Source: Candidatus Heimdallarchaeota archaeon (GTDB lineage: Archaea > Asgardarchaeota > Heimdallarchaeia > Hodarchaeales > Hodarchaeaceae). Taken from it: DNA of 64,000 nucleotides. Positions 1-64,000 of the stretch are shown here, piece after piece (positions within the stretch are counted from its first letter, which is position 1; every line of letters starts with the position of its first letter). Location of the stretch: NCBI GenBank assembly GCA_011364965.1, contig RDOB01000002.1, positions 64,001-128,000 of the forward strand. The letters run 5' to 3'. The translations under genes and the position numbers were made by a program. Under the pieces are notes generated by a model, which ran no database searches, was not told the origin of the DNA, and saw nothing but the letters and a program-made list of their open reading frames with translations.

Positions 1-2
1 AG

Positions 3-1187
3 AATCAAGGTACGGATCCATTTGTTTTTTCTTTTAAATTAATGATTGCTGTGTTGGTGATTGCTTGTCCATGTGCCTTAGGTTTAGCTACTCCAACTGC
101 TATAATGGTAGGAACTGGAAAAGGAGCTGAAAAGGGTATTTTAATAAAAAGTGCTGAAGCGTTGGAGTCAGCTCATAAATTGGATACCATTGTATTTGAT
201 AAAACTGGAACAATAACAGAGGGACATCCTCAAGTAACAGATATCCGAATGATCTCATCACAATTATCTGAGGATGAAATTCTGCAATATATTGCCTCTG
301 CAGAATTAGGTTCTGAACATCCTCTAGCTCAAGCGATTGTAGAAACCGCAAAAGAGAGGAAACTTGATCTTTGGGAACCAAGCGAATTTGAAGCTATTCC
401 AGGTTATGGGATTCGATCAATAATTGCTGGAAAACAAATCCTTGCAGGAAAATTAAATTTATTTGAAGATCAGAAACTAAAAACTGGTTTCATCAATAGC
501 CATGTTAACGAACTTGAAAATCAGGCCAAAACAACTGTAATTGTGGGTATTGACTCTGAAATTATTGCTGTTCTTGGAATATCCGATCCAGTGAAGAAAT
601 ATAGCAAAGAGGCCATGAGAGCATTAGATCTACTTGGAATCAACGTAAATCTTGTTACAGGGGATAATCGACGCACTGCTGAAGTTATTGCTACGAATGT
701 AGGCATTACGAATGTTATTGCAAATGTTCTACCAAAGAATAAGGCTGATGTGATTAAAAGCATGCAGGAGGAGCATAAATTTGTTGGTATGGTTGGGGAT
801 GGCATAAATGACGCTCCTGCATTAGCACAGGCTAACATTGGATTTGCTTTGGGAAGTGGAACAGATATTGCTATAGATACAGGAGATATTGTCCTAATAA
901 AGGAAGATTTGAGAGACGTTGTTGCTTCTATCCAGCTTAGTCGAAAAACATTGAGTAAAATAAAGCAAAACTTATTTTGGGCTTTCATTTATAATATAAT
1001 AGGTATTCCAATAGCAGCAGGAGTCTTATTCCTTCCTTTGGGAATAACTCTTGTACCAGAGATTGCAGCTGCAGCGATGGCATTCAGTTCTGTATCAGTT
1101 ATTAGTAATAGTTTATTATTACGGTTCTATACGCCAGAAATTCATCGAATTGAAGCAAATTCAAGTTATTCAATGAATGAAAATTAA
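3..1187 (+). CDS. copA: Heavy-metal (Cu+) translocating P1B-type ATPase, 5'-truncated by the window edge
   Basis: CPC motif ([12 protein letters not shown]), phosphorylation site [24 protein letters not shown] and MAFSS in late TM helices; frame is open back to position 3. Confidence 0.95.
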
Positions 1188-1435
1188 ATAGTAAGAATTT
1201 TGAGATTAATTCATTCAGTTTCCAATCTTTAAGAGAAATCAATGAAATTTGCTCATATTCTAATCCTAATTGCGACAGAAATATAAATTGATATTCTCCT
1301 CATTATAATTGACTAATAGAATATACTATCCCCATTATTGACTCAATATTTGAAATCTCTGACTGAATAGGAATTATTCCTTTCTACGGGGAATAAATTC
1401 TATTTCTTAATCCCAAAGAGGAGAACATTTGAAAT

Positions 1436-2437
1436 ATGTACGAAGCAGATCCCATTCAGCTTTTATCAAAAGTTGATTATTCTCGTGCAGACACCTTTGG
1501 TGATCGCGCTTGTGCCTTATCACGCCTCATTTCTAAAGGATATAAGGTACCCCAAGGAGTTGTTGTATCCACAAAAGTGTTTAAACGTTTCTTAAACATA
1601 ATGCCAGGAGCGAAGAGGATCGATCGACTCATAGACGAAGTTACTCCTCATAATACTGATGAAGTGGCCAAAGAGATCCAAGAAACAATAATTCAATCCC
1701 CTATTCCTATGCCCTTAGCTAACACCATTGCGGAAAAAATTATGATTATGCAAGATGAAATGAAATCTAAGTCAGTCGTCATACGAACCTCAGCTCATGT
1801 GGAAGATTCATCAAGACATTTTTGTTCAGGCCGAGGAGTATATTTCAATTTAACTAACATACGAGAAATGATTTCAGTCATAAAAAACTGCTGGGCTGCA
1901 GCGTACACTGGAGACGTTTTAAGAGATTTAGTTTTGGCAGGATTGCCACCAGATACTGTTAGGATTGCTGTTATAATTGAAGAAATGATGGAAGCGAAAA
2001 CAAGTGGGATTTTGAGTATAAAAAGCGATGATGTAAGTCCTAATGATATCCAAATTCGGTCAAATTGGGGATATCATACAGCATCTGCTAATCTTGGTTC
2101 CTGTTGCGATCAAATAACAATCGATAAAAACGGAATTGGGGAACCTATTACCACTTTTACTTCGTATAAAGACAAAATTACAAAAATTCCCCCCTCATCA
2201 CGTCACCCTGTCGTAGTTGAAAACGATCCAAATCGCAAGAATGAGCTGTCATTGAATACAGAACAAATTGAAACATTAATCCGTTTAGCAAAGAAAGTTA
2301 AACGAGATTTCGAAATTGATTACGATATAGAATTTCTATTTGATGAATCTGATTCTCTGTGGGTTCTGGATGCTATTCCAAAATCTAGAAGTCGTGGAAC
2401 GCAACGGATAGGAAAAAGCGTGAATGCAACCGAATGA
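1436..2437 (+). CDS. Stand-alone PEP synthase/PPDK N-terminal ATP-grasp domain protein, degenerate
   Basis: FGDRACAL (cf. GGK..L), VPQGVVV, IRTSAHVED (cf. RSS..ED), IKNCWAA, AVIIEEM, DIEF, WVLDAIP (cf. LQARP); no phospho-His or PEP domain. Confidence 0.75.
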   Translation: MYEADPIQLLSKVDYSRADTFGDRACALSRLISKGYKVPQGVVVSTKVFKRFLNIMPGAKRIDRLIDEVTPHNTDEVAKEIQETIIQSPIPMPLANTIAEKIMIMQDEMKSKSVVIRTSAHVEDSSRHFCSGRGVYFNLTNIREMISVIKNCWAAAYTGDVLRDLVLAGLPPDTVRIAVIIEEMMEAKTSGILSIKSDDVSPNDIQIRSNWGYHTASANLGSCCDQITIDKNGIGEPITTFTSYKDKITKIPPSSRHPVVVENDPNRKNELSLNTEQIETLIRLAKKVKRDFEIDYDIEFLFDESDSLWVLDAIPKSRSRGTQRIGKSVNATE

Positions 2438-2497
2438 AAAAGCAATAGCTGTATCATCAATCTGCATTCATCAATATAAAGAAAGTTTTGGTTACCA

Positions 2498-3700
2498 TCA
2501 AGAATACCAAAAATCAGCATAAAATGACAGCTCTAGAGCTTCCCTTACTGGAGTTTTTATTTGATAATTAACCTCACGTCCTTCCTTTTCGTACTTCACA
2601 ATTTTCTCCTGAACAAGTCTTTGACATTGATAAGTAAGTGAAGAATCTTTGATACCTGTTCGTTCTTGTAGATCAGATCGTTTAATTATCCCTTCTTGGG
2701 AATTTAATACTAACATCTCTTCTAAAACAGGTTTCCAAGATTTATTGAGTTTATGACGAAAGTTTAAGTTTTCTAGAAGCGAACTAGCATGAGGAGAAGA
2801 AGTTAATTCTTGGATGATCGGACGGAATCTATCAACTTCATTCAAAAGTTTGATTACAGGCCCAAAATCGAAAAATGATGCAATTTTATAGATTTGATAC
2901 GGATCCGTAAAGATTTGAGGCCATATATGCTGATATAATTCAATAACTTCACGGACAAACCACAAAGCTAAACCAGGTAAACCGAAAGATAAAACTCCAA
3001 GAGTTTCAATTACTTCGGTTCTGAAGGGGTGGGGTCTTCCGATGATTTTTAAGCGGGTATTAATAATTTCAGTAATTTCAGATATTGAACAAGGATTAAA
3101 GAAGAAGCTTTCACATGGAATTCGATCCAAAAGAGAATGTTTAGAACGAATTAATTTATAATCTTGAGAATTAACAGCAGAAATAAGGAGGATGCTGTCC
3201 TTATTCGATTCTTTTAGTAAATAATCTTCAATAGATAGGTTCTCTGATAACTTAATTTTAGGAATTGCGCCATCGAAAGCAAATATGCGTGTATCCTCAA
3301 AATTTCGTTTTTCTAGATCATCCCAGAAAGTAGATTCCCCATGAAAGACTTGCATATAGTTGGGGCCTTTTATGTGATTATAACTTTTCGCAATACTGTC
3401 TAGTGCCGTGGATTTTCCCACGCGATCAGGTCCGATGACAATTAGTTGATGAATATTATGTGGATTTATATTAAAACCATACAAAAGATCTCGGATGAGT
3501 TTTGCCAAGTTTTCAATTGTTTTAGTGGATACAACTGCATTAGGATTTTTTTGCGCAAACTGATCTGTAAAGGACTCTAAAAATATTGCATTCTCCAGAC
3601 TAGGAGGGGATACTGAAGGACTTATGAGTATTTGAGTAATTTTACGGTGAGCTGAACCAAGAGTTTCCACATTATCAATTTGTTTATTAGGTGCAGTCAC
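2498..3700 (-). CDS. AAA+/P-loop NTPase-like protein with C-terminal winged helix-turn-helix
   Basis: Walker A GPDRVGKS, degenerate Walker B IFAFDG, lid 'EITEIINTRL...LSFGLPGLAL', C-terminal wHTH 'IKRSDLQERTGIKDSSLTYQCQRLVQEKIVKYEKEGREVNYQI'. Confidence 0.7.
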   Translation of the reverse strand: MTAPNKQIDNVETLGSAHRKITQILISPSVSPPSLENAIFLESFTDQFAQKNPNAVVSTKTIENLAKLIRDLLYGFNINPHNIHQLIVIGPDRVGKSTALDSIAKSYNHIKGPNYMQVFHGESTFWDDLEKRNFEDTRIFAFDGAIPKIKLSENLSIEDYLLKESNKDSILLISAVNSQDYKLIRSKHSLLDRIPCESFFFNPCSISEITEIINTRLKIIGRPHPFRTEVIETLGVLSFGLPGLALWFVREVIELYQHIWPQIFTDPYQIYKIASFFDFGPVIKLLNEVDRFRPIIQELTSSPHASSLLENLNFRHKLNKSWKPVLEEMLVLNSQEGIIKRSDLQERTGIKDSSLTYQCQRLVQEKIVKYEKEGREVNYQIKTPVREALELSFYADFWYS

Positions 3701-3772
3701 AATCTATCCTCTACAATAAAATGCGAGAAAATATGGGAAGTCTAGAGCTAAATGATTTAAAACAACTGAAGT

Positions 3773-3816
3773 ATATATAATATTCGAAAAAATCGAAATA
3801 TTCGAAATATCCGACT
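3773..3816 (-). promoter_or_regulatory. Putative TATA box plus adjacent 9-bp-period TCGAAA repeats upstream of the AAA+-wHTH gene
   Basis: TTATATAT on the minus strand at 3780-3773; TCGAAA at 3784, 3793, 3802 and degenerate CCGACT at 3811. Confidence 0.45.
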
Positions 3817-4002
3817 AAAACATATATAGGGATAATATGCTTATTAGAATAATTCTGAAAAAAAATCAAAGTCGTTAGAAAATCGTTACGATGGAAAACC
3901 ATTTCTCAAGAGGATTTGATTGGCAAAAAAGATGAGAAAAATAATCTTTTGCTAATAGTAATTATGTAAACGTACGAATTATGAGACTTTTCTTGAAAAT
4001 TT

Positions 4003-4908
4003 CTACTTCTTAGTCGTTTTCTTATACAATTCTGCTAATTCGTCAATATCGAATTCATCTATGACTTCTTTTTGCTCTTCTTGTTGCGCAGCGCCTTTTT
4101 CATCTAAAATCGCTCGTAATTTTTCATATTTCGTTCCTTTTATCAAGTCAGGATCATCGAGCTTAGCTTTTCCTTGTTCGGTAATGCTCCATAACTGGCT
4201 CTGTTCATCGTACGCCAAATCCCCCTTTACTCGTAATTTTCTTAGCAAACCGAGGATTTTATCTCGATTGTATTCAACTTGGCCTGTTTGTGAAATAATT
4301 TGCATTTGCCCCAATAGTGTTAATAAAGGAAATCCCTGCTTCTTTTCTGCCAGTATATCAAAGATGTATATCGTTAGAAGTCTTGACATCCGATCTTCAA
4401 GTGGATATTTATCTTCTACCTCACATTCGTTAAGCCATCTTAATATTTCCTCAAACGATTTTGGAATTTTACTAGTTGTCGAGAAAACCCGATGTTGCCT
4501 ATCATATCTATTGAGAATGCCCAATTGATCGATTATAATTGAGGGGTGGACTTTCGCAATATCAATCTTGTTGAATGCAATCGCTAAGGGTTTTCCGATT
4601 GTTAGAGGATTATTCAATATGCTAATAAATTCTCTTTTGACTGTGGGAAAACTAGTTTCATCACTCCCATCTATTACAAAGATAATCGCATCAATATGCT
4701 CTAAATATTCTTCCACAAATCTTCGAACTTCTTTCCTTCCCCCTACTTCAATTATAGTATAATTTCTGTTTTCAAATTCAGTATCGTAAGATTTATGAGC
4801 GGTAGAAGTCATTTCGGGCGTGAATTGCCCTTTTTGATATGAATTTACAAGTGTAGATTTTCCACTCCTTTCCATTCCGTATAAGAGTACGCGAGTTGTT
4901 GCTCTCAA
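4003..4908 (-). CDS. Arf-like small GTPase fused to a C-terminal winged-helix domain
   Basis: G1 GMERSGKS, G3 variant EVGG, IIFVIDGSD, G4 NKID, G5 TTSK; C-terminal 'ILGLLRKLRVKGDLAYDEQSQLWSITEQGKAKL' is a wHTH-type wing. Confidence 0.8.
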   Translation of the reverse strand: MRATTRVLLYGMERSGKSTLVNSYQKGQFTPEMTSTAHKSYDTEFENRNYTIIEVGGRKEVRRFVEEYLEHIDAIIFVIDGSDETSFPTVKREFISILNNPLTIGKPLAIAFNKIDIAKVHPSIIIDQLGILNRYDRQHRVFSTTSKIPKSFEEILRWLNECEVEDKYPLEDRMSRLLTIYIFDILAEKKQGFPLLTLLGQMQIISQTGQVEYNRDKILGLLRKLRVKGDLAYDEQSQLWSITEQGKAKLDDPDLIKGTKYEKLRAILDEKGAAQQEEQKEVIDEFDIDELAELYKKTTKK

Positions 4909-5105
4909 GATTATTCTCCTTGCTTCCTTTTCTTTTCAAATATTAATCGCTTTAGAACTTAAATAATATTACATCTTTTAGTAAAAAAATATTCATTTAC
5001 GCCACTTTTTGTTTTGAGATGTCATGTATGAATATCTTTCCTCTTTATTATTTATTGGTGTTTAAGACTAATTGTTAAAACAACCTGATATTTGAGAGGA
5101 TAAAA

Positions 5106-5693
5106 TTGCCTGTATATAAAATAGCGTTAATTGGTGATGGTGGGGTCGGAAAAACGGCCATTCGTGAGCGATTTTTAGGTAAGGAATTTAATGCTGAATA
5201 TTTACTCACCATTGGCGCCGATTTCGCCATGTGTGACGATAATATAAACGGGAATCCCATTCGTTACCAAATTTGGGATTTAGCAGGCCAAAAACGTTTT
5301 GATGGCGTTCGAGAGGCATATTACCGTGGTTGTATTGGTGCGTTACTTGTCTATGATATCACTCGTCCTGAATCTTTTTACAATATGCCAAAATGGATTA
5401 ATGAGCTTTGGACCAAGAATGGAAAGGGGCGTGTTCCGATCATAGTCGTTGCTAATAAAACGGATTTACACGGACTGGTTGATTCTACTATTCCACCTCA
5501 GGAGGGTTGGAATTTTGCAGCTCAACTAAGTCGATTAACTGAGCCTGAAGGTTTTTCATGCCATTTTATACAAACCTCTGCCAAAATAGGTACTAACATT
5601 ACCAATGCTTTTTCCCTTCTTGGGGTCAATATTGCCAAATTTATGATGAATCAGCCTCTCTCCCCAATTCTTCCGTCTTTAGTAAAAATTTGA
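5106..5693 (+). CDS. Rab-like small GTPase
   Basis: GDGGVGKT, TIGADF, QIWDLAGQKRF, YYRG, LVYDIT, NKTD, TSAK; no C-terminal prenylation cysteines. Confidence 0.95.
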   Translation: MPVYKIALIGDGGVGKTAIRERFLGKEFNAEYLLTIGADFAMCDDNINGNPIRYQIWDLAGQKRFDGVREAYYRGCIGALLVYDITRPESFYNMPKWINELWTKNGKGRVPIIVVANKTDLHGLVDSTIPPQEGWNFAAQLSRLTEPEGFSCHFIQTSAKIGTNITNAFSLLGVNIAKFMMNQPLSPILPSLVKI

Positions 5694-5728
5694 TCTTGAG
5701 TATATATGAATGTAGTATAGATATAGGA

Positions 5729-7066
5729 TTAAAGATGAATATTGTGATATTTTTTTGGCAATAAGACTGGAATCTCAATAAGATCTTCATAGAGCTCTGG
5801 CTGTTCGCTATGTATTGGAATGACAAGGTCTGGTTCAATTTTATTAACGATTTTTATCAAATCATATTGTGAAGCGTGCCCTGAGGCATGATATTGTTTG
5901 AATTTCAAATTATAATGATTAATCCATTCCATCATTCGATTGAAATCTAATTCTCCCTCTATATCAAAAGGATCTCCATGTGAATATAGATAAGTGGAGT
6001 GTTGTTTTGGTTTAATGTCAATTAAATCAGGTAGATTCCAAAAATCACAATGAAATACGGCTGTACTCTGATCGAAATTATTTTTTTCCACTAGATGAAG
6101 TTCCTCGAACAATTGTTCCTCCCACTTATAAAATTTCGTTTTAGATCTTTTATAAACCTGAATGTGAGGATCAGTTACAGATGGAATATCAAGATTCGGG
6201 TCATCTTGAAGCATTTTCAATAAATAAGCCTGCTTGGTATTGATTAATAGTTTTCTTCCATTTTCCTTGGTAGCAAGATAAAAGGATCTAAATCGATCAA
6301 TGTCTCTTAATGAATAGTTAGCTATAACTAATTCTTTAGTAGAAGCTATTGTTTTACTAATATCTTCACGAACCTGAATTTCATCCATCGTTGATACTTC
6401 ATTGATATTCGTTCCTTCCATCAGTAAGATATCTGGATTAGAATTTTTAGCTTCTTGAATAAAATCTTTTGTTAAATCTTTCCTCCATCCATGTAAACGA
6501 AGGTCTCCTGAATAGACAATAGTTTTATTTCCTTTAATAATATATCCATATGAACCTGGAATGGAGTGATCAACATGAATAGGTATAATTTCCATCGTTC
6601 CGAGTTGAAAAACATCACCAGTTCTAAATGTTCGAACATTCGATGGCACTTCATCTGTTGCATCACGAATGAAAGGTCGTCCAAATGGGACTCTTGATGT
6701 ATCCTGAATTGATTGGATAATCGTTTTTGCTGTCTCTCCCATAAATATGGGAATTTTTTCATTAAGAAGATTTATATTTCCAAAATGGTCTAAATGAGCA
6801 TGAGATAAAAAACATGCGGTAATATTAGTATCTTTTTTGTTTAAACGAAGATCGGAGGAATAAAATCCATCTATTTCTGGAAGAATTCCGAGTTCAAAAA
6901 AATCTTGTAATCCCTTTGAAGTTCGTGCTTTTAAAAATCCAGAGAAAAACCTTCCTTCTTGTTTGAATGACTTCCCAAAATCTAGTAATATATGTGTATC
7001 TGCATTTTTCAGAAGGAATGCGTTCCCTCCGATCTCGTTTACTCCTCCTAGACATTTTAGTTCCAA
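5729..7066 (-). CDS. RNase J-like beta-CASP metallo-beta-lactamase nuclease
   Basis: LGGVNEIGGN, LDFG, SHAHLDH, VDHSIPG, YSGDLRLHG, MEGT, HASGH, PIHSE; TTG start at 7066 after GAGGG chosen over the longer ORF that overlaps the MTase gene. Confidence 0.88.
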   Translation of the reverse strand: MELKCLGGVNEIGGNAFLLKNADTHILLDFGKSFKQEGRFFSGFLKARTSKGLQDFFELGILPEIDGFYSSDLRLNKKDTNITACFLSHAHLDHFGNINLLNEKIPIFMGETAKTIIQSIQDTSRVPFGRPFIRDATDEVPSNVRTFRTGDVFQLGTMEIIPIHVDHSIPGSYGYIIKGNKTIVYSGDLRLHGWRKDLTKDFIQEAKNSNPDILLMEGTNINEVSTMDEIQVREDISKTIASTKELVIANYSLRDIDRFRSFYLATKENGRKLLINTKQAYLLKMLQDDPNLDIPSVTDPHIQVYKRSKTKFYKWEEQLFEELHLVEKNNFDQSTAVFHCDFWNLPDLIDIKPKQHSTYLYSHGDPFDIEGELDFNRMMEWINHYNLKFKQYHASGHASQYDLIKIVNKIEPDLVIPIHSEQPELYEDLIEIPVLLPKKYHNIHL

Positions 7067-7086
7067 TTTGATCCCTCTAACTAACT

Positions 7087-7887
7087 TTAAGGCTTTTGAA
7101 ATATTAAGCAGTAATGATGATGTATGTTGGGGACGAATGAATAGGGCATTCCATACGGCCGAAGAACTTTTTGGTTCTGTAACCAAATTTTTTCTCCTAA
7201 AAATTTAAATTCACTCCTGAGACGCAAAGCTAATTCAAAAGCCAGTGGAAATAGTTCTCCTTTCTCCCTGACATTCTGGACAAAGATAATAAGATGGCCT
7301 TTATCAACTAAGAGTTCTTTTATTTGGAAAAAGATCTGAACCAATTCGCAAAGGAAATTCTCTCTCTCTGAGATTAATCCAAGATCTTTTGGATTTTTTC
7401 CATATTGAAGGTCTAAACCTTTCTTTTTTCTTGCTTTTTGATTATAGTCTTTGCGTTTTGTTAGGATTCGCCAATAGGGAGGAGAAGTTATACATAGAGA
7501 GAATTTTTCCCCCTTGTGTATTAATTCATAAATAATCTCCCGAGCATCCCCTTGATATATTTCTGCGGACGTACGAGATTTAGCTGTATCCACATATTTT
7601 TCGTATAATTCTATACCCACTCCTTCTCGCTGACATTGATCACATGCTACCATTGTTGAACCAGTTCCCAAAAAAGGATCAATAACTTTCTCACCGGGTT
7701 TAGTAAAAAACTCAATGAATTCCTGAATCATGGCTGGTGGGAATGAAGCAGGGTGTAGTTCAATTTCATGTGAGATTTCACTGGCTTTTCCATCAGCAAT
7801 GAACCATGATTTTGTAAATCGTATCCATTCTTTCCCAGTTAAAGCATTAAGCTTATTTCTTGGGTCAACTTGTGAATTATTCTCCAT
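7087..7887 (-). CDS. DNA amino-methyltransferase (N4-cytosine-type, motif I before SPPY)
   Basis: HPASFP, DPFLGTGST (motif I), GIEL, TSPPYW (motif IV). Confidence 0.88.
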   Translation of the reverse strand: MENNSQVDPRNKLNALTGKEWIRFTKSWFIADGKASEISHEIELHPASFPPAMIQEFIEFFTKPGEKVIDPFLGTGSTMVACDQCQREGVGIELYEKYVDTAKSRTSAEIYQGDAREIIYELIHKGEKFSLCITSPPYWRILTKRKDYNQKARKKKGLDLQYGKNPKDLGLISERENFLCELVQIFFQIKELLVDKGHLIIFVQNVREKGELFPLAFELALRLRSEFKFLGEKIWLQNQKVLRPYGMPYSFVPNIHHHYCLIFQKP

Positions 7888-7960
7888 ATTAAACCATTAA
7901 ATTGGGATTAGAGACTATTTAAAAATATGTTAACTTACAAGTTCAATCCGTTCATAAATT

Positions 7961-8617
7961 TTGAGTGGAGACTCTAAACTTATGGAGCTTGAAAGTATTA
8001 TTTTTGATGTGGATGGAACGATTGTTAATAATTCCAATATAATAATTCGCTTATTTAAGGTGCTTGTTAAACGTTATACAGGTAAAGATATGTCAACACA
8101 GGATGTTGTCTCATTATGGGGTCCTCCAGGAAATGAAATATTCAAACGAGTGTTCCCATCTGAAGTTCTCGGTCAAGCCTGGCAAGAGTTTCTAGTTGAA
8201 TATAGAAAATCTCATCCTACTGCTGGTTACTTCACAGTAGATGATTTCAATATAATGAAATCTAAAGTAAAGTATTTAGCAATATTCACAGGGAAAAGTA
8301 GAGAGACTCTTAAGATTAGTTTAGAGACTCTTGGTTTTAATGATATTTTCGACTATATTATGACTGGAAATGATGTTGAACGCTCAAAACCTTATCCTGA
8401 TGCTCTTTTTCAGATTATCGGCGTTTTAAACTTAAATAAAACCAATACGATTTTTATTGGGGATAGTCCTCTCGATATCATTGCTGGGAAGAGCGCAGGG
8501 ATTAAAACGGCCGCAGCGACTTGGGGAAGTGTTGAGTTAGACAATCTACTTGCAACAAATCCTGATTTTGTCTTTAAGAGTCCTAATGATTTTAAGGAGT
8601 TTATTCTAAACGAATAA
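7961..8617 (+). CDS. HAD-superfamily phosphatase (PpaX/Gph-like)
   Basis: FDVDGT, FTGK, KPYPD, IGDSPLD. Confidence 0.9.
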   Translation: MSGDSKLMELESIIFDVDGTIVNNSNIIIRLFKVLVKRYTGKDMSTQDVVSLWGPPGNEIFKRVFPSEVLGQAWQEFLVEYRKSHPTAGYFTVDDFNIMKSKVKYLAIFTGKSRETLKISLETLGFNDIFDYIMTGNDVERSKPYPDALFQIIGVLNLNKTNTIFIGDSPLDIIAGKSAGIKTAAATWGSVELDNLLATNPDFVFKSPNDFKEFILNE

Positions 8618-8629
8618 AGGAATGATTCG

Positions 8630-10789
8630 ATGCATCTGAGATTGATTGAGAAAAACATTCCTATTAAAGAAATTAGTGAGATCTCAATACCTGAGAGAAG
8701 TAGTTACAAACCAATATATCAGATTTCTAAATGGTTTGCTCGTCGTTCCTCATCAACTTTTAGGGCTTTACTACTCGCAGCTACTTTAGCTCCAGATCAA
8801 AATTTGATGGAGTATTTCTATAAAGAAAATTACATTCCGGAAAAGGTTGTATTAGATCCATTTATGGGTGGAGGGACAACTATTGTTGAAGGTTTGCGAC
8901 TAGGGATGAAGTGTATTGGAATTGATATTAATCCCGTAGCATGGTTTATTACTAAGACTGAAGTTGAGGCCATTTTAGAAGAAGACCTTCAATCTTTAAT
9001 CGCGCATTGTGAAGCAAATATAAAACCAGACATTCAAAAGTGGTACAAAACTCAATGTCCTATATGTGAAAGAGAAGCAGAAATAATCTATATACATTGG
9101 GTAAAACAACTACCTTGCTATATATGCAGTTCAATGGTTACGCTTTTTCGTACTTATATCCTAAATCAAAAAGGTAAATTTGCAACAGTTTTATGTCCCT
9201 CTTGCCATTCGGTTTTTTCATCTCTCCTCGAGTCGGATAGAGTTAGCTGTTCACGTTGTGAATACAGATTTAATCCCAGAATTGGCAACCGCGTGAGTAG
9301 AAGCTCTTACAAATGTTCCAACTGTGGAACAACAAGTCATATATTAAAATCGATTCGAAAATATAATAAAATTCTACCTTCTCAAATGTACGCTATCGAA
9401 GGATATTGTTCTCACTGTGCGAGAGAAAAGGATGTAAAATCCCCTCTTAAAAAGTCTAATTATAAATTCATTAAGCAGATTGACGCTTCAGATGAAGAAT
9501 TATTTTATTCAGCAGAGAAATACTGGGAAAAAACTAAGTCTACTTTACTCTGGCCCAAAAATACCATTCCTGAGGGAACAATAACAAAAACCTTGAAGAA
9601 TCATCATTATAGATTTTGGTTTGATTTATTTAATTCTCGTCAGTTAATTTGTCTTTCGATAATCTTCAATTATATTAAATCTGTAGAAGATGTTTTGAAA
9701 CAAGAATTGTTGTTAGCTGCGTTCATAAATTTACTTAACCATAATAATGTATTTACACGTTATTCTCCTGGAGGTCATAAAGTAGAAGGAATATTTGCAC
9801 GACATGATTTTCACCCTTTATCGACTTTTGCAGAAAACAATGTGTGGGGGAGTAAGTATGGACGAGGAACTTGGATTAAATGCATGAACCGACTTGTTAC
9901 GGGGAAAAGGTATAATTTCCAACCTTATAGCCATAAACGTTTTAATAAAGATGGTTCATTGAGAGTTGAGAAAGTATTTACCGGTAGTATTGATGGACAT
10001 GTCTCCTTAAATCCTCTCAATAATTTTTCCTCCTCCAAGGATTACAATTCTATTCTAATGTGCAGAGATGCAGAAAAAATTAATGATATCCCCCAATTGG
10101 TTGATTTAATAATTACAGATCCTCCCTATGCAGATAATGTCAACTATTCGGAGCTTTCTGATTTCTTTTATGCTTGGTTACGGTTAATTCTAAAAGATCG
10201 GTATCCTTTTTTTTCTAGTAAAGAAACACCAAAGGAAAGCGAAGCTATTAAAGATAAGAATAGGACAATAGATTACTATAAAAAGCTAGTTGGAATTTTT
10301 AGTGCAGTAAAAACTAAATTAAAGCCAGATGGATTAATCATCTTTACATTTCATCATTCTAATCGGCTAGTTTGGCTTCAATTGATAAAATCTCTTTTTG
10401 AAGCGAAAATTTATATTCTCAAAACTTATCCCATTCCTAGTGAAGCGAGAAATGTCTTAAATATTCAAAATAAGAAAGCAATTGCTTTTGATTTAATAAT
10501 TGTTGCGAAATCAAGAGATAAATTTATATCAAAAAAAATAGATCTCATTGATTTTAAAACAAAGTTTATTTCAGAAGGTAAATTCAGGTTTAAAACTCTT
10601 GAAAAAGCAAATATTACAATCAAAGGGTACGATCATCTCGTGGTCATTTATGGGGTACTAATGGAATTGTTATCGGAATACGTCGTACAAGACGAAGTAT
10701 CAACCCCTCTGACGATAGATGAGGTTTGGACTCATACATCAAATCTAATTTTAACTGATTTAATGCAAGATAAAGCTGAGTCAAAATGA
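8630..10789 (+). CDS. DUF1156/COG1743-type adenine DNA methyltransferase with Zn ribbons
   Basis: KWFARR, DPFMGGGTT, GIDINPVA, multiple CxxC pairs (CPIC, CYIC, CPSC, CSRC, CSNC, CSHC), TDPPYADNVNYSELSDFFY, FTFHH. Confidence 0.9.
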   Translation: MHLRLIEKNIPIKEISEISIPERSSYKPIYQISKWFARRSSSTFRALLLAATLAPDQNLMEYFYKENYIPEKVVLDPFMGGGTTIVEGLRLGMKCIGIDINPVAWFITKTEVEAILEEDLQSLIAHCEANIKPDIQKWYKTQCPICEREAEIIYIHWVKQLPCYICSSMVTLFRTYILNQKGKFATVLCPSCHSVFSSLLESDRVSCSRCEYRFNPRIGNRVSRSSYKCSNCGTTSHILKSIRKYNKILPSQMYAIEGYCSHCAREKDVKSPLKKSNYKFIKQIDASDEELFYSAEKYWEKTKSTLLWPKNTIPEGTITKTLKNHHYRFWFDLFNSRQLICLSIIFNYIKSVEDVLKQELLLAAFINLLNHNNVFTRYSPGGHKVEGIFARHDFHPLSTFAENNVWGSKYGRGTWIKCMNRLVTGKRYNFQPYSHKRFNKDGSLRVEKVFTGSIDGHVSLNPLNNFSSSKDYNSILMCRDAEKINDIPQLVDLIITDPPYADNVNYSELSDFFYAWLRLILKDRYPFFSSKETPKESEAIKDKNRTIDYYKKLVGIFSAVKTKLKPDGLIIFTFHHSNRLVWLQLIKSLFEAKIYILKTYPIPSEARNVLNIQNKKAIAFDLIIVAKSRDKFISKKIDLIDFKTKFISEGKFRFKTLEKANITIKGYDHLVVIYGVLMELLSEYVVQDEVSTPLTIDEVWTHTSNLILTDLMQDKAESK

Positions 10790-11550
10790 GTGAAGATTCA
10801 TCATATGAGCTAGTTATTGGGGATGTTATTAAGCAACTTCCATTAAAAGCACAAAAGAGAAAATTTAATTTGTTTATCGCTGATCCGCCCTTTGGTATTT
10901 CTTTTAATAAATCAAGTCACGAATATGGTGCGAAGGAATATAATCTTTATCAGGATGAATTTACACCTGAGGGATATTTTGAGTTCTCTAAGCAATGGAT
11001 TGAGATTTGCTATAATTCATTGGTGAAAAATGGAAGTCTCTATATTATATCAGGATGGACTAATTTACAATATATCCTGAATGCTCTTGCTTTATCAAAA
11101 TTTTACCTGTTAAACCATGCGATATGGTATTTCTCTTGGGGAGTGTACACTAAAAGGAGATTTGCAACAAGTCATTATCATATTTTGTTACTGATAAAAA
11201 ATAAAAAAAATTATCAGTTCTATAAACAGAAGAAATATGATGAAGACGTTTTTTTTTGGCCCGAATATAATCGAGGGAATGACCCACATCGGATTAAGGG
11301 GCATCCATGCCAATTGCCTATCGCGCTATTAGAAAAACTTATCCTTACCTCTAGTTCTCCTGGAGATTTGGTAGGAGACATATTTTCTGGGAGTGGAGGA
11401 ACAATTCTAGCTGCTAGGAAGACAGATAGAGATGTAATTGGATTTGAGATAAGAGAGGATTATAAAGACATAATTTATCAAAAAGCTAAGTTTGGAAAAT
11501 CCCTTTCACAAGAAAACTCCGTTACATTAGAAAGTTATCTCCCTAAATGA
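10786..11550 (+). CDS. Beta-class DNA methyltransferase (N6-A/N4-C)
   Basis: ADPPF (motif IV) precedes HPCQLP and DIFSGSG (motif I), GFEI; ATGA overlap with the upstream MTase. Confidence 0.88.
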   Translation: MSEDSSYELVIGDVIKQLPLKAQKRKFNLFIADPPFGISFNKSSHEYGAKEYNLYQDEFTPEGYFEFSKQWIEICYNSLVKNGSLYIISGWTNLQYILNALALSKFYLLNHAIWYFSWGVYTKRRFATSHYHILLLIKNKKNYQFYKQKKYDEDVFFWPEYNRGNDPHRIKGHPCQLPIALLEKLILTSSSPGDLVGDIFSGSGGTILAARKTDRDVIGFEIREDYKDIIYQKAKFGKSLSQENSVTLESYLPK

Positions 11551-13290
11551 TATTGTATTCTCGATATAGTTGAGATATTCACTACAATGATATAATTGGA
11601 GAATTAGTTGATCTATCTTTTTTATATCATCCTTCTGAACCTCCTCTGACCCATGCATCAATTTAGTTTGCTTTATGATACTTTCATATATAGGATTTTC
11701 TTTCCTTGGTACCAGTACAGGAATTCGTTTTAGATTAAAAATCGAAATTGCATTAGTAAATCGTGATCCTAGATTGAATTGAGTTTCATAAAACCAGCTA
11801 AACAGAGATGAATTGAGAACCGCAAGAAAAAAATATAATAATTCTGGTCTTTGAGAAAACTGTGGTTTTAATCGAAGATTATACACATTTTGAGTAGTCC
11901 ATCTGCTTCTGAAGTCCAAAGCTATGCACGGAACTCGTTTAATTTTTTGCATTACTAATTTTGGGGAATCATAAATTTTTGTGTTCTTTTTTAATTTGAA
12001 TTTCAAATCGGGGATAATATAATGAGTACCAATTATCCTATATGGTTGAATATCATCTCCAGTAAGAATTTCTTGACTATATTCGTGATCTTTTGTTTTT
12101 CTAATTATATATTTGACCATCAAATCCTCTTTATTTAAATTTTGGCTACATTGAGAGCATTCAACAATTTTTTTGCGACTTGAGAGAGGTACCCAGTTTT
12201 TACAGTTGTAACAATACATCAGTCCTCCCTTTTTCGATAATTCCTCCCCTCTATGGATAATGAAGAAATCATTAATACATTTGGTTTCTTTTGTTATCAT
12301 TTCCAAAATTTTTTGAGCTTTTTTGTTATAATTAAAGTTAAAAACATAATCAATATTATTCAGATAGACACTCTGAGGGATTTCTAATTTATCGTTAACA
12401 TGAATCAAGGTATTAAGACGATTAAAGCTTTTATAGAGTCCAATTAATGATATGAATTCCTGAGTTACTCCTTTAAACAATCCATGAAAATTTATTTCCA
12501 GAATTTGGAAATTTTCTAGAATATATTTTCTAAGGTGGGTGTATTGATTCGATCTTGCGATATTTTTAGGTAGGATAAATGCAAGGATCCCCGAATCTTT
12601 TTGTAGTAATTGTGTTGCTTGATATAAAAATAATGAGAAAGTGTTTAGGTTCCTTTTAGGGCTTTTCAATTCAAATTTAGCGTGGAAATAATCCTTTTGA
12701 TCCTTTGATAGCTTTGCACCCCATGGAGGGTTACCCAAAATAATATCAAAGAATTTACTTCCTTCTAAACCCCAGTTTGATACATCAGCTTTAAGGAAAT
12801 CCCCATTAATAATATTTCTCTCTAAAATTTTAGCATAGCTACTATTTATTTGCATTTTATAATTATTTTGAAGATTTTTTCGGCATTGCAGGAGTGAAGC
12901 TTTATCGATTTCCATTCCGTATATATTTTTTAGAACTATATGGGAATTGTTATCTTTACTCAACATCAAAATCTCATTAATCAAATTTTGCAAGTATTTT
13001 AAGTAATTTAATGAATTCCTTAAGAATTCTCCATCCCCTGTTGCTCCATCAAGGATCTTAATCGATTTTAAGAATTTTTGCAGTTGTCTAATTTCATAGG
13101 GAGATTTGCTTGAAATGATGTTTTCCATTGAAGAATATTCTTTATTGCATTGCAGGTTTATTTTTGTCAATAAATAGTAGTCTATTGCAGCTTTTGTAAG
13201 TGGTAGAGATAATTCAGATGGAGTGTAAAAAGCACCGAGCTCTTTGCGTTTCCTAAATTCCTGATTCTTTTTTATATAACCCACGCTCAT
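11527..13290 (-). CDS. Gamma-class N6-adenine DNA methyltransferase (Eco57I/TaqI-like) with target-recognition domain and Zn ribbon
   Basis: GAFYTP, ILDGATGDGEFL, IYGMEID, GNPPW, TaqI-C-like 'FFLAVLNSSLFSWFY...LKRIPV'; CYNC...CSQC insert; no N-terminal REase domain. Confidence 0.85.
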   Translation of the reverse strand: MSVGYIKKNQEFRKRKELGAFYTPSELSLPLTKAAIDYYLLTKINLQCNKEYSSMENIISSKSPYEIRQLQKFLKSIKILDGATGDGEFLRNSLNYLKYLQNLINEILMLSKDNNSHIVLKNIYGMEIDKASLLQCRKNLQNNYKMQINSSYAKILERNIINGDFLKADVSNWGLEGSKFFDIILGNPPWGAKLSKDQKDYFHAKFELKSPKRNLNTFSLFLYQATQLLQKDSGILAFILPKNIARSNQYTHLRKYILENFQILEINFHGLFKGVTQEFISLIGLYKSFNRLNTLIHVNDKLEIPQSVYLNNIDYVFNFNYNKKAQKILEMITKETKCINDFFIIHRGEELSKKGGLMYCYNCKNWVPLSSRKKIVECSQCSQNLNKEDLMVKYIIRKTKDHEYSQEILTGDDIQPYRIIGTHYIIPDLKFKLKKNTKIYDSPKLVMQKIKRVPCIALDFRSRWTTQNVYNLRLKPQFSQRPELLYFFLAVLNSSLFSWFYETQFNLGSRFTNAISIFNLKRIPVLVPRKENPIYESIIKQTKLMHGSEEVQKDDIKKIDQLILQLYHCSEYLNYIENTISFREITF

Positions 13291-16205
13291 TATTTAATTA
13301 GTTGAATCTTGGATTGACATGTTACACATGTTTCATGCTCAAATAGCCATTCCTCAATGTGTCCAAGATGGTACGCTTGCTCACATACAGGACATTTTAG
13401 TATTGTAACATTATCAACAGGTTTTTGACATAAAACACATAATGTATGACTGATTTTATGTGTATATTTTTCATTGATATCACTGTTCGTCATATCTTGG
13501 TATTGAAAATCCACTTCTAACCGGGGAAAAGCAATCTTCTTACTTTCTTCTATAATTTCTTCGCTTTTAATGGGAGATCCTAAGCTAACTAAAATACAAT
13601 TCTCCTTTAAGAAATAATAAAGTTCTTTTAAGATGGGGATTGAACTTTCACTAGGCCCAGTGCCTACGATTATCATTTTTTTCTTTGCTCGTGTTAAAGC
13701 TACGTTCAATCTTCTCTCATCTTCAAGAATATTAGGTGATTCAAAAGTACATAAGGATAGAATGATAACTTCTTTGTCTGATCCCTGAAATCTATCAATA
13801 GTATCGATAACAACATCATAGTTAGCAGTAACACGCCGAATCTCTGCAACCTGTCCTCTAAAAGGAGCTATTATCCCAATTTGTTCCATTTTTAGACCTA
13901 ATCGTTGGAAATTATAAATAAGTCTCTTAATAATCTTTGCTTCATTTTCATTTACTCGCTTATGTCGATCAAACACCGATTCTTGTTGGAGATATACAAG
14001 AGGATGATCTGGGTCAAGTATAATTTTGAAAAGCTGGTCAATTTTCTCAAATATGCCTTCGTTTTGTGGAAGAATATCCCAAATTACTTGCTTTGCTATC
14101 TCCTGAGTAGCTGCTTGCACTTTATTTTCATAGAATTTCTGATTACTAAACTCCATAAGTTGCTCATTCATTCTATATTGATATTGTAGCATTACACATG
14201 CATTAGGATATAATTTCTTAAGTCTTTCAAACAACGAAGTCCCCAAACCCAACTTTTCTGCTTGTGTACTCTGAATTAAGGGTGGTAATTGTTTTTCGTC
14301 CCCTACTAAGATGAATCTATTACCTTTTGTGATTGCAGCGAGAATAGAGGGTTCTGTCATTTGCGAAGCCTCATCCACTATCACTACATCAAAAAGCAAA
14401 TCATCAAAAACACCTCGTCCAATTGTTGTAGTAGTAGCTGCAACTATAGGCAATTGAGTCAGCTTATGATAATCAATGTTTGTATTTTCTAAAGTAAATT
14501 GCTGAACTTTAGAATCGACTACTTGTTCGATTCCTAATCTAACAAGCTCTTTAGTTGTTATGTCATGATCAGAGACTTGTATATATTGTATTATAATATT
14601 ATCAACAGCTGTATTTGTGTATGCAGTCAATAATATCCTTAAACCCTGATTAACGAACGAATCTACAAGTTTGGCAATTGTGTATGTTTTTCCAGTTCCA
14701 GCAGGACCTTGGATCATACAATAATCTTTAGCTCGAAAAGCTAGATTTATTGCTTCTTGCTGACTTTGATCTAAACCCAAAATTCTATTTGGTTTCAATT
14801 CTTGGAATTCTGGGCTTTCACCTTTCACAATTAAATGATGAGTTTTATGATTTGATTTTGTTCCAAAAGTTATTTGAAATAGATTCTTATTCAATCTTCT
14901 TGACATAAATCCCGGAGAATATGAATCCAAAAATGCATTTTGAGGTAATTTATTGGAGCTTTCCAATAATACCGAATTCCGGTTTATAGAAGCAATTATT
15001 GCATAATAATTTTGATCATTCACTGGATCTCCCCTACTTAGAATAACTGGTTCACCAGATCGCAATTCTGAAATGTTCTGACAACTATATTCATATAGAT
15101 TTTGATTTTGATGAATTAGAGAAAGTCCAGAGATAGCTTTTCCTATTTTTTCTCTACCTTTGGGTAAAAATTTCCACAAATAGGCAAATTCTTGACGATT
15201 TTTTTTCAGTTCTTGTTGAATTAAAGCAGAAAAATGAGTAAGATACTGGAATGGGATGTTTCCTTTTTTGGATTGGTAAACTTCAAAGAGGAATTGACAT
15301 TTTTCTTGAAAAAAACATTTTTCACATTTTGAAGGATTTCTTTCTTTTTCTGAGGGAAAATAACCCTCGAATTGAATTAAATAACTAAAATTGCGCGCCA
15401 TATGGATTTTCTGTAATAAATCATAATTCATCTCTGTTGGTCGAAATGCTGGAACTCCTTCACCTGAATATATTATGTATGTTTGATTTACCGCTTTGGA
15501 TGTGATACTTAGTCCCTGCATATAAATAATTGCCTGAACTAGATCAGTATACCAAGTATTCAGTTCTTTCGGAGGTATTTTTTGTCCAGTTTTTAATTCA
15601 AATAACTTTTTTGGGACTAAAAAATCAATTCTCCCTAATAGTCCATAAAGGGGGGAAATGAATGTTGTTTCCGTTTGGACTTCCCCCTCCATTAAAGTGG
15701 GAGCTGAATGTGCTAATCCGTTGAGAACTGATTTTAATTCAGGTATCAATTCTTCCATATTAGCATTTAAATAAGACAATGGGAGAAAAAACTTATTTAA
15801 TGCAACTTCAAGAGCGTTGGAAACTGATTTATCTTGAGAAACGATCAAAGAGAGTGCTTCATGCAAGATAGATCCTCTTATCATAGGAAGAGTCGGTTTC
15901 TGTTCTCCTATTACATTTTCTGTAAAAGCTCGATAAACACATGAAGCTGCACTTGTAATTGCGTGAGCATTAACCAAAAAATCTGGGTTGAGTATGATTA
16001 GTGTATCAGGGGTGCAATCATACTGATATTCTCCTAAGTAATAAGCTTCCACAATTCTAAGGGGAGTCAGATATGTAACTTTTGAGAATGGAAAGTATTT
16101 CCATGGATTATGGAGTTCAAGTTCAATCGTTTCATTCTTTTGAGGGACACAGAGTGAAATTCTGTTCCCTTTTCGTTCTAGAAATAATCCATCAATACTA
16201 TTCAT
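13290..16205 (-). CDS. dna2: Dna2-like Fe-S nuclease / SF1B helicase with C-terminal RING finger
   Basis: LILNPDFLVN, SCVYR + CEKCFFQEKC (Fe-S ligands), GRIDF...FELKTG (RecB-type nuclease), QGPAGTGKT, TAYTNTAVDN, VDEASQ, VGDEKQLPP, QYRMN, TIDRFQGSDKE, RLNVALTRAK; C-terminal CxxC-x11-CPxC-x4-HxxH-x3-W-x6-CxxC. Confidence 0.9.
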   Translation of the reverse strand: MNSIDGLFLERKGNRISLCVPQKNETIELELHNPWKYFPFSKVTYLTPLRIVEAYYLGEYQYDCTPDTLIILNPDFLVNAHAITSAASCVYRAFTENVIGEQKPTLPMIRGSILHEALSLIVSQDKSVSNALEVALNKFFLPLSYLNANMEELIPELKSVLNGLAHSAPTLMEGEVQTETTFISPLYGLLGRIDFLVPKKLFELKTGQKIPPKELNTWYTDLVQAIIYMQGLSITSKAVNQTYIIYSGEGVPAFRPTEMNYDLLQKIHMARNFSYLIQFEGYFPSEKERNPSKCEKCFFQEKCQFLFEVYQSKKGNIPFQYLTHFSALIQQELKKNRQEFAYLWKFLPKGREKIGKAISGLSLIHQNQNLYEYSCQNISELRSGEPVILSRGDPVNDQNYYAIIASINRNSVLLESSNKLPQNAFLDSYSPGFMSRRLNKNLFQITFGTKSNHKTHHLIVKGESPEFQELKPNRILGLDQSQQEAINLAFRAKDYCMIQGPAGTGKTYTIAKLVDSFVNQGLRILLTAYTNTAVDNIIIQYIQVSDHDITTKELVRLGIEQVVDSKVQQFTLENTNIDYHKLTQLPIVAATTTTIGRGVFDDLLFDVVIVDEASQMTEPSILAAITKGNRFILVGDEKQLPPLIQSTQAEKLGLGTSLFERLKKLYPNACVMLQYQYRMNEQLMEFSNQKFYENKVQAATQEIAKQVIWDILPQNEGIFEKIDQLFKIILDPDHPLVYLQQESVFDRHKRVNENEAKIIKRLIYNFQRLGLKMEQIGIIAPFRGQVAEIRRVTANYDVVIDTIDRFQGSDKEVIILSLCTFESPNILEDERRLNVALTRAKKKMIIVGTGPSESSIPILKELYYFLKENCILVSLGSPIKSEEIIEESKKIAFPRLEVDFQYQDMTNSDINEKYTHKISHTLCVLCQKPVDNVTILKCPVCEQAYHLGHIEEWLFEHETCVTCQSKIQLIK

Positions 16206-16320
16206 CGATAAATCCCAAAATTAGGTTGATATATTTGAATTTTTTAGATTGTAGTGGGAGTAAGGATATTTAATAGGTTGATAAATAGAAGAACAAAATA
16301 ATACCGAAAAAGTGATTGAG

Positions 16321-16791
16321 ATGAAGGGTCATACTCATTTACTGTTTAACCTTGGATTTGTGTCATTATTATTCATCATTTTTCCTGTGAATTCTATCTT
16401 CTGGATCATAGGCGTGTTAATAGTCTCGCCAATATTTTCAAGAATTCCAGATCGTGATCAGATGATATCAAAGATTACTTTTAATCAAATTATTCCTCAT
16501 AGGGGAAAAGGCACACATAATCTTCTGTATGGACTTCCTTTAATAATTATGCTCTTTGCGAATAATATTCCTTACTATGGAGAAATTATAATATTTTTAA
16601 TTGGATCGATATTTGGTTCATTATTTGCACATAGTTTTGTCGATATGTTCAATTATGGAGGAGTTTGGCTTGGTATATTTAAAATTAAAGGATTTTTAAG
16701 ATGGGATTCAATGCTTGGTAATTTATTTTTTCAAATTACTGGAGTAATGTTCTTCACCATTTCGCTCCTATTCTATATAGATTTTCTCTAA
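16321..16791 (+). CDS. Membrane-bound metal-dependent hydrolase (YdjM/DUF457-like)
   Basis: MKGHTH, PDRD, HRGKGTHNL, HSFVD, several hydrophobic TM segments. Confidence 0.8.
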   Translation: MKGHTHLLFNLGFVSLLFIIFPVNSIFWIIGVLIVSPIFSRIPDRDQMISKITFNQIIPHRGKGTHNLLYGLPLIIMLFANNIPYYGEIIIFLIGSIFGSLFAHSFVDMFNYGGVWLGIFKIKGFLRWDSMLGNLFFQITGVMFFTISLLFYIDFL

Positions 16792-17238
16792 AAATTCTAT
16801 GAAAAAAGAATAATGCTAATATCCCCTTTTTACCATATTTAATCCAAATAATATTCCTTGGAAACGGCTTATGTGTATCACTTTTATCCTATCCTGTCCA
16901 ATGATCCTCCATTTGCTTAATATTCCCGTATTTTCAACCTCAAAGAGATCAATAAGATTTTTTCCGCTTCTTCTAAGAATTTGGAGTAGTTATAGGATTA
17001 ATTTCAATGTTTATCGCGTCTAATATTCTTATAACTGTAATCCAAGTTAGATTCGGTTTACATTATACTTTGGAATTTTGTATTCAGCGTTTTTTGTCAA
17101 TCCTATGTTTAAAAGGGAAGAATCCTCTATCCTTCTAGTGAAAAAATGTCTAGATATGAACCCATATCAACTAAAAATATAAAGAAATATTTAGAAATCT
17201 AAGTGTCATATACAATTACAAATGAAGTGAGATTGAAA

Positions 17239-17946
17239 ATGCCTGAGGAACTCTATTTAAATAATATGAATCTAAAAAAGTTTGAAGCAAAGGTGGTTTC
17301 AGTTACTGATGGAAAATTTATTATTTTGAATCAAACAGTATTTTATCCCAAGTCAGGAGGAGTCGCGAATGATGAAGGAGTGCTTAAGAAGGATTCTGAA
17401 ATATATAATGTCGTCTACGTAGGGAAATTTGGAGGGAAAGTTTCTCATGAAGTGGATAAAACAGGTTTATGCGTTGGAGACAAAGTAATTGGTGAATTAG
17501 ACTGGATTAGAAGATTTAAACTAATGAGATATCACACCGCGGTTCATGTTGTTAGTGGAATTTTCTATAAAAATTTAGGAGTAAAAATTACGGGAGGTGA
17601 TATAAGTATAGACCAAGGTCGTGTTGATTTCAATCTAGAGCACTTTGATCGGAATGAAATTGAAAAACAGATAAAAGAATGCAACGATATTATTCAAAAA
17701 GATTATCCTGTAGAAGTTTATTATATGGATCGAGCAGAGGTAGAGATTGATCCTGATCTTACCAAATTAGCTAAAGGTTTTCCAAAGAATATTAAAACTG
17801 TTCGTATTGTGGATATCAAAGGATTTGATAGGCAGCCTGATGGAGGATGCCATGTTAGCTCACTAAAGGAAATAGGCAAGATTCAAATCTCGAAGCTGAT
17901 AAACAAAGGAAAAAATAATCGTCGACTGTATATCACTTTGGAGTAG
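17239..17946 (+). CDS. alaX: Free-standing alanyl-tRNA editing protein AlaX (AlaX-M)
   Basis: TVFYPKSGG, MRYHTAVH, RIVDI, QPDGGCHV, EIG, NKGKNNRR. Confidence 0.92.
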   Translation: MPEELYLNNMNLKKFEAKVVSVTDGKFIILNQTVFYPKSGGVANDEGVLKKDSEIYNVVYVGKFGGKVSHEVDKTGLCVGDKVIGELDWIRRFKLMRYHTAVHVVSGIFYKNLGVKITGGDISIDQGRVDFNLEHFDRNEIEKQIKECNDIIQKDYPVEVYYMDRAEVEIDPDLTKLAKGFPKNIKTVRIVDIKGFDRQPDGGCHVSSLKEIGKIQISKLINKGKNNRRLYITLE

Positions 17947-17973
17947 ATCTAGTTAAGGAATATGTCTTTCAAT

Positions 17974-18708
17974 CTATCGATTTTCCCAATTAATTGTCCG
18001 AGGGTTATATCTAGGTTTGATAATCATCTCTGCGGTATTTACATTCGGAGATTCCGTTACTAGATAATCACATGCATGAGCAATGTCCTCAGGTTCCATA
18101 CTCCATTCTACGTGAGTTGGCTTTTTGCTTCCAAATTCAGTAAGAACACTTCCTGGACAAATTGTTGTTACTTTGATTTTATATTCCTTGAGATCCTCTC
18201 TTAATGACCAAGTGAATCCTTGAACTGCATGTTTTGAAGCTGAATATAGTGTACCTGATTTAAAACCGTTTTTTCCTGCAATGCTGCTAATATTTATGAT
18301 ATGTCCCGAATTTTGTTTTATTAAATGTGGGACAACATATTTTGTGAGTAAAAATAAACCTTTCATATTTACATCAAAGATGAAATTATAATCCTCTATT
18401 GTAAATTCATCTATCCGGGCAAAACGTCCTACTCCCGCATTATTTATTAGTACATCAATACAATTATATTTATTAATAGTTTTTTCTACAAGGTTTTTAA
18501 TTTCATCTTCAATGGTGAGATCTGTAGGGATAATATGGACTTTACAATCGAATTTATTTGTTATATCCTCTTTTATGCTATTTAGCGAACTTATATCCCG
18601 AGCAGCTAAAATTAAATTCATTTTCCTTGCAGCTAACTTATAACTAATGGCTTTTCCTATCCCCTTTGAAGCACCGGTTATTATGACAACTTTTCCTTTC
18701 TTAAACAT
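17974..18708 (-). CDS. Short-chain dehydrogenase/reductase
   Basis: TGASKGIG, NNAG, SSIAG, YSASK, ICPG. Confidence 0.93.
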   Translation of the reverse strand: MFKKGKVVIITGASKGIGKAISYKLAARKMNLILAARDISSLNSIKEDITNKFDCKVHIIPTDLTIEDEIKNLVEKTINKYNCIDVLINNAGVGRFARIDEFTIEDYNFIFDVNMKGLFLLTKYVVPHLIKQNSGHIINISSIAGKNGFKSGTLYSASKHAVQGFTWSLREDLKEYKIKVTTICPGSVLTEFGSKKPTHVEWSMEPEDIAHACDYLVTESPNVNTAEMIIKPRYNPRTINWENR

Positions 18709-18890
18709 ATCCTATATCTCCTTAGCTAGTATGAAAACTTTGGAGATAAAAGATAAATTAAACTGCTGATGAGATTTTCGTTCTTTCTTTATCTTAATTC
18801 AATAGAATAGAGGAATAAGCTTATTTAAATCAAAGTTTTTGATTGGAATTAATCATAATATGTGAATCATATTCCTTTGGAGGATCAAGT

Positions 18891-20237
18891 TTGAAAGTTT
18901 TAATAATCGGGGGCAATCCTGCAGGTTTAAGTGCTGCTAGCGCTATTCGTAAAGCTCATCCTGATTGGGAATTAGCTGTTTATGAAAAAGACCGCTATAT
19001 CTCTTATGGTGCTTGTGGAATTCCATATTATGTAGCCAAAGAAGTGGAATCACTTGATAATCTGATAACTTTGACAAAAGAAATTCTCGAAGAGGAACGA
19101 AACATACCTATTTTCTTATATCATGAAGTTACTGCCGTTAACTTTCTAGAAAAAAGAGTTTCAATTAAGAATATAATGGAATCAAAGGATTTAACAAATA
19201 ATTATGATAAATTGATAATCGCAACTGGAGCAAATGCTAAGATAGACCCAAAGTATCCGTTAGCTCATCCTCGTGTATTTAAAGTTCATACATTAAATGA
19301 TGCTGAGATTCTAAGGACATCATTAAGTACTAAATCTATTAGATCTGTTGTAATTATTGGTGGAGGGTATATCGGTTTGGAAATGATTGAATCTTATTTA
19401 ACCTACGGGATTGAGGGAAAAAATATTACCATAATAAGTCCTCGCTTAGTATTTCGATCCTCAAGTCAAGATTATATTAGAAAGGAGCTTGAGAAGCACG
19501 ATATTCGTTACATTGATGATCGGGTAACAGATATTTCCATTCTCTCAACTGAAACTTTGATTGTTAAATTGCAGAACAATCAATCAATTAAAACTGAGTT
19601 GGTACAAATCTCAGTAGGTGTGGAACCCGCAACAAAGATTTTTGGGGACTTGAAAATGCTTTCCAATGGTGCGATTCTAACAGATGAATATATGCGTACT
19701 TCCATACCTGATGTGTATGCAGCTGGTGATTGTATTGCTAGTTACCACCAGATATTGAAGAAAAATGTTTATATTCCTTTGGCTCCTGCAGCGAACAAGC
19801 AAGGTCGAATAGCTGGAAGCCACATTGCTGGTATACCGACTGATGGGTTTCCTGGGGTTTATGGAACAGCTATTTTCAAAGTTTTAGATCTCTATTGTGC
19901 AATGACTGGAATTGATGAGAATTCTGCAAAGGAAAATGGATTTGATGTTCAAAGTATTATTATCGAGAATAATGAGATAGCGCATTATTATCCAAATGCT
20001 AGGAAAATTTCCATTCGAATAATCTTCGATATAAACTCCCATAGACTCTTGGGAGCTGAAATAGTTGCTAGATCGGCTATGGGGGCCAAAAAAATTGATG
20101 TTTTTGCAACAGCCTTAGCAGCTAAGATGAAAATCGAGGATATACAAAATTTAGATTTAGCTTATGCTCCACCATTTGCTACGGTTTGGGATCCGATTTT
20201 AATTGCAGCTAATATAGCTCGAAAGAAATATCAATGA
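18891..20237 (+). CDS. CoA-disulfide reductase / NADH oxidase family flavoprotein
   Basis: IGGNPAG, redox Cys in SYGACGIPY, ATGA, GGGYIGLE, YAAGD, DLAYAPPF; TTG start after GGAGG. Confidence 0.9.
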   Translation: MKVLIIGGNPAGLSAASAIRKAHPDWELAVYEKDRYISYGACGIPYYVAKEVESLDNLITLTKEILEEERNIPIFLYHEVTAVNFLEKRVSIKNIMESKDLTNNYDKLIIATGANAKIDPKYPLAHPRVFKVHTLNDAEILRTSLSTKSIRSVVIIGGGYIGLEMIESYLTYGIEGKNITIISPRLVFRSSSQDYIRKELEKHDIRYIDDRVTDISILSTETLIVKLQNNQSIKTELVQISVGVEPATKIFGDLKMLSNGAILTDEYMRTSIPDVYAAGDCIASYHQILKKNVYIPLAPAANKQGRIAGSHIAGIPTDGFPGVYGTAIFKVLDLYCAMTGIDENSAKENGFDVQSIIIENNEIAHYYPNARKISIRIIFDINSHRLLGAEIVARSAMGAKKIDVFATALAAKMKIEDIQNLDLAYAPPFATVWDPILIAANIARKKYQ

Positions 20238-21883
20238 TTTTTGTTTACTTCTGGCGATTTGGGGAAAAATAATTCCTCTGTGAAAAAAGATTGAAATTTT
20301 TGTATTTCGTTAAGTTCTTTCCTTATTGCAAGCTTCGAGATTTCTATTGCTATTCGTCTTGATTCTTGCGATAATAATATCGTTCTTCCCCCTTTTTCAG
20401 CTGTATTACCTTGAATTTGATATTTCGAATTCGGTAAATTTGGGAGTAATCCAATTATTTTTGCATTCTGGATGTTTAATTTTGATCCAAACACCCCAGC
20501 TATTATTACCATATCTATTTCTTCAATTTTGATGTTAAGAGAGTATGTTAATGAACGAATAGCTCCCATTGTTGCTGCTTTGGCCTTTTGAATTGCTTCC
20601 ACATCTCTCCGCGTAAGAAATATCTCGTTATTGTTAGCTGTTTGATTATGGGGAACTAGAATCAACTTGTTTGTTAAATTCCCATCTTTTGTAAAAAGTC
20701 GTCCTCGGTAATCCAGCTGCTTATGTTTCCATAATTCAGAAAGAATGTCAATAATTCCACTTCCACATATTCCTTTTGGTAAACCTGCGCTAATTACAAC
20801 ATATTCAATATTATTATTTACTATCCTGAATTCTTCAATAGCTCCTGATATACCTCTCATTCCACACTCAATATGTTGACCCTCAAATGCTCCACCTGCG
20901 GCTACTGAGGCTGCATAAATCTCATTCTCATGAATTAATATAATTTCAGAATTAGTGCCAAAATCTATTAATAAGGATGTTTTAGAACTCTTATTTATTT
21001 CTGTATAAAGTATATCAACAACAGCATCAGACCCAATAAATCCTCCAATTAACGGAGGTATAGTGATGATCGTATCAGTGGGTAATCCCAATATTTTATG
21101 GTTTTTAAACTTCTTCGCAGGAAAGGAACGCAGTTCTGTGAAATCAGGAGTATATGGAGCGCGAGATAATTTCTCTATGGGAGCAAAACAAAAAAGATGA
21201 TGCATAACGGTGTTTCCAATGACAACTATCTCAAGAATCTCTGAAAATGGTCTATTCAGCATGTTGAGAATTTTAATAATTAGTTCTTTAATGCCCTTGA
21301 GGATTTTTATTTGCAATTCCTCTCGGTTTTTTTCTGAGTTCAACGCATAAGTTAGTCGTGTTACAATATCTCTACCTATTGAGATTTGAGGATTAATTGA
21401 GGAATCAGCACCTAGTAAGATACCAGTAGTTAAATCTATCACAGTCACTACAATGGAAGTTGTCCCTATATCAACAACGATGCCTAATGGATTGTGAATA
21501 CCTTTTTTATTCACAACAGAATATGGATATTTTAATACAAAATTAAGATAAGTGTCTCTAATTTTAAAAATATTATCTTGATGGACTGAAAAGTCAATAA
21601 TACTAATTGTAAGATCCGTACTCGGTATAATTTGGCATGCTAGTTTAATATTTGATAAATACGTATTATTTTTCTTCGCTTGATCAATCTCAAGTGAATT
21701 GCAGTCATTAAGAATGGAATATCCAAGAATTCTTATTCTACACTTCCCACATTTCCCCTTACCAGAACATAATGAGTTAATCATATTCTGAGGTGAGTTA
21801 TTATTGACAATACTAAGCAATGATTCCTTGTTTGGCTTGTACTCAATAATTTTATTGAGGTTTACGATTTTTATTCTTTTAAT
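20231..21883 (-). CDS. ASKHA-domain reductive activator of corrinoid proteins (RACo/DUF4445) with N-terminal 2Fe-2S ferredoxin
   Basis: CSGKGKCGKC...LACQ, DIGTT, GNTVMHH, GGFIGSD, DFGTNSE, AFEG, GICGSG, AKAA, AGVFG; first canonical start is 21820, but the open frame and RBS suggest ATT at 21883. Confidence 0.88.
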   Translation of the reverse strand: MKRIKIVNLNKIIEYKPNKESLLSIVNNNSPQNMINSLCSGKGKCGKCRIRILGYSILNDCNSLEIDQAKKNNTYLSNIKLACQIIPSTDLTISIIDFSVHQDNIFKIRDTYLNFVLKYPYSVVNKKGIHNPLGIVVDIGTTSIVVTVIDLTTGILLGADSSINPQISIGRDIVTRLTYALNSEKNREELQIKILKGIKELIIKILNMLNRPFSEILEIVVIGNTVMHHLFCFAPIEKLSRAPYTPDFTELRSFPAKKFKNHKILGLPTDTIITIPPLIGGFIGSDAVVDILYTEINKSSKTSLLIDFGTNSEIILIHENEIYAASVAAGGAFEGQHIECGMRGISGAIEEFRIVNNNIEYVVISAGLPKGICGSGIIDILSELWKHKQLDYRGRLFTKDGNLTNKLILVPHNQTANNNEIFLTRRDVEAIQKAKAATMGAIRSLTYSLNIKIEEIDMVIIAGVFGSKLNIQNAKIIGLLPNLPNSKYQIQGNTAEKGGRTILLSQESRRIAIEISKLAIRKELNEIQKFQSFFTEELFFPKSPEVNKNH

Positions 21884-21937
21884 TGTTATTTCCCTTCTTT
21901 TTTGACCTCTACGCTTTTCTATATGATTTTTCCTATA

Positions 21938-22015
21938 TCAATTTTTTGACTTGCCTCTAAATATTTCCTTATTAACCCCAAATGCGCGAACATAGCTTGA
22001 CATTAGTTTGCCCAT
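21938..22015 (-). CDS. Putative 25-aa micro-protein MGKLMSSYVRAFGVNKEIFRGKSKN
   Basis: ATG preceded by a strong RBS-like GAGGGGG; lies between the Arf gene and RACo gene; below the ORF-track cutoff. Confidence 0.35.
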   Translation of the reverse strand: MGKLMSSYVRAFGVNKEIFRGKSKN

Positions 22016-22067
22016 TTTTATCCCCCCTCATTTTTGAAAATTTGGGTACGTATGTCCTAGTGCTATA

Positions 22068-22102
22068 CGAAGAACGGGGGAGGTTTCCTCTTCCGTTCTT
22101 CG
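22068..22102. terminator. 16-bp GC-rich hairpin (terminator, operator or leader RNA element)
   Basis: CGAAGAACGGGGGAGG-TTT-CCTCTTCCGTTCTTCG: 14/16 Watson-Crick pairs plus 2 G.U on the + strand; the inverted repeat is certain, its function is not. Confidence 0.5.
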
Positions 22103-22226
22103 CTTTCTCCATAAATGCTTGCTAAACAATTTTGCTTTTATGCAAGAACAAGATTTCTATTAAATCTACTCAAATAATCTTTCTAGCATCAGAAATTCTG
22201 TATTGGAAGTCCGATTTCTTTTCGTA

Positions 22227-22793
22227 TTATGTTAACAATTCTCGGATTACACGAGTGAGTTTTGGTAATCCATATCCAGTTTTCTGACTAGTGACAATGA
22301 TCTCAAATGGGCTGGTTTTTGGTATATTCAAGGCTTTTTGAATGGTATTTTCCACATCATAGATCAGTTTTGAATAATCTTCCTCCTTGGAATCGGCCTT
22401 AATTAGATCAAATTTATTACAAACAATTAAACACGGTTTAGAGTCAATTAGAGGGATTATTCGTTCCTGAAACTCAATTTTTGATTCGTTAAATCGGGAG
22501 TGGTCATATGCATCGACCACATAAATAATAACATGGCTATTTTCAATATGAGTTTTCCAAAGATCTCTCAAAGCTTTCTGTCCTCCCAAATCTATGATTG
22601 TTGCTTTAACTAGGTCATCCTCATCAAAAGAAATCGAATCCATAGTCGATGCGAGAGTTGGCTTTAGATTAGCCACGAACCTTCCCGTTTTTAATCGAAT
22701 ATACATTGCAGTTTTTCCTGCATAATCCAAACCACAAAAGACCAAGTTGATTGGCTCTCCTATAGCGCGAATTGCTGTTTTCAAATGACTCAT
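22227..22793 (-). CDS. Arf/Sar-like small GTPase
   Basis: GLDYAGKT, PT, DLGGQKALRDLW, IYVVDA, NKFD, TSQKTGYGL. Confidence 0.93.
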   Translation of the reverse strand: MSHLKTAIRAIGEPINLVFCGLDYAGKTAMYIRLKTGRFVANLKPTLASTMDSISFDEDDLVKATIIDLGGQKALRDLWKTHIENSHVIIYVVDAYDHSRFNESKIEFQERIIPLIDSKPCLIVCNKFDLIKADSKEEDYSKLIYDVENTIQKALNIPKTSPFEIIVTSQKTGYGLPKLTRVIRELLT

Positions 22794-22796
22794 AAG

Positions 22797-24335
22797 TTAT
22801 GTTCCTCCTGAGTTATACAACGATTTGATAGTAACTGTACTCCCTTCAAATTGTCCTTTTAACTCCTCAAAGTAATTGAATGCTAGTTCAACATCATCAG
22901 AAATCATATTAATCTCTGTGGGATTTCTTTTTGTAATTTCTTCAGGTATAATGATCATAGAGGAACCAACTTTATAGAATAATATTATAGTATTCCCAAT
23001 AAGGATATCCTGGGAAATATAATCAGAAGGAATGAAGGTAATAACATCAGTTGGTAAAATGCCCCTTTTTTCTTGACTTTCATATTTATCTGTTCTTAAT
23101 AACTCGATAAAAAGCTCTTTTTGCTCTTCAGCTACAATTAAATTTAATTTAACGTCGAAATTCTCAGAATAAAATATTTTTAGTAAAATATCCTCTACAA
23201 AATTGGAATGGATAATAACTACACCGATAATTTGAGCATATTTCACATCTGTTTCAAGTCGCTTTCTAGTCGAAGATGTGTCTGCTATTGAAGAAAGGAA
23301 GATATCTTTATCAACTAACCTTACATTTGAATATGCATTTTTTAATATCTGAAGTTCTGGCTCTTTAATGGATTTGAGATCAATAACTGATTGATATTGA
23401 GATTCTGCAAGCTGTGATAGCGTTTTAACAAGTGTTAAATATTTAAATTTCCGTTTTCCTTCTTCGCTTCCCATTGACGTTGATTGGCAGATACCTTCTA
23501 GGCAGTTTAAAGTGATATTGAAATGGTGCTCACTTGAAAACCTAAAATCAAACTTCTTTTGGGAGAAGAATGCAGTGCTCCTCTCAATTAAATTCTGTAA
23601 AACTTCACCTCTATAATCCAAAGATCTAAAATCTGCTTCTAATAATCTTGAATTTTCAATTAAATTTTGTTCAATATTCTTTATCTCTTCAAGATAAAAC
23701 TGTCGTTTTGAAATTTTTCCTCCACATGCTATCAGCTTCGCAAGGATTATTGCTTGATTCTGGTTCATCCAAAGAGATGATAATATGAAAAAGACTAAAG
23801 AAAATAAGGAGGGAATTTTCATTGATAATTTCTGCAATTTTGCAAAATAATGAAGTAAATTTACGAATTCATCAATTTTTTTTCTTTCTGGTTGATCTAT
23901 TATCTCTAAACATAATTGATCAAGTTTAAGCATTAGTTCTTTAGCCTCGTTTGGTTTGATTAAATAATTTGGTTTGAGTGTCCCCAAGGAAACACGGTTA
24001 AGAAGCTCATCAATTCCAATAGCTAATATAACTGTTTTGGGGCGAGTATGTGACATTTCTATTAAATTTAATTCAATGAGGCTAGAAAATCCATCGGGTA
24101 ATTCTAAACGTGTAGGATTGCATCGTATATCCTTTGCAAGAGTAATTGGTTTAATTTGACCACCATGTAAGACCAAAGAAAGCAAGATTTGGGCTTGAAA
24201 ATCTTCAAGACCACTGTATATGAATAACCTTAGGAGTTGGTGGCGAATAAACGAATCTGTGGGAATCAGATTCAGATAATCCACCATACTTCCTTCCTTT
24301 TTTACCTTCTCTCTCGTATCGTCTGATTTGATCAC
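22797..24335 (-). CDS. TrmB-like regulator with apparently duplicated wHTH
   Basis: 'SGLEDFQAQILLSLVLHGG..KPITLAK...SSLIELNLIEMSHTRPK' resembles the TrmB N-terminus; second copy 'LWMNQNQAIILAKLIACGGKISK'; alpha/beta C-terminal region. Confidence 0.5.
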   Translation of the reverse strand: MIKSDDTREKVKKEGSMVDYLNLIPTDSFIRHQLLRLFIYSGLEDFQAQILLSLVLHGGQIKPITLAKDIRCNPTRLELPDGFSSLIELNLIEMSHTRPKTVILAIGIDELLNRVSLGTLKPNYLIKPNEAKELMLKLDQLCLEIIDQPERKKIDEFVNLLHYFAKLQKLSMKIPSLFSLVFFILSSLWMNQNQAIILAKLIACGGKISKRQFYLEEIKNIEQNLIENSRLLEADFRSLDYRGEVLQNLIERSTAFFSQKKFDFRFSSEHHFNITLNCLEGICQSTSMGSEEGKRKFKYLTLVKTLSQLAESQYQSVIDLKSIKEPELQILKNAYSNVRLVDKDIFLSSIADTSSTRKRLETDVKYAQIIGVVIIHSNFVEDILLKIFYSENFDVKLNLIVAEEQKELFIELLRTDKYESQEKRGILPTDVITFIPSDYISQDILIGNTIILFYKVGSSMIIIPEEITKRNPTEINMISDDVELAFNYFEELKGQFEGSTVTIKSLYNSGGT

Positions 24336-24482
24336 AAAAATTCCTCATAGATATAAGAAACATTTACTAATTTTAGCGTATGTAGCTACTTCTGTTTTTC
24401 AACGAAACTTATGAATAATCAAATGTATTATTAATGTTAATATTATAAGATATTGATATTAGCCAAGTGAGCATTTGGATGA

Positions 24483-25460
24483 ATGATTTTGACCTTACAA
24501 GAGTCAGTATTTTCTTCTATAATGTTTTGCTATTTCTTAGACTGTGGACCTAGCTCTATCGACCATTTCTTCCTTAATGAAATCAAAGAAAATCCCGATT
24601 TAACTGCGGTGAGACTGATGACCAAATCAACAGCTTTAGTCAAAGGTGATAGCAACCAAAAAATTGAGCAATCAATTATAAGTCAATTATGTGGACCCGA
24701 TATATACCCTGTGGACACAAGTTATCGAATGGTTTGGTATAATTGGTTAATCGCAAATAGATTTTCTAATGACCCTAGAATCAGAAGAACAGGAGCTGTT
24801 GGTGGGATTTACTGCATTTATATGAAGAAGAATGAAGCGATTATTCGAAATTCTCTCGAGATCATTGAAACTGTTATCAGAGATACTAGTTCAGAACTAA
24901 AAAGCATTGATGACATCATTAAAAGGCAATTCAACCATACTTTATCAACTAATATTGGAGAAAAACAATTTCTAGAATTTATTGGCAAAAAAACCTCTGA
25001 TATTATCACAAAACAACTCAATATGACTTTAAATGAAAAAATTCATGAATTTTCTAGCCAGATTACGAGGGAGCGGATGTCTCAAACAGAAAAGTTCAAA
25101 ATCATTCTCCAGGATATGGTATTTAAAAAAGGAACACCAGATGAAATTATTGAACCAGCTGATAAGAGAATACATTGGAATTCAATTATTAAGAAATTAG
25201 ACAAAATCATATTGAATAGAATACCAGAGTTAGTAAAAAAAAAGGCGGATCCCAAAAAATTAAGGGAATTGTATGAATTATTGTTAGAGGAAAAGATCTG
25301 GATAGCTTTACCACTTAATGAACAGAACTTAATAATTCAAACAAAAGATATTGCAGATTTTTTCTTCTACTATTGGCTAGCACATCATCAATTACTCAAG
25401 AAGAATAAGATAGTCCAATTGTACGTCCAAGTGACAAATTTATCGAAATTGACGTCTTGA
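24483..25460 (+). CDS. Hypothetical protein with probable uDENN/longin-like N-terminal domain
   Basis: 'IMFCYFLDCGP...LCGPDIYP...RMVWYNWLI....DPRIRRTG...IYCIY' pattern of Asgard longin/uDENN-like proteins, followed by a helical region. Confidence 0.45.
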   Translation: MILTLQESVFSSIMFCYFLDCGPSSIDHFFLNEIKENPDLTAVRLMTKSTALVKGDSNQKIEQSIISQLCGPDIYPVDTSYRMVWYNWLIANRFSNDPRIRRTGAVGGIYCIYMKKNEAIIRNSLEIIETVIRDTSSELKSIDDIIKRQFNHTLSTNIGEKQFLEFIGKKTSDIITKQLNMTLNEKIHEFSSQITRERMSQTEKFKIILQDMVFKKGTPDEIIEPADKRIHWNSIIKKLDKIILNRIPELVKKKADPKKLRELYELLLEEKIWIALPLNEQNLIIQTKDIADFFFYYWLAHHQLLKKNKIVQLYVQVTNLSKLTS

Positions 25461-25536
25461 TCGAAATAATTATGAATTTTAAATGTATTTTAAAAGTTAT
25501 TTGAATAAATCAGAATCATTATTACTTATCATTTAG

Positions 25537-26196
25537 GTGAGAATAATGACTAATCACTCCATAATTCGGGTTTTTTATTTACTATTTCTTCAATGTATTT
25601 TAATTTCTTCCCCAATTCTCCCTTTAATGGTTACTTCAATGTATTTTTGGGGTGATTACCCAGTAAAGCTCAGAAAATCTGTATTTGCGTCTCAACAGAA
25701 CGCAACTCTCGATTTAATTCCTCCAATCATTATCGGCCCTCCTGATATCAGCTACTTAGTGAATACTACAGGTCATAACATTACTTGGGAGATTGCTGAT
25801 AAGAATCCGAGGAATTATTCAATCCAGCATAATTATCTGTATATCGAGACAGAAAAAAATAAGTCTTGGACTCAAAACCAATCTGTGAGTATTTCAATTG
25901 ATCATCTTCCAATTGGAATCCATCTTTATATAATAATAGTTGAGGATTTGTGGAATAATAAAATTGCAGATGATGTTAAAGTAAATGTGAAAGAAACCGC
26001 TTATGTTCCGACTTTCAATTATTCCACAACTTCCTTAATTAATCTGGGCGATTTTTTGAATCCATTTTTCCTCCTTGGAATTGGTTTACTATCTTTATTG
26101 GCTATTGTTGGCCGAATTAAAATCCGAAGAAAGGAAGATTTAGATATTGATCTCCCTCCAGAAGATCCATTGGAGTTAGAATCTTCGGAAAATTAG
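25537..26196 (+). CDS. Membrane-anchored protein with one Ig-like domain
   Basis: N-terminal hydrophobic segment; 'PPIIIGPPDISY...GHNITW...W...ISIDHLPIG.HLY.I.VED..NN..D.V.V.V' beta-sandwich; C-terminal TM plus basic residues. Confidence 0.7.
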   Translation: MRIMTNHSIIRVFYLLFLQCILISSPILPLMVTSMYFWGDYPVKLRKSVFASQQNATLDLIPPIIIGPPDISYLVNTTGHNITWEIADKNPRNYSIQHNYLYIETEKNKSWTQNQSVSISIDHLPIGIHLYIIIVEDLWNNKIADDVKVNVKETAYVPTFNYSTTSLINLGDFLNPFFLLGIGLLSLLAIVGRIKIRRKEDLDIDLPPEDPLELESSEN

Positions 26197-26519
26197 AATT
26201 TCAATTGAATCATAAGCATAAAATGTCAATATAATAGAAAAATACATTCAAATGATGAAATGCAACTAAAATTTAACACGATTAAAATTATTTCAGATAT
26301 CTTTGTGAAAAATAATCATTAAAAGACTTAGTAAAGTATCAACGAAAGTTTTAGTCATAACATATAAAACATGAAAAAATTTATAAGTAATGACTTAGAG
26401 AAATATATTGTTTAAACATAAAATAGAGTGAATCTAAAAAGTCATTAAAATAAAAAATAAGAATCATAATTCAATAAATTGGCACGATATGAATAAAATA
26501 CAAAATATGGTGAAATCTT

Positions 26520-29198
26520 ATGGCTAAAAATTTCAAAAAAACATGTTGGACATTTGGGTTGTTGTTGGTCACTTTATTAATAGTATATGGGGAAGTAGCA
26601 CGAATGGGAACCGCTTACGTGGTTCCTCCAATAGTGATAGTTGAAAATCATACGCGAACTCCTAGTGTCCCTGATCAGGGTGAAAATGCAGAAGTATCTT
26701 GTTATGTTTATCATAGTGGTGGGTCCAGTCTAAGTGTCTATCTTTATTACAGAATTAATGGTGGTGAATTCACACAAGTTACAATGACTAGTACGGGTAG
26801 CAGTTATGTCAAATGGGATACTTATAGGTTTTATGAATATGTAAAATTATTACCTGCAGCTAATATTGACGATATTGTTGAATACTATATTCTAGCACGA
26901 GCAATAGCTGGAAGTCCACCAGAGGAATCCACAGATAGATCTCCAAATAGTGGATATTACTCCTATATTGTAAATGAATTATCTGAAATCTCTTGGAGTG
27001 ATCCAAGTGCAGGATCAGAGATCACATTTGGTCCAGATAATGATTATTTTCTATTTATTTTCGATTGGAGCTATGTAAATTTAGATGATGCGAGGTTAGA
27101 GATTGGAGATCAAAGTTTTGATATCCTTAATGGTACAACTCAGAGTTTTGAAGTCAATGTGAATGGTGCGCTTTTAGAGGGCTCAACTATATCAGCCATT
27201 TTGAAAGGTTATAAATCAACAGTTTTAGTTGCTTCTGATAGTCGATTATTCAGTTTCAGAAGATTGGACTATAGTTTAACATGGATTTCTCCTAGCAATG
27301 GGAATATTATTGCTTTTAGCCCCGTTGGATTAGCAAAGTTTAATTTCACCTTCAGTTCTGGATTTGATATTGATCAAGTTTATCTTTTTTTCAACAACAC
27401 AGATATGGGAGAAGTAATCAGTCCTGGAACAGTTGCGTTCACCTTTGAAGACTTTCAGGGAGTTATTTATGCCACCTTAAAAGGTTATGATTCATTGAAT
27501 CAAGAGATTGTTCAAACGTCACGAACTTTTTTATTTAGACGCTTAGTTATAGAAGTAATTTGGGACAATCCAAGTGAAAATAGCACCATTACTTTTGAAC
27601 CAGGAACTGAACCCGAGAGGTTCAACTTTACTTTCTCTAAAGGTACAGATGTTTTTTATGTGAAGTTAGAACTGAATATGCTAGATATGGGAGTAGTGTC
27701 AAATCCTGGGACGATCACATTTCCTTATAATGATAGTTTTCATGGATTGATTAAAGGGGAGCTTATAGGATACAATGCTTTGGATCAAGAGATTTCCAAT
27801 GCAATTCGTTACTTTAAGTTTGATAAGAAGATAGCTGTTCGCTTTGAGGCACTTCAGGAAAATGAAATTGATCTTGGAAGTAAATTGTATTTAATTCTTC
27901 ATGATCCAAATGGCGATGGAAGTGTATCCAGCTACGAAGAGTCTTCCTCCTTCTCTCTAGGAATTGGATGCGAGATCACTTCTAGTATCACTGCGGGATT
28001 AGAAATTGGCATTGAAGGAGAAAGTGATTTTTTTGGTCTCTTCAAGACTGGTGGGTCAGCTTCAACTAAACTTTCGTTATCAACTGAAGCAAGTTTTGGA
28101 TTAGATGCACGATTTCAAATAATTGATAGTACTTTTCTATCTTCTTCCGATTCATCTTCTGCCATTGATTTTATTGGGCCTGGATATGGTGATCGATATT
28201 GGGGTGAACTCTGGAAGTTCAAATATGTTTTTACCATCCATTATATTGAGTACTATAATGGAACTGAGCTTTACTTCGATCCTCACCTCTGGTGGGGCAT
28301 TCTAAGAGATGCAGAAGCATATCTTAGTGATCTTACAGCTCCTGATGAATGGAGAGAATTGAATCCAGTGTACCAAAACTATCCAGAAGAAAAAGTTGAA
28401 TGGTTGGGTGGTATCTTGATAAGTGATGGAGGAGGAACCTATACTAATACCCACGAGGTTACAAGCTCCAGTACTCTGAGCAGTTCGATTACAATTGGCT
28501 TAGAAAGTGAAACAAGAGCTAAACTTATCGCAGGTGGAGCTTTTGTTGAGGGATCGGTGGAATTATCCCTGAATACCAAAATTTACGCAGAAACAAGTGT
28601 GAGTAATACAATTAAAACGAGCTATAGTATCCATGATGACGAAACCACTGATTCAATCGTCCAAAGAGTTGGGATTGATAAAACTTTTGGCACTTACATT
28701 TTCAAAACGGAAAACGAATTCTGTTCTACCTCCAAACCTATAGAATACAATACAATTGATTATATTCCTCCTGAAATAGGATATCCTACCATTATATATG
28801 ATACTGATCAGGATTTCAAAGGACCAACGCCATCAGATAATCCATTGGTTACCGTTAAAATTGAAGAAGAAGGTGGTATACAAGATGCAATACTCTATTA
28901 TTCAATTGATAATGGGACAAGCTGGAGGTCAATAAAATTAGTAGAGTATGTAGGACAACCAGGGATCTGGTACACTAACATTCCCAAACAATCGAATAAT
29001 ACAATAGTTCAATGGTATCTGAAAGCTTGGGATTTAAGAGGTAATAGTGAAGAAAAATATGATTTAACAGGGGTTTATTTCTCTTATAAGGTTGGAGTTA
29101 TCATAAATCCTCTTGTTGGACAAACTCCTGGTTTTACATTTTGGACTGTATTATTTACAATAATAATTGGAATTATTTTTGTAAAAAGAAGACAATGA
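26520..29198 (+). CDS. Large secreted cell-surface protein with PGF-CTERM-like anchor
   Basis: Signal peptide; Ig-like termini; three ~90-aa internal repeats; S/T-rich central domain; C-terminal TPGF + TM + KRRQ; many N-x-S/T sequons. Confidence 0.85.
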   Translation: MAKNFKKTCWTFGLLLVTLLIVYGEVARMGTAYVVPPIVIVENHTRTPSVPDQGENAEVSCYVYHSGGSSLSVYLYYRINGGEFTQVTMTSTGSSYVKWDTYRFYEYVKLLPAANIDDIVEYYILARAIAGSPPEESTDRSPNSGYYSYIVNELSEISWSDPSAGSEITFGPDNDYFLFIFDWSYVNLDDARLEIGDQSFDILNGTTQSFEVNVNGALLEGSTISAILKGYKSTVLVASDSRLFSFRRLDYSLTWISPSNGNIIAFSPVGLAKFNFTFSSGFDIDQVYLFFNNTDMGEVISPGTVAFTFEDFQGVIYATLKGYDSLNQEIVQTSRTFLFRRLVIEVIWDNPSENSTITFEPGTEPERFNFTFSKGTDVFYVKLELNMLDMGVVSNPGTITFPYNDSFHGLIKGELIGYNALDQEISNAIRYFKFDKKIAVRFEALQENEIDLGSKLYLILHDPNGDGSVSSYEESSSFSLGIGCEITSSITAGLEIGIEGESDFFGLFKTGGSASTKLSLSTEASFGLDARFQIIDSTFLSSSDSSSAIDFIGPGYGDRYWGELWKFKYVFTIHYIEYYNGTELYFDPHLWWGILRDAEAYLSDLTAPDEWRELNPVYQNYPEEKVEWLGGILISDGGGTYTNTHEVTSSSTLSSSITIGLESETRAKLIAGGAFVEGSVELSLNTKIYAETSVSNTIKTSYSIHDDETTDSIVQRVGIDKTFGTYIFKTENEFCSTSKPIEYNTIDYIPPEIGYPTIIYDTDQDFKGPTPSDNPLVTVKIEEEGGIQDAILYYSIDNGTSWRSIKLVEYVGQPGIWYTNIPKQSNNTIVQWYLKAWDLRGNSEEKYDLTGVYFSYKVGVIINPLVGQTPGFTFWTVLFTIIIGIIFVKRRQ
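26985..27830 (+). repeat. Three tandem ~90-aa beta-sandwich repeats within the surface protein
   Basis: W(S/I/D)xPS..(I)xFxP...F(N/I)F...LxGY...RxFxF recurs three times; copies 2 and 3 share FNFTFS.G.D and DMG.V..PGT. Confidence 0.8.
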
Positions 29199-29314
29199 TA
29201 ACCTGAGAGGAATTAATATCCTCTTTTTCCTCTCTAAATTCTCTCCCTTTAAAATTACTATAAGGATATAGATCTTTAGATCTAAAATCTACAAAAGTTA
29301 GGAGTCCTTGTTCA

Positions 29315-29614
29315 ATGCCTAAAAAAGGTGAGCTTAAAGAATGGTTCTCCAAAATAAAATTTGGCTTAGATAATCCCCAAGAATTTACTATAGTATTTCG
29401 GGATTTTGATTCCTATATAGAGCTATCCTTTAAGGAATTTGAAGAAAGGCGCAAAACAGATAGTATACCCTTACATCGAATTTCTCAGATTCGGAAACTC
29501 GGCGTTCCAGTATTTACTCGTCCCGAGTTTTGTCAAAGATGTGGAAATCCTTTAGTGGAGGGTATTTGCCCAATTCATACGACTACTACTTATGATAACA
29601 AGAAGAATAGTTAA
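29315..29614 (+). CDS. DUF504/MJ1316-like RNA-repair-associated domain protein with C-terminal Zn ribbon
   Basis: SKIKF...FTIVFRD...IPLHRISQIR motif; C-terminal CQRCG...CPIH. Confidence 0.7.
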   Translation: MPKKGELKEWFSKIKFGLDNPQEFTIVFRDFDSYIELSFKEFEERRKTDSIPLHRISQIRKLGVPVFTRPEFCQRCGNPLVEGICPIHTTTTYDNKKNS

Positions 29615-29641
29615 ACTGATTTTTGTTATTAATAGCAAATT

Positions 29642-30406
29642 TTAAATTTTAATATCTAAAAACGATAGTCCATTTTTCCATAAGCTAATTTCTATATCTT
29701 TAGCAGATTCATTCTTTAGTTCTGCAATTTTCCTTACAACTTCATCCATTAGCCCAGGATGTCCTATTTTTCCCTGATACTTTACATTTCCATCCGATTC
29801 AGTCAGTAAGCGATCTTTGGTTATTATTTTAGGAACTTCTTGATGTTTAGGAGAATAAGCAAGGGCTGGCCCGCATGAAAAATAGAAATCCATCTCTTTT
29901 AGCATTTTTAGATGCGCTAAGTTACCTGAATACCAATGAATGCAAATCTTTTTCCCTGGTACAGAGCTGGAGCTCATTATTTCGATAATTCTCCTTTCAG
30001 CTCCTTTTACATGTAACATTATACTCAAATTTCGTTTTTCTGCTTGTTTCAAAAAAAATTCAAAGACCTCTTGTTGAGGCTGATATCTCTTCTCTTCCTT
30101 AATAAAATGAAAATCCAATCCGATTTCTCCAATATTTTTTATCTCTACATCAGAATTCATTAATTCTTCAAATTTGGATAGTTCATTAATATGTTTATGT
30201 GCTTTCCAAGGGTGAATTCCTATTGCAGGAATTATTTCTGGAAATTTCTTAGCTAAATGTATAGATATTAGCGATTCTTCATAATTTTGACTCATGGATG
30301 CAATATATTTTACATTATTTGCTTTCCAATTCTTTAGGTGAGATTCAATGTCTTTATAAAAGTAATTTTCTGGTAAATGACAATGTACGTCAATAAAAGG
30401 TGACAT
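29642..30406 (-). CDS. tatD: TatD-family nuclease
   Basis: DVHCH, GIHPW, IGEIGLD, LHVK, IHWY, LLTESD. Confidence 0.93.
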   Translation of the reverse strand: MSPFIDVHCHLPENYFYKDIESHLKNWKANNVKYIASMSQNYEESLISIHLAKKFPEIIPAIGIHPWKAHKHINELSKFEELMNSDVEIKNIGEIGLDFHFIKEEKRYQPQQEVFEFFLKQAEKRNLSIMLHVKGAERRIIEIMSSSSVPGKKICIHWYSGNLAHLKMLKEMDFYFSCGPALAYSPKHQEVPKIITKDRLLTESDGNVKYQGKIGHPGLMDEVVRKIAELKNESAKDIEISLWKNGLSFLDIKI

Positions 30407-30801
30407 TAATTAGTTTGCCCTTCCTTCTTTTATCTTTAAGCCCTTAAATACCATTTTTTTTATCCTTTAGTTTAATAAAGGTTATTATCTTCCAAACAAG
30501 TTACTATTTTAACGATGTAGAATTCAATTAAATTTTAAATTTTCTTTAAAGATTTATAATTGTTGTAAGATGTATTAAAAATCAAAACAATCATCATAAA
30601 AATCTCACTTTGAATCCCTTTATATGACAACTGTTGCCTTCTCAGTAAATCTTGATAGCAATTTTGAATTTATAGGTGGTAATACACATAGTAATGCTTA
30701 TGGTGTATTTAAGGACGACTAATTTACGTCGAAAATTTACCAGATACATGAATACTTATCCAGACTTATTCGCAGGCAAGCTTGTTGAAGGTGTATACTT
30801 T

Positions 30802-31071
30802 ATGAAGAATTCAGGAAAAAGTATGTTGCTATTACTTGCTGAGATGCAAAATGAGAAAGGTAATATCGAAGTTAATGTTATGGAACCCATACGGGAGAAT
30901 GAATTATTAGATAATCCAGATTTAAGGAGACTAAAACCTTGGTTAAAAGAAAGAAATCAAGTGCACCTACTGTTGGAGAAGGAAACCAAAGAGGAACTCA
31001 ATCAGGAGGAGAAAAGACTTCTGGTAGAACTGAGCAGGAAGCGTTTCTCGGTGCATGTGAAATTGACCTGA
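30802..31071 (+). CDS. Small hypothetical helical protein upstream of the SMC-like gene (start uncertain, 30676-30802)
   Basis: Open frame with charged helical composition; GGTG RBS-like element before ATG 30802. Confidence 0.45.
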   Translation: MKNSGKSMLLLLAEMQNEKGNIEVNVMEPIRENELLDNPDLRRLKPWLKERNQVHLLLEKETKEELNQEEKRLLVELSRKRFSVHVKLT

Positions 31072-31180
31072 TCAATTGTCTGAAACAATTAAGTTCCCTT
31101 CCATCCCAAGGACGAAAGGAGGATGATCCATTGACCCCCATATTACTAACATATGCACGCAAATGGAGGGCTGTAGAAAA

Positions 31181-33019
31181 ATGACTTTACGAATTGAACT
31201 TGAAAATATAGGTGGGATTGATCAAGTCGGATTAGAATTTAAAGAAGGGAAAAATTTAATCAAAGCACCTAATGCAACAGGTAAAAGTTCCTTTGTAAAA
31301 GGAATTGAACTATTGAACATGCCTGCTGACCGAATTGAACGAAAAAGGCATTACTTAAATTTATTTGCTGAAAAAGGACATGTTAAAATTGAAAAAGATA
31401 ACAAAATTCTCTGTGATCGACTATTCAGAGTAGCTTCAGGTAATCGATTAATTGTTAATGGTAGCCCATTTCATGTAGAGAACCAAAAAGCTAATCTTTT
31501 CACATTAGCGACTCCAGATAATGAATTAATCTCTTCTATAACCGCAGGTAGGAATTTAGAGGGATTGATAACTCAATATTCTGATGTTAAGTATTACAGT
31601 CATCTGATTACAAACATTAAAAATCGGATTTCAAATTTGAAAAAAGACCTAAGAATTTATTTGATGTATGAGTCTGATATCGAAAGCATGCGAGCAGAGC
31701 ATAATAAATTAAAGAGGGATTTAGAAAAAGCTAAGATAGAACGTGAAACATTACCAGAGATAAATTTAGAAGAAATTCAATCATATTCAGAGATAGAATC
31801 AAGATATCATAAATTTTCGAAAGATATAGTAGGTCTTAAGAATAAGATTGAGGCTGCAAATGATATTATTAGACTGGATAAAGCTAGAGTTAGGGATATT
31901 AAAAGTCAAGTAAAATCAATGGAAGAAGAAATAAAGAACTTCATGGCAGAACATCCGACCGTTGATCAGGAAATTGCTATTATTACAGAAAAAGTAAAGG
32001 AGAATAGAAAATTTCTCGCAGAGGTTAAAGGAGAAAAGGCTGAAACAGAGAAAGCGATAAAAGAAGTAAGGAACTGGATTTCCTTAAGTCAAAATATGAG
32101 CTTGTCTAAATGTATAGTTTGTGGACGTCCCTATACTGAAAAACATGCAAAAACTAGGGAAGATAAGCTCTTAGTGGAGGATTCACACCTCAATCGACGA
32201 GTTCGCGAACTGGAATTTCAAATTGATGATCTCGAGCGCTCCAAAGAGGATTTGGAAGTCCTCATTCATAAAATTAAAAATGATAATCAAATCAAAATAA
32301 GTAAATCGAAGCAGGAATTACGTAGATTGCACAAGGAGGTCTCAACTAAACAAAAGGAGATTCAGAGTTCAGAGGAGAAATATGTTCAAAAAGAATCTGA
32401 ATTGGCAATATTGGCCAAATCCATCGATCAAGGCAGAGCTGATTCAATTAAACTTATTACAGAATTGGATGCTAAAATTCAACGAATTATTGGCAAAATC
32501 GAACAATTAGATAAACAAATGGCAGAAAAATCTCAGAGGATCGATCAAACGGATTTAGTTCAATCTGAATTCGATTTTTATAGCGTTCTTTTAAATCATA
32601 TCGAGAAAAGAGAGGCAGTCGTAAAACTAGGAGTAATCGAGAACTTTAATGCTCAAATCGAAAAAGTTTACCAATTAATGTCTTATCAAGACTTTGAGGA
32701 AATACGATTTAATCCAGATTTTAAATTGATTGTACGAAGAAAGCGAAAAGGCAAATCTATTGACCAACCTATTGAATCTTTAAGCGATAGTGAACGTATC
32801 ACCATTGCTTTGATAGTTATGTTAGCTGGGCGAGAAGAATACATTGCTGACTATCCACTCTTTGTCTTAGATAAGGTGACTCTGGATTATGATCCTACTC
32901 GATTTGAAATGATATTAGATTATCTAACTCAAAGAAAAGTACCTTATATTATCGTAACTTTAGCGCAAAGTATCGAAGAAGCGAGTGGGAATTTAGAAGT
33001 TGAATATCTAACAAGTTAA
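31181..33019 (+). CDS. Archaea-specific SMC-related ATPase (Sph/ClsN/Rad50-like) with zinc hook
   Basis: ENIGGI, Walker A APNATGKSS, long coiled coils, central CIVC hook, signature LSDSER, Walker B FVLDK. Confidence 0.85.
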   Translation: MTLRIELENIGGIDQVGLEFKEGKNLIKAPNATGKSSFVKGIELLNMPADRIERKRHYLNLFAEKGHVKIEKDNKILCDRLFRVASGNRLIVNGSPFHVENQKANLFTLATPDNELISSITAGRNLEGLITQYSDVKYYSHLITNIKNRISNLKKDLRIYLMYESDIESMRAEHNKLKRDLEKAKIERETLPEINLEEIQSYSEIESRYHKFSKDIVGLKNKIEAANDIIRLDKARVRDIKSQVKSMEEEIKNFMAEHPTVDQEIAIITEKVKENRKFLAEVKGEKAETEKAIKEVRNWISLSQNMSLSKCIVCGRPYTEKHAKTREDKLLVEDSHLNRRVRELEFQIDDLERSKEDLEVLIHKIKNDNQIKISKSKQELRRLHKEVSTKQKEIQSSEEKYVQKESELAILAKSIDQGRADSIKLITELDAKIQRIIGKIEQLDKQMAEKSQRIDQTDLVQSEFDFYSVLLNHIEKREAVVKLGVIENFNAQIEKVYQLMSYQDFEEIRFNPDFKLIVRRKRKGKSIDQPIESLSDSERITIALIVMLAGREEYIADYPLFVLDKVTLDYDPTRFEMILDYLTQRKVPYIIVTLAQSIEEASGNLEVEYLTS

Positions 33020-33384
33020 TCCTCTAAATCTCGAATAGCTACCGCTTCGATCATAATCTTTGCTCCTAATGGAAGTGCAACTGCTTGTAATGTTGCTCTT
33101 GCAGGTGGATCACTTGGAAAATAACTTGCATAGATTTCATTGACTTTACTAAATTGATTGATATCCGTAAGATAGATCGTCGTTTTAACTATATCACTTA
33201 AGTATGCATCTGCTGCTGTTAATATGCTTTCAATTTTCTCCATGACCTGTTTCGTTTGTGATGCAATATCAGAGTTGAGATCAGCCCCTATCTGTCCTGA
33301 AACATAAATAAATTTGGCGCCTGAACATTCTATTGCTGGAGAATATGGTCCAACAGGTTTTCCAACAGAAATCACTTTTTTCAT
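33016..33384 (-). CDS. ridA: RidA/YjgF enamine-imine deaminase
   Basis: GPYSPA, VSGQI, VKTTIYL, NEIYASYF, PPAR, LPLGAKIMIEAVA. Confidence 0.93.
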   Translation of the reverse strand: MKKVISVGKPVGPYSPAIECSGAKFIYVSGQIGADLNSDIASQTKQVMEKIESILTAADAYLSDIVKTTIYLTDINQFSKVNEIYASYFPSDPPARATLQAVALPLGAKIMIEAVAIRDLED

Positions 33385-33404
33385 TATTATTCACCGATAT
33401 TTCG

Positions 33405-33833
33405 TTAATTTTCATTTGGAAGATCAAGTAAATTTAAGTTTGTGTCCGGATCCAATTTTCTGAGAACTCCAGGTTCTGTCGCAAAAATTGTAATCTCGCA
33501 TGTAAAGGACACTATACATCCTGAAAAGATGTGGCCTCCAATACAGGAGCTATCGATTCTACTAAATATACCGTGTGTGTGGACAATTTTGCCTTCTGTA
33601 ATATTTCCCAAGAGAGATAGAATTTCTAGATTTTCGGTAAATCTAGTTTTTAAATACTTATTTCCATCATAAAATCCAATTACAGCCGATGAGACTGCTC
33701 CAATTCCATTAATATAACCAGATTTAATACTCGGTTTGAATTCCAAGAAATCTATGACTGATTCCATGATATCATCCCCATTATTAAGACGAATTAAATA
33801 AATCTTGGATAAGTCTTGTTTTATGAATTTCAT
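33405..33833 (-). CDS. PPC-domain (DUF296/AF0104-like) protein
   Basis: IRLNNGDDI, GIGAV, EILSLLGNI, HTH, GGHI, TCEI. Confidence 0.9.
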   Translation of the reverse strand: MKFIKQDLSKIYLIRLNNGDDIMESVIDFLEFKPSIKSGYINGIGAVSSAVIGFYDGNKYLKTRFTENLEILSLLGNITEGKIVHTHGIFSRIDSSCIGGHIFSGCIVSFTCEITIFATEPGVLRKLDPDTNLNLLDLPNEN

Positions 33834-34005
33834 CCTATTTCATCACCTCTGTTTGGAAATATTTGAGATTAAATTTATAGTTATATTAAGTATATACTTC
33901 TTGCGTTCAGATTTTAGAAACTTAAGATCGATTCTGATAAATCGTTTAATAGCATTTGATTCTTTTTAAATCTGAAATTAAATATAATCCTATGGTAATC
34001 ATCAG

Positions 34006-34335
34006 ATGAAAAATCATAAGAATTTTGAATATTCTCACTCCAATATGACTCAAAAGCGAGTTGAAGAAGCTGAGAGCGTTTTAAAGGAAATGTACTTTGA
34101 ATTATGTATAAGTTCGCGTATTTTTGAAGAATGTGAAAGGAATATTCATGATTTCTATGTTCTTTGCCCTGATTCTACAATAACTTCCTTTACATTAGTT
34201 GGATGCCTTATTTATTTAAATTCATCAAAATTAAATGAGCATATATCTCTAAATACAATTTCAGAGAAGATAGGAGTATCTACTTCTTGGTTATCAAAAA
34301 AAAAGAGAATAATTGCTTCTATTTTAAAAATATAA
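34006..34335 (+). CDS. Small TFB/cyclin-fold-like protein (single repeat with HTH)
   Basis: 'LVGCLIYLNS...ISLNTISEKIGVSTSWLSKKKRIIASIL' matches the TFIIB C-terminal repeat pattern (A.lY.a......t...ia...gvs..ti.....l). Confidence 0.6.
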   Translation: MKNHKNFEYSHSNMTQKRVEEAESVLKEMYFELCISSRIFEECERNIHDFYVLCPDSTITSFTLVGCLIYLNSSKLNEHISLNTISEKIGVSTSWLSKKKRIIASILKI

Positions 34336-34478
34336 ATGCTTATGAAAGAGTGATTTCTCTCTCAATATAAAAAATCTTATATTATTAGTAGGCTTAGTTA
34401 TTCTAATCGAATTTTGTATTTGAAAGAATTTTTATAACCCAAAATAAATTGACCTTAGAGAGATTTTCGAAGCATTAA

Positions 34479-35483
34479 ATGAGGTTCTATCAGGTGAAAA
34501 TTTATTGTGATAGTCATTGTCGTCCTTGTATCTTAGATGGTGGCCCAAGCAGGAATATTGATGATATATCATTTTCAGCCTTTTTTTGTCCTGCTTGTAG
34601 ATCAGCCTTTTTTTGTGAAGTAGGGGTCGTACAGCAATTTTCACGTCAAAATCGGATACATTATTCTTGCTTTGAATGTGGAACTACGCTAGAAACAAAA
34701 ACCCTAGAAGAAATTGGGCTGGAAAAAGCTCGGTTTTTAATGGATAGTAAAAAGTTAAGTAGCAGTGGAAAATTCAGATCTACTTTAATTCCTAAAAAAC
34801 CCCTCCGTACAATGAAGAATCTCTCTATGCTCTTCGAGACGAAAACTATTAGCGCTTTTCACAGATCTCTTATCACAGAAATTTTGGGTATTACAGGGTT
34901 AACCCCTCAGGTTATCAGCAATTTTGCTAGGGACTTTGGAATTAGTGAAAACGTTATTTCAAGTTTGGCTGGTGATACTGAATCAACTCTCCTTACTCTA
35001 TCAAGCATTTCTCCAAATTTCATTGAAATTCTTCATTCAATATTAATAGGACGGGATCCAACCATTCAGGGAGGTTTAGCTCTTCGATTTTCTGTTTTTT
35101 CAAGTAATATCTCTGAAATTGTTTTTATCCAACCATCGCGATCTTTGATAGAATCTGGTCCCTATGACTTACTTGCATACGATAATCAAGGTATGCGAAT
35201 CTGGGTTTTTTGCGTTTCAGGAATTATTGACGCTTCAGACATTGAAACGATTATAGGTCCAATTTTAGATCTATTTCAAGACCCAAATCAATTTAAAGGT
35301 GTATCACAAATTTATATTGTTGGACAAGGGTTTAGCTGGGTTGCTAAGCAAATCTTGAGAAAATATCGTGGTATCGTTGTCACAGAGTCTAATCAAAAGA
35401 CAAGATCAATCCCCTTTGTACTCTGGCAGGAAAAAATCCTCGGAGAGGATCTTAACATTACATTTGAGAATATTAAATTCTAA
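34479..35483 (+). CDS. Zn-finger protein with degenerate C-terminal restriction-endonuclease-like fold
   Basis: CDSHC, CPAC, CFEC at the N-terminus; C-terminal 'PYDLLAYDNQGMRIWVFC...IYIVGQGFS..AK' resembles the Mrr-like fold but lacks ExK. Confidence 0.5.
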   Translation: MRFYQVKIYCDSHCRPCILDGGPSRNIDDISFSAFFCPACRSAFFCEVGVVQQFSRQNRIHYSCFECGTTLETKTLEEIGLEKARFLMDSKKLSSSGKFRSTLIPKKPLRTMKNLSMLFETKTISAFHRSLITEILGITGLTPQVISNFARDFGISENVISSLAGDTESTLLTLSSISPNFIEILHSILIGRDPTIQGGLALRFSVFSSNISEIVFIQPSRSLIESGPYDLLAYDNQGMRIWVFCVSGIIDASDIETIIGPILDLFQDPNQFKGVSQIYIVGQGFSWVAKQILRKYRGIVVTESNQKTRSIPFVLWQEKILGEDLNITFENIKF

Positions 35484-35498
35484 TTTTGAGGTAAGAAA

Positions 35499-36056
35499 TT
35501 GAGTAAAAGCAGCGAATTATCTGATTTTTCTCGCTATTACAAAATAGTATTTATTGGTATGAGTAGAGTTGGTAAAACTTCAATTGTAAACCGACTATTG
35601 GATATAAATCCTCTTACAGAGTATATCCCAACTATTGGATATAGATATTACAACTTAGATATTAATGAAGAGGATGAGCAATTTTACCTGCAGCTTTGGG
35701 ATGTCTCAGGAAATGAAATCTATTCATCATTCCTCGAATCTTATATAAAAAATGCAGCATTTTGCGTTTTAATTTTTGACTATAATAATCTAGAATCCCA
35801 GACTAAGATGGTAAATTTATACCCTACAATTAATAAGTATTTGAAAGATTCCCACATAATTCTAGTTGGAAATAAGGCTGAAAAAGTAAAATTAGAAGTT
35901 CCGAAGAAATTAAAATCTTGGGTTGAAGAAAAAAATCAAGCTATCTATCCAGTATCTGCAACTAAAAACACTGGAGTCACATTGATTTTACAAACTATTT
36001 TGAGGGTAATTAAAGAAGATTTGAGCGAAGAAATACAAAATTCACAAGCAGGTTAA
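35499..36056 (+). CDS. Rab-like small GTPase (divergent)
   Basis: GMSRVGKT, YIPTIG, LQLWDVSG, LIFD, GNKAE, VSATKNTGV. Confidence 0.9.
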   Translation: MSKSSELSDFSRYYKIVFIGMSRVGKTSIVNRLLDINPLTEYIPTIGYRYYNLDINEEDEQFYLQLWDVSGNEIYSSFLESYIKNAAFCVLIFDYNNLESQTKMVNLYPTINKYLKDSHIILVGNKAEKVKLEVPKKLKSWVEEKNQAIYPVSATKNTGVTLILQTILRVIKEDLSEEIQNSQAG

Positions 36057-36062
36057 TATTAT

Positions 36063-36461
36063 TCATTTCCATTCTTCTGAATCCCCCTGACATGAAGATT
36101 GGACGATTTCACATTTCCACCATAAGGATCTGTCTTGAAATAGACAAATATCATTAGTAACTTGGCACTGATTTTCCTCTGTGAGATACAAACACTGACT
36201 AGTAATGACTAGTTTGAGGTTCAATTTACCTGGGGGTGTTCCAGTCTGTAAGCTCGATGTTAAGTGCTCTCTGATGTCTTGATAATTCTGCACTTGGACT
36301 GATGTTAATATACTTCCCGTTTTGAATGATATTCCTCCTACAAGGGTGTCATCGAGCTCTAAAAATTGGAAAAGTTGACGCTGTAGGGAATCCAACATTT
36401 CATCATCGATCTCATCTATTCCCATCATCTTCAACATCTCTCTAAGCTTTTTGCGAAACAT
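36063..36461 (-). CDS. Hypothetical protein with Cys-rich C-terminus
   Basis: 132-aa ORF; C-x6-C-x6-C-x10-C pattern could bind metal. Confidence 0.6.
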   Translation of the reverse strand: MFRKKLREMLKMMGIDEIDDEMLDSLQRQLFQFLELDDTLVGGISFKTGSILTSVQVQNYQDIREHLTSSLQTGTPPGKLNLKLVITSQCLYLTEENQCQVTNDICLFQDRSLWWKCEIVQSSCQGDSEEWK

Positions 36462-36636
36462 TGCGATACCCTAATCGTTCCAAGACAATTCTCAGATATT
36501 AAACAAATATTCCTTTTCACTGCAGATATAAAGACATTAGGTTTCATATATTAATGCTAGGAGACAAGCATGGATATAGCAGATTCAAAATCTGTTTTTG
36601 CTCAAAATTTGTTCGATTTACTTGGTGTTTAATTTA

Positions 36637-39522
36637 ATGTCAGACATTGAATATAATCCCGTTGTTTGGGTAAGTTTAGCTTCTGTTTCAGGTCTCAGCT
36701 TAATTAGCCTTGGACAACCTGGTTTACGAACCGATCTGGATGAACAGGTATATACTGGGGGTTTAACAGCAGTTCAAGCGATGCTTGGAGGTGAAGTGGG
36801 AGGTGACACCGATCGATTTGTTGGAGGGAGTCACAGTAATCGAACTGGAAGGTTTTTGGTACGAAATGATAAAGGAGGAGAACTTGTAGGGCAAGTCCTA
36901 CTCATTTCAGCACAAAATCTGCCTGTAGCAAATGAGTTATTTGATCATTACGAAGTATTAGTAACAAATTTCGCTGATAGAACCCTCAATTCTGAACTTT
37001 ATACTCGCATAGAGCGTGAGTTTCGCACCCTTGGTGTAAATGATGTATTGGATATATTTTTTGAAAGCATAAAAGACGCTCGAAAGAAAAAATCAATAAA
37101 TCTTAATGGTAGTCTATTTTCTGAAGCTTTAACAAAATCCACAGTAAAGTCCGTTAATGATTTTGAGTATTCCTCCACATTAGTAAAAATAGCAGAGTTT
37201 AAAGGAAAATATAATGAGCTTAGTCGAACCGTTAAGGAAGAACGTGATCAGCTTTTACAAGAGTTTACGGTCGATATTCTTGAGCTTCTTACAAGTGATC
37301 ATCCTCATGCGCTTGTTATGTACCCAAAGCTTAGTTCACTGAAGAAGGATTTATATAAACTAGTAAGAAGCGAGGTAAGCAATCTAGAAGTGACTCCAGC
37401 ACTGAAGGAAATAATTCAAGACTTTGAAGAGAATGATTTGGTACGAGTTCTTGCAGATTTCGCTTTACATGAAGTAAATAAAGCTAATCTGAGAAAAAGA
37501 TTAGAATTGGAAATCTTCAAGAAATTTCAGAAGGAATTCCCACTCTTATTCCTTGTTGATCCTGAAATCTCTGGATTTAAAGAAGCGATAGAAAATCTAA
37601 CAGTTAAGATTAATGAAAATTATGATCTAGCTGGAACATTGACGCGCTTAACACATAATTTAATGAAAGGCCGCGAGGCGGAAGAAGCCCTAATATCGCC
37701 ATTTATCCGACATTTCTGCGAACAGTTTTCAACAGGTCTAACTCTTTCAGCGTGGAAATATATGCAAATAATTTTCGCCTTAATGACGGGAGATTCCAAT
37801 ATTGATGTAGCAGACCTCCTACCAAACATAAAGGACGAAATTCCCGAATCTCACTTTAAAATTCTAGAACGAATGATGACCAAATATAAGATAACAAAAA
37901 TTGACCCAGTTTCTTTCAATGTAAAAACCGCTACGGATATTTTACCTTTCTATCGTGCTTTATTATCATCTTTAGGTTTTGGAATAAATACATTAATTTC
38001 AGATATCGCTTTGAGTGAAAATAATCCAAATAATCTCTTAAGGCATACAGTTAGAAATTTTAAAGATTTCTCTGTAATAATCTTCAATACTTATGCCATA
38101 TTTGAAGTTTATTTATTCCTTGAATCTGTTAGATCTAAGTTTAAATCAAGTTTGACCTTCCCCCATCTGAGTGACTTTGAAACAAATTTTGATTTGAGTA
38201 CAATGGATCCAGAAATTTTATTGAAGGCTCTTATTAGTGCTAACATTACGAATCAAGGGAAAGAGCACGATTTGGTTAAAATGAAGGTAACGGAATTTGA
38301 CACAGCCTTTAAAGATCGAATAAAGGACATAGAGAGATTTCTAAATAAATCCCCTCGGACAATTTCAACTGGATATAAGTTTGATTCAACGGAAGTTAGT
38401 AAATTAAATTTCTCAAATAACATCTCTCCTTCAGTAAAAGAAGATGTGGAGGCTCTGATCTCAGAATATGAAAAAATAAAATCGCAAATAACTTCTGATC
38501 TAGATAATATGCAGTTAATGGCAAAAGCTTTTACTGAGGGGGAAAAAGATGAGAAGAAATTAAATTCAACGTTAAAAGATACAAAATTTTTATCCAAATC
38601 TGAGCAGAATATAGAAAAAGCGATATCAAAGTTATTAGATAATATTGATAAGAAATATTCCAGTTTTCCTGCAGATGTTGAGAAACAGTTAAAAGGATAT
38701 GAGAAAGAAATCACAAAACGTTATTATAGATCTTGTCAATTTCTTAATATTGATCGAAAAGCTTTTCAAAAACAAAATAAAGATTCTTTACCTAAATCCT
38801 CCGGAATTCGAAATGATATTCAATCTTCAATAAATCAAATCATGAAAAAGAACTCCCTTTTTACATTCGATGATTTAGGTTACAATTACTTCTATGCAAG
38901 AAATCGGTTTTTACCCCTTAATCTCGAAACAGAAGTCACTAATGCAATAATACATAAAAAATCCTTGCCCTTTTTAAGGGAAGCATTAGATTCCATGAAA
39001 GAAGATGAAAATTTAACTTTATATAAAGCCTACGCTGAAATTATGGAAAATTATGCAAAATCTCTTCTTTCAGAACTTTTAGGAGAAGTAACTATAAGAA
39101 TGGGGAAAAATTTTCTACGATCTGATCCCGATGTATATTTTATTGAACGTGAACAAATTCCCATCCCCACAATGGAACTAGGAGTATTAACTTCACCTGA
39201 GGCAATGGATTCTCTTCGGAATATTCTTGGCCAAAATGTTGCAGTTGAATCAGAAACTGTTGATAATAACAATATATTCCATGTATCTGCTGTTATTCCG
39301 AGCTTTAATTGCAAATTCAGTGATTTAAAAAAGGTTTGGAAAAATAGAGAATGGACTCTTCGGAAAGTTTTACTATTATTAAGCTGGTACTCCTTACTTT
39401 ATGATACAAATCTTCTTTATACTAATGTTCTGAGATATTCAGCTCAATTCTACTCTGAACATGTAAAAGAGTCTGTTGATGATATTATCTATCAGATATC
39501 GAAGTATCTCACATCTACCTGA
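36637..39522 (+). CDS. Large helical protein with probable N-terminal longin-like domain
   Basis: 'VWVSLASVSGLSLI...DLDEQVYTGGLTAVQAMLGGEVG' matches the Asgard longin pattern (sGl.l...D.ql.sG.ltAi); ~800 aa helical/coiled remainder. Confidence 0.6.
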   Translation: MSDIEYNPVVWVSLASVSGLSLISLGQPGLRTDLDEQVYTGGLTAVQAMLGGEVGGDTDRFVGGSHSNRTGRFLVRNDKGGELVGQVLLISAQNLPVANELFDHYEVLVTNFADRTLNSELYTRIEREFRTLGVNDVLDIFFESIKDARKKKSINLNGSLFSEALTKSTVKSVNDFEYSSTLVKIAEFKGKYNELSRTVKEERDQLLQEFTVDILELLTSDHPHALVMYPKLSSLKKDLYKLVRSEVSNLEVTPALKEIIQDFEENDLVRVLADFALHEVNKANLRKRLELEIFKKFQKEFPLLFLVDPEISGFKEAIENLTVKINENYDLAGTLTRLTHNLMKGREAEEALISPFIRHFCEQFSTGLTLSAWKYMQIIFALMTGDSNIDVADLLPNIKDEIPESHFKILERMMTKYKITKIDPVSFNVKTATDILPFYRALLSSLGFGINTLISDIALSENNPNNLLRHTVRNFKDFSVIIFNTYAIFEVYLFLESVRSKFKSSLTFPHLSDFETNFDLSTMDPEILLKALISANITNQGKEHDLVKMKVTEFDTAFKDRIKDIERFLNKSPRTISTGYKFDSTEVSKLNFSNNISPSVKEDVEALISEYEKIKSQITSDLDNMQLMAKAFTEGEKDEKKLNSTLKDTKFLSKSEQNIEKAISKLLDNIDKKYSSFPADVEKQLKGYEKEITKRYYRSCQFLNIDRKAFQKQNKDSLPKSSGIRNDIQSSINQIMKKNSLFTFDDLGYNYFYARNRFLPLNLETEVTNAIIHKKSLPFLREALDSMKEDENLTLYKAYAEIMENYAKSLLSELLGEVTIRMGKNFLRSDPDVYFIEREQIPIPTMELGVLTSPEAMDSLRNILGQNVAVESETVDNNNIFHVSAVIPSFNCKFSDLKKVWKNREWTLRKVLLLLSWYSLLYDTNLLYTNVLRYSAQFYSEHVKESVDDIIYQISKYLTST

Positions 39523-39538
39523 CGGATTTTTAAGTTAA

Positions 39539-40159
39539 ATGAATAGTAAAAAACCATTCAAGATTCTAAAAGAATCTGAAGTATATCCTCCCAGTGAAGA
39601 TTCATGGTTTTTCGCAGATGTGTTGTTAGAAGAAGTTCGTGGATTATCATTTTCAAAAGTATATTTTATTTGTGAGATTGGAACAGGTACAGGATACATA
39701 TCGGCGAAACTATTGTCTCACTTCGCTGATATCAGAATTCTTGGGATTGATTTATCGTGGTCTGCTGTGAAGTCAACAAGAGAATGTTTTGGAAAGTATG
39801 CAGCTTCTAGGTCTGATCTAATCTGTGGAAATCTGCTTTGTCCTTTGAATTCTCGAAAAGCTGTTTTTGATATCATATTTTTTAACCCCCCTTATGTTAG
39901 AACAGATATACATGAATATAAGAGTCCTAGTACTGAATTAGTACGTACCTGGGCGGGAGGACCAGATGGAACTTTTATGATTCGTGATTTTTTAACAAAA
40001 TTACTAGAATTTCGATTTGAAATTGCATATTTTCTAAGTTCATCATTAAATGACAATGATAAGCTAATAGCTGATTTTCCTCTTCTAGATTTTGATTTGA
40101 TTGCAGAACGACACGTAGCGGATGAAACATTGATAATTTACGGAATACATTCCAAATAA
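39539..40159 (+). CDS. HemK2/Mtq2-like N5-glutamine methyltransferase
   Basis: VYPPSEDS, EIGTGTG, GIDL, FNPPY, WAGGPDG. Confidence 0.88.
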   Translation: MNSKKPFKILKESEVYPPSEDSWFFADVLLEEVRGLSFSKVYFICEIGTGTGYISAKLLSHFADIRILGIDLSWSAVKSTRECFGKYAASRSDLICGNLLCPLNSRKAVFDIIFFNPPYVRTDIHEYKSPSTELVRTWAGGPDGTFMIRDFLTKLLEFRFEIAYFLSSSLNDNDKLIADFPLLDFDLIAERHVADETLIIYGIHSK

Positions 40160-40171
40160 TTTGAAATCTCT

Positions 40172-40879
40172 TTATCTTTCTAAATAATCAATCAAACTTC
40201 TCATTGATATTTCAGGCTTTTCCAAATAGAGAAGAATACGATCATCTTCTTGGCTTATTTCTTCTACTGAAAATATTTTCTGTTTTGAATCTTCTCTTAA
40301 GACACCTAAGACTCTAATGTTAGGAATTTTAATTTCTTCCACTGATTTATTAATTAAATTCTTGGGTACTGGAATTGCTATAACTGGTGGTTTTGATAAT
40401 TGAAGATTCATTCTGTTATATAGGGCATTAACAATTTGGTTTAGATTGTCAACTATAATGATTTGCCCCTGTTTTTGGTTTGCTAGATATTGAACAAAGG
40501 GTGGAGCAAATTGTGCTAATAAAATAACTTTTAGATCCTGTCGAGGAAGGAATGAAAAAATATTTTGAATTACTATTGGATCCTCGTGGAGGATTATAAC
40601 CTTTTCAGCATTCTGAAAACCTATTGTCTCATATAAATTTCGTTTTCCATATTCCTCTTTTTCTTCCTCATAAAGGACGTTAATCTTATCCTTAACTTCT
40701 TCAATCCAAGCTAATTTTTTATCAGAGATGAGGGCAAACTTGGTTTCCGCACCAATTGAAATAATTTGTTCAATGAATGCTTCTGCAAAAATATTGCTTC
40801 CAAAAACGAAGATATTGCTTTCTTGTTCTTCTGCTTTTTCAGCAAATTTTCTAATTCGTCGTCTTTTAAAGAAACTCAT
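40172..40879 (-). CDS. Stand-alone degenerate RCK (TrkA-N/C) protein
   Basis: IFVFGSN, 'LYETIGFQNAEKVIIL', TrkA-C-like 'LINKSVEEI..IRVLGVLR...DDRILL'; paralogous to the C-terminal part of the upstream gene. Confidence 0.65.
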   Translation of the reverse strand: MSFFKRRRIRKFAEKAEEQESNIFVFGSNIFAEAFIEQIISIGAETKFALISDKKLAWIEEVKDKINVLYEEEKEEYGKRNLYETIGFQNAEKVIILHEDPIVIQNIFSFLPRQDLKVILLAQFAPPFVQYLANQKQGQIIIVDNLNQIVNALYNRMNLQLSKPPVIAIPVPKNLINKSVEEIKIPNIRVLGVLREDSKQKIFSVEEISQEDDRILLYLEKPEISMRSLIDYLER

Positions 40880-42090
40880 TAAATTTCCTCACCTTTGTCT
40901 ACTATTGCGATAATGGAGTTTTCTGCTGTTTTTTTCTCTTTTTTATTTTTCTTCTTGGTTTTAGGATGTGAGGGGAGTTCTGTAACCACACGATTTGTTA
41001 GTTTCATATAATAATTTGTATAGTAGTAGATTAGAACCCGATCTCCTAATTTCAAAGTTTCAGATGGGTTAAGAAAGTCCTCTCCTCTTTTTATCATTAA
41101 TACTTTCTGTTTTATTAAATCTGATGTCATAGTTTCTCCTGTATGACCAATATAATTTCTCGGTACATCAATTTCAACAACGGGGGGATATTGAAAATCT
41201 AAACTAAGGGATATAACTAGTCCTTGAATTGTCGTATCAAGATCTTCAATGATTGTCAGGTTTTCATCGTTGACAAGTTCACTAAAAACAAATGCTGGAG
41301 CATATTGTGATAAGAGAATAATCTCCACATCGGGTCTTACTCGTCGAATATTGGTAAGAATATTTTGATTCAATTCCACATTTTCTGTTAAAATCATAAC
41401 TCGACTCGCATTTTTGAATCCAATTATTTCATACAAATTTGGCTTTTCTATCTCCTTCAAATTCTCAACGATATATATATCAATAAGTGATTTTAATTTT
41501 CTAACCCACAATAAATCCACATCTGCTATTAGGGATACTCTTTCTTCATAACCGAATTGATGGACCATCTCAAACAAAAACTGTTCAGCGGGTCGTGATG
41601 TACCAAATATGTACGTTACGTCTTTTCTTGTATTTACTTTATCGCGATATTTCATTATGGGGGATTTAACCATTAATCGAATAATTACAGTTCCAACTCC
41701 TATTAAACCCGCAGCCCATCTAAGAACTGTACCATTGAAAATCCAACCATTTGGTTTTATGAGATTAATATGTAGGTAATCCCATGCGAGGAATGGATCT
41801 CCAGGAATAAGGCCCAAGAGAAATGGGACTCCCCAAATTAATAATATCAGGAATACTGCAAGAATGGCTCCTATCATTAAAAATAGAATGAATAGATCTT
41901 GTAAAGGAAGAAAATACTTTAGCTCACGAATCACAACTCTAAATACAAATCTAATATTTGCATTAATAGTTGTTAAATTAAAATTTAGTTGACGTAAGTT
42001 ATCTTTCAATGTTCTTTTTGGGAGTTTCTTCTTTCCCTCTTGTTTCTTATCTATTGTTTCACCATAAGAGATGGATTCAACTTCATTCAT
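40879..42090 (-). CDS. Membrane protein with RCK domains (MthK-like layout, no GYG filter)
   Basis: Two hydrophobic helices, then TYIFGTS, 'LYEIIGFKNASRVMIL', 'YIGHTG...VLMIKRG....P...LKLGDRVLI'. Confidence 0.65.
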   Translation of the reverse strand: MNEVESISYGETIDKKQEGKKKLPKRTLKDNLRQLNFNLTTINANIRFVFRVVIRELKYFLPLQDLFILFLMIGAILAVFLILLIWGVPFLLGLIPGDPFLAWDYLHINLIKPNGWIFNGTVLRWAAGLIGVGTVIIRLMVKSPIMKYRDKVNTRKDVTYIFGTSRPAEQFLFEMVHQFGYEERVSLIADVDLLWVRKLKSLIDIYIVENLKEIEKPNLYEIIGFKNASRVMILTENVELNQNILTNIRRVRPDVEIILLSQYAPAFVFSELVNDENLTIIEDLDTTIQGLVISLSLDFQYPPVVEIDVPRNYIGHTGETMTSDLIKQKVLMIKRGEDFLNPSETLKLGDRVLIYYYTNYYMKLTNRVVTELPSHPKTKKKNKKEKKTAENSIIAIVDKGEEI

Positions 42091-42278
42091 GTTGATACGT
42101 CCTTTAATGTTTCAATAGTTTTCCGAGGCGTTGAAACATTATTTACATGTGAAATTTTTTCCTATTATACTAGGATTTATTACTGATTGAGGAATTAGAC
42201 ATCAATTAAAAATTTTGGCTATTAATGAAATAAATTATCATGTAGAATTTCTTGCAAAAAACAAATCTCTTGTATCCT

Positions 42279-42458
42279 TTAATCGGTTTCGCGGACTAAG
42301 GCGGGAGAATTTCCAGCTCCCCATTCTAATTCACGCTTCAACAGATCGCGAATAGCAATTCGTATCGCTTCTGAACGGCTGCTATATACTCCAGCTCTAA
42401 CTAATTCATCTAGTCCCTCTAAGTAAGTACTCGGAGCTTTAAAAGATATTAATTTCAT
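42279..42458 (-). CDS. Ribbon-helix-helix regulator (CdrS/CopG-like), 59 aa, missing from the ORF track
   Basis: Manual translation MKLISFKAPSTYLEGLDELVRAGVYSSRSEAIRIAIRDLLKRELEWGAGNSPALVRETD; hallmark 'LDELV..G.Y.SRSEAIR.AIRDLL'. Confidence 0.88.
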   Translation of the reverse strand: MKLISFKAPSTYLEGLDELVRAGVYSSRSEAIRIAIRDLLKRELEWGAGNSPALVRETD

Positions 42459-43005
42459 ATATCACACGCTCATGACTTTCTATGGTTGATTTTTGGCAGG
42501 TAACCCCTTTAGCATCACATTCTAAGTTTTGGAATGTTTGGAAAAGGATATGGGTATTCCAAACCAGTTAAATCAGGTTTCATCTGTACTTGCTCTTTGC
42601 TTATATTATTTTGGCCTTTATAAAATATAGATTAAAAATAAATTTAGGTTCAGCAATAGATTGTGATTTTAATCACTTTCTTTTCCTCTTAATTTCTTGC
42701 TTTAATTGTTTTACATTAGGATCGTAAAGAATCCACATTCCTTCGTTTGCTACTGAGAGAGATTTTCGGGAAGTTCAAAAAAAATAGTACAGTCACTAAA
42801 ATTTCATTAAATTGTAGGAAAATATTCCATTCTAAAGGGTATAGTGAGATAATTTCCATAATAGTCCTTTTCTTTGAGGATTTTCCATGCCAAAAAATTG
42901 TAAAATCATGTTACACAGCAAAAGGTACCCTTCAAGCAGTTTTTTTCAGTGAAGAAAAAATGCTATAAAGGAGAGAATTAATTCCCATAAATATGGTGTT
43001 TTTGT

Positions 43006-43407
43006 ATGCCAGGTACATTTGAACGAATTAATGAAGAGATGTCACAATCACAAAAAAATCTTGATCAGGCATCCGATATTGCTCAGAATCTCTCTGAAAA
43101 GATATCCCAGTTACTTACAGAAAAAGCAAAAATTCAAACTCTAGCTAACGAGCTATCCAACAAAAATAAAGAACTAGAAGATCAAGTGAATAAGTTAAAA
43201 TCGAAATTAGCTGACGAGAAAGATAAATTTGAGAAAGAAACAGCTACTAGTGAAAATAAAATCGTTTCTCTTGAAAGAGAGCTGAGTTTATTGAGAGACG
43301 ACAAGGAGAAGCTTGAAAGGAAAGTAAAAGATAAGGATGAGAGAATAAAAACGCTTGAATCTCAAAAAGAGGAATTAACTAACGTTTTGAGGCAGAAAGA
43401 GTTTTAA
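43006..43407 (+). CDS. Pure coiled-coil protein
   Basis: 133 aa of uninterrupted heptads, K/E/L-rich; GGTG RBS. Confidence 0.8.
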   Translation: MPGTFERINEEMSQSQKNLDQASDIAQNLSEKISQLLTEKAKIQTLANELSNKNKELEDQVNKLKSKLADEKDKFEKETATSENKIVSLERELSLLRDDKEKLERKVKDKDERIKTLESQKEELTNVLRQKEF

Positions 43408-43428
43408 ACGCCTTTAGGACGAGTTAAC

Positions 43429-44166
43429 GTGAGGATTGCATTCATTTCCGACATTCATGGAAATTTAGAAGCACTCAAGGCTGTTATAGAGGATATAGAT
43501 CAGACTCGATCTGTAGATTATATTTATTGCAATGGAGATATTGTTGGATATTATCCTAATCCTGTAGAGTGTATTGATATCATAAAAGAACGATGTGAAT
43601 ACACCATTCAGGGAAATCATGACGCTGCAATCACCACTCGAAATTTTTCAAAGAGAATTGAATGGTTCAATCCAATTGCAGCGAAAGCGTTGACATGGAC
43701 ACGGAATCGACTTTTGAAACCTGATGCAGATGTCCAGTTTCAATTTTTGAAATCCTTAAAACCTAGAAAGGAATTTCAATTGGAAAACAGACAGGTTTTG
43801 CTAGCTCACGGGACACCAGAGAAAAAATGGGAATATTTTCTCTATCCGTACTGGATTGATGAACCGTTGCTTGAACAGAAAGTTCGTATAAGTCAATGGT
43901 TAAAAAAATGGGATCTCGTTGTTTTAGGACATACACATTGGGCATTTTATTATAAAAATCGCGGAAAAATTACGTTAAATCCCGGTAGTGTTGGCCAACC
44001 GCGAGATGAAGATTCAAGAGCAAGCTATGCAATCGTAGATTTCACTAAAACAACAATGAAGCCACAAATAATCCGATTAAAATATGATATCTCAAAAACT
44101 TGTAGTGCTCTCTCATCAACTAATTTACCTGAAATTCTATGTGAACGACTTTATTTGGGAAAATAA
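43429..44166 (+). CDS. Calcineurin-like metallophosphoesterase (YfcE/MJ0936 family)
   Basis: SDIHGN, GDIVGY, GNHD, HG, GHTH, NPGSVGQPRD. Confidence 0.93.
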   Translation: MRIAFISDIHGNLEALKAVIEDIDQTRSVDYIYCNGDIVGYYPNPVECIDIIKERCEYTIQGNHDAAITTRNFSKRIEWFNPIAAKALTWTRNRLLKPDADVQFQFLKSLKPRKEFQLENRQVLLAHGTPEKKWEYFLYPYWIDEPLLEQKVRISQWLKKWDLVVLGHTHWAFYYKNRGKITLNPGSVGQPRDEDSRASYAIVDFTKTTMKPQIIRLKYDISKTCSALSSTNLPEILCERLYLGK

Positions 44167-44426
44167 TCCCTTTTTATGATTTATTTCATACCAAATTAAT
44201 GAAAAAACAATTTTTCATAATCTTTCCCCATCTCTAATAAACTGGTTAATATTTAAGGGTTGGGAGTAAAATAAATCAATACTGAAAGGTTTTAATTCTT
44301 AAGAAAAAGTTTAAATAAACTCAAATTGCTAGTCTAATTAAGGTAAATTTAGTTCTTACACCTTATTGTTTATATTAAACAATTAAATCAGCAGAAAAAA
44401 TTTTTTAAAATTTTCGGTGTTCAATT

Positions 44427-46421
44427 TTGTCTTCAGAATATGGTGCAAGCTCAATTCAAGTACTTGAGGGGCTCGAAGCTGTTCGACGGCGTCCTGCCAT
44501 GTATATTGGCAGCATTGATGATTACGGTCTACATCACTTAGTTTGGGAGATCGTTGACAATTCAATCGATGAAGCTATGGCAGGTTTCTGTGATAGAATC
44601 AAAGTAATTCTTGGTCAGACTGAACGAGGACTTGAATCTGTTACAGTTCAAGATAATGGGCGTGGAATTCCTACTGAACCACATCCTCATTATAATATGT
44701 CATCCTTGGAATTGGTTACAACTCGACTTCACTCTGGAGGGAAATTCGATCATTCCTCTTATAAAGTAAGTGGAGGATTGCATGGGGTTGGAATTGCGGT
44801 TGTTAATGCATTATCCAGTTGGATGCAAGTAAAAGTAAAAAGAAATGGTAAAATTTTAATGCAAGAATACGTCCGTGGTGAAACTATTTCTCATGGTTTA
44901 ATCGAAGTGAAGGAAAACTGGGATTACAAGAGTGGTACACATACAACTTTCATCCCAGATCCTGATATATTTGAGACAGTACATTTTGATATAAACCCTA
45001 TTCGAAATCGTCTTAGAGAATTAGCTTTTCTTAATAAAGGCCTCACTATAACTCTTATTGATGAAAGAAAACCTAGAGATGATGATAAGGAGGAATCGAA
45101 ATCAGATATTCCTGATGAAGTTACTGAAGAAACTGAAAAACAAAACCGATGGATTTTTCACTATGATGGAGGAATAAAAGCTTATGTAGAACAGCTCGCC
45201 ACGAATCGCTTACATGAAGACTTACCTTATTTTGATGAGACAATAGAAACTACACAAGTTGAAGTTTCTCTTGCATACGATAATTCCGAACGCGATCTAA
45301 TCTATACATTTACAAATAACATTAATACACGTCATGGGGGAACTCATTTATCTGGATTTAAATCGGGTTTAACAAGAGCGATTAATTCTTATGCTTTGAA
45401 AAATGACCAATTAGTTAAAAATTCTCATTTAAAAAAGGAGCTTAAAGATAAAAGAAGTATATTTACTGGGAATGATGTTAGAGAGGGATTAGTTGCTGTT
45501 GTTTCTGTCAAAGTAATAAATCCACAATTTGAAGGACAAACTAAAACTAAGTTAGGAAATAGTGAAGTGAAAGGAGCAGTAGAAAGCTGTTCCTATGAGA
45601 ATATCTTGAAATTCCTTGAAGAACATCCATTAAGCGCTAAAGCAATAATCGAAAAATGCGAAGCTGCAGCTACATTAAGAATGAAGTATCGACAACTTCG
45701 TGATGCGGTACGAAAAACTCAAGTTAAAGGTACTGGGAAATTAGTTGATTGTGCTGTTACTGATCCTGCTCAAAGAGAGTTATTTTTAGTGGAGGGCGAT
45801 TCTGCTGGAGGAAGCGCAATTGAAGGCCGATTTAGCGAGTTTCAAGCGATCCTTCCTCTTCGTGGAAAAGTAATTAATGTAGAAAAAGCTAGATTAGAGA
45901 AAGCGATGAGAAATAAAGAAATTTTGGAAATTATTCGCGCGGTGGGAGGAGGATATAGGGAAAATTTTCAAATAGAAAATGTACGTTATCATAAAGTGAT
46001 TTTATTGATGGATGCGGATATTGATGGTCATCATATTGTTTGTTTATTACTTACATTTTTCTTCCGTTATATGCCCGAGCTTATTGACGAAGGTTATTTG
46101 TACATCGCTCAACCTCCATTATTCCGACTGAAAAAGGGAAATAAAGAAGTATATGTGCTTTCAGAGAAAGAAAAAAATGAAATCACAACAGAATGGGGAA
46201 GTAGGGTTGAAATTAGTCGATTCAAGGGACTCGGAGAAATGAATCCTATTCAATTAAGAAATACTGTAATGGATCCCAGTAATCGAACTCTTCTCCAAGT
46301 TACTAGGGAAAATATCATTGACGCAGAACACATATTTAAAACATTAATGGGCGATGAAGTTGCACCTAGAAGGGAGTTCATCGAATCACATGCCTTAGAG
46401 GCGGAAAATCTAGACTTTTAA
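44427..46421 (+). CDS. gyrB: DNA gyrase subunit B
   Basis: LEAVRRRPAMYIG, EIVDNSIDE, DNGRGIP, GGLHGVG, PQFEGQTK, EGDSAGG, PLRGK, DADIDG, RFKGLGEM. Confidence 0.97.
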   Translation: MSSEYGASSIQVLEGLEAVRRRPAMYIGSIDDYGLHHLVWEIVDNSIDEAMAGFCDRIKVILGQTERGLESVTVQDNGRGIPTEPHPHYNMSSLELVTTRLHSGGKFDHSSYKVSGGLHGVGIAVVNALSSWMQVKVKRNGKILMQEYVRGETISHGLIEVKENWDYKSGTHTTFIPDPDIFETVHFDINPIRNRLRELAFLNKGLTITLIDERKPRDDDKEESKSDIPDEVTEETEKQNRWIFHYDGGIKAYVEQLATNRLHEDLPYFDETIETTQVEVSLAYDNSERDLIYTFTNNINTRHGGTHLSGFKSGLTRAINSYALKNDQLVKNSHLKKELKDKRSIFTGNDVREGLVAVVSVKVINPQFEGQTKTKLGNSEVKGAVESCSYENILKFLEEHPLSAKAIIEKCEAAATLRMKYRQLRDAVRKTQVKGTGKLVDCAVTDPAQRELFLVEGDSAGGSAIEGRFSEFQAILPLRGKVINVEKARLEKAMRNKEILEIIRAVGGGYRENFQIENVRYHKVILLMDADIDGHHIVCLLLTFFFRYMPELIDEGYLYIAQPPLFRLKKGNKEVYVLSEKEKNEITTEWGSRVEISRFKGLGEMNPIQLRNTVMDPSNRTLLQVTRENIIDAEHIFKTLMGDEVAPRREFIESHALEAENLDF

Positions 46422-46426
46422 TAAAA

Positions 46427-48940
46427 TTGGTTGAGAATAACATGAGTAGCAATATTAAAATTACTCCTATTGAAAAAACAATGTCAAAAAGCTATTTAGA
46501 GTATTCGATGTCAGTTATAACTAGTAGAGCCTTGCCCCACGTTCGAGATGGACTAAAACCAGTTCATCGACGAATTTTCTGGGCTATGCATAATTTGGGT
46601 TTGGTTCATTCGAAACCACCAAGAAAGTGCGCTCGTACAATAGGAGAGACACATGCTAAATATCACCCACATGGAGAAACAGCAGTTTATGATGCATTAG
46701 TGCGAATGGCCCAACCTTTTTCATTAAGATATCCATTAATCGAGGGTCAGGGAAATTTTGGAAGCATGGATGGACAACCTCCTGCTGCCCAACGGTATAC
46801 TGAAGCAAGAATGCAGGAAATTGCTGGTGAATTGTTAAAAGATATCGAAAAAGAAACTGTTGACTTTGTTGATAATTTTGACGGTTTAGATAAAGAACCA
46901 GTGGTCTTACCTGCTAGAATTCCAAATCTATTAATTAATGGAGTGATGGGGATTGCAGTAGGTATGGCAACATCAATGCCTCCCCATAATCTGAGTGAGA
47001 TCTTAAATGGTGTAATTGCAACAATTAAAAATCCTGATATCACGATTAAAGAGTTGATGAATCACATACCTGGTCCAGACTTTCCTACTGGAGGGGTTAT
47101 TTATGGTACAGCTGGGATAAAAGAGGCCTATCATACAGGCACTGGAAGTGTAATTCTCCGAGCTAAGTATGAAATTGTCGAGACCAAATCAAAAACCCAA
47201 ATTATAGTAACTGAAGTTCCTTATCTTGTTAAACGTCAAGATACGATTGAACAGAGAGGATTGGTCGATGTAGTACAAAAATTAAAGGATGATGGAAAAT
47301 TTCCTGAACTTGGGAAGATTAAAAATGAATCGAATATCATTCATGGTACTAGAATAGTAATCAACGTAAAACAAACTGCTAATTTAGATATTGTCCTCAA
47401 TCAATTATTTAAATATACGCCAATGCAGACATCCTATTCTATCAGAAATATGGTTCTTGTTGATGAGCGTGTAGGGGATGAGATAAAGTTTAGGCCAAAA
47501 AATCTGAATATAAAGGAATTAATAACTCAATTTATTGATCATAGGAAGGAAGTTGTATATCGAAGAACTCAATTTGATTTAAGAAAGGCGCGCGAGAGAG
47601 CTCATATATTAGAAGGGAGAAAAGTAGTTGTGGAAAACATTGATGAGGTAATTCGAATTATACGTGGTTCTGCTACTGGTTCCGATGCTCAAGAAGCATT
47701 AATTGAAAAATATTCATTCACCGAAATACAAGCCAGAGACATTCTTTCTTTACCTCTACGTAGTTTGACACGATTTGATAGAGAAAAGATTATTCAGGAA
47801 TACGAGGAAGTACTTAAGGCGATTCAAGAATACGAGGAAATTTTAGCTAGTGAACAGCGCGTGTTAGATATAATAATCACAGAAACAGAGGAAATAATAA
47901 AGAGATATGGGGATGCTCGTAAAACTGAAATTCTCCGAGATGATTCTGAAGATTTTCAGGATTGGACTGGGAAAACAGAGGAAGATTTTATTACCAAAGA
48001 GGATATTGTAGTTACGTTAACTCAAAATGGTTATATTAAAGCAATCTCTGCTGAAGTATATAACAGCCAAAGAAGAGGAGGGAAGGGGATAAAATCTATG
48101 GAGCTAGGGAAGGATGATTTTTTGCTAGAGATGATAGTTGCTTCAACTCATGATACAATTCTATTCTTTACAACAAGCGGAAAAGTCTACCGAGCTAGAG
48201 GATTTGAAATTCCTCGGTCAAAACAAAGAGTAACCAAGGGTACAAATATTGTAAATCTTTTAAAGATGGAACCAGACGAGGAAATTGAAACATTAATTCC
48301 TATTTCGGATTTTGATGAAACAAAATATTTGATATTAGCAACGAAAAATGGATTGATTAAAAAAACATCATTAACTGATTATTCTAACATTCGAACCACA
48401 GGTATTATTGCAATTCAGCTTCGGGAGGATGATCAAATCGTTGGGGTAAAAATAACAAACGGAAATGATGCAATTATACTAGCAACCGCTGATGGAAAAG
48501 CAATACGATTCCCGGAGAAGGATGTTCGTCCTGTTGGCCGAGGAAGTATTGGAGTTCTTGGCATACGTCTAAATGAAGGAGATTCGGTAGTAGATATAGC
48601 AATTGTTGATGAAACAAAAACTTTACTTACTGTGTGTCAAAACGGATATGGAAAAAGATCTAAATATGACCAATACAGAACAACTCGTCGTAATGGAAAA
48701 GGAATCATTAATATCAAGACTACTGAAAGGAACGGACCTGTTATTGCAGTGAAAAGTGTATCAAATAAAGATCAGCTTCTTATGGTAGCAACTGATGGCA
48801 AATTAATCCAGATTCCAATCAAAGGAATACGAACTATCGGAAGAGCTACTTCTGGAGTTACTCTGATGAAATTAGATTACGAAGAAGGTGTTAGTATTTC
48901 CTCGATTGCTATACTCTCTGATGAGGAAGGTGCTGAATGA
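46427..48940 (+). CDS. gyrA: DNA gyrase subunit A
   Basis: RALPHVRDGLKPVHRR, YHPHG, catalytic AAQRYTE, GPDFPTGG, intact GyrA-box QRRGGKG, beta-pinwheel repeats. Confidence 0.97.
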   Translation: MVENNMSSNIKITPIEKTMSKSYLEYSMSVITSRALPHVRDGLKPVHRRIFWAMHNLGLVHSKPPRKCARTIGETHAKYHPHGETAVYDALVRMAQPFSLRYPLIEGQGNFGSMDGQPPAAQRYTEARMQEIAGELLKDIEKETVDFVDNFDGLDKEPVVLPARIPNLLINGVMGIAVGMATSMPPHNLSEILNGVIATIKNPDITIKELMNHIPGPDFPTGGVIYGTAGIKEAYHTGTGSVILRAKYEIVETKSKTQIIVTEVPYLVKRQDTIEQRGLVDVVQKLKDDGKFPELGKIKNESNIIHGTRIVINVKQTANLDIVLNQLFKYTPMQTSYSIRNMVLVDERVGDEIKFRPKNLNIKELITQFIDHRKEVVYRRTQFDLRKARERAHILEGRKVVVENIDEVIRIIRGSATGSDAQEALIEKYSFTEIQARDILSLPLRSLTRFDREKIIQEYEEVLKAIQEYEEILASEQRVLDIIITETEEIIKRYGDARKTEILRDDSEDFQDWTGKTEEDFITKEDIVVTLTQNGYIKAISAEVYNSQRRGGKGIKSMELGKDDFLLEMIVASTHDTILFFTTSGKVYRARGFEIPRSKQRVTKGTNIVNLLKMEPDEEIETLIPISDFDETKYLILATKNGLIKKTSLTDYSNIRTTGIIAIQLREDDQIVGVKITNGNDAIILATADGKAIRFPEKDVRPVGRGSIGVLGIRLNEGDSVVDIAIVDETKTLLTVCQNGYGKRSKYDQYRTTRRNGKGIINIKTTERNGPVIAVKSVSNKDQLLMVATDGKLIQIPIKGIRTIGRATSGVTLMKLDYEEGVSISSIAILSDEEGAE

Positions 48941-51900
48941 TGACTGACGCTGTTAAATCATCAAAAAAAGGGAAAATAACAAAGGAAAAGGTTGTAAAAA
49001 GATCTGCAGCTGATTTCTTTCAAGATAATAAAGCAATTGCGGGTTTCGACAACACCATGCGTGTAGTTTTCACCAGCGTTAGAGAACTTGTTGAAAATGG
49101 GTTGGATGCTGCAGAAAGAATAGGGAAACTTCCAGAACTTATTATTACAATCTCAAGACTCAAAAAGGAGGAAATTGCAAAGCTATTAAATGTTAGTTCT
49201 TTTGATTCATCAGAGAAACTTGATTTCATTCGACTTACTGTGCGAGATAATGGAAGTGGAGTTCAATCTGAATTTGTGCCTCCTTTATTTGGAAGAGTGT
49301 TGACAGGGAGCAATTATGGCGCTAGACAGTCACGCGGTCGATTTGGTTTAGGTGCCAAAATGGTGTTGCTTAATGCCATGTCCTCCGTTGATTTACCTCT
49401 TATCGTCAAATCGAAACATATGAACGAAGATTTTACTAGTTATCATGAAATTATGATAAATTTAGCCGAAAATGAGCCAATTATTCTCTTGAAACGAGAG
49501 ATCCCTCAAGAAACTCCTGAAGCAATCCCTGAATCAGGGACGGAAGTGAGTGTTACTTTCACTGGTTCTTGGAATTTAGCCTCCCGTTGGATAAGGGAAT
49601 ACTTCTCTCAACTTAGTTTAATAACACCTTACGCAAGGATTCTTGTTACTTATCCTGATAGTGAATCTCCTGAAGAAATGCCCCGAGTAGTTGAGGATAT
49701 GCCTGGTTATCCCCAAATTGCCAAAGTTCATCCTTGGGGAACAGATATAACACAATTTAAACGGGAAATTGCTGTTACTAAAAGTCCAACCGTGGAAGAG
49801 TTTTTACAAGATCATTTTCAAGGGATTGGGAAAAAAACAGCCCAAGAATTTCTTGAGTACGTTAAAATTGATAACACTAAATCGCCACATGACCTTAGTG
49901 CTAGTGATATTCGCCGAATTGTGCATGAAGGTTTTGTTATGCCAGATTCTGACCCTAAAAAGCGCCGAGATCAGAAATATTTCCCTTTCAAAAGGCCATC
50001 TGGGGATTCATTGAGTCCTCTAAGCGCAGAATTACTTGCGAAAGGGATTCAAAAAGAATTGGATCCTCAATTTGTAAGATCAGCAACTGGTGATATTTCT
50101 GCATATTCTGGTCATCCATTTATTGTTGAAGCAGCTTTAGCTTATGGGGGTCCTATACTTTCTAAGGAAGAGGGGAGCAAATCAGGAACACCAAGAATTT
50201 ATAGATATGCAAACCGTATACCATTATTATTCGGAGCAGGTAATGATATTATCACAAAATGCGTTCAAAAAATGAACTGGAGAAACTACAAGATTAACAT
50301 CAATAAAGCTCCAATAGCAATCGTAGTATCTGTTGTTTCATCCAAAATTCCTTTTCCCGAGACAAGTAAAGAATATATCGCTGATGTTGATGAGTTAAGA
50401 AAAGAAATTTACAAAGTGCTGAAGAAACTAGCCCGTGGGCTTGGAACGCACTTAGGAAAAGCTGAGAGGGAACGAAGGGAGAAACAAAGGCAATCTAGAT
50501 TCGAGAGTGCAGCGCCTAAGGTTATAGACAATCTTAGTAAAATTCTTGAGACAACGGATACCCCTTTTCTTCTCAAATCTCCAGAAGAAATAGCTAAATT
50601 AGAAAAAGCTCTTGCTTCTGCAGAAACCAAGCTTATACGTCGAAAATATCCCCCTAGCCCTGCGATTTCCAGTATTGGTGAGTGGTTACCGATGACCACA
50701 TACGCCACATTAGTGGAAAATGGTATACAAACTATTTACCAGTTTTTAAGGGCACCAAACGTTGAATTAATGTCTATTACTGGTTTATCAGAAAAAAGAG
50801 TAGCAGAAATAAAACGTTTAACTGTTACTAGCCAAAATCGTGCTACTCAGTCCCCTTCTCTCCGTGAGTTTGAGATATTTGATAAACGACTAGAAAACGA
50901 CTTTAATAAATATCTCGAGGCACCTAGGATCCATAGAGCTTTAACTAAGCGCTGGTTGGTGTCAGCGCTTGATTTATTTGCTACACCTATTACGCAACTC
51001 CGAATGGTGGAATCATTAGCTGAAAAGTTAATCTACGAATCCAAGATTCAAATGATTAACACTTTAATCGCTGAGAGTACAATACCAGAGATCGAATTCG
51101 ATACACTTCCTTGGATGACAAACGATCTCCAAAAATCTTTAAAATCTGCAAAAATTCACACATTATTTGAATATTTAGCTAGTTTCCCTGAGAAATTGGC
51201 CGATTTACCTTACCTAAATGAAATATTGATTGAAAAAATAAAACAAGAGATACGGGAAGGAATTAAACAAGGATATATTGATGGAGAAAAGGTAATTGGT
51301 GCAGCTACTTTTGAGTGGATGGACTACCGTGTCACACCTAGATTGAGAGGGAGGAAGGTTTCTAAAATTATAGAATTCCTTGAAACATCTAATGAAAAAC
51401 TATCAGAGCTTTCAGAACTGACTGAAAATTTAATTAATAAGTCAAAAGATGAAATCAAACCTCATCTAGCTCGATTCAATGATGAGAATTCATTGAACAC
51501 TCTTCCAGGTATTAATGAAACCATGAAAGCTGATTTTATGCGAGTAGAGGTAATCGGATTCATTGATTACTTATCTAAACCTAATTCGGAACTGGTATTT
51601 GTACGGGGGCTAGTTGATAATCTTATTATTCAGAAACAAGATGAAATTATGGATCAGGTAAGTCAGCAACATGAATTATTCCCAATAAAACACGCTTGGT
51701 GGCTGGATAGAGAGTTAGAGAATAAATTAAAATCAATAGGAATTAATTCAGTTTTTGATTTCGTTCGGTATCCCACCCAACAACTAGCAGAAATAAAAAA
51801 TTTGGATTACCAAACCCTTGAGACCATAAAAAATACTTATGGGACTCCTATACCTTTGATAAACGATCAAGATAAGGTAAAACTAGACAATCAGCAGATA

Positions 51901-54900
51901 ATCTGCCTAGAAGAATTAGAATTTATAGATGATTTCTCAAAAATCAAACCTGAAGAACTCTCGAAGAAATTAAAAGATTTGATGATATATATTCAAGCTC
52001 CAATTTGTTACTTGCCTATTCCAAGTAAATTTTATCAAATTCTTCATCATTTAGGTGTATCTCAAATTTTTGATTTCTTAATCTGGCCTGACCATGATTT
52101 ACACCATAAAGGAGGACTTCCTTACAAATTAATAGAGGAAATCAAAAGTGAAATATCTTTGGACATGATTCAAGACTTAATTAAATCAAAAAGTGTTTTA
52201 GTATCTGCTATTTCAAATAATCTTGACTCAAAATTACTAGATAAAATACCAGCTGATTTTACTTTACAGGAGTTGTATTATAGATTACCATACGCAGATG
52301 ATCGTCTAGCAAACCTTCAGTTAAGTAAGACAGAGATTGAAACTCTTATTGATATTTTTCTTACTCCTATATCAAGGATTCCTTCCATAAAACCCAAATT
52401 TATTAACAAATTAAGAAATATCAGTATAAATACATTTATTGATCTAATAACATGGGAAAGAGAAGTAATTGCTAAAATTATTGGAAGAGATGAGAAATAT
52501 ATTCAATCAATTTTTGAGAATTTTGAACAATTTACTTCTGGAAAACCTCTATTCAATTTAGGAGTTTTTAATCAAACTGAAATCAAAGCGTTAATCTCTC
52601 AAGGATTCAAAACAGTTGAGGATCTTTATTTTCGTGCAAATCATGAAACATTTGGTACTATGGGCGTAAAATGGAAGAAAATTGAAAGATACCAGAGAAT
52701 TCTAGAAACTCCAGTAGCAATGCTTCAAACAAGATCAGAACAAGGTAAAATTTCTCACGATGCGTTGGAAAGATTAGCAGATAATGGTATAGACCAAATA
52801 ATCAAGCTTGTTTATTGGCCAGAGAATGAATTACAATCTATCCTAAAAATACCCGAAAAACGAATTATTGAATTGAAAGATTCTATTGCTATTAAAGAAC
52901 ATGGCATGCCTTTGACCAAGGTGTGTGGGTATAATAAAAAAACTCTGAATACCCTTCTAAGTTACGGTATCGAGACAATTGAGGATCTCTATTTTAGCGC
53001 GTCCGAAGATATGGTTGACGAGGATGATGATATCGAGTGGGATTACGTTAAACAGGCAATTGAAGCACTTGACATACCTATTTCATTTTTAGATGGCATT
53101 ATTGCTACAAAATATATTGAAAAATTACAGGGTAAAAAAATCGACACGATAATACGCTTTTTGATAACATCAGAAGAGGAGCTAAGTGAGATCTTGGGTA
53201 CTCCTATAGACAATGTGGAGAATTTAAGACAGAAAATCAACCTTATTCGTTTTAGGGAATCAACTGAAACTTCTATTTCAATTTTGGAGGGATTAACAAG
53301 AAAACAACTCAGAGTTCTTTCTGAAGAGAATATATCCTCAATTTACGATTTTATAATTGCAAATGACGAATCCTTGGCAAGTATATTAGAGATGGATTTA
53401 GAACAAGTGAGTTCAATGAAAAATAATTTGAATTATGATAGTATTCGCATTATTAAAGAGGAAAAAATGGTTCCTCTAGTCAAGATATCGCTTTTTGATA
53501 AAAGAATCGTAAAGCAGCTAGCACGTATGGGGATTGAAAGTTTAGCTGATCTTTATTATGTAGCTACTCCTAAAACGTTTGAAGAAAGCTCAATAAGTTG
53601 GCAAATGATCCAAGATGCAAGAGCAATACTCGATTTGCCAATAGAAATCATTCCTGAAATCACAAAAAAGGAAATAAATACCTTAAAAAAGGCGAAAATT
53701 AAAATAATATTTGATTTACTCATGGAAAGTCCTGAAGAATTATTTAAAAGAACCAATATAGATGCAGAAACAATTGAATCATTACAGAATTCAATAATTA
53801 TTGATGAACTAATAACAATTCTAAAACGTTTATCAGTAGATAAATTCAATTTTCCTAAAGAGTATTTTGCTGAAATAAAGAAAAATAAGCTTGATTCAGC
53901 TTATGATTTAATTTCTTATGAGAATGAAGATCTTTTTCTCAGTCAAGAAGGAAAGAAAAAAGTAAGAATCGATAAAAATAGTTGGGTGGATGTTTCCTCA
54001 ATCCTATCTATACCTCTTCGTCTTTTTATGAATTTTGAAAATGAAATTATGAAGGGTTTAAAGCGAAAGCGTATTATAAACTTAAGAGATGCATATGCAG
54101 CTTCTGAAGAAAAGTTTGATGGTTTATTTGAGGATGGAGGATTGGATTTCCTGGAAACATTGCGTGTTTTAGATTTTAAAGAAATTAGAGATTTTCTGAG
54201 AATATCAATATGTTTCACACCTCATATCTCTCCTGAATGGCTTTTTTCCTTAATAAACAATTCAATTTATACCATAGAAGACATTTTATCTTGTGAACTA
54301 AGAGATCTTACTAAAATTCTGAATTCTTCTTTACCAAGAACTAGAAACTTCATAAAAGAAATATCTATGAATAGTACATTAAAATGCCTTGAGGAAGAGC
54401 TTATTCCTCTAGATAAACTCTCTTCAATCTTCTCATCAGAAATAATAACCAAATTAGAGAGTATAGGGTATAATTCGTTACAAGACTTTATCATTCGGAT
54501 AACAGATGCTACTGATATCGATGGAGTTTCAGATGTTCTAAAAATCCTTAATTCACCCGTTAATAGATTATCCGATGATATACCCCTTAGCGAAATAAGG
54601 AAACTATCTCAACAAGGAATTTCCACAATTAGAGATTGGTTAATTGTACAAAATTCAGTTATATCAGACATAATTGATATTGAAAAAGACATTATTTACG
54701 AATTAAAGCGTTCATTTGATTTTAAGAGCATAAGTGAAGTTTCAGATGTAGAAACCTCCTTAAATGATTACATTGAGAAAGGGTACATCGATTTTGACGA
54801 ATTAAATAAATTAGGGATTCGTACTATCGAAGATTTGCAATTTATTGAAATAGATACACTCTCTGCTTCAGAAGAATTTTTATCTCGTATAAGATCATTA

Positions 54901-55881
54901 AAAGATGCATTGACCTCCTCACTAGCCTATTATACGCGTCTTCCTCCTGAATATGTTATCCCTTTGGCGTTAAATGGAGTCACATCTGTAGCTCGTCTGA
55001 TTAGAACAGAATACTCTCAAATTGAGAATCCTATAAATATCACAAATGAAAAATATAGTGCAGCAAGAGAAACAGTCAATCTAATTGATATAATTACCCA
55101 TAAGAAAAGTGATTCTGAATTTAGAGTTCGGTTATCATCTCTTAAAGCCTTTACTTCAAAACAGCTTGAACAGATTCAGAAACTTGGCTATGATAATGTG
55201 ATAGACCTTTATTTCATGCTTGATACCGAACAGGTACCTAAGTCTTTAGTAGGGTCAATCGAATCAACAAAAACAGTTTTAGAAAAACCCCTAGCTCTAC
55301 TTCCCTCGGTTCAAGAGGCATTTCCTCAAAAGATACCTCTTCTTCACAATGCTGGAATAACCTCGATAATTGAATTCTTATTCTGGCCAAAAGACGAATT
55401 GGCTGAGCTTCTTGAAATAAAACGATATGAATTGTCGCGCTATAGAAAAATCGACATTGGAGCTCTTAGGAGAAAGAGAAACTTGGGAACACCAATAGAA
55501 AACTTCCCAAGAATTCCAGAAGAGCTTATTGAGACTTTTAAACAGATAGGAGTAGATAATATAGAAGATTTATATTTTCTTTTTACAAAATATCCTAATT
55601 TAATACCAGATGATGTTATCCCAAGAAAAATCATAACTACATGTATCAATGACCTCGAGAGCCCCGTTGTTAAATTACATGGACTACCCATACCAGTGGC
55701 ACAAGAATTAGTAAAAAAAGGGATCACTAGAATCATTGATTTCTTATATTGGCCTATGGACGACCTAAAACCTGTTTATGGTTTATCAGAGGCGAAAATT
55801 AAAAAAATAAAGGACTCAATTAGATTGAGGGAGAAATCTGACGTTGTTGGTAGACTAGACTCTTACATGAGGCAGGATTGA
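48937..55881 (+). CDS. top6B: DNA topoisomerase VI subunit B with ~1750-aa C-terminal HhH-repeat extension
   Basis: FFQDN..IAGF, RELVENGLDA, DNGSG, FGRVLTGS, QSRGRFGLG, H2TH FQGIGKKTA, transducer RYANRIPLLF and KIPFPETSKEYIA; repeats follow from about residue 570. Confidence 0.93.
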   Translation: MMTDAVKSSKKGKITKEKVVKRSAADFFQDNKAIAGFDNTMRVVFTSVRELVENGLDAAERIGKLPELIITISRLKKEEIAKLLNVSSFDSSEKLDFIRLTVRDNGSGVQSEFVPPLFGRVLTGSNYGARQSRGRFGLGAKMVLLNAMSSVDLPLIVKSKHMNEDFTSYHEIMINLAENEPIILLKREIPQETPEAIPESGTEVSVTFTGSWNLASRWIREYFSQLSLITPYARILVTYPDSESPEEMPRVVEDMPGYPQIAKVHPWGTDITQFKREIAVTKSPTVEEFLQDHFQGIGKKTAQEFLEYVKIDNTKSPHDLSASDIRRIVHEGFVMPDSDPKKRRDQKYFPFKRPSGDSLSPLSAELLAKGIQKELDPQFVRSATGDISAYSGHPFIVEAALAYGGPILSKEEGSKSGTPRIYRYANRIPLLFGAGNDIITKCVQKMNWRNYKININKAPIAIVVSVVSSKIPFPETSKEYIADVDELRKEIYKVLKKLARGLGTHLGKAERERREKQRQSRFESAAPKVIDNLSKILETTDTPFLLKSPEEIAKLEKALASAETKLIRRKYPPSPAISSIGEWLPMTTYATLVENGIQTIYQFLRAPNVELMSITGLSEKRVAEIKRLTVTSQNRATQSPSLREFEIFDKRLENDFNKYLEAPRIHRALTKRWLVSALDLFATPITQLRMVESLAEKLIYESKIQMINTLIAESTIPEIEFDTLPWMTNDLQKSLKSAKIHTLFEYLASFPEKLADLPYLNEILIEKIKQEIREGIKQGYIDGEKVIGAATFEWMDYRVTPRLRGRKVSKIIEFLETSNEKLSELSELTENLINKSKDEIKPHLARFNDENSLNTLPGINETMKADFMRVEVIGFIDYLSKPNSELVFVRGLVDNLIIQKQDEIMDQVSQQHELFPIKHAWWLDRELENKLKSIGINSVFDFVRYPTQQLAEIKNLDYQTLETIKNTYGTPIPLINDQDKVKLDNQQIICLEELEFIDDFSKIKPEELSKKLKDLMIYIQAPICYLPIPSKFYQILHHLGVSQIFDFLIWPDHDLHHKGGLPYKLIEEIKSEISLDMIQDLIKSKSVLVSAISNNLDSKLLDKIPADFTLQELYYRLPYADDRLANLQLSKTEIETLIDIFLTPISRIPSIKPKFINKLRNISINTFIDLITWEREVIAKIIGRDEKYIQSIFENFEQFTSGKPLFNLGVFNQTEIKALISQGFKTVEDLYFRANHETFGTMGVKWKKIERYQRILETPVAMLQTRSEQGKISHDALERLADNGIDQIIKLVYWPENELQSILKIPEKRIIELKDSIAIKEHGMPLTKVCGYNKKTLNTLLSYGIETIEDLYFSASEDMVDEDDDIEWDYVKQAIEALDIPISFLDGIIATKYIEKLQGKKIDTIIRFLITSEEELSEILGTPIDNVENLRQKINLIRFRESTETSISILEGLTRKQLRVLSEENISSIYDFIIANDESLASILEMDLEQVSSMKNNLNYDSIRIIKEEKMVPLVKISLFDKRIVKQLARMGIESLADLYYVATPKTFEESSISWQMIQDARAILDLPIEIIPEITKKEINTLKKAKIKIIFDLLMESPEELFKRTNIDAETIESLQNSIIIDELITILKRLSVDKFNFPKEYFAEIKKNKLDSAYDLISYENEDLFLSQEGKKKVRIDKNSWVDVSSILSIPLRLFMNFENEIMKGLKRKRIINLRDAYAASEEKFDGLFEDGGLDFLETLRVLDFKEIRDFLRISICFTPHISPEWLFSLINNSIYTIEDILSCELRDLTKILNSSLPRTRNFIKEISMNSTLKCLEEELIPLDKLSSIFSSEIITKLESIGYNSLQDFIIRITDATDIDGVSDVLKILNSPVNRLSDDIPLSEIRKLSQQGISTIRDWLIVQNSVISDIIDIEKDIIYELKRSFDFKSISEVSDVETSLNDYIEKGYIDFDELNKLGIRTIEDLQFIEIDTLSASEEFLSRIRSLKDALTSSLAYYTRLPPEYVIPLALNGVTSVARLIRTEYSQIENPINITNEKYSAARETVNLIDIITHKKSDSEFRVRLSSLKAFTSKQLEQIQKLGYDNVIDLYFMLDTEQVPKSLVGSIESTKTVLEKPLALLPSVQEAFPQKIPLLHNAGITSIIEFLFWPKDELAELLEIKRYELSRYRKIDIGALRRKRNLGTPIENFPRIPEELIETFKQIGVDNIEDLYFLFTKYPNLIPDDVIPRKIITTCINDLESPVVKLHGLPIPVAQELVKKGITRIIDFLYWPMDDLKPVYGLSEAKIKKIKDSIRLREKSDVVGRLDSYMRQD
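50650..55850 (+). repeat. About 28 degenerate tandem HhH/RadA-N-like protein modules in Top6B
   Basis: Recurring 'P[IL]..[LI].......L...GI.[TS][IV].[DE][FL]L' units, e.g. LVENGIQTIYQFL, LKSIGINSVFDFV, LLSYGIETIEDLYF, LHNAGITSIIEFL, LVKKGITRIIDFL; counted by eye. Confidence 0.8.

Positions 55882-64000: not shown

Follow-up and report, generated by a model that had tools for sequence, protein, structure and literature searches.

A Dna2-type nuclease-helicase with a predicted C-terminal RING finger in Heimdallarchaeia

Dna2 proteins of eukaryotes trim long flaps and resect DNA ends, and the repair of replication forks in these organisms is under ubiquitin control, the ligases being separate proteins. 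The archaeal group considered here is widely regarded as being among the closest relatives of eukaryotes. The DNA analysed (the window) comprises 64,000 nucleotides of contig RDOB01000002.1 from Candidatus Heimdallarchaeota archaeon (GCA_011364965.1) and contains an open reading frame which an initial annotation, made from the sequence alone, described as a Dna2 fused to a RING finger and coupled to a DNA methylase. This raises the question of whether a DNA-processing enzyme of an archaeon carries its own ubiquitin ligase, and whether the methylase belongs to the same system. The best explanation, to which we assign a probability of roughly 0.55, is that the single Dna2 of this genome tethers a RING as a built-in E3 that would be targeted by DNA structure, with the methylase being a mere neighbour. 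A full-text literature search, with subscription-only papers outside its reach, retrieved no paper on a Dna2-RING fusion. The features of the locus are listed below in the coordinates of the window.

13290..16205, minus strand: whole Dna2-RING gene (ORF call; product of 971 aa plus stop)
15276..16205, minus strand: N-terminal Dna2/Cas4-like PD-(D/E)xK nuclease region, residues 1-310 (Pfam Dna2, Cas4 models, mouse DNA2 alignment)
15939..15941, minus strand: Cys89, first Fe-S ligand (invariant; aligned to the Cys in SIRCLRRA of mouse DNA2)
15591..15626, minus strand: nuclease active site, D194 ... E203-L-K205 (D194, E203, L204 and K205 invariant)
15297..15326, minus strand: remaining three Fe-S ligands, C294-x2-C297-x5-C303 (invariant)
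14796..15275, minus strand: stalk helix and beta-barrel region, residues 311-470 (secondary structure of the model; inside the mouse Dna2 alignment)
13578..14795, minus strand: SF1B (Upf1/Dna2-type) helicase, residues 471-876 (Pfam AAA_11, AAA_12; mouse DNA2 match; invariant motifs)
14685-14708, minus strand: Walker A within the helicase, GPAGTGKT, residues 500-507
13461..13577, minus strand: linker, residues 877-915 (low pLDDT; sequence variable among homologues)
13293..13460, minus strand: C-terminal finger, RING-H2 variant, residues 916-971 (invariant ligands, PDB profile search, fold model, likeness to the ubiquitin-operon RING)
11527..13290, minus strand: downstream gamma-class N6-adenine DNA methyltransferase, 587 aa (Pfam Eco57I, TaqI_C, N6_Mtase)

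The nuclease-helicase core

Alignments and structure prediction identify the product of 13290..16205 (minus strand) as a true Dna2, the only one of the genome. It gives the sole match to PF08696 (the Dna2 family), and the claim that every Dna2 hallmark is present is borne out by the 1+3 Cys ligands of the Fe-S cluster, the D...ELK signature and the SF1B motifs. The Pfam Dna2 model matches residues 23-166 (E 5.5e-13) and Cas4 models match residues 183-304. The QxxxY nuclease motif (Q224-x3-Y228) is invariant, as are, in the alignment of homologues, the Walker A motif and the DE (611-612) of the helicase motif VIVDE (residues 608-612); across 32 full-length homologues all catalytic and Fe-S ligand residues are unchanged. 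By sequence, the best match in the PDB is mouse DNA2 (E 2.3e-64), to residues 620-1045 of which the helicase aligns. The full-length AF2 model (pLDDT 88.5, pTM 0.89) likewise has mouse Dna2 as its best fold match (5EAN, E 6e-55, TM 0.72, ~1049 columns), while the matches ranked next are confined to the helicase, with TM scores of at most 0.51. In this model the stalk region is formed by a long helix (317-345) followed by strands (357-428), and the linker drops below a pLDDT of 50 at residues 877-890 and 901-903.

The C-terminal finger and the ubiquitin system

The tail motif described in the initial annotation, CVLC-x11-CPVC-x4-H-x2-H-x3-W-x6-CVTC, is found exactly in the translation, with the putative zinc ligands C923, C926, C938, C941, H946, H949, C960 and C963, and with W953 between ligands 6 and 7. 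All eight ligands are invariant among 42 aligned tails of 21-59% identity, and, with the protein itself counted, 59 of its 61 closest homologues have the motif, the remaining two being fragments. Such ligand invariance, together with the presence of the motif in nearly all close homologues, argues that the finger is not a chance pattern. The ligands correspond to the archaeal Cys4-His2-Cys2 variant, in which the Cys that serves as ligand 4 is shifted by two positions and a His serves as ligand 6; a similar departure has been described for the active small RING protein (srfp) of Caldiarchaeum.

The first half of the finger is spaced like a PHD finger (C-x2-C-x11-C-x2-C-x4-H), so that it could in principle be a PHD- or C1-type reader of a modified protein or lipid that does not bind an E2. 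When the tail alone was scanned against Pfam, the result was ambiguous between PHD and RING: PHDvar_NSD was slightly ahead of RING (5e-4 versus 2e-3) and was followed by C1_1 (4e-3) and PHD (7e-3), all three being partial matches below their cut-offs, and zf-RING_2 reached 18.7 bits, under its cut-off of 27.3 bits. The ambiguity was settled by a family profile run against the PDB and by a fold search. With the profile built from the tails, the best matches were RING-H2 ligases, namely Arkadia (2.2e-10) as well as gp78, HRD1, RNF38 and RNF165; solved RING-H2 domains matched at 2e-10 to 1e-7 and over their full length, whereas PHD fingers reached only ~2e-3, a difference of about seven orders of magnitude. 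The Pfam PHD matches span only profile positions 1-25 of 47, and the invariant ligand 6 is His where PHD fingers have Cys, so that, with no full-length PHD profile match, the PHD class was rejected. The AF2 model of the finger has a pLDDT of 83, and every one of the 50 best Foldseek matches listed from the PDB is a RING or U-box entry (TM 0.6-0.76), none of them titled PHD finger; the small size of the domain keeps their E-values weak (>= 9e-3). Sequence and model together therefore place the tail among RING-H2-type fingers and not among PHD or C1 fingers, and a reader function of the latter kind is very improbable.

A ligase would need partners, and the claim that Asgard archaea have an E1/E2/RING ubiquitin system holds for this genome: E1, E2 and ubiquitin genes are present in three clusters, with four UQ_con (E2), four ubiquitin-family and five ThiF/E1 matches, among which an E1 gene lies at contig 16:78960-79679. 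The initial annotation had named a PHD/C1-type finger that does not bind an E2, or a genome devoid of E1, E2 and ubiquitin, as findings that would speak against it; neither was found, since the finger is of the RING-H2 type and the E1, E2 and ubiquitin genes are there. The genome encodes six RINGs of the same class, one of which (121 aa, contig 16:76269-76631) lies inside a Ub/E1/E2 operon, while another adjoins the ubiquitin cluster of contig 1. The Dna2 tail has its Cys4-His2-Cys2 variant in common with the small operon RING, which the profile of Dna2 tails matches at 1.6e-12. A wider ubiquitin-linked DNA-metabolism network, which had been suggested from a Ubl on Top6A, did not find support: the first ~188 residues of Top6A have no Pfam match at E <= 0.05.

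A RING fold does not by itself make a ligase. Non-catalytic RINGs occur in eukaryotic complexes, and those of GATOR2, which are described as structural, are among the fold matches of the finger. The tail could accordingly be a zinc-stabilised module for interaction, dimerisation or regulation, which would for example anchor Dna2 to a partner from the replisome or the repair machinery, or to its own helicase body, and would not activate E2~Ub. We regard this as possible, though clearly less likely than a built-in E3. It would fit with the sub-threshold Pfam RING score and with the residues at two positions that usually contact E2~Ub: the Dna2-RING of this genome has V961 after ligand 7 and Q964 at the linchpin, and this is the pattern throughout its subgroup, the Hodarchaeales-type tails, in which the linchpin is Gln and not Lys/Arg in 34 of 35 and Val, Ala or Thr stands in place of Pro after ligand 7. 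Against a RING without ligase function, the E2-contact positions, namely the second residue beyond ligand 1, which is hydrophobic (L925), and the helix Trp (W953), are kept in 35 of 35 members of the subgroup, the sister subgroup retains the Pro (23 of 24) and a Lys/Arg linchpin (21 of 24), and a RING of the same class resides inside a ubiquitin operon. In our mapping, L925 and W953 take the places of I30 and W58 in the Caldiarchaeum small RING protein, an E3 with activity in vitro that likewise has the additional "C3B" Cys and whose cascade is impaired by R69A at the linchpin (PMC5654768). A Gln linchpin is nevertheless compatible with activity in RNF38, where R454Q still binds the E2 and equals R454K in its binding of E2-Ub, the activity time points being 10 min for R454Q, 5 min for R454K and 2 min for the wild type (PMC12326332). 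With Gln at the linchpin, the RINGs of the Hodarchaeales-type subgroup may activate E2~Ub less strongly, or may be adapted to one particular E2. A complex prediction of the contig 16 E2 with the RING tail and two Zn gave a score of 0.13, the mark being 0.32, and speaks neither for nor against an interaction.

Distribution of the fusion and the adjacent methylase

Within a sample of 261 Asgard genomes, Dna2-RING is confined to Heimdallarchaeia; matches over the full length, tail included, come from four families (f1, f3, f4 and f6, with 31 of 31 in f4), and none was found in ~180 sampled genomes of other Asgard families. Its conservation across four Heimdallarchaeia families indicates that the fusion is old. 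Among the sister genomes it is present in 10 of 21, corresponding to at least four gains or losses, and its role is therefore dispensable in these close relatives, a point that also favours a RING without ligase function. In eight loci that lack Dna2, tblastn detected no convincing remnant of the gene, the exception being a 22-residue match (E 0.001) in genome G058. The copy of Heimdallarchaeum aukensis lies beside an RFC-large-subunit-like gene, which was rejected as a functional neighbour, as the arrangement is not conserved; at other Heimdallarchaeaceae-type loci a convergent solute-binding-protein-like gene is found beside Dna2-RING instead.

As had been stated in the initial annotation, the stop codon of Dna2 overlaps the start of the gamma methylase: the junction reads ...AAA TAATG AGC..., so that the TAA of Dna2 and the ATG of the methylase share one A at 13290. 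The two genes are on the same strand and are probably co-transcribed, and the methylase adjoins Dna2-RING in 10 of the 11 Dna2-positive genomes of the clade. Such an arrangement would fit a restriction-modification-like or other defence module, in which the nuclease attacks unmethylated DNA and the host genome is protected by the methylase. The repeated loss of the nuclease with retention of the methylase, as is known for restriction genes, and the resemblance of the helicase part to the defence helicases MkoA and DpdJ point in the same direction. However, the nuclease and the methylase do not co-occur across genomes, and the restriction-modification-like pair was rejected: among 21 sister genomes, 20 have the methylase and 10 have Dna2-RING, and in other Heimdallarchaeia families, where Dna2-RING is common and, in f4, universal, the methylase occurs in 0 of 62 genomes. 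Moreover, the methylase is one of four such genes in a lineage-specific block that is in conserved synteny with the housekeeping genes YdjM and AlaX and seems to have been inherited vertically; the defence models of PADLOC and NCBIfam reach only the generic helicase part and stay far under their cut-offs, and the best structural match is a replicative Dna2. A defence role for the pair is thus quite improbable. The coupling of Dna2-RING to the methylase that had been proposed is not sustained, the methylase occurring without Dna2-RING in sister genomes and Dna2-RING without the methylase in all other Heimdallarchaeia families, and by its distribution the methylase is to be regarded as a neighbour by local synteny and not as an obligate partner.

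Proposed role and comparison with known systems

In the favoured reading, the single Dna2 of this genome joins an iron-sulfur PD-(D/E)xK nuclease, which would thread a single-stranded DNA end, to a 5'-3' SF1B helicase, and the low-confidence linker of ~40 residues tethers the Cys4-His2-Cys2 RING to this core. If the RING is indeed a built-in E3, then once Dna2 has engaged a flap or resected end it would recruit and dock a ubiquitin-charged E2, and the ubiquitin tag would then be placed on Dna2 itself or on proteins beside it. The methylase neither requires Dna2-RING nor is required by it. A core DNA-processing enzyme that itself bears a ligase-type domain, in genomes with full sets of E1, E2 and ubiquitin, hints at ubiquitin tagging at sites of DNA replication or repair that predates eukaryotes. 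More speculatively, the Dna2 of Heimdallarchaeia as a ubiquitin ligase targeted by DNA structure could be a forerunner of eukaryotic fork and break signalling (Rad18/Rad5-type logic), in which case the Dna2 from which the eukaryotic enzyme descends may have had the RING, which was then lost; we consider this less likely than not. The system is small and testable, with one protein, four E2s and few ubiquitins, strains of Hodarchaeales exist in culture (bioRxiv 10.1101/2025.02.26.640444), and the natural difference between Gln and Lys at the linchpin of the sister groups provides a built-in comparison. It also follows from the distribution of the genes that one tempting reading can be removed, namely that the adjoining methylase is part of a new restriction-like system.

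To our knowledge, a RING is not present on any eukaryotic Dna2. Mouse DNA2 (5EAN/5EAW/5EAX) has the same order of an Fe-S PD-(D/E)xK nuclease, stalk/barrel and SF1B helicase, whereas the archaeal protein is ~90 residues shorter than the crystallised chain and has the additional C-terminal linker and RING. Halobacteria and some bacteria have Dna2-like proteins with the nuclease-helicase core in common with it (~30% identity over ~82% of the query), but among the matches listed from outside Heimdallarchaeia a C-terminal finger is found in 0 of 59.

Other nucleic-acid motors bear a RING or RING-like module, namely Rad5, HLTF and SHPRH, as well as Upf1 with its CH domain. Rad5 and HLTF, which attach ubiquitin to PCNA when forks stall, have SF2 motors within which the RING is inserted, while Upf1 belongs, like Dna2, to the SF1B helicases and has an N-terminal module of another type; we know of no nuclease in any of these four.

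Among defence systems, Prometheus (ProA)/Hhe and the MkoA of Mokosh have a Dna2/Upf1-type SF1B helicase in common with Dna2-RING, and Prometheus likewise has a Dna2-type nuclease (PMC13700489). The NCBIfam models for ProA and Hhe match the helicase part only (85 bits against a cut-off of 1500, and 66 against 2000), and Pfam, PADLOC and NCBIfam scans of Dna2-RING detected no DUF4011, DUF3320 or PLD domain; with helicase-only matches far under the cut-offs and the flanking domains absent, an identity with Prometheus/Hhe or MkoA was rejected.

The tail itself can be compared with srfp, the small RING protein encoded in archaeal ubiquitylation operons (that of Caldiarchaeum subterraneum, PMC5654768, and the 121-aa operon RING of this genome), which is likewise a RING-H2 variant. 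Both have an additional Cys close to ligands 3 and 4, the conserved Trp, and a hydrophobic side chain at the second position past ligand 1; srfp, however, stands alone and has Lys/Arg as its linchpin, whereas the Dna2 tail is fused to a DNA enzyme and has Gln at this position.

A Dna2 protein with a C-terminal RING-type finger

The window has a G+C content of ~33%, and every Dna2 motif claimed in the initial annotation could be located in the product of its open reading frame 13290-16205 (Dna2-RING).

Features of Dna2-RING (ORF in window coordinates, motifs in protein residues)
13290-16205, reverse strand: Dna2-RING open reading frame, 971 residues
C89 and C294-x2-C297-x5-C303: Fe-S ligands
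D194...E203-L-K205 and Q224-x3-Y228: nuclease motifs
500-507 (Walker A) and 608-612 (VIVDE): helicase motifs
C923-x2-C926-x11-C938-P-x-C941-x4-H946-x2-H949-x3-W953-x6-C960-x2-C963: C-terminal finger

Residues 23-166 match the Dna2 N-terminal family in Pfam (E 5.5e-13), the two halves of the SF1B helicase are recognised as AAA_11 (E 1e-39) and AAA_12 (E 2.5e-43), and residues 183-304 are matched by Cas4 models. The catalytic and ligand residues show no variation across 32 aligned full-length homologues (28-55% identity). Mouse DNA2 is the top sequence match among solved structures (2.3e-64), with IGHMBP2 and Upf1 behind, and the full-length AlphaFold2 model (pLDDT 88.5, pTM 0.89) also matches mouse Dna2 (E 6e-55, TM 0.72, ~1049 alignment columns), other fold matches being to the helicase alone (TM ≤ 0.51). 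Within the 2.97-Mb genome (87% complete) Dna2-RING is the single gene matched by the Dna2 family model. On the strength of the domain matches, the invariant motifs, mouse Dna2 as best sequence and fold match and this sole family match, the assignment as Dna2 is firm.

A search of a 5.8-billion-protein collection gave as its 61 best homologues proteins that, where source names are given, are nearly all labelled Hodarchaeales, Hodarchaeota, Heimdallarchaeota or alike. The finger is present in 59 of them (self included), the remaining two being fragments, and is absent from all 59 remoter Dna2-like proteins among the matches listed (Halobacteria, some bacteria). Whole genomes of the class Heimdallarchaeia gave a full-length match including the tail in this genome's own clade (f1, 10/21 sister genomes), in families f3 (1/1) and f4 (31/31), and also in f6, where Dna2 is matched in 9/12 genomes, with the alignment reaching residues 968-970 in four and ending near 860 in the others. 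The ~180 Asgard genomes outside the class, in a phylum sample of 261, gave no match to a complete Dna2, with helicase-only matches in five genomes. Among the Asgard genomes searched, complete Dna2 was found in Heimdallarchaeia only, and the RING is present in every complete gene whose alignment spans the C-terminus. A full-text literature search found no paper on a Dna2-RING fusion.

Neighbouring genes

Dna2-RING and the next gene downstream, which encodes a 587-aa gamma-class N6-adenine methylase (Eco57I, N6_Mtase and TaqI_C domains in Pfam), share the sequence TAATG, where the stop codon of the first overlaps the ATG of the second; the overlap had been described correctly before. The methylase is the last gene of a block that is followed by Dna2-RING, YdjM and AlaX.

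Genes of the methylase block
7087-7887, reverse strand: beta methylase
7961-8617, forward strand: HAD hydrolase
8630-10789, forward strand: DUF1156-like methylase, 719 aa
10786-11550, forward strand: beta methylase
11527-13290, reverse strand: gamma methylase, 587 aa

This block (7087-13290) comprises four different DNA methyltransferase genes and the HAD hydrolase, with no restriction endonuclease seen. The gene order is shared with sister genomes, whose proteins are 41-80% identical, and most inspected sister loci keep it. Dna2-RING adjoins the gamma methylase in 10/11 Dna2-plus genomes which, together with the TAATG overlap, makes co-transcription of the two genes likely; the sole non-adjacent case is sister genome G065 (contig 31, locus L060), with ~14 kb between them.

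The initial annotation had described Dna2-RING as coupled to a DNA methylase, for which the phyletic pattern is the decisive test. A gamma-methylase orthologue is found in 20/21 sister genomes, but Dna2-RING in 10/21, by protein search or Pfam model alike. Eight Dna2-minus genomes, including one assembled as a single contig, have a contiguous and intact methylase block, and their methylase-YdjM gaps (170-4000 bp) hold no convincing Dna2 remnant. In the maximum-likelihood methylase tree Dna2-plus and Dna2-minus genomes are intermingled, requiring at least four gains or losses of Dna2 from well-supported branches and seven on the maximum-likelihood tree itself. Conversely, the gamma methylase is absent from the other Heimdallarchaeia families (0/62 genomes, E ≤ 1e-40), though Dna2-RING is universal in f4. 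This double dissociation and the repeated gains or losses speak against the coupling: neither gene depends on the other. It is also unlikely that the two form a restriction-modification-like pair, since the methylase is kept without Dna2-RING in sister genomes and Dna2-RING without the methylase in other families, and PADLOC and NCBIfam defence models match the generic helicase part of Dna2-RING alone, far under their cut-offs.

Dna2-minus sister genome G058 (locus L062) has a 22-residue tblastn match to Dna2 residues 683-704 in its 4-kb methylase-YdjM gap (11644-11709, 59% identity, E 0.001), which may be a relic of a lost Dna2 gene. In the f4 neighbourhoods Dna2-RING is preceded by a small ferredoxin gene and a TrmB-like gene and followed by a solute-binding-protein-like gene. 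Of the 19 non-Hodarchaeales loci (L039-L057), 16 have a gene for a 58-aa two-cluster [4Fe-4S] ferredoxin directly upstream of Dna2-RING, accompanied in 14 by a TrmB-like gene; at the Heimdallarchaeaceae-type loci this ferredoxin is 76-84% identical between loci.

The finger and the ubiquitin system of the genome

In the full-length model the stretch before the finger is of low confidence, with pLDDT < 50 at residues 877-890 and 901-903. Single-sequence Pfam searches of the tail are ambiguous, no model exceeding its cut-off: PHDvar_NSD scores 5e-4 with half of the model covered, zf-RING_2 2e-3 over the full model length. This ambiguity between RING and PHD is settled by family information. The eight zinc ligands are invariant across 42 tails with identity to this one down to 21%, and the profile of these tails matches RING-H2 ligase domains of solved structure over their whole length (Arkadia, 2.2e-10; gp78, HRD1, RNF38, RNF165, RNF126 and RLIM, 1e-9 to 1e-7), whereas PHD fingers reach ~2e-3 at best. 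Furthermore, all 50 Foldseek PDB matches listed for the tail as modelled by AlphaFold2 (pLDDT 83) are RING or U-box entries (TM up to 0.76), with weak E-values as expected for 57 residues. The RING finger proposed earlier is thereby borne out.

The genome encodes a ubiquitin system, with four UQ_con (E2), four ubiquitin-family and five ThiF/E1 matches in three clusters (contigs 16, 1 and 13). A profile from Dna2 tails alone retrieves five further Cys4-His2-Cys2 RINGs of this genome, one in a 121-aa protein within the contig 16 E2/RING/ubiquitin/E1 cluster (E 1.6e-12) and another in a 367-aa protein adjoining the contig 1 cluster. Searched against 1.84 billion representative proteins, the profile finds 13,275 at E ≤ 1e-3, the best 148 including 99 with the variant signature and 38 with the canonical RING-H2 signature. 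By these profile matches, the tail is assigned to a large class into which the RINGs of archaeal ubiquitin operons also fall.

Some matched chains (P0188-P0335) carry several RING copies, one 745-aa protein having eight matched stretches. Outside the window, a 1052-aa protein of this genome (contig 9:498917-502072, reverse strand, locus L077) has a C-terminal zinc ribbon and a Cys4-His2-Cys2 RING like the Dna2 tail, with no other Pfam match. The E2 of the contig 16 cluster (L006:1441-1911) has H-V-N in place of the family consensus H-P-N, and appears to retain the residues YPF and SPA, which are RING contacts in UbcH5-type E2s.

The wider ubiquitin-linked DNA-metabolism network, for which a ubiquitin-like domain on Top6A (55878-57296, forward strand) had been invoked, is unsupported, the ~188 residues ahead of TP6A_N having no Pfam match at E ≤ 0.05. 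Of the earlier interpretation, a RING-bearing Dna2 in a genome that also has a ubiquitin system stands; the methylase coupling and the network find no support. New here are that the tail is related to the RING of the genome's own ubiquitin operon, that within the phylum sample the fusion is confined to Heimdallarchaeia, that Dna2-RING and the methylase are doubly dissociated, and that two tail subgroups differ at E2-contact positions.

E2-contact positions and comparison with known RINGs

Residue positions at which known RINGs contact E2 or E2~Ub were tabulated for 35 Hodarchaeales-type tails (including this one) and 24 other Heimdallarchaeia tails.

E2-contact positions in the two tail subgroups (Hodarchaeales-type; other Heimdallarchaeia)
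Hydrophobic residue two after ligand 1: all 35; all 24
Trp in helix: all 35; 22/24
Residue after ligand 7: Val, Ala or Thr; Pro in 23/24
Linchpin after ligand 8: Gln in 34/35; Lys/Arg in 21/24

The Gln/Val versus Lys/Pro difference is systematic between the subgroups. It is reasonable to regard the tail as a putative E3 ligase, with the Gln linchpin lowering confidence in such activity for the Hodarchaeales-type subgroup. In RNF38 the R454Q substitution does not alter E2 binding, and the mutant's binding of E2-Ub is close to that of R454K, its activity having been assayed at a later time point than that of the wild type or R454K (PMC12326332); by analogy, a Gln linchpin would fit a ligase that is weaker or tuned. 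When Dna2-RING is aligned to Arkadia with HMMER, Gln stands at the position of the canonical ligand-4 His, the second zinc site being completed by an invariant Cys three residues ahead of ligand 3, and ligand 6 is His. The same kind of ligand deviation, with an extra Cys ("C3B"), has been described in Caldiarchaeum subterraneum for a small RING protein that is an E3 in vitro, I30, W58 and the linchpin R69 being important for its activity (Hennell James et al., PMC5654768).

Follow-up and report, generated by a model that had tools for sequence, protein, structure and literature searches.

The DNA window analysed here, 64,000 nucleotides from a Candidatus Heimdallarchaeota archaeon (Asgard archaea, Hodarchaeales; contig RDOB01000002.1), encodes what is almost certainly the sole, working DNA topoisomerase VI (Topo VI) B subunit of its genome, a protein in which the transducer domain leads directly into an arm, ancient and fixed in make-up, of about 28 domains with the (HhH)2 fold. 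At 2314 aa, this Top6B is four times the usual size. As to function, we tentatively infer that the arm may be a long-reach tether or scaffold carrying an anchor at its tip, and not a uniform DNA-binding tail.

Gene, catalytic core and conservation

The gene occupies positions 48937-55881 of the forward strand as a single stop-free frame of 2314 codons (Table 1). It belongs to a gyrB-gyrA-top6B-top6A group in which all genes point in one direction and are tightly packed, the TGA stop of top6B overlapping a possible TTG start of top6A, and the order gyrB-gyrA-top6B was also found at loci L002-L012 and L022. The top6A reading frame matches the Pfam families TOP6A-Spo11_Toprim (E 2.1e-62) and TP6A_N (E 4.1e-18), and its product is extended by about 95 aa at the N-terminus. 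No Top6B or Top6A other than this pair was detected in the genome.

Table 1 Features of the gyrase-Topo VI gene group and of the encoded Top6B.
Feature	Residues of Top6B	Position in window	Strand	Remarks
gyrB		44427-46421	+	same strand, upstream of gyrA
gyrA		46427-48940	+	directly upstream of top6B
top6B	2314 aa	48937..55881	+	ATG overlaps gyrA stop (ATGA)
Top6B core (GHKL ATPase, H2TH, transducer with switch lysine)	13-558	48973..50610	+	PRK04184
Arm, about 28 modules with the (HhH)2 fold, each about 60 aa	572-2301	50650..55839	+	repeat HMMs, stacked alignment, AF2
Strongly acidic module	1320-1379	52894..53073	+	net -9 to -12 in 12/12 orthologues, 71% identity
Last module	2242-2301	55660..55839	+	net +5 to +10 in 12/12 orthologues
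Conserved C-terminal tail		55840..55878	+	basic patch, then [VL]G[RQ]L[DE]xYM near end (12 orthologues)
top6A, partner gene adjoining top6B		55878..57296	+	likely start is ATG at 55887

The catalytic core is intact, as the initial annotation had described it: the GHKL, H2TH and transducer domains are complete, and the S. shibatae Top6B (2zbk_B) aligns with it end to end. The equivalog NF003218 (PRK04184) matches aa 13-558 with 442.5 bits (cut-off 274), TIGR01052 scores 353, under its cut-off of 380.7, and the Pfam transducer family Topo-VIb_trans (PF09239) matches aa 354-518 (E 1.8e-51). Structure-derived sequences gave E 1.9e-80 for 2zbk_B, over aa 15-556, and E 1e-63 for an end-to-end core alignment with M. 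mazei 2q2e_B. The ATP-binding motifs (N-box, G1 and G2) are kept, reading RELVENGLDA, DNGSGV and GRFGLGAK here and RELIENSLDA, DNGIGI and GMYGLGVK in 2zbk_B. Alignment to 2zbk_B also places the K of ETSKEY opposite the K of SAGKES, so that the switch lysine is kept, and shows a K-to-R change at the WKxY position (WRNY here, WKRY in 2zbk_B). The core and an adjacent top6A are common to this protein and canonical Top6B (S. shibatae 2zbk_B, 530 aa; M. mazei 2q2e_B, 621 aa), whereas a further 1754 residues follow the transducer here. A survey of Top6B lengths in 161 Asgard genomes listed frames of about 500-830 aa outside the giant-bearing lineages, barring a few contig-cut fragments, in keeping with the normal range of about 470-800 aa given at first reading.

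A colinear gene of about 2312 aa lies between gyrA and top6A in 14 other genomes of the genus. Its frame is uninterrupted (2312-2346 aa) and its flanks are conserved in these 14 genomes, including the single-contig chromosome CP070695.1, and public databases hold 28 more protein clusters of 2240-2330 aa. The junction of core and arm near position 50600 is genuine, being kept in the 14 other genomes. Arm identity within the genus, taken in windows of 50 residues, ranges over 38-77%, and indels are almost absent. Other families of the Heimdall group likewise encode giant Top6B proteins (2258-4305 aa, e.g. 4185-4305 aa in Heimdallarchaeum), as does Borrarchaeum (2293 aa), and the proteins of Heimdallarchaeum type, of Borrarchaeum and of the family labelled f7 are colinear with the window protein to about aa 1600-2100, at 27-34% identity. 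This colinearity within the genus and across families indicates that modules are individually conserved and that their copy number does not drift. A recently expanding repeat was ruled out, since module number and order are fixed in the genus and colinear across families.

The gene is found in pieces in a few records: a frameshift in one metagenome contig splits it into 716 + 1585 aa, another split set comprises 1202 + 1116 aa, and in two scaffold-level 'chromosome' records it is also fragmented. Whether the tail might be a separate gene in close relatives had been raised beforehand; such splits do occur, sporadically, and separation as the normal state was rejected because they are frameshifts at differing positions. 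These broken copies could also be taken to favour a chimeric assembly with an unrelated repeat protein or a pseudogene remnant tail, a barely credible reading that comparative sequence data in practice refute, given the full frame with conserved flanks in the other genomes, the further database clusters, the nearly indel-free arm, and split points that differ while the pieces sum to full length.

Modules of the arm and their fold

The 1754 residues beyond the core carry a repeated unit. An iterated repeat HMM on the window protein alone recovered 23 copies, and an HMM trained on 12 orthologues gave 26 matches, one of them doubtful; 25 modules via repeat HMM and three degenerate copies seen by eye (about aa 847-906, 964-1023 and 1085-1144) bring the number to about 28, in agreement with the first estimate. 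Mean module spacing is 61.6 aa, and alternation between an 'IxDFLxWP' and an 'EDLYF' type is frequent from about aa 1085 on. The modules of one protein are 8-33% identical to each other, and the positions they have in common are fold-core hydrophobics, not surface or DNA-contact positions. Tandem Repeats Finder detected no tandem repeat in the DNA of the arm, and the repeats are therefore old and visible only in the protein. No inteins, zinc fingers or other known domains were found in Pfam scans.

Scored against Pfam, the arm unit exceeds the cut-offs of RAD51D_N (111.2 bits, cut-off 27.3), HHH_5 (65.5, cut-off 27) and RNA_pol_A_CTD (36.8, cut-off 23.8). Among PDB sequences, the module profile matched the NusA acidic repeats (E 4e-6) and alpha-CTD (E 4.6e-6); Topo V was not among the 68 PDB sequences matched at E <= 1. 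An AF2 model of aa 1136-1700 (pLDDT 78) contains nine modules of 4-5 helices each, with uncertain inter-module geometry (pTM 0.57; pLDDT 51 to 78 across five models). One module (aa 1566-1621, residues 431-486 of the model), the only one placed in this way, superposes over the whole small domain on 8faz_D, 2bke and 8gj9_A (Z 8.3-9.3, rmsd 1.2-1.8 Å); agreement with the RadA/RAD51 N-terminal, alpha-CTD and NusA fold is at Z 8-9.3 and rmsd 1.2-1.4 Å over 54-55 residues, and its best match via superposition was the RAD51D N-terminal domain (Z 9.3, rmsd 1.3 Å). The AF2 model of aa 540-1135 was set aside for fold claims (pLDDT 61, long stretches below 50). Foldseek with the 565-residue model returned no match at E <= 0.001, because that model holds many domains, and the per-domain comparison is the usable one; the top row was a weak match to Topo V 8df9_B (E 0.053, TM 0.10). 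ESM Atlas shape neighbours of the arm model, among them Topoisom_bac + HHH_5 clusters at a low TM of 0.27-0.29, reach TM <= 0.29 and serve as leads only.

Profile and fold agree on modules of the (HhH)2, RadA-Rad51 N-terminal or NusA-AR type proposed in the initial annotation, and of alpha-CTD type. The single-module fold is like that of the RadA/RAD51 N-terminal domain, alpha-CTD and NusA AR1/AR2; these are present in one or two copies on recombinases and transcription proteins, whereas about 28 copies are carried here by a type IIB topoisomerase. Matches to the arm number only 45 among 1.84 billion representative proteins, and the placeable ones are archaeal giants or fragments, which leaves the suggested link to Top6BL/Spo11 accessory factors as speculation.

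Charge, arm tip and possible functions

The arm of the window protein is acidic (net -51, pI 5.1), net charge being computed from the sequence and not from the surface electrostatics of a model, and arm pI is 5.1-6.0 in 12 of 12 orthologues. Canonical G-h-G hairpins (G[ILVMFY]G) number 0 in its 1754 residues; 15 of 26 modules retain the hairpin-1 glycine and 7 of 25 the hairpin-2 glycine, and the column equivalent to alpha-CTD R265 is basic in nine modules and acidic in ten. Charge is module-specific and conserved across species: apart from the strongly acidic module listed in Table 1, the module at aa 1441-1500 has a net charge of -5 to -8 that is conserved across orthologues, and the last module, the sole strongly basic one, retains GLSEAK as its second hairpin. 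The C-terminal motif reads VGRLDSYM in the window protein and LGQLDSYM in four orthologues, with the Q out of register. PIP-like hydrophobic and aromatic spacing fits in this motif; the canonical PIP-box Qxx[LIVM]xx[FYW][FYW] was rejected, the glutamine in register and the second aromatic being missing.

Relatives differ in these properties. Heimdallarchaeum and Borrarchaeum Top6B have a homologous arm with the same repeat unit, colinear over the first ~1600 residues, whereas arm length, module number and charge differ among the Asgard relatives. Heimdallarchaeum-type (f3) tails are mildly basic (pI 8.6-9.1), and acidity is therefore not universal. The Top6B tail of family f4 has a pI of 9.3 and five G-h-G hairpins, and a 950-aa Top6A paralogue of family f11 has an N-terminal HhH array (HHH_5, 311 bits), which, in contrast to the window Top6B arm, is canonical HHH_5 and located on the other subunit. 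In solved holoenzymes the Top6A N-terminus adjoins the Top6B C-terminus. An appended HhH array is also common to the window protein and to an archaeal type IA topoisomerase whose C-terminus bears HhH repeats (NCBIfam PRK14973), which matches the arm weakly (E 1.3e-7) but belongs to another enzyme class and has a much shorter array.

In the solved Topo VI holoenzymes (2q2e, 2zbk), the transducer end of B lies beside the A subunit, and two arms per A2B2 would therefore leave beside the DNA gate. We tentatively propose that most modules, neutral or acidic, would supply mainly length, shape and specific docking surfaces, and that the tip would be fixed to DNA, or to a partner bound to DNA such as a sliding clamp, through the basic last module together with the C-terminal motif. 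Anchored in this way, Topo VI could be kept at certain sites or substrates, e.g. crossings and catenanes in the wake of forks, in a cell where the same gene cluster would also supply gyrase. NusA acidic repeats are protein-binding (HhH)2 domains, and their presence among the best sequence relatives of the arm favours a tether, as do the colinear, individually conserved modules, their sharing of fold-core and not of DNA-contact positions, the module-specific conserved charge and the conserved C-terminal motif. Lack of the canonical PIP glutamine in register in that motif speaks against it, as do the mildly basic Heimdallarchaeum-type tails, the uncertain inter-module geometry of the AF2 model and the observation that a topoisomerase-fused HhH array binds DNA in the one case where a complex has been solved, that of Topo V (PMC9489208). 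A DNA-binding origin, with some binding retained along the arm, is plausible, since relatives (f4 Top6B, f11 Top6A) carry basic, canonical HhH arrays at the corresponding corner of the enzyme.

A topoisomerase with many (HhH)2-type domains in tandem behind it is a layout shared with Methanopyrus kandleri Topo V, a type IC enzyme with 12 tandem (HhH)2 domains (PMC9489208, PDB 8df9), a number that the present arm exceeds. Those domains wrap DNA and serve as a processivity factor; the interior of their array faces the DNA and is positively charged, and the array has three AP-lyase sites (PMC9489208). The catalytic domains of the two enzymes are unrelated, however, the Foldseek match is weak and the module profile gives no match at E <= 1, and the array here has more than twice the length, an acidic composition and no canonical hairpins. 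That many modules touch the DNA backbone in a distributed binding or wrapping array, like the Topo V (HhH)2 loop or the GyrA CTD, is rather unlikely, and so is its presumed effect of increasing processivity, bending or wrapping the G-segment, or bridging two duplexes in favour of crossings. The (HhH)2 fold of the modules, the place of Topo V at the head of the Foldseek list (though at E 0.05), the DNA wrapping by its domains, the existence of archaeal Topo IA with HHH_5 arrays, the basic f4 Top6B tail with canonical hairpins and the canonical f11 Top6A array at the adjoining terminus all speak for such an array. Domains of the alpha-CTD type are able to bind DNA even where G-h-G hairpins are lacking, a further point in its favour. 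Against it stand the acidity of the arm in all 12 orthologues, the 0-2 G-h-G hairpins per ~1750 arm residues, the scarcity of the hairpin-2 glycine, an R265-equivalent column acidic as often as basic and several strongly, conservedly acidic modules; a redundant non-specific array would also be expected to vary in copy number, which is fixed here. Topo V-like binding or wrapping along the whole arm, as initially proposed, is not upheld by charge, hairpins and profile matches; for the AP/dRP-lyase activity suggested along with it the results count neither way, and no alignment to the Topo V repair repeats was obtained.

It is unlikely that the modules form a multi-partner hub, each docking its own protein as NusA AR1/AR2 do and together assembling a topology-management complex rather than contacting DNA, with chromatin proteins, replisome parts and the co-encoded gyrase as candidate partners. 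Such a hub is consistent with NusA acidic repeats and alpha-CTD as the best PDB sequence matches, with module-specific surfaces conserved across species, with the close, codirectional packing of gyrB-gyrA-top6B-top6A and with the co-occurrence of the Top6A N-terminal extension with giant tails; yet similarity of fold and profile is no proof of function, and this co-occurrence rests on few, related lineages. A complex prediction for Top6B aa 556-850 with the N-terminal 124 residues of Top6A, using alignments for both, scored 0.00 and counts neither way. The hub overlaps with the tether, the main difference being the number of modules that serve as binding sites.

A bolder version of the tether, improbable as a whole, is a long-armed Topo VI of the Heimdall group, in which two arms of 1750-3700 residues would extend over tens of nanometres away from the DNA gate, their basic tips anchoring on a second duplex or a sliding clamp for SMC-like or tethered capture and delivery of crossings. 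BIN4/RHL1 are separate accessory proteins of plant Topo VI, and under the same improbable scheme the design and the matching Top6A extension would already have existed in the archaeal lineage closest to eukaryotes, with BIN4/RHL1 later taking over the role.

Place among topoisomerases and implications

C-terminal domains of modest size usually do the tuning in type II topoisomerases, examples being the GyrA CTD, the Topo II CTD and the Ig-like CTD of M. mazei Top6B. In gyrase-encoding Euryarchaeota, Top6B has an Ig-like C-terminal domain of about 100 aa (PMC9348778, PMC11302465); the extension of the window protein differs from that of M. mazei in consisting of (HhH)2-fold modules. Villain et al. 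(2022) described lineage-specific Top6B C-terminal extensions in gyrase-encoding archaea, adopted Corbett's idea of such domains as a means to sequester Topo VI or to specialise it and, for Asgard archaea, mentioned only a globular C-terminal extension (PMC9348778). Our full-text literature search found no paper describing an HhH-tailed Top6B, and in GenBank the sequences are labelled automatically as 'DNA topoisomerase VI subunit B'.

In a whole archaeal group, the only Topo VI has an arm three to seven times the size of its core and conserved module by module. Some studies propose that eukaryotes have their closest relatives in the Hodarchaeales, which belong to this giant-bearing group. The arm provides a natural example of a very long folded (HhH)2 array that has lost the canonical DNA-binding signature. 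It implies an undescribed way to target or regulate Topo VI, and may divide labour with the gyrase encoded directly upstream.

The giant top6B gene and its gyrase neighbours

The giant Top6B is encoded by a single stop-free ORF that lies head to tail with gyrB, gyrA and top6A on one strand, with tight junctions. A 5-nt gap separates gyrB from gyrA, the gyrA stop shares ATGA with the top6B ATG, and the top6B TGA overlaps TTG, a possible top6A start, with an ATG 6 nt beyond; depending on the start chosen, the top6B/top6A junction is a TTGA overlap or a 5-nt gap. The gyrA-top6B-top6A order was conserved in 11 of 11 fetched orthologous loci, and the metagenome contig L022 likewise carries gyrB-gyrA-top6B-top6A. 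One copy each of Top6B and Top6A was detected in the window's genome (87% complete). The core has a G+C content of about 0.39 and the tail one of 0.30-0.34, a drop consistent with repeats rich in Ile, Lys, Asn and Glu; besides this drop, no sign of foreign origin was seen.

Features of the window and of related loci (window positions unless a locus is named)
Feature	Position	Strand	Remark
gyrB	44427-46421	+	upstream of top6B
gyrA	46427-48940	+	directly upstream of top6B
top6B	48937-55881	+	2314 codons
Lower-G+C tail region	50500-55500		
Top6B extreme C-terminus	55840-55878		aa 2302-2314
top6A	from 55878	+	immediately downstream of top6B
Top6A N-terminal extension	55878-56160		aa 1-95
gyrB-gyrA-top6B-top6A	44427-57296	+	
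Frameshifted top6B, Hodarchaeales relative	L022:3854-10758		JGI metagenome contig
Topo VI gene sets, family f4	L015:2577-5933; L018:2145-3641	-	two sets
Top6A paralogue, family f11	L023:2778-5630	-	950 aa
Adjoining Top6B, family f11	L023:5630-7567	-	645 aa

The catalytic core (aa 13-558) is complete. It scores 442.5 bits against the NCBIfam equivalog PRK04184 (cut-off 274), matches the Pfam transducer domain (E 1.8e-51) and can be aligned over its whole length with S. shibatae Top6B (2zbk_B, E 1.9e-80), an alignment in which the N-box, G1 and G2 motifs and the switch lysine are present and WRNY stands where WKxY is expected. Judged by its sequence, the protein thus belongs to the Top6B family, with every defining feature in place.

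A full-length frame (2312-2346 aa, 58-63% identity) is present in a further 14 genomes of the genus, one of them a single contig (CP070695.1), and is flanked in each by gyrA and top6A. This bears out the uninterrupted core-tail gene of the initial annotation over a chimeric join near 50600. A further 28 protein clusters in public databases, 2240-2330 aa long and assigned to Hodarchaeales or Hodarchaeum mangrovi, bear the name ‘DNA topoisomerase VI subunit B’; the window accordingly derives from a Hodarchaeales archaeon, within the Heimdall group of Asgard archaea. Split versions are sporadic: on L022 a frameshift near aa 681-698, with about 16 residues lost, leaves the core and the tail in ORFs of 716 and 1585 aa, each otherwise intact, another database record is divided into 1202 and 1116 aa, and two scaffold-level ‘chromosome’ records carry the gene in pieces. 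Since the split positions differ, there is no conserved two-gene architecture with the tail as a separate gene, and that the giant gene is an artefact, as such split versions might suggest, is extremely improbable given the full-length frames.

Repeated modules of the arm

A repeat HMM iterated on Top6B itself identified a 42-aa unit that occurs 23 times from aa 584 to 2291; retrained with 12 orthologues, it gave 26 matches (one doubtful), and three degenerate copies occupy the leftover gaps of about 60 aa. This brings the count to about 28, as in the initial annotation, and the modules are spaced 61.6 aa apart on average. No repeat was visible across the tail at the DNA level, and modules inside one protein share just 8-33% identity. 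Alignment of the 12 orthologues is colinear and almost free of indels; per 50-residue segment, core identity is 72-96% and tail identity 38-77%. The alignment of 26 modules follows the pattern P-h-x-x-h ... L-x-x-x-G-I-x-T-I-x-D-h-h ... E-L-x-x-I-x-x-h ... I, and ‘DFLxWP’ and ‘EDLYF’ types often alternate from about aa 1085.

In Pfam the unit matched RAD51D_N (111 bits), HHH_5 (65 bits) and RNA_pol_A_CTD (37 bits), and its profile retrieved from PDB sequences NusA acidic repeats (E 4e-6), RNA polymerase alpha-CTD (E 4.6e-6), DNA polymerase IV of Dpo4 type (E 8.5e-4), RadA (E 6e-3) and RAD51D (E 0.015). An AlphaFold2 model of aa 1136-1700, built from the alignment of 12 orthologues, contains nine consecutive modules of 4-5 helices each (pLDDT 78; pTM 0.57, with uncertain inter-module geometry). 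The sole module placed with a strong score, model residues 431-486 (aa 1566-1621), superposes on the N-terminal domains of RAD51D, RAD51C, RadA, Dmc1 and RAD51 (Z 8-9.3, rmsd 1.2-1.4 Å over 54-55 residues). On the basis of this superposition and the profile matches, the modules are identified as (HhH)2-fold domains of the RadA-NTD/alpha-CTD/NusA-AR type, as first proposed, albeit ones that lack the canonical G-h-G hairpin of that class.

Armed Topo VI subunits among Asgard archaea

A survey of Top6B length in 161 Asgard genomes, using the transducer model, found giant open frames in the window's genus (f1, about 2312-2342 aa), in f3 (3338-4305 aa, including Ca. Heimdallarchaeum aukensis, 4185, and endolithica, 4305), in f5 (2258-3587 aa), in f6 (4244 aa, reaching the contig end), in f7 (2532-2820 aa, cut by contig ends) and, outside the class, in Ca. 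Borrarchaeum (f20, 2286-2293 aa). Family f4 has a frame of 1123 aa and a second plain copy of 512 aa; the remaining listed frames measure about 500-830 aa, save a few contig-cut fragments. Distant giants contain the same repeat unit, and their colinearity with the window protein extends as far as about aa 1600-2100, with 27-34% identity. An exhaustive search of the tail against 1.84 billion representative proteins returned just 45 matches, consisting of giants up to 4341 aa and fragments. The arm is therefore ancient, conserved in position and restricted to this Top6B lineage.

A giant Top6B always goes with a Top6A that is extended by about 95 aa at its N-terminus (ORFs of 469-483 aa in f1, f3, f5 and Borrarchaeum). 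In f4, one gene set combines a Top6B of 1118 aa, whose short basic tail is canonical HhH, with a Top6A of 402 aa; in the second set Top6B is plain (about 500 aa) and Top6A measures 382 aa. Neither of these Top6A proteins has the extension. With lineages few and related, this co-occurrence is a lead. In f11, a Top6A paralogue of 658-954 aa devotes its N-terminal 600 or so residues to a canonical HhH array (HHH_5 311 bits, seven stretches). In this other Asgard lineage it is thus the A subunit that bears the array. The ESM Atlas cluster of HhH-array Top6A is mostly Thorarchaeota.

Studies of Topo VI evolution credit Asgard Top6B with additional helices or a globular extension at the C-terminus, and mention neither an HhH array nor a size of thousands of residues (PMC9665070, PMC11302465, PMC9348778, PMC12680538, PMC8185306). 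Because full-text literature searches found no description of an HhH-tailed giant Top6B, the giant HhH-armed form is new to the searched literature, within a family and a fold class already known.

Possible function of the arm

In Topo V, DNA is wrapped within a positively charged loop by 12 (HhH)2 domains, which serve as a processivity factor and include three AP lyases (PMC9489208). The likeness to giant Top6B is one of layout only: Topo V ranked first in Foldseek for the arm model, weakly (E 0.05), and the module profile had no Topo V match among PDB sequences at E <= 1. That the arm is a distributed DNA-wrapping array appears unlikely. The tail is acidic (pI 5.1, net charge -51; pI 5.1-6.0 in all 12 orthologues; core pI 9.1), its 1754 residues contain no G-h-G hairpin, the second-hairpin glycine is retained in 7 of 25 modules, and at the position of alpha-CTD R265 nine modules have a basic and ten an acidic residue. 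What the modules have in common is a hydrophobic core; surface and charge differ from module to module and are kept across species (in every orthologue, -9 to -12 at aa 1320-1379, -5 to -8 at aa 1441-1500 and +5 to +10 in the last module, aa 2242-2301), whereas a redundant non-specific array is not expected to fix copy number and module identity. Of the analogy drawn in the initial annotation, the tandem (HhH)2 layout stands, and a simple transfer of DNA wrapping is not supported.

Relatives nevertheless point to a DNA-binding origin with some retained contacts, through the short f4 tail (pI 9.3, five canonical hairpins, strong HHH_5 matches) and the canonical array of the f11 Top6A paralogue. 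The A N-terminus presumably adjoins the B C-terminus, as in the solved holoenzymes (2q2e, 2zbk), and therefore the f11 and Top6B arrays would recur at one and the same place on the enzyme, next to the DNA gate. Somewhat less probable than DNA wrapping is that the arm serves as a hub for several protein partners, on the model of NusA AR domains.

Weighing the acidic tail, missing hairpins and module-specific conservation against the signs of DNA binding in relatives, we tentatively favour the arm as a long-reach tether or scaffold. It would contribute reach as well as specific surfaces for docking, and its basic tip and the terminal motif would together anchor the enzyme on DNA or a DNA-bound partner. 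At the extreme C-terminus, which is conserved in the genus, a basic patch (most orthologues read VRLRRK) precedes [VL]G[RQ]L[DE]xYM; the hydrophobic/aromatic spacing fits a PIP-box but the canonical Gln is absent, and a PIP-box-like site is a candidate lead. A tether or scaffold would be in keeping with the proposal, made by Corbett and by Villain et al., that in gyrase-acquiring archaea the C-terminal domains of Top6B sequester Topo VI or give it a specialised role (PMC9348778).
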